From the NCBI GenBank assembly GCA_977017575.1, contig CDRNVI010000206.1, positions 1-43,380 of the forward strand: a stretch of DNA of 43,380 nt, in the 5' to 3' direction. Every line of letters begins with the position of its first letter. Position 1 is the first letter of the stretch. This document shows positions 1 through 43,380 of the stretch, piece by piece. The DNA comes from Paramoeba atlantica. Taxonomy: Eukaryota > Protista > Discosea. The notes under the pieces were generated by a model. The model did not search any database and had not been told where the DNA came from. It saw only the letters and a list, made by a program, of their open reading frames with translations. Both the position numbers and the translations under genes were made by a program.

Positions 1-698
1 CCTAAACCCTAAACCCTAAACCCTAAACCCTAACCTAAACCCTAAACCCTAAACCCTAAACCCTAAACCCTAAACCCTAAACCCTAAACCCTAAACCCCC
101 TAAACCCTAAACCCTAAACCCTAAACCCTAAACCCTAAACCCTAAACCCTAAACCCTAAACCCTAAACCCTAAACCCTAAACCCTAAACCCTAAACCCTA
201 AACCCTAAACCCTAAACCCTAAACCCTAAACCCTAAACCCTAAACCCTAAACCCTAAACCCTAAACCCTAAACCCTAAACCCTAAACCCTAAACCCTAAA
301 CCCTAAACCCTAAACCCTAAACCCTAAACCCTAAACCCTAAACCCTAAACCCTAAACCCTAAACCCTAAACCCTAAACCCTAAACCCTAAACCCTAAACC
401 CTAAACCCTAAACCCTAAACCCTAAACCCTAAACCCTAAACCCTAAACCCTAAACCCTAAACCCTAAACCCTAAACCCTAAACCCTAAACCCTAAACCCT
501 AAACCCTAAACCCTAAACCCTAAACCCTAAACCCTAAACCCTAAACCCTAAACCCTAAACCCTAAACCCTAAACCCTAAACCCTAAACCCTAAACCCTAA
601 ACCCTAAACCCTAAACCCTAAACCCTAAACCCTAAACCCTAAACCCTAAACCCTAAACCCTAAACCCTAAACCCTAAACCCTAAACCCTAAACCCTAA
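1..698. repeat. Telomeric repeat array (CCCTAAA)n / (TTTAGGG)n, left chromosome end
   Basis: About 99 tandem CCCTAAA units from base 1, C-rich on the + strand as expected for a left end. Two variant units occur near positions 28-39 and 96-104. The array ends abruptly at ...AAACCCTAA|TTAGAGGAGG. Confidence 0.99.
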
Positions 699-3600
699 TT
701 AGAGGAGGAGAATAAAAGAAAACAAAACATGAAAACAAACTGTTTCATATAACAGTTATGCAATGATTGTGGTGGTGATTAATGTGGCAATCCCAACTTC
801 AAACCCAAAGAGAGACCAAAAAAAAAAAGACAGCGAGAAAGGTATCCTATCAGTGGGTCCCTTCTCAAACGGAGGACTGGAGAAAGAGAGAAAAAGAAAG
901 AAAGGGGTTTAGTTGAATGGAGGGAGAAAAGGGAGGAGGGGTGAACACAAAGAAGGGGAGGGAGAATAAAAGAAAACAAATATCAAAAACAAACACTAAA
1001 ACCAATGTGATTCGCAACAACAATGTGACAATGGTGTGGAGGCAGTGATAAAAGGTTTCAAATTGTTGATTAAATATGTCACCGATAATCTCAGCGAACT
1101 GGAGAAAGAGAAAAAAGAAAGGATTTTTTAGTTAAAAGGAGAGAGGGGAGAAAAGGAGACAAGGGAGGGGGGGGGAGAACACAAAGAAGGGGAGAATAAA
1201 AGAAAACAAGTATGTGAAAAACAAACACAAAACTGATGATTCACAACAACAATGCGATGATGGTGGCAGTAGTAATCCAGGGCATATTTGTAAAGCACTC
1301 TACTGATTTAACAAACAATCTCTCGAGATTGATAAATCGATGTCCATTCACCTTGCAATCCGACACATAATCACTTTTGCGCAACAACATTCCAAGAGCT
1401 CTCTGCAACACAGTTGCTTGATCGTCACTCTAATGTTGTTGTCATTTTGATTATTGCATTGTGAAGAATCTTTTCTTCTGATACAAACCCTATATGCAAA
1501 AGTTTCAGAAGCTACTCTCTTTCCTTTAAAGAAATCATCACCACCCGAACCTTCTTCCTTTGCTCCCCTCACCCTTCCCTCTCTTTTCTTCTAAAAAGAC
1601 CAAAAAAAAAAAAAAAACCTCTTTGTGTGAAGAAGAAATCAGCAACAAACACACTCAATATTCCCTCTCTCCTCCTTTGTTGGTGTTGGTTATTGAGTTG
1701 TTCTCATTGTTGTCACACGTTTTATCACGTCCTCTTTTTTTGTTGGAAAGAGAGAAAAAGAAGGAATTCCCAATTAAATAATCTTTTTCCTCTAGGCCAA
1801 ATACGCAAGTTTGCAAATCTCCAAAGGATTAGTGGCAAATAAAAATTATCTCAATAAATTAATACCAAAAATAATTTTCTCATTACCAAGAATTTTCTTG
1901 ATTTGCTACCAGACCCAAAGTACTGAAATTATTCAACAGAAAACACCCAATTTTTTGGTCGATTGAATGACTGAACTTTTTTCAGGAAACTGAAAAGGGA
2001 AAGAAAAGAAAAAAGAAGGGATTAGTAATGTGTGTTACTATAGAGGAGGGAAATACAAAGAAGGAAGAGAATAAAAGAAAACAAACAAAAAAAAGAAAAC
2101 AAACACAAAACACTATAATTCACAACAACAACGATAATTGGTCAAGATGAAAAAATTATCGCTTCAAATCTTATCAATTAAAACCCAACAAACACACACA
2201 CAGGCGAGAGAGAGAGAACTCTGGAGAAAGAGAAAAGAGAAAAGATTAGTGTTAAAAAAGGAAGGAAGGGGAGGAGGGAAAGGAGAGGGATAAAATGAAT
2301 GTGGCAATCTTTATAATACATGCACACATCATTGATATTTGACAAACAACCTCTCAATAATCGATAAATTAGGGTGTCCATTCACCTTGCAATCCAACAC
2401 ACAAACACTTTCGTGCACACTCTCAACACTCTCCAAGAGTGTGCTTTGGGAGAGCAAAACGTAGCCAGGACCAAAAAATGGAGCCCACACCAGCAAGTTA
2501 GAGAAAGGCACTGGTTTGTCAAAGTAAAATCATGCACAGTTAATCCCAACTACTTCCAGGAGGAAACTCACGGGGGTTCCAGAGTTCCATCGAAAAATCC
2601 CAACTTCAAACCCAAAGAGAGACAATCAAAAAAAAAAAAACAGCGAAAAGGGTGTCCCCCCCTTGGTGTGTCCCTTCTGAGAAAAACAGAAACTGACTGG
2701 AGAAAGAAAGGAGTTTTATTGAATGGAGGGGGAAATATGAGGGGAAAAACACAAAGAAAAAGAATCAAAGAAAACATATATGACCAAAAACAAACACTAA
2801 AACCCAATGAAATTCACAACAACAACAACATGATGGTGGAAGTGGGGTGATAGAGCACAGAGCAGGGGGCATCCTCCGACAAACTCAACAATCAGACATT
2901 TACAAAAACAAACTCTCGGTTTAAGTTCTCCTTTTATATTAAGAATTCTATGAATTTCCAACAAACATCTTAACAACAAAGGAACAATACAACAGCAATT
3001 TGTGATGAAACACAAATAAAGACCATCCAAAATGCTCCCTAAACCCTTTTGGGAAAACCCGAAGGAAACACACAAAACAACACATCAAATCAGGAAGCAT
3101 CTTTGTGAGTCGCAACACACACACACACTTTGATATTTTTAACAAACAATCTTTTGATATATTGATAAAGGGTTTAGGGTGTCCATTCACCTTACAATTG
3201 GTGGGGGGAGGGGATGTGGCAGGAAGGAACTAAAAGGGAAAGAGAAAAGGAAAAGATTAGTGTTCAAAGGAATGAGGGAGGGAGAGAGGGGGGAAAAGAG
3301 GAAGAGAATAAAAGAAAACAAACATGAAAACAAAATGATTCATATTTAACAGTTATGCAACAATGGTGGTGGAGATCAATGGCAATCTTTGTGACATATT
3401 TGATAAACAATCTCTTGATATATTGATAATATTGGTGTCCATTCACTTTGCAATCCAACACACAAACCCTTGTCAATTAAAACTTCACAAACCCTGATGA
3501 GAACTGAAAGAGAAAAGAGAAAAGAGAAAAGAGAAAAGAGAAAAGAGAAAGGATTTCGTTCAGTTCAATGTAAGGGGGAAAAGGGAAGAAATACAAAGCA

Positions 3601-5820
3601 AAACAAAAACAAAACAAAAACAAAAATAAAACCAATGAATTTTACAACAATATATTATTATAGAAGTGGTGGATCAATCAAAACAAAAAAAAAAACAGAG
3701 AACTGCCAGTTCAAAAAACAGAAAAAGAGAGAGAAAAAACCAGATGATTGTTTGGGGCTTTTGAAAAATTATTGTCGAATATTTTAGGAATAACACGTCG
3801 TGAAACAGCAGCACACTTCCGGAACACAAGAAGTCAAGAAATTATCCAACAATAACAATGACATTTCTTTTTTTTTAAAAAAAAACATAATCAGGAAAAA
3901 AGAGAGAAAAGAGAGGGAAAAGAGAGGGAAAAGAGGAAAGAAAAAGAAAACCAGAAAAGGAGAGTGAACACACACCAACAAAGCCTTTGAAGAAGAGAAA
4001 CATGATTCTTTTTTTTAACAAATATATTTACTTGCTGATTACAAAACTCATTTCCCTTCGAAAAAAAAATCAGTTTGGAACGACAATTAAAAGAAAAGAA
4101 AAAGAAAGAGAAAGAGGAAAAAGAAGAAAAGAAAGAAAAGAAAAGAAAACCGAAAAAAACATTGTAAAAACTGTTCAAACTAAGGAAACAAAATTTTAGA
4201 ATCTTATTTGGTGAGGAGAAAGAGAACAAAAAGGACACCAAGAGGAGGGGGTAGGAGAAAACAAAAAGAAAACAGAAACAAAAAAGAAATGATCCATCAA
4301 TTGTCAAACGAATGGAGAGAAAAGAGAGAGAAAAGACAGTCAAACCAAAAAAAATCAAAACAACCACCTTTTATCACGAAAAGGAGGGGGGAACACAAAA
4401 GGAGGAGGAAAATAAAAGAAAACAAAAAAAAAGAAAACAAACACCAAACACCATGATTCGCAACAACGATAATTGGTAACAGCGAGATATTATTGCTTCA
4501 AACCTTATCAATTAAAACCCCAACAAACACCCACAAAGAGAGAGAGAGAACTCTGGAGAAAGAGAAAAGAGAAAAGATTAGTGTTAAAAGGAATGAGGGG
4601 GAGAGAGGGAGGAAAAAGAGGAAGAGAATAAAAGAAAACAAACCCTTCATATAACAATGCAACGATGGTGGTGGAGATCAATGGTTTCTTTGTGACACAC
4701 TGATATTTGACAAACAATCTCTCTTAATATTGATGTAATTCAACACACAAACACTTTTGCACGCAACAACAACACTCCCCAAGAGCTCTTTGCAATACAA
4801 CAGCAAAGTGTATTACTTGATCATCACCCAAAACCCTTTCAATCAAGACCCACATCTTGAATGTGGGAATAGCAGCAGCAGTAATAAGTGGTTTTAAAAT
4901 CCTTATCAATTAAAACACCTCACAAACCCTGATGAGAACTGAAAGAGAAAAGAGAAAAGAGAAAAGAGAAAAGAGAAAAGAGAAAAGAGAAAAGAGAAAA
5001 GAGAAAAGAGAAAAGAGAAAGGATTTCGTTCAGTTTGACAGAAGAAATACAAAACAAAACAAAAACAAAACAAAAACAAAAACAAAACCAATGAATTTTA
5101 TAATAATATATTATCGAGGTGGTGGATCAATCAAAACAAAAAAAAAACAGAGAACTGCTAGTTCAAAAAACAGAAAAAGAAAGAAGAAAGAGAGAGAAAA
5201 CCAGATGTTGTTTGGGGTTTTTGAAAAATTATTGTCGAATATTCGGAACAACACACGTCGTGAAACAGCAGCACACTTGTGTAACACAAGAAGTCAAAAA
5301 ATCATCCATCAACAATGATGACATCTCTCTCTTTTAAAAAAAACATAATCAGGAAAAAAGAGATAAAAGAGAGAAGGAGAGAGGAAAGATAAAAAAAAAC
5401 CAGAAAAGAGAGCGAACACACAATAACAACAAAGCCATTGAAGAAAAGAAATACGATTCTTTTTTTTTTAACAAATATATTTATTTCCTGATTACAAAAC
5501 TCATTCTCCCTTTGAAAAAAAATCAGTTTGGAACGACCAATTAAAAGAAAAGAAAAAAGAAAAGAGAAAAAAGAAGAAATGAAAGAAAAGAAAAGAACGG
5601 AAAAAAACTTGGTAAAAACTGTTCGAACCAAGGAAACAAAATTTCAGAATCTTATTTGGTGAGGAAAAAGAGAACAAAAAGTGCACCAAGAGGAGGGAGC
5701 AGGAGGAAACAAAAAGAAAACAGAAACAAAAAAGAAATGATCCATTGTCGATCAAACGAACGGAGAGAAAAGAGAGAGAAAAGACGGTCAAACCAAAAAA
5801 AACAAAACGACCACCTTTTC
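699..5820 (-). pseudogene. Degenerate array of exon/intron-like modules (unassignable pseudogene or subtelomeric repeat family)
   Basis: About 9 recurrences of a minus-strand donor-like GTTTGTTTTCTTTTATTCTC and acceptor-like TTTTCTCTTTCTCCAG pair, roughly 90-110 nt apart. A shared core GTGTCCATTCACCTTGCAATCC occurs at ~1340, 2375, 3180 and 3435. No sustained reading frame was found. Confidence 0.35.
3470..5820 (+). repeat. Older tandem duplication inside the duplicated block (two units, period ~1.43 kb)
   Basis: TCAATTAAAAC..CACAAACCCTGATGAGAACTGAAAGAG occurs at ~3473 and ~4908, followed by ~900 bp of colinear homology. The same pair is present in copy B at ~28523 and ~30840. Confidence 0.85.
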
Positions 5821-6051
5821 ACACGAAAAAGCAATTCATCATTTATTTTTAGCACTCTAAAATATACGTCAGTCTTTTTACTACCTTTCGGCTTTGGAGT
5901 AGATGAATTTTTATATTTTATTTTTTTATGTCTTTTTCAATAAAACGAAAATAACAAAAATACTCACAAGAAAATCTGATTCGATATTTTGCCACCCAAA
6001 AATCTTTTATTTTTTGTATTTTTTTTTGTTTTTCGCCTTGAAAAACATGCT

Positions 6052-8870
6052 GTTGCTTGTTCGAGGGGGATGGAGGGAGTCGCGGTCAGGGGGGCAAAGG
6101 GAAAAGACTTTTTTTGCTTCTTTCAAACAATTCTTTTTTTGTTTTCTTTGTGTGTGTAAAAAAAAGAGAAAAAGAGTTGATCTTGATGAGGTGAGAGATC
6201 GCTTCAAAGACCACACGCGGAGAGAGGAAGAAAGAATTGTGGTGTGGATTGCTCAGAACTCAGAACATTATCCCTCCCCTATGTGATCAGGTTTTCTTCT
6301 TTGTTTCCTCTCAGTGTTTTTTTTTTTTTTGTCCTTTCTCTCCTCTTTTCCCCCCTTTTTTTTTTGGTTTTTGATCTCTTTTCCTTTTGTTTGTGTGTCT
6401 TTTGTTTGTGTGTGTCTTTTGTTTGTGTGTCTTTTGTTCGCCACCCTAAATCCTTGTTTTTCACACTTGTTTTCGTCATGTTTATTTTTCCTTTCTTGGG
6501 TATCATGATGGATGAGGCTTGAGATGCGGTTCTCTTCATCCTTTTGTTTGTCTTGTCTTTTTTATTTGTTCTTCTTTCTTTGTTCTTTTGTTCGTTCTTT
6601 TCTTTATTGTCTTTTTGTGTCCTCTTTGCTCTTCCTTTTCCCCCTTTTCCCCCTTCCCTTTCACTCTCCCTTCCCTAAACCCTTTTCTGTTGCGAACCCC
6701 TACCTTGTTCTGTTGTCTTCTATTCATTTTGAAGTCTTTCTCACTCCTCTTTCCTGTCGAATCTCCCCCTGGTTGATTCTCCCCTCTTCTGTTTTTCTAC
6801 TGTCTCCTTTCTTATCTTTTCCTCAAAAATTTGTTTTCTCACTTTAATTGTTCTTTCTTATTTGGAGTGTTTTCCTCTTTTGTGTTTTTCCCTCTCTTTT
6901 GTCTTTCGTTGGTGCTTTGTGCTCCTTCAACCCTGCCTACTGTGTTTTGATTCATCCTTTTGTTTTTTGCCACATTTGATTTTTTTCTGTGTTTTCTCTC
7001 TTTGAATATTTTCTCTTTTGTTCAAAACCCTATTCTTTCTTTTGTTGTTGTTCCTTTTATTTGATATAAACCACACCTTCTGCTTTTTCGATTTGATCTT
7101 TGGATTGACTTTCGTTTATTGTTTTGTTGTTTTTCTGTGGAGATCTCATCAATCCTGACATTTTCCCTTTCCCCTCCCCCCAAATCTTCACTTCCCCCTC
7201 TTTTCCTTTTCTCTTTTGTTGATATCTCCCCATCTTTACTCTAATAACCTTATTCTCTCTCTTCTCTCTTTCTAAACCTTTTTTTCTTTCAATAGAGTGT
7301 AGTTGTGGGGCAGAGGAAGTTTTTCTCCTAATTTGTCATCATTGCAATCTTTTTCTCTTTCTTTTTTTTCAATCTCTTTTTTGCAAGTACTTTTTTCTTT
7401 TTTTTTTCATTTTTTCTTTCTCTTTCTCTCTTTTAAAGAAATAAAATAGAATGATCAATTATTGCTTGTTCGGGGGAGGGTGATGGAGGGAGTCAAAGTT
7501 AGGGGGGTGGCAAGGGGAAGAGACTTTTTTTTGCTTCTTTCATCAAACAACTCTTTTTTTGTTTTCTTTGTGTATGTAAAAAAAAGAGAAAAAGAGTTGA
7601 TCTTGATGAGGTGAGAGATTGCTTCAAAAACCACACGCGGAGAGAGAGGAAGGAAGAATTGTGGTGTGGATTGCTCAGAACATTATTCCTCCCCTATGTG
7701 ATCAGGTTTTTCTTCTTTGTTTCCTCTCAGTGTTTTTTTTTTTGTTTTGGTCCTTTCTCTCCTCTTCTCCCCCTTTCCTTTTTTTTTTGGGTTTTTGATT
7801 TCTTTTCCTTTTGTTTGTGTGTCTTTTGTTTTCTTTTATTCACCACCCTAAACCCTTGTTCGTCACACTTGTTTTCGTCATGTTTATTTTTCCTTTCTTG
7901 GGTATCATGATGGATGAGGCTTGAGATGTGGTTCTCTTCATCCTTTTGTTTGTCTTGTCTTTTTTATTTGTTCTTCTTTCTTTGTTTTTTTGTTCGTTCT
8001 TTTCTTTATTGTCTTTTTGTGTCTTCTTTGCTCTTCCCTTTTTCCCTTTTTCCCTTTTTCCCCTTTCCCTTTCCCCCTTATTCTGTATTTCAAATCTTTA
8101 CCTTGTTCTGTTGTCTTCTATTCATTTTGAAGTCTTTCTCACTCCTCTTTCCTGTTGAATCTCCCCCGTCGATTCTCCCCTCTTCTCCTTTCTTATCTTT
8201 TCCTCAAAAATTTGTGTTTTCTTCTCACTTTGATTGTTCTTTCTTATTTGGAGTGTTTTCCTCTTTTGTGTTTTTCCCTCTCTTTTGTCTTTCGTTGGTG
8301 CTTTGTGCTCCTTCAACCCTGCCTGCTGTGTTTTGATTTATCCTTTTCTTTTTTGCCACATTTGATTTTTTTCTGTGTTTTCTCTCTTTGAATATTTTCT
8401 CTTTTGTTCAAAACTCTATTCTTTCTTTTTTTCTTTTGTTGTTCCTTTTATTTGATATAAACCACACCTTCTGCTTTTTTTCAATTTGATCTTTGGATTG
8501 ACTTTCATTTATTGTTTTGTTGTTTATTTTCTGTGGGGATCTCATCAATCCTCTGACATTTTCCCTTTCCCCCCCTCCCCTCCCCCCCCCCAAAATCTTC
8601 ACTTCTCCCCTCTTTTCCTTTTCTCTTTCGTTGATATCTCCCCATCTTTACTCTAATAACCTTATTCTCTCTTTTCTCTCTTTTTAAATCTTTTTTTCTT
8701 TCAATAAAGTGTAGTTGTGGGGCAGAGGAAGTTTTTCTCCCCAAATTTGTCGTTGTTGCAATCTTTTTCTCTCTCTTTTTTTTCAATCTCTTTTGCAAGT
8801 ACTTTTTTCTTTTTTTTTCATTTTCTTTTCTCTTTCTCTCTTTTAAAGAAATAAAATAGAATGACCAATT
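6052..8870 (+). repeat. Tandem duplication of a ~1.41-kb unit (6052-7461 and 7462-8870), present once in copy B
   Basis: Both units begin TTGCTTGTTCG.GGG and contain GAGTTGATCTTGATGAGGTGAGAGAT and GGGTATCATGATGGATGAGGCTTGAGATG. Copy B has one unit at ~31955-33350. Confidence 0.92.
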
Positions 8871-9199
8871 GCTGCTGCTGCTGTATTGTTGTTGTGGTCA
8901 GATGTCAACTATCACCCCATCTGCCTCTCCCCGAACAAAAATATTATTGCTTTTTGGAGTCATTTTTGAGTGCTGCTAAATCAGATTTACTTCTTTTATG
9001 GTAATTAGTTGTTGTTGATTAATTATTTATTGTTCTTTGTTTGTTCTTTGTGTGAAATTCTTATATATGAAAATTATTAATATTTTGGGGATGATTATTT
9101 ATTGTTAATATTTAACATATTATTTTTCTGTTGTATTATCAATCCATTTTTATTAAGGTTTTGCTTTCATATATTTGTTGCTTTTGAATAATATAACAC

Positions 9200-9759
9200 C
9201 TCTCTTTGTTTTGGTTTGATTCCTGGTTGGTTCTTATTTTTTAATTTTTTATTTTTTTTTTGGGAGTCAAAATCCAGACTTTTGATCAATTTATTTTTGG
9301 GTTCAATTTTTGATTGGTTCATATTTTTTTTTTTTAATTTTTTTTGGGGAGTCAAAATCCTTCTGTGACGAGAATTTTGATTGATTTATTTTTGGGTTCA
9401 ATTCTTCATTGGTTCATATTTTTTTTTTAATTTTTTTGAGGAGTCAAAATCCTTCTGTGACGAGAATTTTGATCAATTTATTTTTGGGTTCAATTCTTCA
9501 TTGGTTCATATTTTTTTTTTAATTTTTTTGGAGAGTCAAAATCCTTCTGTGACGAGGAATTTGATCAATTTATTTTTGGGTTCAATTCTTCATTGGTTTA
9601 TATTTTTTTTAATTTTTTTTTGAGGAGTCAAAATCCTTCTGTGACGAGGATTTTGATCAATTTATTTTTCGTTCAATTCTTAATTGGTTCACATTTTTTT
9701 TAATTTTTTTTTGAGGAATCAAAATCCTTCTGTGACGAGACTTTTGATCGATTTATTTT
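9200..9759. repeat. ~92-bp minisatellite, about 5.5 copies
   Basis: GAGTCAAAATCC recurs at 9264, 9349, 9441, 9533, 9625 and 9716 (variant), followed by TTCTGTGACGAG..TTTTGATCAATTTATTTTTGGGTTCAATTC. A residual partial unit lies at ~10343-10390. Confidence 0.95.
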
Positions 9760-10342
9760 CACACCAGGCTGGCTAAACCCGATGCACCTTGAGTCATGAA
9801 TTTATCAATCATCCAAATCAACCCTGTTTATTTCTTTCAAACCTGCAAAAAAAATCATGTCCATATCAGTTTTTTTGGTTTTTTTTTTTGATTCACCACT
9901 CTTTTTTGTTTTTTTCTTGTGTTTTGAGTTTCAGAAAAGTTGAAAGATGAGAGAGAAACAAGATTTGTTCTTCTTTTTTTCAAGTTTTTTTTGTAAGCTT
10001 TGTTTTTTTGGTTTGGGAGTCTTCTTGTATCTTCTTGTGTTTTTTTCTTTCATTTTTTTATCTTTTCAGGAGAAAACAAGGTTTTTGTGTTTTTTGAAAT
10101 TCTGAAAATGAATTTTTTTTTGTGTTTGGCTGGATTCTGGGTATTTTGTTTTTTGGAATTCTGAAAAAGAAAGATTGTTTTTCAGAATTCTAATTTTCAA
10201 AGGTTTGTCCAAAATTGAGTTGGAACTGGTTATTTGCTAAGGTGGAACTTTTTTTTTGAGGCCTTGAATGAAAGTGATGGGGTTAGTTTGGATGATTGAT
10301 AAATTCACAACTCGAAGTGCATAGTTTAGCCAGCTTGGAGTG
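9760..10342. mobile_element. MITE / non-autonomous DNA transposon (583 bp) with ~63-bp TIRs and CAC...GTG termini
   Basis: The left end CACACCAGGCTGGCTAAACCCGATGCACCTTGAGTCATGAATTTATCAATCATCCAAA matches the reverse complement of the right end CACTCCAAGCTGGCTAAACTATGCACTTCGAGTTGTGAATTTATCAATCATCCAAA, with a perfect 21-nt core. It interrupts a 92-bp minisatellite unit. No clean TSD was found. Confidence 0.82.
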
Positions 10343-10689
10343 ATTGGTTTATATTTTTTTTTTTTTTTTTGGAGAGATCAAAAATCCTTCATTTTTTTTC
10401 TTTTTTTTTTCTCATATTATTTTTTTTTTATTTAAAGGTGAATTATTGAGTGAACTTTATGGATTTCACTTTTCTTCTTGTTATGTTAAACTGTTTTGCT
10501 TTTTCTTCTATTGTATTAATTGAACCTTATGTTGGTTACTATTATCAAAAGAAAGAGAAGAATAGATTAAAATCTTTTCTATTGTATTATTTCCTTTTTT
10601 TTTATGTTTTTTGTTGACCTTTTTTTTGTTTAAATTTTTTTCTTCTTTCTTTTTTCTTTCTTTAAATCCTTCTTATTTCTGTTTTTTTT

Positions 10690-10958
10690 AAAAAAATAAT
10701 AAATAATTTTTCAAAATAAATTAAATGAATTTATTTTTTCAATTTTTTTAAGAAACCATTTTCTTTCTCTTACAACCATTTATTTTAAATAAAAATCTTT
10801 TCTTTAAAGAAAAATAAAAAAAAAGAAGAAATTCTAAGTTGCAGGAAAACCTAATGTTGCAAAAAGACTTTTAAAAAAAAATATTGATTTAAAGGGAGTA
10901 AAGAGCCTAAACCTATAAAATAATAGGTTGAACTGGGCAAGAGCTATAAACCCTAAAA
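10690..10958 (+). repeat. Diverged paralog of 35395-35600 (older extension of the segmental duplication)
   Basis: Shared blocks TTCAAAATAAATT, GAAGAAATTCTAAGT, AAAGGGAGTAAA and GGGCAAGAGCTATAAACCCTAA occur in the same order at both sites. Confidence 0.75.
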
Positions 10959-11169
10959 AAAATCCTGCTCAAATCAAGGCAATGCGGTTTGAACCTGTTG
11001 CCCCCTATGTGGCTGGAAGGTCACCGTAACTGTCACAGGATTTTCTGCTGTTGGAGGTTCATCAGATCCCAGAATGCGAGCAGCATGTTCACCAGCTGTG
11101 CGGTCTGAGTTTTCATAATATCCACGAGCAACCTGCTCGCTGGTCTAGCCTCCACATACCATCAACTGG

Positions 11170-12112
11170 TCATTTTATGCTGGTTATTTTCTTCACCAAT
11201 TTTGCGACATATCCTTTCCCAAGGTGTTGAGCAGCAAATTTTTCTTGGTGTCTATTCCATTTCCACCACAAACGAGTACCATCAGGAATTAATTCCAAAT
11301 GATCAATCATTGTGTCGACTGGAATAAAGCTACCGAGAACAGGGATAACCACCTTTGTCTTTGACAACACTTTTGATTTTGAACACCTCTTCAGTGTGAA
11401 AGAGACACTTCCATTTTTCTTGAATTTCATAAGATTACGGTCGATTTCAATAACTTCCACACTTTGGGCCAATCCAAAGAATGAAAACATTGTCAACAAA
11501 GCATCTTGAAGTCTTCTCCTGGAGTAATTCCATGATTTATATACTGTTTGATCTCATCCACCAAGAAAACCACCTTCTTTTTTGGCTCATATCCTACTGT
11601 CTCTCCTTTCAACATTTGATTTAATCGATGAGTTTCAGAGAAGTCAATCGCATATTTACACAAAATGTAGCGTTTTACGAGCGAGAGCACCAGGAAGAAC
11701 GAACTCAGACTGTATACACAATCTCTGTTCTGATGGGCCAACACAAACAAATACTTTTGGTAAAACTTGATCAACAAGTCTTCATTGATGATATAATCCT
11801 TTTCTTGTTCGTCATTCTTCTTATAAAATTTTGTCAAAAAGTCTTCGAATCAGCTTGCCACAGTTAAGAAAGCTTTTCGGGTTGCCTGAGGTCCATTCAC
11901 CACACCATTCAGATAGAATGACGGGTAGAATCAAAGTGAAAAGAGTCCCAATCCTTTGATCAGAGTGACACAACAAGTGGGTTTTCCACTCTTCATGCAG
12001 GGTTCATCTCTTGGAAAATGAAAAAATGCCCCACGGTCTTTTCTTTGTCATCACACAATCGTCCCAAAACAGACTCAAACCAATCGAAATACACTATATT
12101 TATTGCTCTCAT
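11170..12112 (-). pseudogene. Degenerate ORF, possibly Ulp1/C48 cysteine-protease-like (transposon cargo type)
   Basis: Frameshifted and stop-interrupted pieces: MRAINIVYFDWF..., TCCVTLIKGLGLF/HFDS (~11930-11975) and AHQNRDCVYSL (~11710-11735). These resemble the HW-x-L-V...YDS and Q-x-N-x-x-D-C-G-V-Y motifs of Ulp1. ORFs 11493-11837 and 11170-11499 continue the remnant. Motif resemblance only. Confidence 0.33.
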
Positions 12113-12144
12113 TTTTCCTAGCTTCAAAATTCAATAAAATGTTG

Positions 12145-12245
12145 TAGCCACTGTTTGAAAAGACATATCTTGTCTTGGGTGTTTCTGATCAGTCTCGATC
12201 AAAAAAAACCTTGACAATACACTGCCTTTTTTCAAACAGTGGCTA
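12145..12245. repeat. Perfect 17-bp inverted repeat enclosing 67 bp (hairpin or micro-MITE with TA ends)
   Basis: TAGCCACTGTTTGAAAA (12145-12161) is the exact reverse complement of TTTTCAAACAGTGGCTA (12229-12245). Confidence 0.85.
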
Positions 12246-12259
12246 AATATCTATTATTA

Positions 12260-13500
12260 AAGAGAGAAGAGAGAGAGAAGAGAGAGAAGAGAGAGAAGAG
12301 AGAGAGAAATCTTCTCTTTTATTAACCAACTCACAAGTTGACAAGGAAAAATAAGACAACATCTCTGAATAAACAACATTCATTTGTTCAGCCAACCCTT
12401 GAACATTCCATTCTTTTTTCTGATAAAAGAGAAGAGAGGAGATAAGGACAAAAAAAAAAGAAAAGAAAAGGAAAAAGGAAAGAAAAAAAGAAAAAAAGAA
12501 AAAAAGAAAAAAAGAAAAAAAGAAAAAAAGAAAAAAAGAAAAAAAGAAAAAAAGAAAAAAAGAAAAAATACAAAATACAAAAGGGAATTATGTTCCATTT
12601 CGGGTCTGAGAAAAGTAAAGTCAATAAAAATAATAATAAGAGGAACAAAAACAGAAAAGAGAGAGGGGAGAGAGGAAAAAAAGAGAAAAGAAAGAGAAAA
12701 GAGAAAGAGAAAGAGAAAGAGACCAATAGGGACTTTTCTGTTTGGATTTGAGGAAAAAAGATTGCTCTATCGCTCCAATTATTGTTGGTCTATACATTTT
12801 ATGAGAGAAAGAAGAGAAAATAGAGAAAGAAAAGAAAGAAAGAAAAGAAAGAAAGAAAAGAAAGAAAGAAAAGAAAGAAAGAAAAGAGAGAAAGAAAAGA
12901 GAAAACATCCAAAGAGTAAGAAGGATTACAAGAAGGATGAGGAGTCACAAATGTTGATTTTTGAGAAAAAGAAAAGAGAGAGGGAGACCACAGAGAAGGG
13001 GAGAAGAAGAAGAAGAAGAACTTTCTGGTTTCTCTTTTTTTCTTGAGATGAAAAGAAGAGAGAAAGAGAAATAAAAAAAAGAGAAAGGAAGAGAAAAAAG
13101 AACAGAAACAAAAAAGGGAAAGAATTAGAATGAATTTCAAGTAATTTTACTCTCTTTTTCTTCTTTCCTTCTCTTTCTCTTTCTCTCTTTCTCTCTTTCT
13201 CTTTCCCTCTTCTCTTTCTCTTCTCTTTTTCTTGAAAAAAATAAATAAATTACCTTGACCATTTACGAGAAGGAGGAGAAGCAAAAAGGAGGGAAAGAAG
13301 AGAGAGGGAGAGAAGAAGAGAGAGGGAGAGAAGAAGGAGAAGAGAGAGGAGCTTGTTTCTATTAAATAAATATTTAAATTAAAATTAAAATTAAAAAACA
13401 AAGGTAGAAGAGAAAGAAAAAGAAATGAGAGAGAAAAGAAAAGAAAAGAAAAGAAAAGAGAGAGAAAAAAACCAAAATGGAGAGAGAGAAATGAAAACAA
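12260..13500. repeat. Low-complexity purine/pyrimidine simple repeats
   Basis: (GAGAGAAGA)n at ~12263-12308, (AAAAAAGA)n at ~12475-12566, (GAAA)n at ~12820-12900 and CT-rich tracts. These produce the K/R/E-rich and F/S/L-rich ORFs in the track. Confidence 0.9.
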
Positions 13501-13735
13501 AACAAAAAATTAATTCAAAAAATAGGTTTCTTTTTTTGAACCACACAAAAAGTGATGAGAATCGAGCAGTGTGTGGTTTTTTGTTTTTTGTTTTTGAAAT
13601 TCAAAAAAATTAGATTTCCTTTTAGTTTGTTGATTCTTATTCTTCTTCCTTTTTCTACTTGGTTTCAACTCCTTTTTTTACTTTTTTTTTCATCTGTCAT
13701 TTGGAAGAGAAAAACACCTTCTTTCTTTTTGGTTC

Positions 13736-15890
13736 TGTTGGGAACCAAACAGAACCACCTCTTCTCTTCTCTTGCTCCAACCCCCCTGATCTCTGTCTTT
13801 CTTTCTTCAAGCAAGATTTGGGTTTTTCCTTGCTTGTCTATTTTGACTTTGCAGATGGTCCTTTGGAGATGATTCACTAAAACGCTTCAAAAGCAGCCTG
13901 TCTTTGCTGCTCTGTGGAGTCACAAATAAAATTATTTCTTATTTTTCTCAACAAATCAATTTGATTTCAATAGATAAAAGAGTTCTTTTGCTCTCCACTT
14001 TCACGTTTATTTATAATGTCAATCAAAACTGAGATTCCCAGGCTCGCCCAGACTAACTACTCCATATGGAAGAGTGCTATCCACACACACACAAATCCAT
14101 GCTGCAAATGGCTGGCATTACATCAGCAAGAACATTGAACCTAACACTGTTGATGGTCCTGAAAACATCAAGTCATATTGGACAGCAGCCTTGCTCATAA
14201 CATCCTCTGTTTCAAGCGAGTTGGCATATCTGGTCACTACCGAAAGTGATGAAAGATCATACAATCCATCAGTTTCCTGGGCACACATCTTGTGAAGAAA
14301 GTCAAAGCAATCCATACAGATAGTCCCAAAGAGTACAACACTTGGAGGTTATGTTCTTATTTGGATAGAAGAGGTATTCAGAAGGAAACATCTGTGCCCT
14401 ACTGTCAATGTAAAGGAAGAAGTTTGAAAGCAAGGCGCAACAATATGCATTTTTCTTGGGATTGCACCAGAACACACACAGCGAATATCTTCTTCGCCCA
14501 ATCAATAAGGAGGGAAAGACATCATCACCCAAGATGCTCATTTTCGAGAAACAATCTTTCCAAAACTTGAACCTCAATTTCTAATTTTACTCAAGCTCTC
14601 ACTTTTCAACAGGTTTATATCTGAACTGTGAACCAAACGAAAGTATGGTCTCACCTTCGATTATTCCAAAGCAAAAAGAAGAGGAAGAGAAAGAAGAAAA
14701 GACTATCAGAGGATGAAGAAACTGAGGATGACACACCTCCTGGTACACTGCTGTTACAATCCGATCTTGTGATTGCAGGGGAGAATATATTTGATGAGGA
14801 TGATGAAGAAACCAATCACAATCCTGAGCCTAAAACGACTTTCCACCAGTTCGGAGAAGTTCGAGAGTAGTTCCTGTGCCAAACCATCATTACCTTGATC
14901 TCATCTCTGAGATCACAAAGCCCTTGAGCCAAAATCCTTCAAACAAGCAATTGCATCAACTGAATTGGATAAATGGTTAGAAGCTATTAAGAAAGAGCGG
15001 TGAGATGCTTTGATTGAAAAAGAAACCTGGGAAGAGATTAACAAGAAGAAAGTTCCAAATCACCATTGTATTCTTCATCATCCTATCTGGAGATTCAAGA
15101 AGAAGCTCTATGGTCATTACAAAGCGACCCGATTGTGTTTTGATGGTCGATTCCAAAAAGAAGGAGTTGGGGGTTTTGATGAGACTTTTTCACACCACAG
15201 TCACACATCTTGAAGTTATTCACATCATTCTGTCTATTGTTGCACTTGCTCGTGGTTGTTACATTGAGTTGGGAGATGTTTCAAACGCTTTCCTGAATGC
15301 CAAAGTCGACAAAGATGACTTCCAAACACTCTGACTCCTACCTCTGCGGCTAAGGCTGAATTCATCGCTGCATCTGAAGCAGTCAAGGGTTGTGGCTGAA
15401 GTCTCTTGTGGCTGAGAACAGTTCAACAAACTCTCGGTGAAGACTCGATTCCAAAATTCACACTTGGGCTTGATTCTCGTACTGTTGTGGAGTTGATCAA
15501 ACAACATGATGTTCCTTTTCATGGAAAGACGAAACACATATTCACATATTCAAGCGTAATTTGTTGTTGTATCAGTTGGGTTTCTTTGATGTGTGAAGTA
15601 GATTCGTTCAAATGAAATCAGGCAAATCTATTCAACAAATGAATTGGAAGTGGTAAGTTATTCTGTAGTTTCTCTGCTCAAAGCTTCTCAAGGTGCGGGG
15701 GAGTGTTGGAACCAAACAGAACCACCTCTTCTCTTTTCTTGCTCCAACCCTTGATTCTCCATCATTCTGTGCGCAAGAGAAAATGAGCGAAACTGGCGAG
15801 AAAAGAGCGTTTAGGTAACAGAAATCTGCAACAAAAATAAATAGATTATTTTTTGAATTTTTGAAACATTCCAAAGATCAGAAATGAGAG
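13736..15890 (+). mobile_element. Internally deleted, decayed Ty1/copia LTR retrotransposon
   Basis: LTR starts TGTTGG(G)AACCAAACAGAACCACCTCTTCTC at 13736 and 15704, with PPT GGTGCGGGGGAG just before the second. Remnants in copia order: PR VILDSSLAHNI (~14172); IN KVKAIHTDSPKEY...GIQKETSVPY (14295-14400); RT KWLEAIKKE...ETWEE...WRFKKK..GHYKA...DVSNAFLNA (14970-15305); RH SAAKAEFIAASEAVK..WLR...HGKTKHI (15340-15540). The right boundary is approximate. Confidence 0.92.
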
Positions 15891-15959
15891 AACTCTTTGT
15901 TGACTTTTTGCGAAATGAAACCAAAAAATAAGAATAATTTATTTTTCTTCCCTTTTTCT

Positions 15960-18900
15960 TTTACTTCCAGCTTTCACAGTTTTTTCCCTCTCAGAACTTC
16001 GAACTCCCTCTCCTGATTCCCTCTTCCCCTTCCTCCTCATGAAGACAAAGACAAAGATGAAGACAAAGACAAAGACAAAGACGAAGACGAAGACAAAGAC
16101 GAAGACAAAGACGAAGACAAAAACGAAGACAAAGACAAAGACGAAGACAAAGATGAAGACAAAGACAAAGACAAAAGGGAGGGAGCAGGAGCAGCTCCTG
16201 CAGCAGGGCTTTTGCACCCCCAGCAATTCCAATGGTGGTATCCAACAGATTGTGGTCATAGAGGTGTTTCTCATAAGCAGCCACCATCTTAAACATTCTG
16301 AGGAGCAAGTGGGAACTGGACACGCAATTTGGTCTTCCAGGTGCTCATTTTGTTGAACCAAGGATTGCACTAACTCTTCTTTCCCTTTGAGGGCCCACAA
16401 GTCTCCAAATGATGAGCACAAAGAAGGCAGAGAAGAGAGGTTGAATTTTGTTGTTTTTTTGTTCATGGTTTGATCAAAGCCAGAAAGTCATCTTTGTAAA
16501 ACACAACCCCACAGATTGGTCATTATATTTCAGGGATTGTGGACGACCCACAGTTCCTTTCGGGACACTCCATGATCGATCAACAAGAAACCATTTCACC
16601 AACTCAAAAAATCCACGGGCAACAATGCAAGCATATTCCCAGAGACAAGGGAACCAGATTTTCCATCGAACCAAAGAAAAAATGTTTTCCACAATATTGG
16701 TGCCCAGAATGGAAGTCTTGGTCAATTCAGAGGAGCGGGTTGGGTGTCATCCAAAAAAATCTTTCAGATTCTTCATGGTGGTTATCACTTGTGTGTTAAA
16801 AGTTATTTAACACAAAATGCTTCTTGTTAGGACACCATTTTTTCCATTGCTGAAAAAGGTTCAAAACACTCTCAATCTCTTGGCATTGTGTTCAAACTTC
16901 AAAAGGCTATTGTCCGAAACAACCTGATAAACATTTCAAATTGCTCGCAAATAAAGACACAAGACAAGGCAAAAGTCCTTTTGTGTTGTCGTGAAGGATA
17001 TTGATATTTCGGTGTTTTTTGCGAATGATTCAAGGTCCTCAATGTGGTTGACTAATCGCAGTACAGGGGAAATGGCTTGTTTTGTCGGATGGATGAAAGA
17101 TTTCGAAATCAAAAAAATTTAGCAACTGACTGTTGTGCTTTTTCCAAATCAAAAAGAGAGCTCTTTCAAACTCAGCAAAAACACAAGTAGGCTCATCTCT
17201 GTTCTTTTCATCTCATTTTCATCAAAGATGACACCATCGTCACCCTTTTTCTTCTTCTCTTCCTTCTTCACCATTGCACCAGCACTGGGGACTTTCTTCA
17301 GCATCATCACCAACCATCATCATCATCAATTGGATAAAACATCCCCTCCAAACTAGTGAATGGGGGGGGATCATTATGGGAACCTCATCACCATCTTCCT
17401 CATCACCTTCTTCCTCATCACCAACAGTCAGTGGTACCGCCCTTCTTTGATCCATCGATGAGGGGGGAGGGGGGGGGGGCGATGGAACAAAGAAGAAGTT
17501 TACGCCATCGATTTTTTCTTCTTCTGTCGTTGGGCTTTCAACAGAGAGAGGAGGGAGTTGGTCAATAAAAAAAGAGGAAACTCAAGGCACTTGTTCAAGA
17601 GTTGGTTTCTCCCTGACTTCACCAAATGAACGTAATCGAAGATGTGCAGAATCTTACTCTTCTTTTTTTTAAGATTTGTGAGATACTTGCCCAACCCTTT
17701 GAAACCATCCATTGATGTCCATGTGACAAAAATCTCTTGTTTTTTTGAGAGCATCTTCGAGTTGTTCTACTTGTTTAAGCAATAATTGCTCTCCAGAAAG
17801 CCCAACTGTCAGGGAATAGGCCAGTTCAAGGGGCAGATAGTCCCACAATTTAAGATAAAGAAGAAGTGGTTCACCTTCTTTGCTAAGTCGTTCGCATATG
17901 TGAAATAATTCGAACTTCTGCTGCTGAAGTTCTCAACTTGAAGAGAAGAAACTCACAATATTTCCAACACTTGACCAATCAACCGATTTGATGAGTGAAG
18001 ATAAAAACCAACAACCCTGACCAAATTTCAATCTCATCAGAAACCAAACCTCCAAGAAATTTCGAATATTCCCTGTCCCCATTCAATTTTCGTTCATCCC
18101 CAAACATTTTTCGAATTGCCTCACATTTCAGTGGAAGGTCCTCTTGAGAGTAAGGATCAATTGGGGGAAGAAACCTTTCATCTTCATAAGAGAAGGAGCA
18201 AAAAGATTGAATTTCGAGGGGGTTCAATTTCCAAATAGCCACCTTTGTTTCCTTGCCCTTGAAAACCTACTCCTACGAGTGTTCGAATTGTCTTCTTCTC
18301 ACCAACAAATAAGATGGAAGAGAAAAAGTGGAGAACATCTGGATTCCATCAGGATTGCTCGACCATCAGGTGCTGCCAATGCCTTCAGTTGTTGCTCAAT
18401 GAAGGGTGTAATGAAATGATTGAAACCAACGATCACCATACTTTTTGTTCACTCTTTTCACTAAATCGAGGAGAGACTCATTATGATTTAATCCAAACAG
18501 CATCCTCATTTTGTTCCGAATTATCCACAGCCAAATATGTTGTTGGTGATGAATCACGCTCTTCAATTGTTTTTCGGCACTTGTTCTCACAATTTCCCTT
18601 TCACAAGTTCCTTGATAAAAAACTTTTAAAAAACTTTCTAAATCTCTTTTTTTTTTTGAAAAGAATAAAAAATAAAAAAATAAAATCTCTCTTCTGAAGA
18701 AAATAAAATAAAATAAAAACCTGAGTTGTTTGCTGGACAAAGCCTTCTCAAGTATGCCAATGAGCATCACAGGAATCACAAAGGAGGTTATACTTCCCAT
18801 TTGTAATTTTTGGGAGACTATTCAACCAAACTGGATGGAAAAATTGAAAGAACACATTTGGGATCCATCCTCAATCAGACGACCAATACTCTGTGGGAGA

Positions 18901-20270
18901 TTGACCTCAACAAAATAACAACACCTGTTCTTTGAAGTAAAATTCAAATGTTTCTTCTTAAAGAGAGAGTTGAAGAAGAGAAGAGACAACTTCATCACCA
19001 TCAGATATTTGAGAAAACTGGGGGGGAGAGGGGAATCAAGCTTTACCTCCTTGGAGAAATTCTGGGAGAGGACAACAGAAGACAGAGGCCCAAACACAGA
19101 GTTTTTGGAAGGTGCATTCCCATAACAAGACAACAAACACTGATATCCTCCTGGTTTTAGAACAACTGTGTTGTTGACAAAATGAAAGAGTTTCATTAAA
19201 ATTTTGAAAAGAGGTTCCTCTTTCAAAAACTATCATGTAAGTTGACATCTTTCAAGGTCTTTCTGAATTGCCTGTGAAAAGACAGCATTCGCAAAGAGAC
19301 GGTTCGAAACCAAAGGATGCAACTTTTCCTCCCACTTCGATTGCTCAATCAAACCTTGCGAGTATTCTCGAAAAACAAGAATTGCTCTCCCTTTAAGGGA
19401 GGCAGAAGGCGAAGAAGAAGTTCGCAACAACCTCCCGACAAAACCTCGATGCACAAACCGATTCTCATTTGCTTTCTCCCAAATGTGAGACCCTTCAATT
19501 TTCTTTGAACAAAACCGCTGGTAGAAATCTTCATCATCACAAATCACCTGATTCAGACCCCACCAATATTCCAATCCTTCACAATCACCAAGATCAATCA
19601 CAACAATCGTTTTAACTTGTGTCTCATTAAGATGTCTTGACATATCATCCATACATACAATCAATTCCGTACAAAGCCGAGGAAGATGGTCAATGGAAGA
19701 AAGATTTTGGGCACGTCGATATAACTCGCGTAATTCATTGTGTAAATTCACATCCACAACTAATGTTTGAGCAAAAATCAAAGAATCCCAGGAGCAGTGT
19801 TAAAGCAATTGCTGTTCGAAACCCTTGTTGATCCAATATCTGTTACCTTCCCAATAAATCGCCCACCAAACAAAGGCAAGAGAGCAAGAACCAATTTCTT
19901 TCTTTTTTCATCATCAAGGCAAAGGGTCTCATCTGAGAGTTTTTGTGGTTCATACAAATTCAACTCTTGTTGTTGTTGTTGCCCTTCACAACCATTCGAT
20001 TCATTCAATTCATTCGATTCAAGAAATAATGATGATAATATCAATGATGAGCACTTTGCTTCTTTGTTGCTAGTAGCAGCAGCAGTTCGAATTGGAGGAG
20101 GGAATCAAGAGGGAACAGGAGGTGGGGTGGTGTGACCCCCAGCAGCAGCCACAGAGGATGTTGAGGATGACCCACCAACCACCACCACCATCACAACATT
20201 CAATTGGCAAAAATTTGTTCTCAGCTACCATTGCTTTTTTGGCTCCCATTTTAATCCAATCAGAGGCCAA
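15960..20270 (-). pseudogene. P-element-superfamily (THAP9/P-like) DDE transposase pseudogene with introns and a C-terminal C2H2 zinc finger
   Basis: Ordered motifs on the - strand: LVSDEIEI (~18030, first D), SMDG (~17710, second D), HIFDYVHLVKSGRNQLL (~17620, the D-x2-H-L-x-K-x2-RN signature of P transposases) and LGTNIVENIFSLVR (~16680, catalytic E). After these comes CPVPTC-SRM-F-KMVAA-Y-EK-H-LYD-H (16253-16322), broken by one frameshift. Multiple stops and frameshifts are present. The upstream ORF pieces 18396-20270 are unassigned. Confidence 0.8.
16039..16175. repeat. Hexamer microsatellite (AAGACA/AAGACG)n
   Basis: About 22 units, open in several frames (KT, FV, LC and ED/KD repeats). 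It lies in the 3' tail of the P-like pseudogene. Confidence 0.95.
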
Positions 20271-21829
20271 GTCTCCAAAAGAAATTCTGAATAATGTTAT
20301 ATTTTAATAACAAAGTTTCAAAAAAATTTTGTGTGAAACATGGAAAAAAATGGTTATTAGTTTTTTGACTTACTTGAAATCAGTTCCTTCTTCTTTCTTG
20401 AAACGTCCTTGAACGTTTCCTTGACTGTTTTGAATTCATTGGAATCCTTGTATGAGTCGTACATTCTATGGACGCTTTTGAAAGACACCAAAAAATTATT
20501 ATTATCAGTAAGGAAGAAAAAATCATCTCAAAAAAAAAATCTTTCCTCCTCCTCCCCCCAACTCAACACTTTTTTTCTGTTCCTCCCCTCCTCCCCTCCC
20601 CTCCTTTTCTTTCTTTTTTTCAAAAAAAAATAATACCAATTCCTTGTTGAAGGGGACCAGCAAAACTGCTTCTTGTTACTGGCCTTGAATCCACTCTTCC
20701 TGCCAACATACCACCACCACTGCCCATTGTCATATCATCCCATTCAGTCCACATCAATAACCAATTTTTTTCAGGTGTTTTTTGGATTCCACTCGCTTTC
20801 AATTTTGTCCAAGGAGCGTTTTAAAAGTCCCTTCCAAATGTTTTTTATCGGTTTCATTTTTGTGGTCCGGCAAATCAAAAGAAAAATCTCGAAAAATCTT
20901 GAAAAATCTGTTCCACCAACCAACCGATAGTTACCCCCCTTCCGTTCTCACTTTTCCGACACCTTTTTTCAATAATTCAAGACCTTCAATTTCAGTTCAC
21001 TCTCCAGACAGATCTTAAGAAGATCATTGTGTTTCAAGGATCCTCAGCCTTCAAAGATGATTTGTAGAACTTCCGTTGCACCACTTGATAAAGAAGTCAC
21101 CTATTGGCTTCCTATTACTTGATGTTTTTAATAAAAATATGTTCTCCGTTATGGGTTAATGACCCTAACCCCCACCACCCCTGCTTACTTTTCCACCATT
21201 CCTTTTTCCTTCTCTCTTTGTCTGGCACGAACATGTCATATCTCTCTCTGCCTGGCAGCTCTCTCTTTTCTTTCTTTTTTGATCTAGGTTTTTCCCCTTC
21301 CTCCTCTCCTTTACTCTCTTAAATCAAACAATCATCTCAAAGCAAACCTGTTGTTTGTCTGTCATAAGTTCCTGCTGCTCACAAAAGCAAGTTGTTACTC
21401 GCACACACACAACAGGTCAAGTTATCCCAGGACATAAGAATCGACCCCGCTGTTGTGTTGTGTTGTCCCCGCACCAACCAAGCTTCTTCTGTAAAATATC
21501 TGCAATAAAACCTTGCTCAATCTTTGGGGATTCCTCTTCTTCTTTTGATCATCTCTTTGTTCTTCAGTTTTAAAATCATCCATCCCTCTCCTCTCCTATT
21601 TCATCATCTCACAATTATCCACACCCTCAACACCCAACACATAACCACACAATACCCAACATAAAGGTGTACCCTTTTCCTCTCCCTCCTCTCTCCCCTT
21701 TCTTTTTTGTTTACAAACCTGTGCCAGTGTGATGTGTGATGTGTGATTACATTCAGCAATTTGATTCTGCAGGAAAAAAAAACACTGGACAATGCAAAGG
21801 TGAATCTGTTTCAGAAAATAAGATATGAA

Positions 21830-22404
21830 TAAAAATGACAAAAAGGAAAGAGAAAAAGAAAAAGAAAAAGAAAAGAGAAAAAGAAAAAGAAAAGAAAAGA
21901 AAAAAAGAAAAGAAAAGAAAAAAAGAAAAAAAAGAAAAAAAAAAAGAAAAAACAAGAGTTTTTTCAAACTCTTCCGACACGATTTTCCAAAAAAAGAAAC
22001 ATGAAGATCACGTGAATTCCGTTTCTCTCTTTTTCCATTTTATCTTTCCAAGATACAGAGACAAACTCGCAAGACTGACAGAAACTGAAAAACAAGAAAG
22101 GAAGGAAAGGCAATGTGTGTACCAAAAGCGTTGGTACAACAAAAAAAGAAACCAACCTCTCCCTTCTTTACCTCCCCGGAAGTCCTCAAAGTTACAACAA
22201 CAACCCTCATCATCCCAGGTTCTCTCTCTCTTGGCTTCTTTGTCTCATTACTTTTCTTTCAAACAGGCAACAAATAATGAGGAAAGTCGCGACAAATTTG
22301 TTCGTTTTCTTTTTCTCTCTCTTCTCTCTTCTCTCTTCTCTCTCTCTTTTCTTTCTCTTTTCTTTCTCTTTTCTTTCTCTTTTCTTTCTCTTTTCTTTCT
22401 CTTC

Positions 22405-22436
<32 letters not shown>

Positions 22437-23280
22437 TCTCTCTTTCTCTTTCTCATTCAAATAAATAGAAAATCACCAAAAAAGAGAAATTCACAGATGG
22501 ATATGAGAGGAGGTTTCTTTTCTCTCTTCTCTTTCTCCCTTCTCTTTCTCTCTTCTCTCTTCTCTTTCTCTTCTCTCTTCTCTCTTTCTCTTTCTCTCTT
22601 TCTCTCTTTCTCTCTTTCTCTCTTTCTCTCTTTCTCTTTTCTTTTCTCTCTCTCTCTTCTCTCTTTCTCTTTTTCCTTCTCAATAAAATTTTCTCTCCTC
22701 TTCTCCACTTCTCTCTTCTCTTCTCTCTTCTCTCTTCTCTCTTTCTTAGGAGCAAGGATGTCATGCCCAAAACAATCAATAAATACGAATGAAGCAAGAG
22801 AAAAGGTTTTCTCTCTCCACTTTTCTCTCTCTCTCTTTTCTTTTCGCTTCTCTCTTTCTCTTTCTCTTCTTTTGCTTTCTCTTCTCTTTCTCACTTTTTA
22901 TCAAATCAGCTTTTTGAAGAAGAATTTCCTGTGGAATCCAAAAAATTTTTTACTCTTTTTTTGGTTCTGGGACTCAAATTGATGGTTTTCTCTCTTTTCT
23001 CTCTCTTTTCTCTCTCTTTTTTCTCTCTCTTTTCTCTCTCTCTCTTTTCTCTCTCTCTTTTTTCTCTCTCTTTTCTCTCTCTCTTTTTTCTCTCTCTTTT
23101 CTCTCTCTCTTCTTCTTTTTCTCTCTCTCTCTTTCTTTTCTCTCTCCTCTCTATTCTCTTTTTCTCTTTTTCTCTTCTCTCTTTCTTTTTCAAATAATAA
23201 TTTTTTTTTCCTCCTTTTTCTTTCCTTTTTCTTTCCTTCTTCTCTTTCTTCTCTCTCTCTTTCTTCTCTCTTTCTTTCTT
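21830..23280. repeat. Low-complexity (AAAAG)n and CT-rich simple repeats
   Basis: Long A/G and C/T tracts interrupted by short unique islands at ~21960-22300 and ~22740-22800. Confidence 0.9.
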
Positions 23281-23329
23281 AATCCAGTTTTTTATTTTCG
23301 GATTTTTGTGAAAAGATGAGAGAATCTTG

Positions 23330-24429
23330 GTTCTGTTCAGAACGGTTGGATTTGGGGCAGGTCCAGGGAAGCAAACTCGATCATGTCAAGTTCAGACAAA
23401 CAAAAAGTGCTTTCTTCCATATTACTGGAATCAAAGTCTCAGTGACTGTCTCGAACACCTGACATTTCAAATCTCGAAGCAATCATTACAATTCTCCTCA
23501 CCAAACTTTTTCCTGATCTTCTCCAGGATCACATTTCCTGACATCCTCCTTCTTTGTTTTCAAAAGTCACTCTTACTTAGTCTCTCTTATCCTTGATCAC
23601 CTTCAGAGGGACCGTTTCAAGATTCGAAAGTTTTATTTTTTGGTTCACAACGTGCAATTCGGCCAGCAGGGCTTCCCACCCGACCATCAGAAGAATACAA
23701 GAAATTGGCCAAGAATGGAGGTTGTGGCCTTCATGTGGATGCAGAAGATCCAATTTACAACTCAGGTTTATTGATGTATTATTCTTGTTTCGTTGAACCA
23801 GATGTTGAAGATTGTGATCGTGATCATCCATTACCACAAAATGATTTGGTTTGTTTCCAACATCAGAATGGTGAAAGGGGGGCACGAATTCAAACTATGC
23901 ATCCTAACTTTCTATGTCTTGCATTCCACCAATCTTGGAAGTGTCACGGCACAGTTTTTCAAGAGAATGATGTTTTTCAAGAAGGTATCCATGGTTTCCG
24001 GGTGGTGACTTATCCAATCAAAGCAGTCGAAGATCTTGTTGAACATTGTCAAGATGAAGCCCCATTTCAGTCTGTCCTCCAACAATGGAAGACTGCCCTT
24101 CTAAATTCCTTTTCTCCAAAAAAATTGCAATGTGGCTTTGATCGAATCTTCAACAAAACTTTGGAATAAAGTAACCCTTTCCTTCTTTCAACTTCAACTA
24201 CTTTCAAGAATGTGATAAATCTTTTTTGGCAACATGTTTTTCTCTTTCAAATAATTTGACTCAAAGCAAAAACTACAAAAATAAATTCTCTTCACATTAT
24301 TGGCAAACTTCAAGGAGAAATAGGGACTCCCGCACCACGGGGTGGTTCTGCAATATTTGCAAAAAGCAAAAGCTTTGGAAAAGTAAAAAAGAAATTCGAA
24401 GCGGAACAACACATATTTTACCCATATAA
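23330..24429 (+). pseudogene. Putative TET/JBP-like 2OG-Fe(II) dioxygenase fused to a degenerate PHD finger
   Basis: Open frame 23597-24169 contains GLHVDAED (HxDxxD, 23732), GARIQTMHPNFLCLAFHQSWKCHGT (second His at 23945) and GFRVVTY. Removing a 38-nt GT..AG interval (24171-24208) puts CDKSFLATC...GWFCNICKK (PHD-like) in the same frame, except for one TAA at 24167. The upstream piece RTVGFGAGPG..PYYWN is frameshifted. Confidence 0.45.
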
Positions 24430-24641
24430 GGAAATTCTGAATGGGCTTTATTTTTCTTTCTTTTCCAGTTTATTTTCTGAAGGAGAAAAGAAAAGAGAAA
24501 AGAGAAAAAAAGATGAAGAAGGAAAGTGAGAGAAGAGAGAAGGGGTGAGGCAAGAGGAAAAGGGGGAAGAAAAAGGAAGGGAAGAGAAGAAAGAAAAGAA
24601 GAGGAAAGAGAAAGACAAAGAAAAAATAGAGAAAATGCCAG

Positions 24642-25130
24642 TCAGGGAAAAAAGGGAGTTGGATTGTTCAGTGGGAATGGATGTGTGAGAATGGCTCCAA
24701 AATGAATGGACAAAACAAGAACTGATAGAATCGTAACAGGGAGGAAAGAAATAAAAGTTAAATCTTTAAAGAAAGAGAGAAAAAGAAAAGTTGAAGAAAG
24801 AGGAGGGTGGTCAGGATTTCTTTGGGTTCTTTTGTAAACAAAAATGATGAGGGAATAAGTTGGTGGTTTGTTGTTGTTTGTTGTGATTTTTGAAGTGAAA
24901 ACTTTGTTGTTGTGGTTCATGTGGTTCAACATAAATAAAAGAAGGAGAAGGATATCCTTCTCCTCCTTTTTTAAAGGATTTTGTTTCTTCTTTCTCTTTT
25001 GTGGTGATGAAGATGAAGAGATGGCTGAAAAACATGATGATGATCGTGAGCGTAGCGGTGATGGTGGTGGCCCTCCCAGATTTGAATCTCTCGAATTCAG
25101 AAACAGACTTTCAGCGGTGAGACAACAACA
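24642..25130 (-). pseudogene. Degenerate membrane-protein fragments, paralogous to 36561-36900
   Basis: Hydrophobic pieces VTILSVLVLSIHFGAILT and TTITATLTIIIMFFSHLFIFI. The nucleotides TGTGAGAATGGCTCCAAA..GGACAAA.CAAGAACTGA.AG.AT.GTAAC are shared with ~36778-36825. Confidence 0.35.
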
Positions 25131-25738
25131 CTGACAACCAAAATTGCGAGCAAAACGAAATAAAAAAAAAGTCTCTAATTTCTTCTACATCCAAGAAGAG
25201 AGTCCCTTCTTCTTCTTCTGCCACCACAACACCAACACCAACCAAACTTTATTTCTTTTTTATTCAACGAAACCCCTAAACCCTTCGAAAAATAATAAAA
25301 AAAAAGATTTCAACACAAAAAGAGATTCCGAAGTGTTCATGTTTCAAACACTTGGTGTTTGCAGTTCAACAGACTACCCACACACATAGTTTTACCGCTG
25401 CTTTTTGATTTCATTGAATTGCTCAAAAAAAAAAGATATGCAAAGCAAATCCAAATATCACTTTAACTTCAAAGAGTTGATATTCTTTTTGGTTTTTAGT
25501 TTTTCAATGCATCGAGGTTTCGCCATGTTTCGTCGACAAATCCTCACAATATTCCTCTCTTGGCAATGACAAAAGACTTTGAATTGTTGATTAAATCATG
25601 AATAATCTCGGTGAACTGGAGAAAGAGAAAAGAGAAAAGGTTAGTATTAAAAGGAAAGAGAGGGAAAGGAAGGAGGGAAAGGAAGGAGGGAAAGGAGAGG
25701 GAAAGGAAGGAGGGAAAGGGGAGGGATTAGGGGAGGGA

Positions 25739-28700
25739 TTAGGAGAGGAGAATAAAAGAAAACAAAACATGAAAACAAACTGTTTCATATAACAGTTATG
25801 CAATGATTGTGGTGGTGATTAATGTGGCAATCCCAACTTCAAACCCAAAGAGAGACCAAAAAAAAAAAGACAGCGAGAAAGGTATCCTATCAGTGGGTCC
25901 CTTCTCAAACGGAGGACTGGAGAAAGAGAGAAAAAGAAAGAAAAGGGTTTAGTTGAATGGAGGGAGAAAAGGGAGGAGGGGTGAACACAAAGAAGGGGAG
26001 GGAGAATAAAAGAAAACAAATATCAAAAACAAACACTAAAACCAATGTGATTCACAACAACAATGTGATGATGGTGTGGAGGCAGTGATAAAAGGTTTCA
26101 AATTGTTGATTAAATATGTCACCGATAATCTCAGCGAACTGGAGAAAGAGAAAAAAGAAAGGATTTTTTAGTTAAAAGGAGAGAGGGGAGAAAAGGAGAC
26201 AAGGGGGAGGGAGGGGGGGGGAACACAAAGAAGGGGAGGGAGAATAAAAGAAAACAAGTATGTGAAAAACAAACACAAAACTGATGATTCATAACAACAA
26301 TGCGATGATGGTGGCAGTAGTAATCCATGGCATATTTGTAAAGCACTCTACTGATTTAACAAACAATCTCCTCTCGATATTGATAAATCGATGTCCATTC
26401 ACCTTGCAATCTGACACACAATCACTTTTGCACAACAACATTCCAAGAGCTCTCTGCAACACAGTTGCTTGATCGTTACTCTAATGTTGTTGTCATTTCA
26501 GTTATTGTGTCGCGAAGAATCTTTTCTTCCAATACAAACCCTATATGCAAAAGTTTCAGAAGCTACTCTCTTTCCTTTAAAGAAATCACCACCACCCGAA
26601 CCTTCTTCCTTTGCTTCCCTCACCCTTCCCTCTCTTTTCTTCTAAAAAGACCAAAAAAAAAAAAAGAACCTCTTTGTGTGAAGAAGAAATCAGCAACAAA
26701 CACACTCAATATTCCCTCTCTCCTCCTTTGTTGGTGTTGGTTATTGAGTTGTTTTCATTGTTGTCACACGTTTTATCGCGTCCTCTTTTTTTGTTGGAAA
26801 GAGAAAAAGAAGGAATTCCCAATTAAATAATCTTTTTCCTCTAGGCCAAATACGCAAGTTTGCAAATCTCCAAAGGATTAGTGGCAAATAAAAATTATCT
26901 CAATAAATTAATACCAAAAATAATTTTCTCATTACCAAGAATTTTCTTGATTTGCTACCAGACCCAAAGTACTGAAATTATTCAACAGAAAACACCCAAT
27001 CTTTTGGTCGATTGAATGATTGAACTTTTTTCAGGAAACTGAAAAGGGAAAGAAAAGAAAAAAGAAAGGATTAGTAATGTGTGTTACTATGGAGGAGGGA
27101 AATACAAAGAAGGAAGAGAATAAAAGAAAACAAACAAAAAAAAGAAAACAAATACAAAACCCACCATGATTCACAACAACAACGATAATTGGTAAAGGTG
27201 AAAAAATTATCGCTTCAAACCTTATCAATTAAAACCCAACAAACACATACACAGGCGAGAGAGAGAGAACTCTGGAGAAAGAGAAAAGAGAAAAGATTAA
27301 TGTTAAAAGGAAGGAAGGGGAGGAGGGAAAGGGGAGGGATAAAATGAATGTGGCAATCTTTATAATACATGCACACATTGATATTTGACAAACAACCTCT
27401 CAATAATCAATAAGGGTTTAGGGTGTTCATTCACCTTGCAATCCAACATACACAAACACTTTCGTGCACAACACTCTCAACACTCTCCAAGAGTGTGTTT
27501 TGGGAGAGCAAAACGTAGCCAGGATCAAAAAATGGAGTCCACACCAGCAAGTTAGAGAAAGGCACTGGTTTGTCAAAGTAAAATCATGCACAGTTAATCC
27601 CAACTACTTCCAGGAGGAAACTCACGGGGGTTCCAGAGTTCCATCAAAAAATCCCAACTTCAAACCCAAAGAGAGACAACCAAAAAAAAAAAACAGCGAA
27701 AAGGGTGTCCCCTTGGTGTGTCCCTTCTGAGAAAAACAGAAACTGACTGGAGAAAGAAAGGGTTTCATTGAATGGAGGGGGAAATATGAGGGGAAAAACA
27801 CAAAGAAAAAGAATCAAAGAAAACATATATGACCAAAAACAAACACTAAAACCCGATGAGATTCACAACAACAACAACATGATGGTGGAAGTGGGGTGAT
27901 AGAGCACAGAGCAAGGGGCATCCTCCGACAAACTCAACAATCAGACATTTACAAAAACAAACTCTCGGTTTAAGTTCTCCTTTTATATTAAGAATTCTAT
28001 GAATTTCCAACAAACATCTTAACAACAAAGGAACAATACAACAGCAATTTGTGATGAAACACAAATAAAGACCATCCAAAATGCTCCCTAAACCCTTTTG
28101 GGAAAACCCAAAGGAAACACACAAAACAACACATCAAATCAGGAAGCATCTTTGTGAGTCGCAACACACACACACACTTTGATATTTTTAACAAACAATC
28201 TCTCGATATATTGATAAAGGGTTTAGGGTGTCCATTCACCTTACGATTGGTGGGGGGAGGGGATGTGGCAGGAAGGAACTAAAAGGGAAAGAGAAAAGGA
28301 AAAGATTAGTGTTCAAAGGAATGAGGGAGGGAGAGAGGGGGGAAAAGAAGAAGAGAATAAAAGAAAACAAACATAAAAACAAAATGATTCATATTTAACA
28401 GTTATGCAACGATGGTGGTGGAGATCAATGGCAATCTTTGTGACATATTTGATAAACAATCTCTCGATATATTGATAATATTGGTGTCCATTCACTTTGC
28501 AATCCAACACACAAACCCTTGTCAATTAAAACTTCACAAACCCTGATGAGAACTGAAAGAGAAAAGAGAAAAGAGAAAAGAGAAAAGAGAAAAGAGAAAG
28601 AATTTCGTTCAGTTCAATGTAAGGGGGAAAAGGGAAGAAATACAAAGCAAAACAAAAACAAAACAAAAACAAAAATAAAACCAATGAATTTTACAACAAT

Positions 28701-31700
28701 ATATTATTATAGAAGTGGTGGATCAATCAAAACAAAAAAAAAAACAAACAACTGCCAGTTCAAAAAACAGAAAAAGAGAGAGAGAAAACCATTTTTTTTT
28801 TTTAAGGTTCAGACACCAGGTGCCATTTATTAGAGTTAAAAACCATCTCTAGGATGGAAAAGAGGGGGGAAGAAAGGGGAGGGGGAGGGAAGATAAATTA
28901 AGAGTTAGATCCAAAGATCTCTTCAGCATGGGATGCATTGGAGTTTCTTTACCAACTTTAGTTCTCACTAAGGGGTCTGCGTTTGATTGTTCGCCTTCTA
29001 AAACCAGGGAGTGAATTCAGTTTGGAGGTTTCTATGAAGTTAATTACATTCCTTCGAAAATCTTCCTCGATAAAGCTCCTCACCAGATTGCTCTCTTGGG
29101 ACTGATGGAACCATCCTTGGATATCTTTAGTAATTATTACAGGGAGAATTAGAGCATTCTCAAGAGCAGTTTGGGCCGGAAACAAAACATGGAGGGTTGT
29201 CACCGTGTTTCCTTAGAATTTCCTTACAAAATTCCCTGGGGGGATGGGGAAAGTCCAGTCATGGGTGAGGGGGGAATTGATCCAGTTCCACAGGGTTGAA
29301 TTCAAAATAATCCACTCTTCACTGGTTTCTGCAACATGTTGTGATCTTGGATCCCAATGATGGTCATTCACAGCACATGTTCCATCCTCTTTAGACCAAC
29401 TTGCAGCAGTTGCAATTGCATCAGCTCGCTTGTTAAGCTCTCGGGGTACATGGGTGAATTCTATCTCATCAAAGCACATTGCTAACTTACGGATTTCACA
29501 AAGTAGTTCATTCAAGGCATAGTTTTTGATGGCATGGGTTTTGGGTGCAGCCTTGGTGAGAATCATACAATCCCCGACAACTTCAATCTCATTCGTCATT
29601 GATCTGGCACATTGCATTCCTTTCAAACAGCCTGTGAATTCACCAATATTGTTGGACCCAAGAGGGATGGTTTCAAACCCACCACGAGAGAGAGAAAACC
29701 AGATGATTGTTTGGGGCTTTTGAAAAATTATTGTCGAATATTTTAGGAATAACACGTCGTGAAACAGCAGCACACTTCCGAAACACAAGAAGTCAAGAAA
29801 TTATCCAACAATAACAATGACATTTCTCTTTTTTTAAAAAAAAAAACATAATCAGGAAAAAAAAGAGAAAAGAGAGGGAAAAGAGGAAAGAAAAAGAAAA
29901 CCAGAAAAGGAAAGTGAACACACAACAAAGCCTTTGAAGAAGAGAAACATGATTCTTTTTTTTAACAAATATATTTACTTGCTGATTACAAAACTCATCT
30001 CCCTTCGAAAAAAAAATCAATTTGGAACGACAATTAAAAGAAAAGAAAAAGAAAGAGAAAGAGGAAAAAGAAGAAAAGAAAGAAAAGAAAAGAAAACTGA
30101 AAAAAACATTGTAAAAACTGTTCAAACTAAGGAAACAAAATTTTAGAATCTTATTTGGTGAGGAGAAAGAGAACAAAAAGGACACCAAGAGGAGGGGGTA
30201 GGAGGAAACAAAAAGAAAACAGAAACAAAAAAGAAATGATCCATCAATCGTCAAACAAACGGAGAGAAAAGAGAGAGAAAAGATAGTCAAACCAAAAAAA
30301 ATCAAAAACAACCACCTTTTATCACGAAAAGGAGGGGGGAACACAAAGAAGGAGGAGAATAAAAGAAAACAAAAAAAAAAGAAAACAAACACCAAACACC
30401 ATGATTCGCAACAACAATAATTGGTAACGGTGAGATATTATTGCTTCAAACCTTATCAATTAAAACCCCAACAAACACCTACAAAGAGAGAGAGAGAACT
30501 CTGGAGAAAGAGAAAAGAGAAAAGATTAGTGTTAAAAGGAATGAGGGGGAGAGAGGGAGGAAAAAGAGGAAGAGAATAAAAGAAAACAAACCCTTCATAT
30601 AACAATGCGATAATGGTGGTGGAGATCAATGGTTTCTTTGCGACACACTGATATTTGACAAACAATCTCTCTTAATATTGATGCAATTCAACACACAAAC
30701 ACTTTTGCATGCAACAACAACACTCCACAAGAGCTCTTTGCAACGCAACAGCAAAGTGTATTGAAAACCCTTTCAATCAAGACCCACATCTTGAATGTTG
30801 GAATAGCAGCAGTAATAATAAGTGGTTTTAAAATCCTTATCAATTAAAACACCTCACAAACCCTGATGAGAACTGAAAGAGAAAAGAGAAAAGAGAAAGG
30901 ATTTCGTTCAGTTCGACGGAAAGAAATACAAAACAAAACAAAAACAAAACAAAAACAAAACAAAAACAAAAACAAAAACAAAAACAAAACTAATGAATTT
31001 TACAATCATATATTATCGAGGTGGTGGATCAATCAAAACAAAAAAAAACAGAGAACTGCCAGTTCAAAAAACAGAAAAAGAGAGAAGAAAGAGAGAAAAC
31101 CAGATGTTGTTTGGGGTTTTTGAAAAATTATTGTCGAATATTCGGAACAACACGTCGTAAAACAGCAGCACACTTGCGTAACACAAGAAGTCAAAAAATT
31201 ATCCATCAACAATGATGACATCTCTTTCTTTAAAAAAAAACATAATCAGGAAAAAAGAGAGAAAAGAGAGAAGGAGAGAGGAAAAATAAAAGAAAACCAG
31301 AAAAGGAGAGCGAACACAACAACAAAGCCATTGAAGAAAAGAAATACGATTCTTTTTTTTTAACAAATATTTATTTCCTGATTACAAAACTCATTCTCCC
31401 TTCGAAAAAAAATCAGTTTGGAATGACCAATTAAAAGAAAAGAAAAAAGAAAAAAGAAAAAGAAAAAAGAAACAAAAGAAAAGAAAACCGGAAAAAAACT
31501 TAGTAAAAACTGTTCGAACCAAGGAAACAAAATTTCAGAATCTTATTTGGTGAGGAAAAAGAGAACAAAAAGTGCACCAAGAAGAGGGGGCAGGAGGAAA
31601 CAAAAAGAAAACAGAAACAAAAAAGAAATGATCCATTGTCGATCAAATGAATGGAGAGAAAAGAGAGAGAAAAGACGGTCAAACCAAAAAAAACAAAACG

Positions 31701-33470
31701 ACCACCTTTTCACGCGAAAAAGCAATTCATCGTTTATTTTTAGCACTCTAAAATATACGTCATCCTTTTTACTACCTTTCGGCTTTGGAGTAGATGAATT
31801 TTTATATTTTATTTTTTATGTTTTTTTCAATAAAACGAAAATAACAAAAATACTCACAGGAAAATCTGATTCGATATTTTGCCGCCCAAAAATCTTTTAT
31901 TTTTTGTTTTTTTTTTTGTTTTTTTTTTTGTTTTTTGCCTTGAAAAACATGCTGTTGCTTCTTCGAGGGGGAGGGTGATGGAGGGAGTCGCAGTCAAGGG
32001 GGGCAAAGGGAAAAGGCTTTTTTTTGCTTCTTTCAAACAATTCTTTTTTTGTTTTCTTTGTGTGTGTAAAAAAAAGAGAAAAAGAGTTGATCTTGATGAG
32101 GCGTGAGATCACTTCAAAGACCACACGCGGAGAGAGGAAGGAAGAATTATGGTGTGGATTGCTCAGAACATTATCCCTCCCCTATGTGATCAGGTTTTTC
32201 TTCTTTGTTTCCTCTCAGTGTTTTTTTTTTTGTTTTGGTCCTTTCTCTCCTCTTTTCCCCCCCTTTTTTTTTGGTTTTTGATCTCTTTTCCTTTTGTTTG
32301 TGTGTCTTTTGTTTGCCACCCTAAACCCTTGTTTGTCACACTTGTTTTCGTCATGTTTATTTTCCTTTCTTGGGTATCATGATGGATGAGGCTTGAGATG
32401 CGGTTCTCTTCATCCTTTTGTTTGTTTTGTCTTTTTTATTTGTTCTTCTTTCTTTGTTCTTTTGTTCGTTCTTTTCTTTGTTGTCTTTTTGTGTCCTCTT
32501 TGCTCTTCCTTTTCCCCCTTTTCCCCCTTCCCTTTCACTCTCCCTTCCCTAAACCCTTTTATGTTGTGAACCCCTACCTTGTTCTGTTGTCTTCTATTCA
32601 TTTTGAAGTCTTTCTCACTGCTCTTTCCTGTCGAATCTCCCCCGTCGATTCTCCCCTCTTCTGTTTTTCTCTTGTCTCCTTTCTTACCTTTTCCTCAAAA
32701 ATTTGTTTTCTCACTTTGATTGTTCTTTCTTATTTGGAGTGTTTTCCTCTTTTGTGTTTTTCCCTCTCTTTTGTCTTTCGTTGGTGCTCTCTGTGCTCCT
32801 TCAACAACAACCCTGCCTGCTGTGTTTTGATTCATTTTTGTTTTTTGCCACATTTGATTTTTTTTCTGTGTTTTTTCTCTTTGAATATTTTCTCTTTTGT
32901 TCAAAACTATTCTTTCTTTCTTTTGTTGTTGTTCCTTTTATTTGATATAAAACACCTTCTGCTTTTTCAATTTGATCTTTGGATTGACTTTCATTTATTG
33001 TTTTGTTGTTTTTCTGTGGAGATCTCATCAATCCTCTGACATTTTCTCTTTCCTCCCCCTCCTCCCCCCCCCAAATCTTCACTTCCCCCCTCTTTTCCTT
33101 TTCTCTTTCATTGATATCTCCATCTTTACTCTAATAACCTTATTCTCTCTCTTCTCTCTAAACCTTTTTTTCTTTCAATAGAGTGTAGTTGTGGGGCAGA
33201 GGAAGTTTTTCTCCTAATTTGTCGTCGTTGCAATCTTTTTCTCTTTCTTTTTTTTTCAATCTCTTTTGCAAGTACTTTTTCTTTTTTTTTCATTTTCTCT
33301 TTCTCTTTCTCTTTCTCTCTTTTAAAGAAATAAAATAGAATGATCAATTGTTGCTGCTGTGTTGTTGTTGTGGTCCATTCCCCCCCAAAAAAAAATATTG
33401 TTGCTTTGTACGAATCATTTGAGTGCTGCTATATTAGGTTTACTTCTTTTGTGGTAATTGTTGTTGTTGA
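25739..33470 (+). repeat. Subtelomeric segmental duplication, internal copy (B)
   Basis: Colinear with 699-9020. It lacks the 1.41-kb tandem duplication, carries a unique LINE insertion, and its module array continues leftwards to ~25590, beyond the point where copy A is capped by telomere. Confidence 0.96.
28792..29685 (-). mobile_element. 5'-truncated non-LTR retrotransposon (LINE) with archaeal/plant-type RNase H, poly(A) tail and 16-bp TSD
   Basis: TSD GAGAGAGAGAAAACCA at 28776-28791 and 29686-29701; T12 at 28792-28803 (poly(A) on -). The ORF reads GSNNIGEFTGCLKGMQCA...IEVVGDCMIL...FDEIEFTHVPRELNKRADAIA, matching the NNxAE / GDS / HVPRExNxxAD motifs of RNase HI of the Rv2228c/RVT_3 type. 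The empty site is at ~3726-3742 in copy A. One in-frame TAA at 29213 separates it from a same-frame continuation to 28958. Confidence 0.93.
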
Positions 33471-33474
33471 CAGA

Positions 33475-35230
33475 GAAATGAATGATACATGATACTCTTG
33501 TTAGTTGGATGAATCTTTATTGGATATTTGGATAAAATGATGCTGATGAGATCTCTCCAACCCTAAACCCTCAACAAAAAGAAAATGGAAAGAACTATTA
33601 TTTTGGTTTTTCTTTTTATTTTTTGAAGCTTTTTTTTTGTCAAATCTCTCGGTTCGTGAGAAGTCCATTTTTGTTTTGTTTATTTTTTTCCCTCTTTTTT
33701 GTTTATTTTTTTCCTCTTTTTTTTTTTTCCTCTTTTTTTTTTCTTTTTTCTTTTTTCTTTTTTCTTTTTTCTTTTTTCTTTTTTTTTTTTTCTTTTTTGA
33801 AAAGAGATTGTTAATTGAACCAATTGTCAAAAGTTTCGTGCCCTCAGAGTTCCATTTTATTTTTTGAAGCTTTTTTTCTTCTCAAATTTCTCGTTTCGCA
33901 AGGATAATAGATTCTATTATTTAGATACCTAAATTTTGGCTATTTTTTTGTTCATCCCTCCTCGTTTCGCGAGAGGTCCATTTTTTTTTTGTTTATTTTT
34001 TTGTTTATTTTTTTGTTTATTTTTTTCTTTTTTTTTTCTTTTTTTTTTCTTTTTTTTTTCTTTTTTTTTTCTTTTTTTTTTTATTTTTTTTTGTTTCTTT
34101 TTATTTATTTTTTTTTATTTATTTTTTATCAAAAGTTTCGTGCCCCCAAAGTTCCATTTTATTTCTTGAAGCTTTTTTTTTTTTTCAAATTTCTCGTTTC
34201 GCGAGGGGTCTATTTTTTTTTGGGTAATAGATTCTATTATTTAGACACCTAAATTCTGGCTATTTTTTCGTTTGTCTCTCTCGTTTCACGAGGGGTCCAT
34301 TTTATTTTGTTTATTTTTTTTCTTTCTTTTTGTCTATTTTTTTCTTTTTTTTTTGTTTCTTTTTTTTTTTTTTTTTTTTTTTTGTTTCTTTTTTTCTTTT
34401 TTCTTTTTTGTTTTCGAATTTTTCTTTTTTTTTTTTGTTTCTTTTTTTCTTTTTTTTTTGTTTTTTTTTCTTTTTTCTTTTTTCTTTTTTGTTTTCGAAT
34501 TTTTATTTTTTGAAAAGAGATTATTGATTGAACCCCCCTTCTTTGCTGTATTATCAAATGGAAGAAAATAAATTCATTTTTTTATTTTTCCTCATCTCTT
34601 TCTTTCTGGTTTTCTTTCTTTCTCTCTTTATATTGTTTTTGTTCTTATTGTTTTTTTTGTTTTTATTGTTCTTATTAATATTATTGTTCTTATTAATATT
34701 ATTGGTGTTGTTTGTTATTTTATTTTGATTTCTAATATCTTATTTATTTTATTTTCAGAGAGATGAATGATATGCTTGTTAGTTGGATGAATCTTTATTG
34801 TATTTGAATAAAATGATGTTGATGAAATCTTTCCAATAAGTTAATAGAAAAAAGACTGAAAGAACTTTTATTTTAGGTTTTTTTTTATTTTTTATTTATT
34901 TTTTTTTTATTTATTTTTTGTCAAAAGTTTCGTGCCCCCAAAGTTCCATTTTATTTCTTAAAGCTTTTTTTCTTTTCAAATTTCTCATTTCGCAAGGGGT
35001 TCATTTTTTTTTGGGTAATAGATTCTATTATTTAGACACTTAAATTTTGGTTCTTTTTTCATTCATTTCTCTCGTTTCGCGAGAGGTCCATTTTATTTTG
35101 TTTATTTTTTTCCTTTTTTTTGTTTTCTTTTTTCTTTTCTAATTTTTATTTTTTTGAAAAGAGATTGTTGATTGAACCTCCCTTTTTGCACCTGAATTAT
35201 CAAATGAAAGAAAATAGATTCAGTTTTTTT
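33475..35230. repeat. Complex AT-rich tandem repeat with three conserved ~170-bp cores
   Basis: TCAAAAGTTTCGTGCCC.CA.AGTTCCATTTTATTT at 33827, 34129 and 34921, each followed by AATAGATTCTATTATTTAGA and CTCTCGTTTC.CGAG. GTTAGTTGGATGAATCTTTATTG is at ~33500 and ~34778. Poly-T tracts separate the cores. Confidence 0.85.
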
Positions 35231-35654
35231 TCTTTATTATTGTTCTTGTTGGTTCTTGTTGGTTCTTGTTTGTTTGTAGTTTGTTTGTAGTTTGTTTTTA
35301 TCTCTTTTATCTTTCTTTTGATTTATTCTTTTTCTTTCTTTTTTTTTTTCTTTTATTTTTAAAGTATTTTTTTTTTTTTTGTTTGAATTCATTTCTTGAA
35401 AAAAAAAAATAAAAAATCTTTCAAAATAAATTGAATAATTTTATTTTTAATTTTTTTAAAAGAAAAATTGAAAAAAAGGAAGAAATTCTAAGTCACTGAA
35501 AAACCTATTAATCAAAAACACCTTAAAAGTGCAAAGGGAGTAAAAAAGAAGACCCTATTAAAAAATGGAGCCTAAGCGGGCAAGAGCTATAAACCCTAAT
35601 TAAATCAATTTTTTGATTTCTGACATGATTTTATTAACACATTACAAAAAGTAT

Positions 35655-36250
35655 TTTTTCAAAAGTATGCTCACATAAAAGGTCTATAAAAATCTCTCAA
35701 TATCAAAAAATGAAAAATAAAAATAATAGAGTAGTGTAAAAACATCAAATGAATCTTAAAATAAAGAAAATCAATTTGAGATTTATTTATTTTGTTTTTA
35801 TGTAGGGAGCAATAATATTATTTGTTATAATAGGGAAACAGAGCCAAAAGTCCCAAAAGTATGTTTACAAAAGGATGCTGTAAAAATCTCTCAATATTAA
35901 AAAATGAAAAATAAAAATAATAAGGTAGTGTAAAAACATGAAGTTAATCTATGTTTAAAGAAAACTTTGAAAAATTTTATATATTACCCTCTTATGTAGG
36001 TACCAATTCATTGATGTTTTTTTATATGTAAAATACATAGAAAAAATACTCATATTTTTGGACTCTATAAAAATCTCTCAAAATGAAAAAATGAGAAATG
36101 AAAGTAATAGAGTAGTGTAAAAATATGAAATTAATCTATGTTTAAGGAAAACCATGAAAAATTTTATATATGACCTGATAATGTAGGGAGGAGACTAAAA
36201 TTATATGTTTGTATGTAAAAATCATATAAATGTTTTCTCAATTATTTTTG
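35655..36250. repeat. Degenerate ~190-bp tandem repeat, 3 copies
   Basis: AAAAATCTCTCAA...TAGTGTAAAAA.AT...ATGTAGG, with core ends at 35700, 35894 and 36081. Confidence 0.85.
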
Positions 36251-36560
36251 TTCTATGAGACAAAATCAAAAATCTGGCTGGTCCAAGTTTTAGAAAATAG
36301 TTTTTTTTATTATGTTATCAAAAAAAATGAGTTCCAGCTCACTTGTTTCCTCAATATGTAGGGTACCACTTTAAAGTCCTATCATTATATGTGAATTTCA
36401 TACATAAGACCTCTTCGTAAACTGCCTATAACTTTTTGTGACATATTCGGATTTTAAAAAAAAATATGCCATTAGGAAGACAAAAATGAGGCGCATCTTT
36501 CTACCAGTCTCGATTTTCCGAATTGTGAAAAAAAGTGATTCAAAACAAAGTAATTAGGCC

Positions 36561-36900
36561 CTAAACCCTAATTTCATTTAATGAGATTGAAGGTTCTTTT
36601 AGTGTTTGTTTTGGCAGTTTCTCATTCCCTTTCATTGCCATAATCAAAAATGGAGAACAAAATGAAAAAAAGTCTGATTTATTTTTTAACCAATCAAATA
36701 TTGATATGTTGGCACCATACAAAAATTCCATAATGGGGAGGAGAAAATGGAAAGCAAACAGAGCAGCAGTGATGAATGTGAGAATGGCTCCAAATGGACA
36801 AACCAAGAACTGACAGGATTGTAACACCAATGACTCCACCAGTTCCCCCTTTGGACCTTGATTTTACATATCTTGGAATTCATTCCAGGTTTTTTTCTTT
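36561..36900 (-). pseudogene. Frameshifted membrane-protein 3' exon, paralog of 24642-24750
   Basis: GGTGGVIGVTILSVLGLSI joins FGAILTFITAALFAFHFLLP only through a 4-nt deletion relative to the 24.7-kb paralog. The ORF ends on a TAGGGTTTAGGG motif at ~36560-36573. Confidence 0.35.
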
Positions 36901-37009
36901 GACTTTAAAATCAAAAAAAAAATATTTACTCTGTGAATTAGTGTTTATGAAGATGTTCTTCATTATTCATTTCAAAGGTATTTTGAAAAGCAGGGTTTTG
37001 TTATTTCAA

Positions 37010-37435
37010 GGGTTGGTGTCTGTAGTTTAGTTATAAATTCAACTATGTCCAACCTTGGAGGGGTGAGTTCAAATCCCAGTTTTTCAATATTATAGAAAAT
37101 TTTTCTGGTGCTGTAGAGTGATTTGATTGGAGTGAGGAGCTTTTGAAGAAGTGTGAAAATCAGAACAGGTTACATCTCAGCCCTGTTTGCTAAAAAGTTG
37201 AGGATAAATTCCCTTGGAAGGAGCTTTGGATTATTCTCTCTTCTGATGTGCATCCTCTAGCCTGAACTTGCAGAAGTTCTAAAGTTCAGCATAAAGACCA
37301 ACTGAACTAAGCTGAAGTTTAAAACTTCACCTCTCATTAGAGGTTAAAAACAAATATAATTTAATGTAATTCAAATGGCTTAGATTAAAAACTACTAATT
37401 GAATAAAGTCTGCCTCAAAAAGAAAAAAAAAAAAA
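37010..37435 (+). mobile_element. tRNA-derived SINE (426 bp) with A-rich tail and 17-18-bp TSD
   Basis: TSD (A)GGGTTTTGTTATTTCAA at 36992-37009 and 37436-37453. A-box-like TAGTTTAGTTA at 37023 and B-box-like GAGTTCAAATCCC at 37065, with T8-T54 spacing of 45 nt as in tRNA. AATAAA at 37402 and an A-tail at 37417-37435. Confidence 0.85.
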
Positions 37436-37759
37436 AGGGTTTTGTTATTTCAAAGGGAAAAGGGGAAATGGTCCATCCTTCTAGAGAAAGTGAGCACTCA
37501 GATCAACAATCTTCAGAAAGGGGGACAAACAATCTAAAGAAGATGGAAGAGTAGAAGGAAGAGAAGAAGGAAGAGAAGAAGAAAGAGAAGAGGGAAGAGG
37601 TAGAATAGAGCAAGAGAAAGAGGCAGAAAAAGAAATTTTTCTAGTTTCCCACTTTTAAATTCCAAACAAAAAAACAAAAAACAAAAAAAAACAAAATTTC
37701 TTTTTCAATGTAAAAAAAATAAATACAAGAAAATTTTTTATTCTCTTTATTGAAAGATG

Positions 37760-37990
37760 AACTCAAGACATCAAAGAGTCAAGTGACAATCTTTTAGACA
37801 TCTCAGAAAGTCTCCAATTGTTAACCTCATTGATGGGGATCCTGCTTCAATTGAAATCTCAATCCTCTTTCAAGCAATTCTTTTATTGACCACATCCCAA
37901 CATTTCTCAATTGGGTTCAAATTGGGAGAGTTTGGGGGGTTCCACAGAAGGAGATTGCTCCCTTTTTATTAATCCATTTGGTGATATAGT
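37760..37990 (-). mobile_element. Tc1/mariner/IS630 transposase C-terminal fragment
   Basis: Translation LLLWNPPNSPNLNPIEKCWDVVNKRI matches the W-P-x-x-SPDLNPIE-x-x-W catalytic-E motif. A frameshift lies upstream and a stop downstream. No TIR was identified. Confidence 0.8.
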
Positions 37991-38009
37991 ATTCAACAAT
38001 ATTTCTTAA

Positions 38010-38146
38010 TTTTTCCTCACTGGGATCCAAACCCATGACCTCTCATTAAACAATTTTTGTTAAGTTAAAACCCATTTAGCAATTGACTATGCTATCTGTG
38101 CACAGATAGCATAGCCAGTTGCTAAATGGGTTTCTGACTTGACAAA
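38010..38146. other. Spacer-less ~91-bp palindrome (centre 38100/38101) overlapping a degenerate tRNA-like head on the - strand
   Basis: Arms 38056-38100 and 38101-38146 pair with 4 mismatches and 1 indel. The - strand reads GATAGCATAGTCAATTG...AGGTCATGGGTTTGGATCCCAG (A-box- and B-box-like). Confidence 0.75.
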
Positions 38147-38482
38147 CAGAGTTGCATTTTGGTTCTTCTTCTCCATTGGGAATTTGAATGTTTTAACACT
38201 CATCAAATTTTTTCCTCATGATATGACTCAGTGGGGAAAGTGTGACTCTTCTATGAAGGGTGTGAATTCAACTCAGTTGGAGAAGAAGTTTTTCTCATGA
38301 AAATGTTAAGAAATTTTGAACTTTGGGTTTCACCCTCCTCCACCAAAGTTCTGGGCCCAGAATTTTCAAGAAAAATTTTTTTTTTGTTTTTTTTTGAGCA
38401 TTTAGAAACCTTCAATGGCATAAAATTTTGCTGTGCTCCCTTAAAAAAAAAAGTGAAAAAATAAAATCAAATAATTTATTCA

Positions 38483-41400
38483 TTATTTTAAAAGAAGAAT
38501 TGCAAGATCAATATTTGATTTTTCTTTTTCCAACAACAGTTGAACAATTTGTTTATGCTCTTTTTGAGCAGCAATAGAAAGAGGGGTTTCTCCATCCTTT
38601 CATTTAATAATAGAAAAATAAGAAAATATGATGAGAAAAGAAACAAAAAAAAATAAACCAATCTTGAAAGATCAGGATTTGCTCCTCCTTTTTCCAATAA
38701 AATTTGAACAATTGGTTCATATCCATTTTCAGCAGCATAGAAAAGGGGAGTTGTTCCATTCTTTTAATCACAAAATAGAAAATTGAGAAAGGAAATAAAA
38801 AAATAAAAATAAAGTAAAAGAATAAGAATCAACAAAGAACCTGCTCTGCAAAATTAACATTTGCTCCATTTTCCAATAAAATTTGAACAATTTGTTTATA
38901 TCCATTTTGAGCAGCAATACAAAGAGGAGTTGTTCCATCCTTAAAAACAAAAAAAAAAATAAAAAAATAAAAAGTGAAAAAAAATAGAAAAAGGAAAAAG
39001 AAACAATCAACAAAATAACACCTTATCTGCAAGATTGACATTTGCTCTATTTTCCAATAAAATTTGAACAGTTTCTTTATGCCCTTCTTGAGCAGCCATA
39101 AAAAGGGGAGTTAATCCATCCTTTTTTTTAATTTAAAAAAAAAAAAATGAGAAACTGAAAAAAGAAAAAGAAAAAGAAACAATCAACAAAATAACACCTT
39201 ATCTGCAAGATTAACATTTGCTCTATTTTCCAATAAAATTTGAACAGTTTCTTTATGCCCTTCTTGAGCAGCCATAAAAAGGGGAGTTAATCCATCCTTT
39301 TTTTTGATTTAAAAAATAGAAAAATGAGAAAGTGAAAAAAAAGAAAAAGAAAAAGAAAAAGAAAAGAAACAATCAACAAAATAGCACCTGATCTGCAAGA
39401 TCAACATTTGCTCCTCCTTCCAATAAAATTTCAACAATTTGTTCATGTCCTTTACCAACAGCAATATAAAGAGGAGTTCTTCCATTCTTTTGAAAAAAAA
39501 AATGAGAAAAGTGATGGGAAAAAAAAATCAAATCAAGTCAATTAAAATAGAATAATAAGAGAATTACCAGCTCAGAGTAGAAAAAAAAAGAAAAAGAAAA
39601 AAAATGATCAATAAAATAACACCTTATCTGCAAGATCAACATTTCCTCCTTTTTCCAATAAATTTTGAACAATTTGTTTATGTCCATTTTTAGCAGCAAC
39701 ATAAAGAGGAGTTCCTCCATACTTTTTGTTTTGAAAAAAAAAAAAAAAAAATGAGAAAGTGAAAAAAAAAAAAAGATTCTTCCATCCTTTTAATAAAAAA
39801 ATAGAAAAGCTTTCATATTCAATTTAATAAAAAAAGAAAAGAAAAAGAAATAATTAAGAAAAGAAAAACCTGATCTGGAAGGTTGACATTTGGTTTTCCT
39901 TTTTCAAATAAAATTTCAACTATTTGTTCATGTCCTTTTTGAGCAGCAATACAAAGAGGAGTTTTTCCATCCTTTTTTGATAAAAAAAAAATATCATTAT
40001 GTGACAAAAAAAGTTTCTTTCATTTCAAAATAAAGAAAAAATTTAAAAATTGAACCCTTCTTTGAGAATTGACATTTGCTTTTCCCATAACCAATAAAAG
40101 TTCAACAATTTGTCTATGCCCATGATAAGAAGCAATATTAAGTGGAGTTTGTTTGAAATCCTGAAAGAACAAAAAAGGGAAAGAATGAAAAATAATATTT
40201 TTGTTTTGTTTTTTGAAGTTCTCACCTTTTTTTAAAATTACAAAATAAAGTTAAAAAAAAGAACCAATTCTGCAAGATCAACATTTGCTCCTCTTTCCAA
40301 TAAAAGTTGAACAATTTGTTCATGACCCTTTAAAGCAGCAACATAAAGGGGAGTGAACCCACCCTTTGATGAAAAAAATTGCAGATAAATGGGAAAAAGA
40401 AAGTGAGGAAAAAAAAAAGAAAATTCAATTCAATTATACAACAAAGAAATACCAAATAATTTTTAAATGTTTTGATATATTTTCATCACAAGAAACACAA
40501 AACTCTCTTTTCAAATTTTAAAAAAAAAGAAAACCTTTCTTAGCAAATCCACATTTGGTTTTCCTTTTAAAAGTAAAATTTGAACAATTTTTTCATGTCC
40601 AATTAGAGCAGCAATATAGAGAGGAGTTGCTCCACTCCTCTGATTTTAAAAAAAAAATTAGAAAGTGAAAATAATAATAATAAAAAAAAAAAAATATAAA
40701 AAAAAAATTACCTCAGTTGCAAGATTAACATTTGCTCCTTTTTCCAATAAAAGATGAACAATTTGTTCATGTCCACTGTGAGCAGCACTATAAAGAGGAG
40801 TGAACCCACCCTTTGACCAAAAAAAAAAAATAAAAAAATGAAAAAATAAAATAAAAAAAAAAGTCTTTTCCAACCAATTCAACAAAAGAAATCTCAAATC
40901 TTTGAGTGTTTTTGATATGCTCATCCACAAAAAACAAAATTCTTAAAGAAAAAAAAGAGAAAAAAACCTTTATTTGAGAATTGACATCTGCTCCACCTTT
41001 TTTTAATAAAATTTGAACAATTTGTTCATGTCCATTTTGAACAGCAATATAAAGAGGAGTTTCTCCACCCTTTTTAAAATCAAAAAGAGATGAGAATATG
41101 CAATAAAACTAAAAACTAAACCAATCCAGCAAGTCAAAAAATAACTAAACTTCTTTTGGAAGATTAACATTTGGTTTCCCTTTTTCCAATAAAATTTGAA
41201 CAATTTGTTCATGTCCATTTTCAACAGCAATAAAAAGGGGTGTTCTTCCATCCTTTAAATTTTTTAAAAAAAAAAAAAGAAAAAAGAAAGAAAAAAAGAA
41301 TATCTAAACCCTGCCAACTCAAACAAATCAAAAAAAATTAAAAAGAAACCTCAGTTGCAAGATCAACATTTATTGGTTTTCCTTTTTCCAATAAAATTTG

Positions 41401-43380
41401 AACAATTTGTTCACATCCATTTTGAGCAGCAAGAAAAAGAGGAGTTACTCCATCCTTTACATTAAAAATAGAAAAATGAAAAATTGAAAAAAAGCTCAAA
41501 AAGAAAAAGAAAAGAAAAGAACTTTTGTTTGAGAATTGGCATTTGCTTTTCCTTTAACCAATAAAAGTTCAACAATTTGTTTATTTCCACCAAAAACAGC
41601 ATGATAAAGTGGAGTTGCCCCACCCTTGAAAGAAAAAGAGAGAAAAAATGAAAAATAAAAAATAAAAAATCGTTTTTTTTTGTTTTAGAACATGAATATT
41701 CAATCCATTTTTCGTTTTTCAAAATCAAAAATAAGAAGAACCTCTTTTGCAAGATCAACATTTGCTCCTCTTTCCAATAAAATTTGAACAATTTGTTCAT
41801 GTCCCTTTTGAACAGCAATAAGAAGAGGAGTTTCTCCATCCTTTACATTAAAAAAAAAAATAGAAAAATGAGAAACTGAAAAAAAAAAAAAAAAGAAAAA
41901 GAAACAATCAACAAAATATAACCTTAGTTGCAAGATCAACATTTGGGTTTCCTTTTTCCAATAAAAGTTGAACAATTTGTTCATATCCATTTGCAGTAGC
42001 AATATAAAGAGGAGTTGCTCCATCCTTTACATTAAAAAAAAATAGAAAAATGAGAAACTGAAAAAAAAAAAGAAAAAGAAAAAGAAAAAAGAATCAAACA
42101 AAAATACAAAAGAGTGAAAAGAAAAAGAAATTAAAGAGCATCAAGGTTCAAAAAAAAATAGAATAAGAGAAGAACATAATCTGCAAAATCAACATTTGCT
42201 TTTCCTTTTTCCAATAAAATTTGAACCATTCGTTCATCTCCATATTCAGCAGCAATAGAAAGAGGAGTGTACTCAGCATTGTGACAAAAAAACTTTGTAA
42301 AAACAAAAGAAAAAATCGAAAATGAGAAAAAGAAAAGAAAAAGAAAAAAGAAAAAAAAAACAACAAATTTTAAAATAGAATTAAGAAGAAGAAGAACCGC
42401 AGTGCCATAATCAACATTTGGGTTTCCTTTCTCCAATAAAAGTTGAACAATTTGTTCATATCCTTCTTCAACAGCAACATAAAGAGGAGTTTTTCCCTCC
42501 TTTTGGATTAAAAAAAAAAAAATGAGAAAAATGAGAAGGGAAAAAAGAAAAAGAAAAAAAAGAAAAATCTTCAACTCACCAAATCAAAGAAACAATTAAA
42601 AAGAAACCTCATCTGCAAGATCAACATTTGGTTGTTCTTTTTCCAATAACATTTGAACAATTTGTTCATGCCCTCCTTCAACAGCAACATAAAGAGGAGT
42701 TTTTCCATACTTTTTGATTCAAAAAAAATGAGAAAAAATAAGAAAAGAAAAAGAAAAAGATTTTCTCAACCCTGACCAACTCAACAAATCAAAGAAACAA
42801 TTAAAAAGAAACCTCATCTGAAAGATCAACATTTGGTTTTCCTTTTTCCAACAAAAGTTGAACAATTTGTTCATGTCCTTTTTCAGCAGCAATATAAAGA
42901 GGAGTTTTTTCACTCTTTTGGTTAAAAAAAGGAAAAATGAGAATAGAAAAAAAAAAAAAAGGAGATCTAAACCCTGCCAACTCAATAAATCAAAAAAAAA
43001 AAAGAACCTTATGCGCAAGATCAACATTTGATTTTCCTTTTTCTAATAAAATTTGAACAATTTGTTTATATCCATTGTCAACAGCAACATAGAGAGGAGT
43101 TTCTTCATCCTTTTGATTAAAATAAAATAGAAAAATGAGAAAGTGAAAGAAAAAAGAAAAAAATAGAAAAAGAAACAAAATCAACAAAAGAACCTCAGTT
43201 GCAAGATCAACATTTGGTTTTCCTTTTTCCAATAAAATTTCAACAATTTGTTCATGTCCTTCTTCAGCAGCAACATAAAGAGGAGTTACTCCATACTTTT
43301 GATTAAAATAAAATAGAAAAATGAGAACATGAAAAGAAAAAAGAAAAAAATAGAAAAAGAAACAAAATCAACAAAAGAAC
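38483..43380 (-). CDS. Multi-exon ankyrin-repeat protein (at least 24 repeats, one per exon; 5' part beyond the window)
   Basis: Phase-0 GT-AG exons: 43194-43295, 43008-43109, 42813-42914, 42608-42709, 42398-42499, 42176-42271, 41923-42024, 41742-41840, 41523-41624, 41350-41454, 41151-41252, 40968-41069, 40712-40810, 40535-40639, 40265-40363, 40056-40160, 39870-39971, 39623-39721, 39388-39486, 39198-39296, 39022-39120, 38841-38939, 38659-38760, 38483-38596 (TAA at 38483-38485). Consensus [25 protein letters not shown](K)xNVDLAxx. No internal stops were seen. Confidence 0.93.

What the first reader, a model, noticed from the sequence alone, without database searches (positions are those of the whole stretch)
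23330..24429. Candidate TET/JBP-like DNA-base dioxygenase fused to a PHD finger
Seen: HVDAED, then a G-x-hydrophobic strand leading to HGT, then RVVTY. The spacing resembles the HxDxxN/D ... HxT ... RxSxVFY pattern of TET/JBP enzymes, although the Arg is shifted two residues from the canonical position. A 38-nt intron-like segment would fuse it in frame to a PHD-like CDKSFLATC...WFCNIC, with one stop in between. Established: TET/JBP enzymes oxidise 5mC or T and are often transposon-borne or fused to chromatin readers in protists and fungi. Inference: a histone-reading DNA-modifying enzyme family exists in this organism, with a decayed copy here.
Basis: partly seen in the sequence, partly recalled or inferred. 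Interest (0 to 1): 0.75.

Follow-up and report, generated by a model that had tools for sequence, protein, structure and literature searches.

The report
Dead TET/JBP-like dioxygenase gene relic
This stretch is a broken, non-functional leftover of a DNA-base-oxidase-like enzyme gene, copied among chromosome ends of a trypanosome-like protist; it belongs to a protein family that no database has named, and the claimed fusion to a PHD finger at this site is not real.

Summary

The window copy is dead. It is 5'-truncated, has two frameshifts (~23455, +T at 23567) and two in-frame TGAs. All eight copies in the genome are broken, lie in mosaic subtelomeric duplications, and diverge neutrally.

The PHD fusion through a 38-nt intron is not supported. 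The downstream piece matches no PHD model, a stop precedes the proposed intron, and the organism (JBP1, JBP2, 181 spliced-leader motifs) looks kinetoplastid-like. One branch of the family does carry a true PHD finger, but N-terminally.

The scan noted transposase-plus-dioxygenase blocks on other pieces of this genome (s1-386220, s1-386223). I found that linkage inconstant.

The parts
23330..23455 (+). N-terminal conserved block of the domain (FRTVGFGAGPGKQTRS...LPYYWNQSLSDCLE), read in frame 0. It corresponds to the family motif G.Y.E.G.G..G...S...PY.RN.
   Evidence: Family profile A2 matches window 23339-24061 over profile positions 9-256. Score against relative P0005 is 89 in frame 0, against 21-22 in the other frames.
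23455..23458 (+). Approximate position of frameshift 1, shared by all copies in the genome.
   Evidence: The best frame switches from offset 0 to offset 2 here. The copies show no variation at this point.
23458..23566 (+). Helical linker segment (PDISNLEAIITILLTKLFPDL...), homologous to relatives only in frame offset 2. It contains TGA 23539-23541, which is CGA in copies L002-L004.
   Evidence: Score 72 in offset 2 against 20 and 29 in the other frames, with EAIITIL identical to P0005. Copy alignment. T>C at 23539 in other isolates.
23567..23567 (+). Frameshift 2: an extra T present in the window, C142 (L002) and L012, and absent from C159 (L003) and both C202 copies (L004, L008).
   Evidence: Nucleotide alignment of the copies. 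'Left out 1' at 23567 in runs X2 and X3.
23594..23596 (+). In-frame TGA stop. It is CGA (Arg) in copies L002 and L003, in P0001 and in three other sequencing runs.
23597..24169 (+). 190-codon open frame holding the catalytic beta-core and C-terminal helices. Residues: H46 (23732-34), D48 (23738-40), D51 (23747-49), distal H117 (23945-47), R135 (23999-24001), Y139 (24011-13). Stop TAA at 24167-24169.
   Evidence: AlphaFold model with pLDDT 83.6, mostly beta. Foldseek hits are almost all 2OG oxygenases.
24170..24429 (+). Downstream non-coding DNA that holds the supposed PHD-like string. It is not part of the domain. A recurrent rearrangement breakpoint lies at about 24303-24330.
   Evidence: No PHD match. 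Breakpoints.

Best explanation
Window 23330-24169 (+) is a pseudogene. It is the 5'-truncated, twice frameshifted, stop-interrupted catalytic domain of an unnamed family of 2-oxoglutarate/Fe(II) dioxygenases. By predicted fold, that family's nearest relatives are the TET/JBP DNA-base oxidases. Intact members would bind Fe(II) through the HxD and distal His (H46, D48, H117 in window-ORF numbering) and 2-oxoglutarate through R/K135. They would most likely hydroxylate a methyl group on a DNA base (5mC or T); that substrate is inferred, not shown. The relic was already broken before it was copied among chromosome ends as part of larger subtelomeric duplication blocks, and it now drifts neutrally. 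It is not fused to a PHD finger here. Shown: homology, conserved residues, fold class, lesions, neutral divergence, subtelomeric setting. Inferred: TET/JBP-clade affinity (moderate structural margins only) and a nucleic-acid substrate.
Confidence: 0.7

Rival explanations
1. The domain is a relic of a 2OG/Fe(II) oxygenase that does not act on nucleic acids, for example a prolyl-hydroxylase-like or other protein or small-molecule hydroxylase. The TET/JBP resemblance would then reflect only the shared double-stranded beta-helix core.
For: PHD2/EGLN1 tops the Foldseek E-value ranking for the beta-core. One family member weakly hits 2OG-FeII_Oxy_3, a P4H-type model. The window-only model gives non-specific cupin matches. 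There is no sequence-level link to Tet_JBP.
Confidence: 0.2
2. The dioxygenase was cargo of a P-element-type DNA transposon, as TET/JBP genes are in fungal transposons. The copies would then reflect transposition and not segmental duplication.
For: A decayed transposase-like region lies 3 kb upstream (15960-20270; note s1-405894), and the pair recurs on C142. Earlier notes on other pieces of this genome describe such blocks (s1-386220, s1-386223). Fungal precedent: PMC12730594. A recurrent breakpoint lies at about 24303-24330.
Against: The linkage is inconstant. Transposase-like copies on C165 (95%) and C138 (72-77%) have no dioxygenase match, and the dioxygenase copies on C159 and C202 lack the transposase. 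The copies share at least 14 kb of collinear flank at the same 95-97% identity, as segmental duplication predicts. No terminal repeats or constant ends were identified. Pfam P-transposase model PF21787 found nothing in the genome (its control also rang nowhere, so this is weak).
Confidence: 0.12
3. This is a live gene. The frame is spliced through a 38-nt intron to a C-terminal PHD finger, giving a histone-reading DNA oxidase.
For: A GT...AG segment of 38 nt exists at 24171-24208, and the WFCNIC string resembles the last Cys pair of a PHD finger. Another isolate has an uninterrupted 280-codon frame (P0001).
Against: The TAA at 24167-24169 lies before the proposed donor site. There is no PHD match at E<=10 or E<=1 and only 4 Cys plus 1 His where a PHD finger needs 8 ligands. 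There is no similarity to a true family PHD. Contigs from other isolates show no joint at that position. The organism is kinetoplastid-like. There is no ATG, there are two frameshifts, and divergence is neutral. P0001's uninterrupted frame still has its middle ~37 codons out of the ancestral frame.
Confidence: 0.02

Closest known systems
TET/JBP family of 2OG/Fe(II) DNA-base dioxygenases (Pfam PF12851; NgTET1, human TET2, Coprinopsis CcTet, Chlamydomonas CMD1, kinetoplastid JBP1 and JBP2)
   Same: Predicted double-stranded beta-helix with N-terminal helical and strand elements. HxD...H...basic-residue signature with the same HxDxxD spacing as JBP1 and JBP2. These enzymes give the best structural matches in three searches. 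One branch is fused to a chromatin-reader domain (PHD), as many eukaryotic TET/JBP proteins are.
   Different: Pfam Tet_JBP does not detect it, and hhalign against JBP1/JBP2 does not support it. It has its own N-terminal block (G.Y.E.G.G..G...PY.RN) and core motifs (GGRxxRIxTM, HGSVFP). The HxD-to-distal-His spacing is longer (71 against 50 residues in JBP1). The basic residue sits two positions closer to the conserved Tyr (R-x-V-x-Y against R-x-S-x-V-x-Y) and is Lys in some members. No activity is known.
AlkB family (E. coli AlkB, NMAD-1, ALKBH1/3/5, FTO)
   Different: Lower Z and fewer aligned residues than TET/JBP. No hit to Pfam 2OG-FeII_Oxy_2.
HIF prolyl hydroxylase PHD2/EGLN1 and P4H-type oxygenases (PF13640)
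   Same: The beta-core superposes, giving the best Foldseek E-values (5e-4 to 4e-3) over about 140-150 columns. One member grazes PF13640.
TET/JBP genes carried by fungal DNA transposons (KDZ and others; PMC12730594)
   Same: Multi-copy, decaying dioxygenase genes lying near a transposase-like region.
   Different: Linkage to the transposase is inconstant here, and the copies are explained by subtelomeric segmental duplication. Pfam 2OG-FeII_Oxy_6 finds nothing in this genome.

Membership tests
2OG/Fe(II) dioxygenase superfamily (double-stranded beta-helix) | DSBH (jelly-roll) fold | tested here: met
   Models have pLDDT 83.6 and pTM 0.76. Nearly all top Foldseek and VIA matches are 2OG oxygenases or cupins.
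2OG/Fe(II) dioxygenase superfamily (double-stranded beta-helix) | HxD/E...H iron-binding triad plus a basic residue for the 2OG C5 carboxylate | tested here: met
   H46, D48 and H117 are invariant in 27 sequences; R or K at position 135 is near-universal.
TET/JBP family (Pfam PF12851) | Significant match to the Tet_JBP sequence profile | tested here: not met
   The PF12851 search of the genome at E<=10 finds only JBP1 and JBP2. None of 20 family members hits it at E<=10.
TET/JBP family (Pfam PF12851) | Profile-profile homology to bona fide TET/JBP domains | tested here: inconclusive
   hhalign of A2 against JBP1+JBP2 aligns only the HxDxxD motif (19 columns, probability 1.3%). The JBP profile had only 2 sequences.
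TET/JBP family (Pfam PF12851) | Closest structural neighbours are TET/JBP enzymes over the whole domain | tested here: met
TET/JBP family (Pfam PF12851) | Oxidation of 5mC or thymine in DNA | not testable with these tools
   This needs a biochemical assay of an intact member.
PHD finger (PF00628) at window 24211-24426 | C4HC3 zinc-ligand pattern and a profile match | tested here: not met
   No PHD hit at E<=10 or E<=1. Only 4 Cys and 1 His are suitably placed. No similarity to the family's true PHD in P0058.
Functional gene (as opposed to pseudogene) | Uninterrupted frame with a start codon, and purifying selection among copies | tested here: not met
   Two frameshifts, two TGAs, no ATG and 5' truncation. 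Every genomic copy has stops. Substitutions are spread evenly over codon positions.

The most novel reading that the evidence does not exclude
The relic marks a third, unrecognised lineage of TET/JBP-like DNA-base dioxygenases, beside JBP1 and JBP2, that once acted in a kinetoplastid-like protist. Intact versions survive in haptophytes (Prymnesium parvum KAL1506953.1) and many uncultured protists, some of them PHD-fused. There they may write or erase an as yet unmapped oxidised DNA base in a chromatin-targeted way.
Probability: 0.35. Interest if true: 0.65.

Novelty: new variant of a known kind. Interest (0 to 1): 0.42.

Why it matters
The locus itself is a dead gene of no functional consequence. 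Following it up exposed a family of dioxygenases that Pfam does not recognise. The family has a TET/JBP-like predicted fold and is spread across protists (about 43 clusters at 50% identity), with a PHD finger in one branch. If intact members oxidise DNA bases, they would extend the known repertoire of eukaryotic DNA-modification enzymes, for example in ecologically important haptophytes. The relic's position in subtelomeres of a base-J-making organism also shows how such genes are lost.

Tried and rejected
- Pfam on the three pieces of the locus found nothing. PDB sequence searches with the ORF and with the family profile found nothing meaningful (the only hit is a designed TIM barrel at E 0.04).
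- The language-model atlas suggested GT-B glycosyltransferases or Asp1 (score 0.90, 134 shared features). I rejected this because the predicted fold is a beta-helix, not a Rossmann fold.
- I first dismissed the upstream 90 codons as junk because two gene calls differed there. The profile search and the frame analysis showed they are homologous but frameshifted, so I corrected that reading.
- RNA evidence: the one possible RNA run (X5) laid nothing, and the other runs are DNA-like contigs. Transcription and the intron were therefore not testable, and no joint was seen at 24170/24209.
- hhalign against JBP1/JBP2 was inconclusive.
- VIA search with the window-only model was non-discriminating.
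- Pfam PF21787 (P-transposase) and PF20515 (fungal TET-type) searches of the genome found nothing, and their controls rang nowhere either, so this carries little weight.
- Rfam on the window and on the spliced-leader loci found nothing relevant.
In scripts, stops were read as X.
- Two literature searches found no description of this family.

Full report
**1. Observation**

The window is eukaryotic and subtelomeric. It opens with a 697-bp CCCTAAA array and is rich in CT/GA microsatellites, which flank the finding on both sides.

- HVDAED: H46, D48 and D51 of the 190-codon open frame 23597-24169.
- HGT: H117.
- RVVTY: R135 to Y139.

CDKSFLATC...WFCNIC lies in another frame at 24211-24426. A 38-nt GT...AG segment lies at 24171-24208.

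**2. A real protein family with conserved catalytic residues**

Pfam and PDB sequence searches of the ORF found nothing. The word-based search found only two near-identical proteins.

An exhaustive phmmer search of 1.84 billion representatives found 43 proteins at E<=1e-3, 13 of them at E<=1e-10. They are typically 30-40% identical, and in longer proteins the domain is usually C-terminal.

In the 27-sequence alignment:
- H46, D48, D51 and H117 are invariant.
- Q18, R22, G57, Y62, D83, G92 and Y139 are at least 90% conserved.
- Position 135 is R or K.

The family consensus is GGSxLHVDxxD...DLxVFxxxxGGRxxRIxTM...HLHGSVFP...G..R/KxVxY. Further upstream lies a block G.Y.E.G.G..G...S...PY.RN.

The only named member is a hypothetical protein of the haptophyte Prymnesium parvum (KAL1506953.1). 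The rest are unnamed sequences from metagenome or transcriptome assemblies.

Pfam does not cover the family: 19 of 20 members have no hit at E<=10, and one grazes 2OG-FeII_Oxy_3 at 3.8e-4.

**3. Fold**

AlphaFold2 with the family alignment gave a confident, mostly beta model of the window ORF (pLDDT 83.6, pTM 0.71). It also gave a usable model of the full domain of relative P0009 (pLDDT 75, pTM 0.76).

Foldseek against the PDB:
- For the window ORF the matches were weak, but nearly all were 2OG/Fe(II) oxygenases: NMAD-1, AlkB, PHD2, CcTet, ALKBH7 and Tpa1.
- For the full domain, PHD2 led by E-value over about 140-150 core columns. The longest and best-superposing matches were NgTET1 (238-243 columns, TM 0.40/0.44) and CcTet.

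The exhaustive VIA-align search of 48,161 chains gave this order:

|---|---|---|
| NgTET1 | 9.0 | 166 |
| Chlamydomonas CMD1 | 8.4 | 195 |
| human TET2 | 8.1 | 184 |
| CcTet | 7.4 | 164 |
| AlkB | 6.4 | 148 |
| NMAD-1 | 6.1 | 150-152 |
| FTO | 5.7 | 147 |
| prolyl hydroxylases | about 5.3-5.5 | 141 |

The ESM Atlas shape search put a 95% Tet_JBP cluster first (TM 0.51/0.70, 182 aligned residues, rmsd 3.4). Another Tet_JBP cluster scored TM 0.50, and the basidiomycete 2OG-FeII_Oxy_6 cluster scored TM 0.51 over 201 aligned residues. P4H-type clusters scored 0.36-0.37.

Caveats:
- The margin over AlkB is about 2 units.

The DSBH 2OG-oxygenase fold is therefore well supported. The TET/JBP-clade affinity is the best-supported reading but not a proven one.

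**4. Sequence-level relation to TET/JBP**

The genome has canonical TET/JBP genes, so I could compare directly. PF12851 finds four loci, in two near-identical pairs:
- A JBP1 orthologue with Tet_JBP plus the J-binding DB_JBP1 domain. That J-binding domain matches the solved JBP1 DNA-binding domain 2xse at E 1.9e-41.
- A JBP2 orthologue with Tet_JBP plus an SNF2 helicase.

PF12851 does not detect the finding's locus at E<=10.

JBP1 and JBP2 read HTDxGD where the family reads HVDxxD, which is the same HxDxxD spacing. hhalign aligns exactly that motif and nothing else (19 columns, probability 1.3%). With a two-sequence JBP profile this test is inconclusive.

The family has R-x-V-x-Y where JBP has R-x-S-x-V-x-Y.

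**5. The copy is a pseudogene, and so are all its sisters**

The family profile matches window 23339-24061 over profile positions 9-256 of 284, reading through a TGA.

Comparison with the closest outside relative, P0005 (about 62% identical over the shared part), shows three segments in different frames:

| Segment | Best frame | Score | Other frames |
|---|---|---|---|
| 23330-23455 | offset 0 | 89 | about 21 |
| 23455-23568 | offset 2 | 72 | 20 and 29 |
| 23567 onward | offset 0 | 145 | 21 and 25 |

In the middle segment, EAIITIL is identical to P0005.

Lesions in the window copy:
- A frameshift near 23455, shared by every copy.
- An extra T at 23567, present in the window, C142 and the near-identical contig L012, and absent from C159 and both C202 copies.
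- TGA 23539-23541 in the ancestral frame.
- TGA 23594-23596. Both TGAs are CGA in some sister copies and other isolates.
- 5' truncation. Residues 1-101 of P0005 (HPxTGDP...) have no counterpart, the frame hits TGA at 23309, and there is no ATG.

All eight loci in the genome carry stops, deletions or both. Examples are a 99-bp deletion replaced by 15 nt in C143, C144 and C164 and a 725-bp deletion in the second C202 copy.

Among the copies, substitutions fall evenly on codon positions:
- L003: 11/8/6
- L004: 5/7/3
- L002: 4/4/3
- L005: 9/8/7

Divergence inside the ORF equals that outside (for example 25/573 against 20/577). That is neutral drift.

The relative on L031 is also interrupted, by a stop, a CT-rich insert and a frame change.

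**6. Setting**

The copies share kilobases of flank at about 95-97% identity:
- C142 is collinear with the window over at least 14 kb.
- On C159 the block ends in a TTTAGGG array about 1 kb beyond the relic.
- C202 has two fragments beside an internal CCCTAAA array.

This is a subtelomeric duplication mosaic.

A decayed transposase-like region lies upstream (15960-20270; no ORF of 200 aa or more). Earlier notes from other pieces of this genome describe transposase-plus-dioxygenase blocks. When I tested the linkage, it did not hold. Transposase-like copies on C165 and C138 have no dioxygenase, and the dioxygenase copies on C159 and C202 have no transposase. Transposon cargo, which is known for fungal TET/JBP genes (PMC12730594), therefore remains a minor rival.

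**7. The PHD and intron claim**

The evidence is against it:
- The downstream piece has no PHD hit at E<=10 or E<=1.
- It has only four Cys and one His in place of eight ligands.
- It resembles neither the family's true PHD (E 0.36) nor the Cys-rich tails of relatives (E 2.2).
- The TAA (24167-24169) precedes the proposed donor site, so splicing would not remove it.
- No joint is seen at that position in contigs of other isolates. None of those runs is confirmed RNA, so this is weak evidence.
- The genome carries JBP1 and JBP2, and 181 copies of a kinetoplastid-type spliced-leader motif against 0 for the control. From general knowledge, this points to a trans-splicing euglenozoan in which cis-introns are very rare.

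P0058 has a genuine PHD finger (27.7 bits against a cut-off of 24, residues 118-164), and P0024 and P0033 have weaker ones. All are N-terminal to the dioxygenase domain.

**8. Verdict**

The stretch is a decayed domain of a TET/JBP-like 2OG/Fe(II) dioxygenase. It has no PHD fusion here, and there is no functional family of this kind in this genome. As a locus it is ordinary: a subtelomeric pseudogene. The wider family is an unnamed, Pfam-invisible relative of TET/JBP and is worth a biochemical test.

Noticed in passing
window 1-697; G000:C159:55374-55947; G000:C202:1408-2037: The telomere repeat is the 7-mer CCCTAAA/TTTAGGG. From memory, trypanosomatids use TTAGGG, although the genome otherwise looks kinetoplastid-like (JBP1, JBP2, spliced-leader motif). 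C202 carries an internal array followed by more subtelomeric blocks.
   Followed up: partly
G000 genome-wide, e.g. C23:255060-255081 (L035:1501-1522): The kinetoplastid-type spliced-leader core CAGTTTCTGTAC[C/T]TTGTTG|GTA occurs 181 times (control 0). The copies are dispersed over many contigs and not in one tandem array. Rfam has no matching family.
   Followed up: partly
G000:C3:218187-218660 and C30:803409-803882; C39:574702-575160 and C40:275206-275664: Intact intronless JBP1 (891 aa; Tet_JBP plus DB_JBP1) and JBP2 (1041 aa; Tet_JBP plus SNF2) orthologues. Each is present as two near-identical copies on different contigs, which suggests two haplotypes or a duplicated chromosome set in the assembly.
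   Followed up: partly
window 24058-24158 and 24303-24330: Recurrent rearrangement points. A 99-bp deletion replaced by 15 nt (AGTCGAAAAGTCGAG) occurs in C143, C144 and C164 and in contigs of other isolates. Several copies and read contigs break at about 24303-24330.
   Followed up: partly
window 698-8870 versus 25770-33375: A large internal duplication within the window at about 90-96% identity. The second copy is interrupted at 28792-29685 by an insert that recurs on C142 (33596-34487) at 98.7% identity. This is consistent with the LINE and empty-site note s1-405841.
   Followed up: no
L031:1-2537 (ENA ERZ24894578 contig): A Ty3/gypsy-type retroelement (RVT_1, RNase H, integrase, chromodomain) lies about 3.5 kb upstream of the closest outside relative of the dioxygenase relic. 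That relative is itself interrupted by a CT-rich insert.
   Followed up: no
L033:12421-13147 (Prymnesium parvum CM083873.1): A SET-domain gene lies 1.2 kb downstream of the only named intact family member (P0033, which has a weak N-terminal PHD-like segment). This is an anecdotal chromatin context.
   Followed up: no
window 15960-20270: The putative P-type transposase region has no ORF of 200 aa or more in this window. It has copies on C142 and C165 (95-96%) and a diverged copy on C138 (72-77%). Pfam PF21787 finds nothing in the genome.
   Followed up: partly
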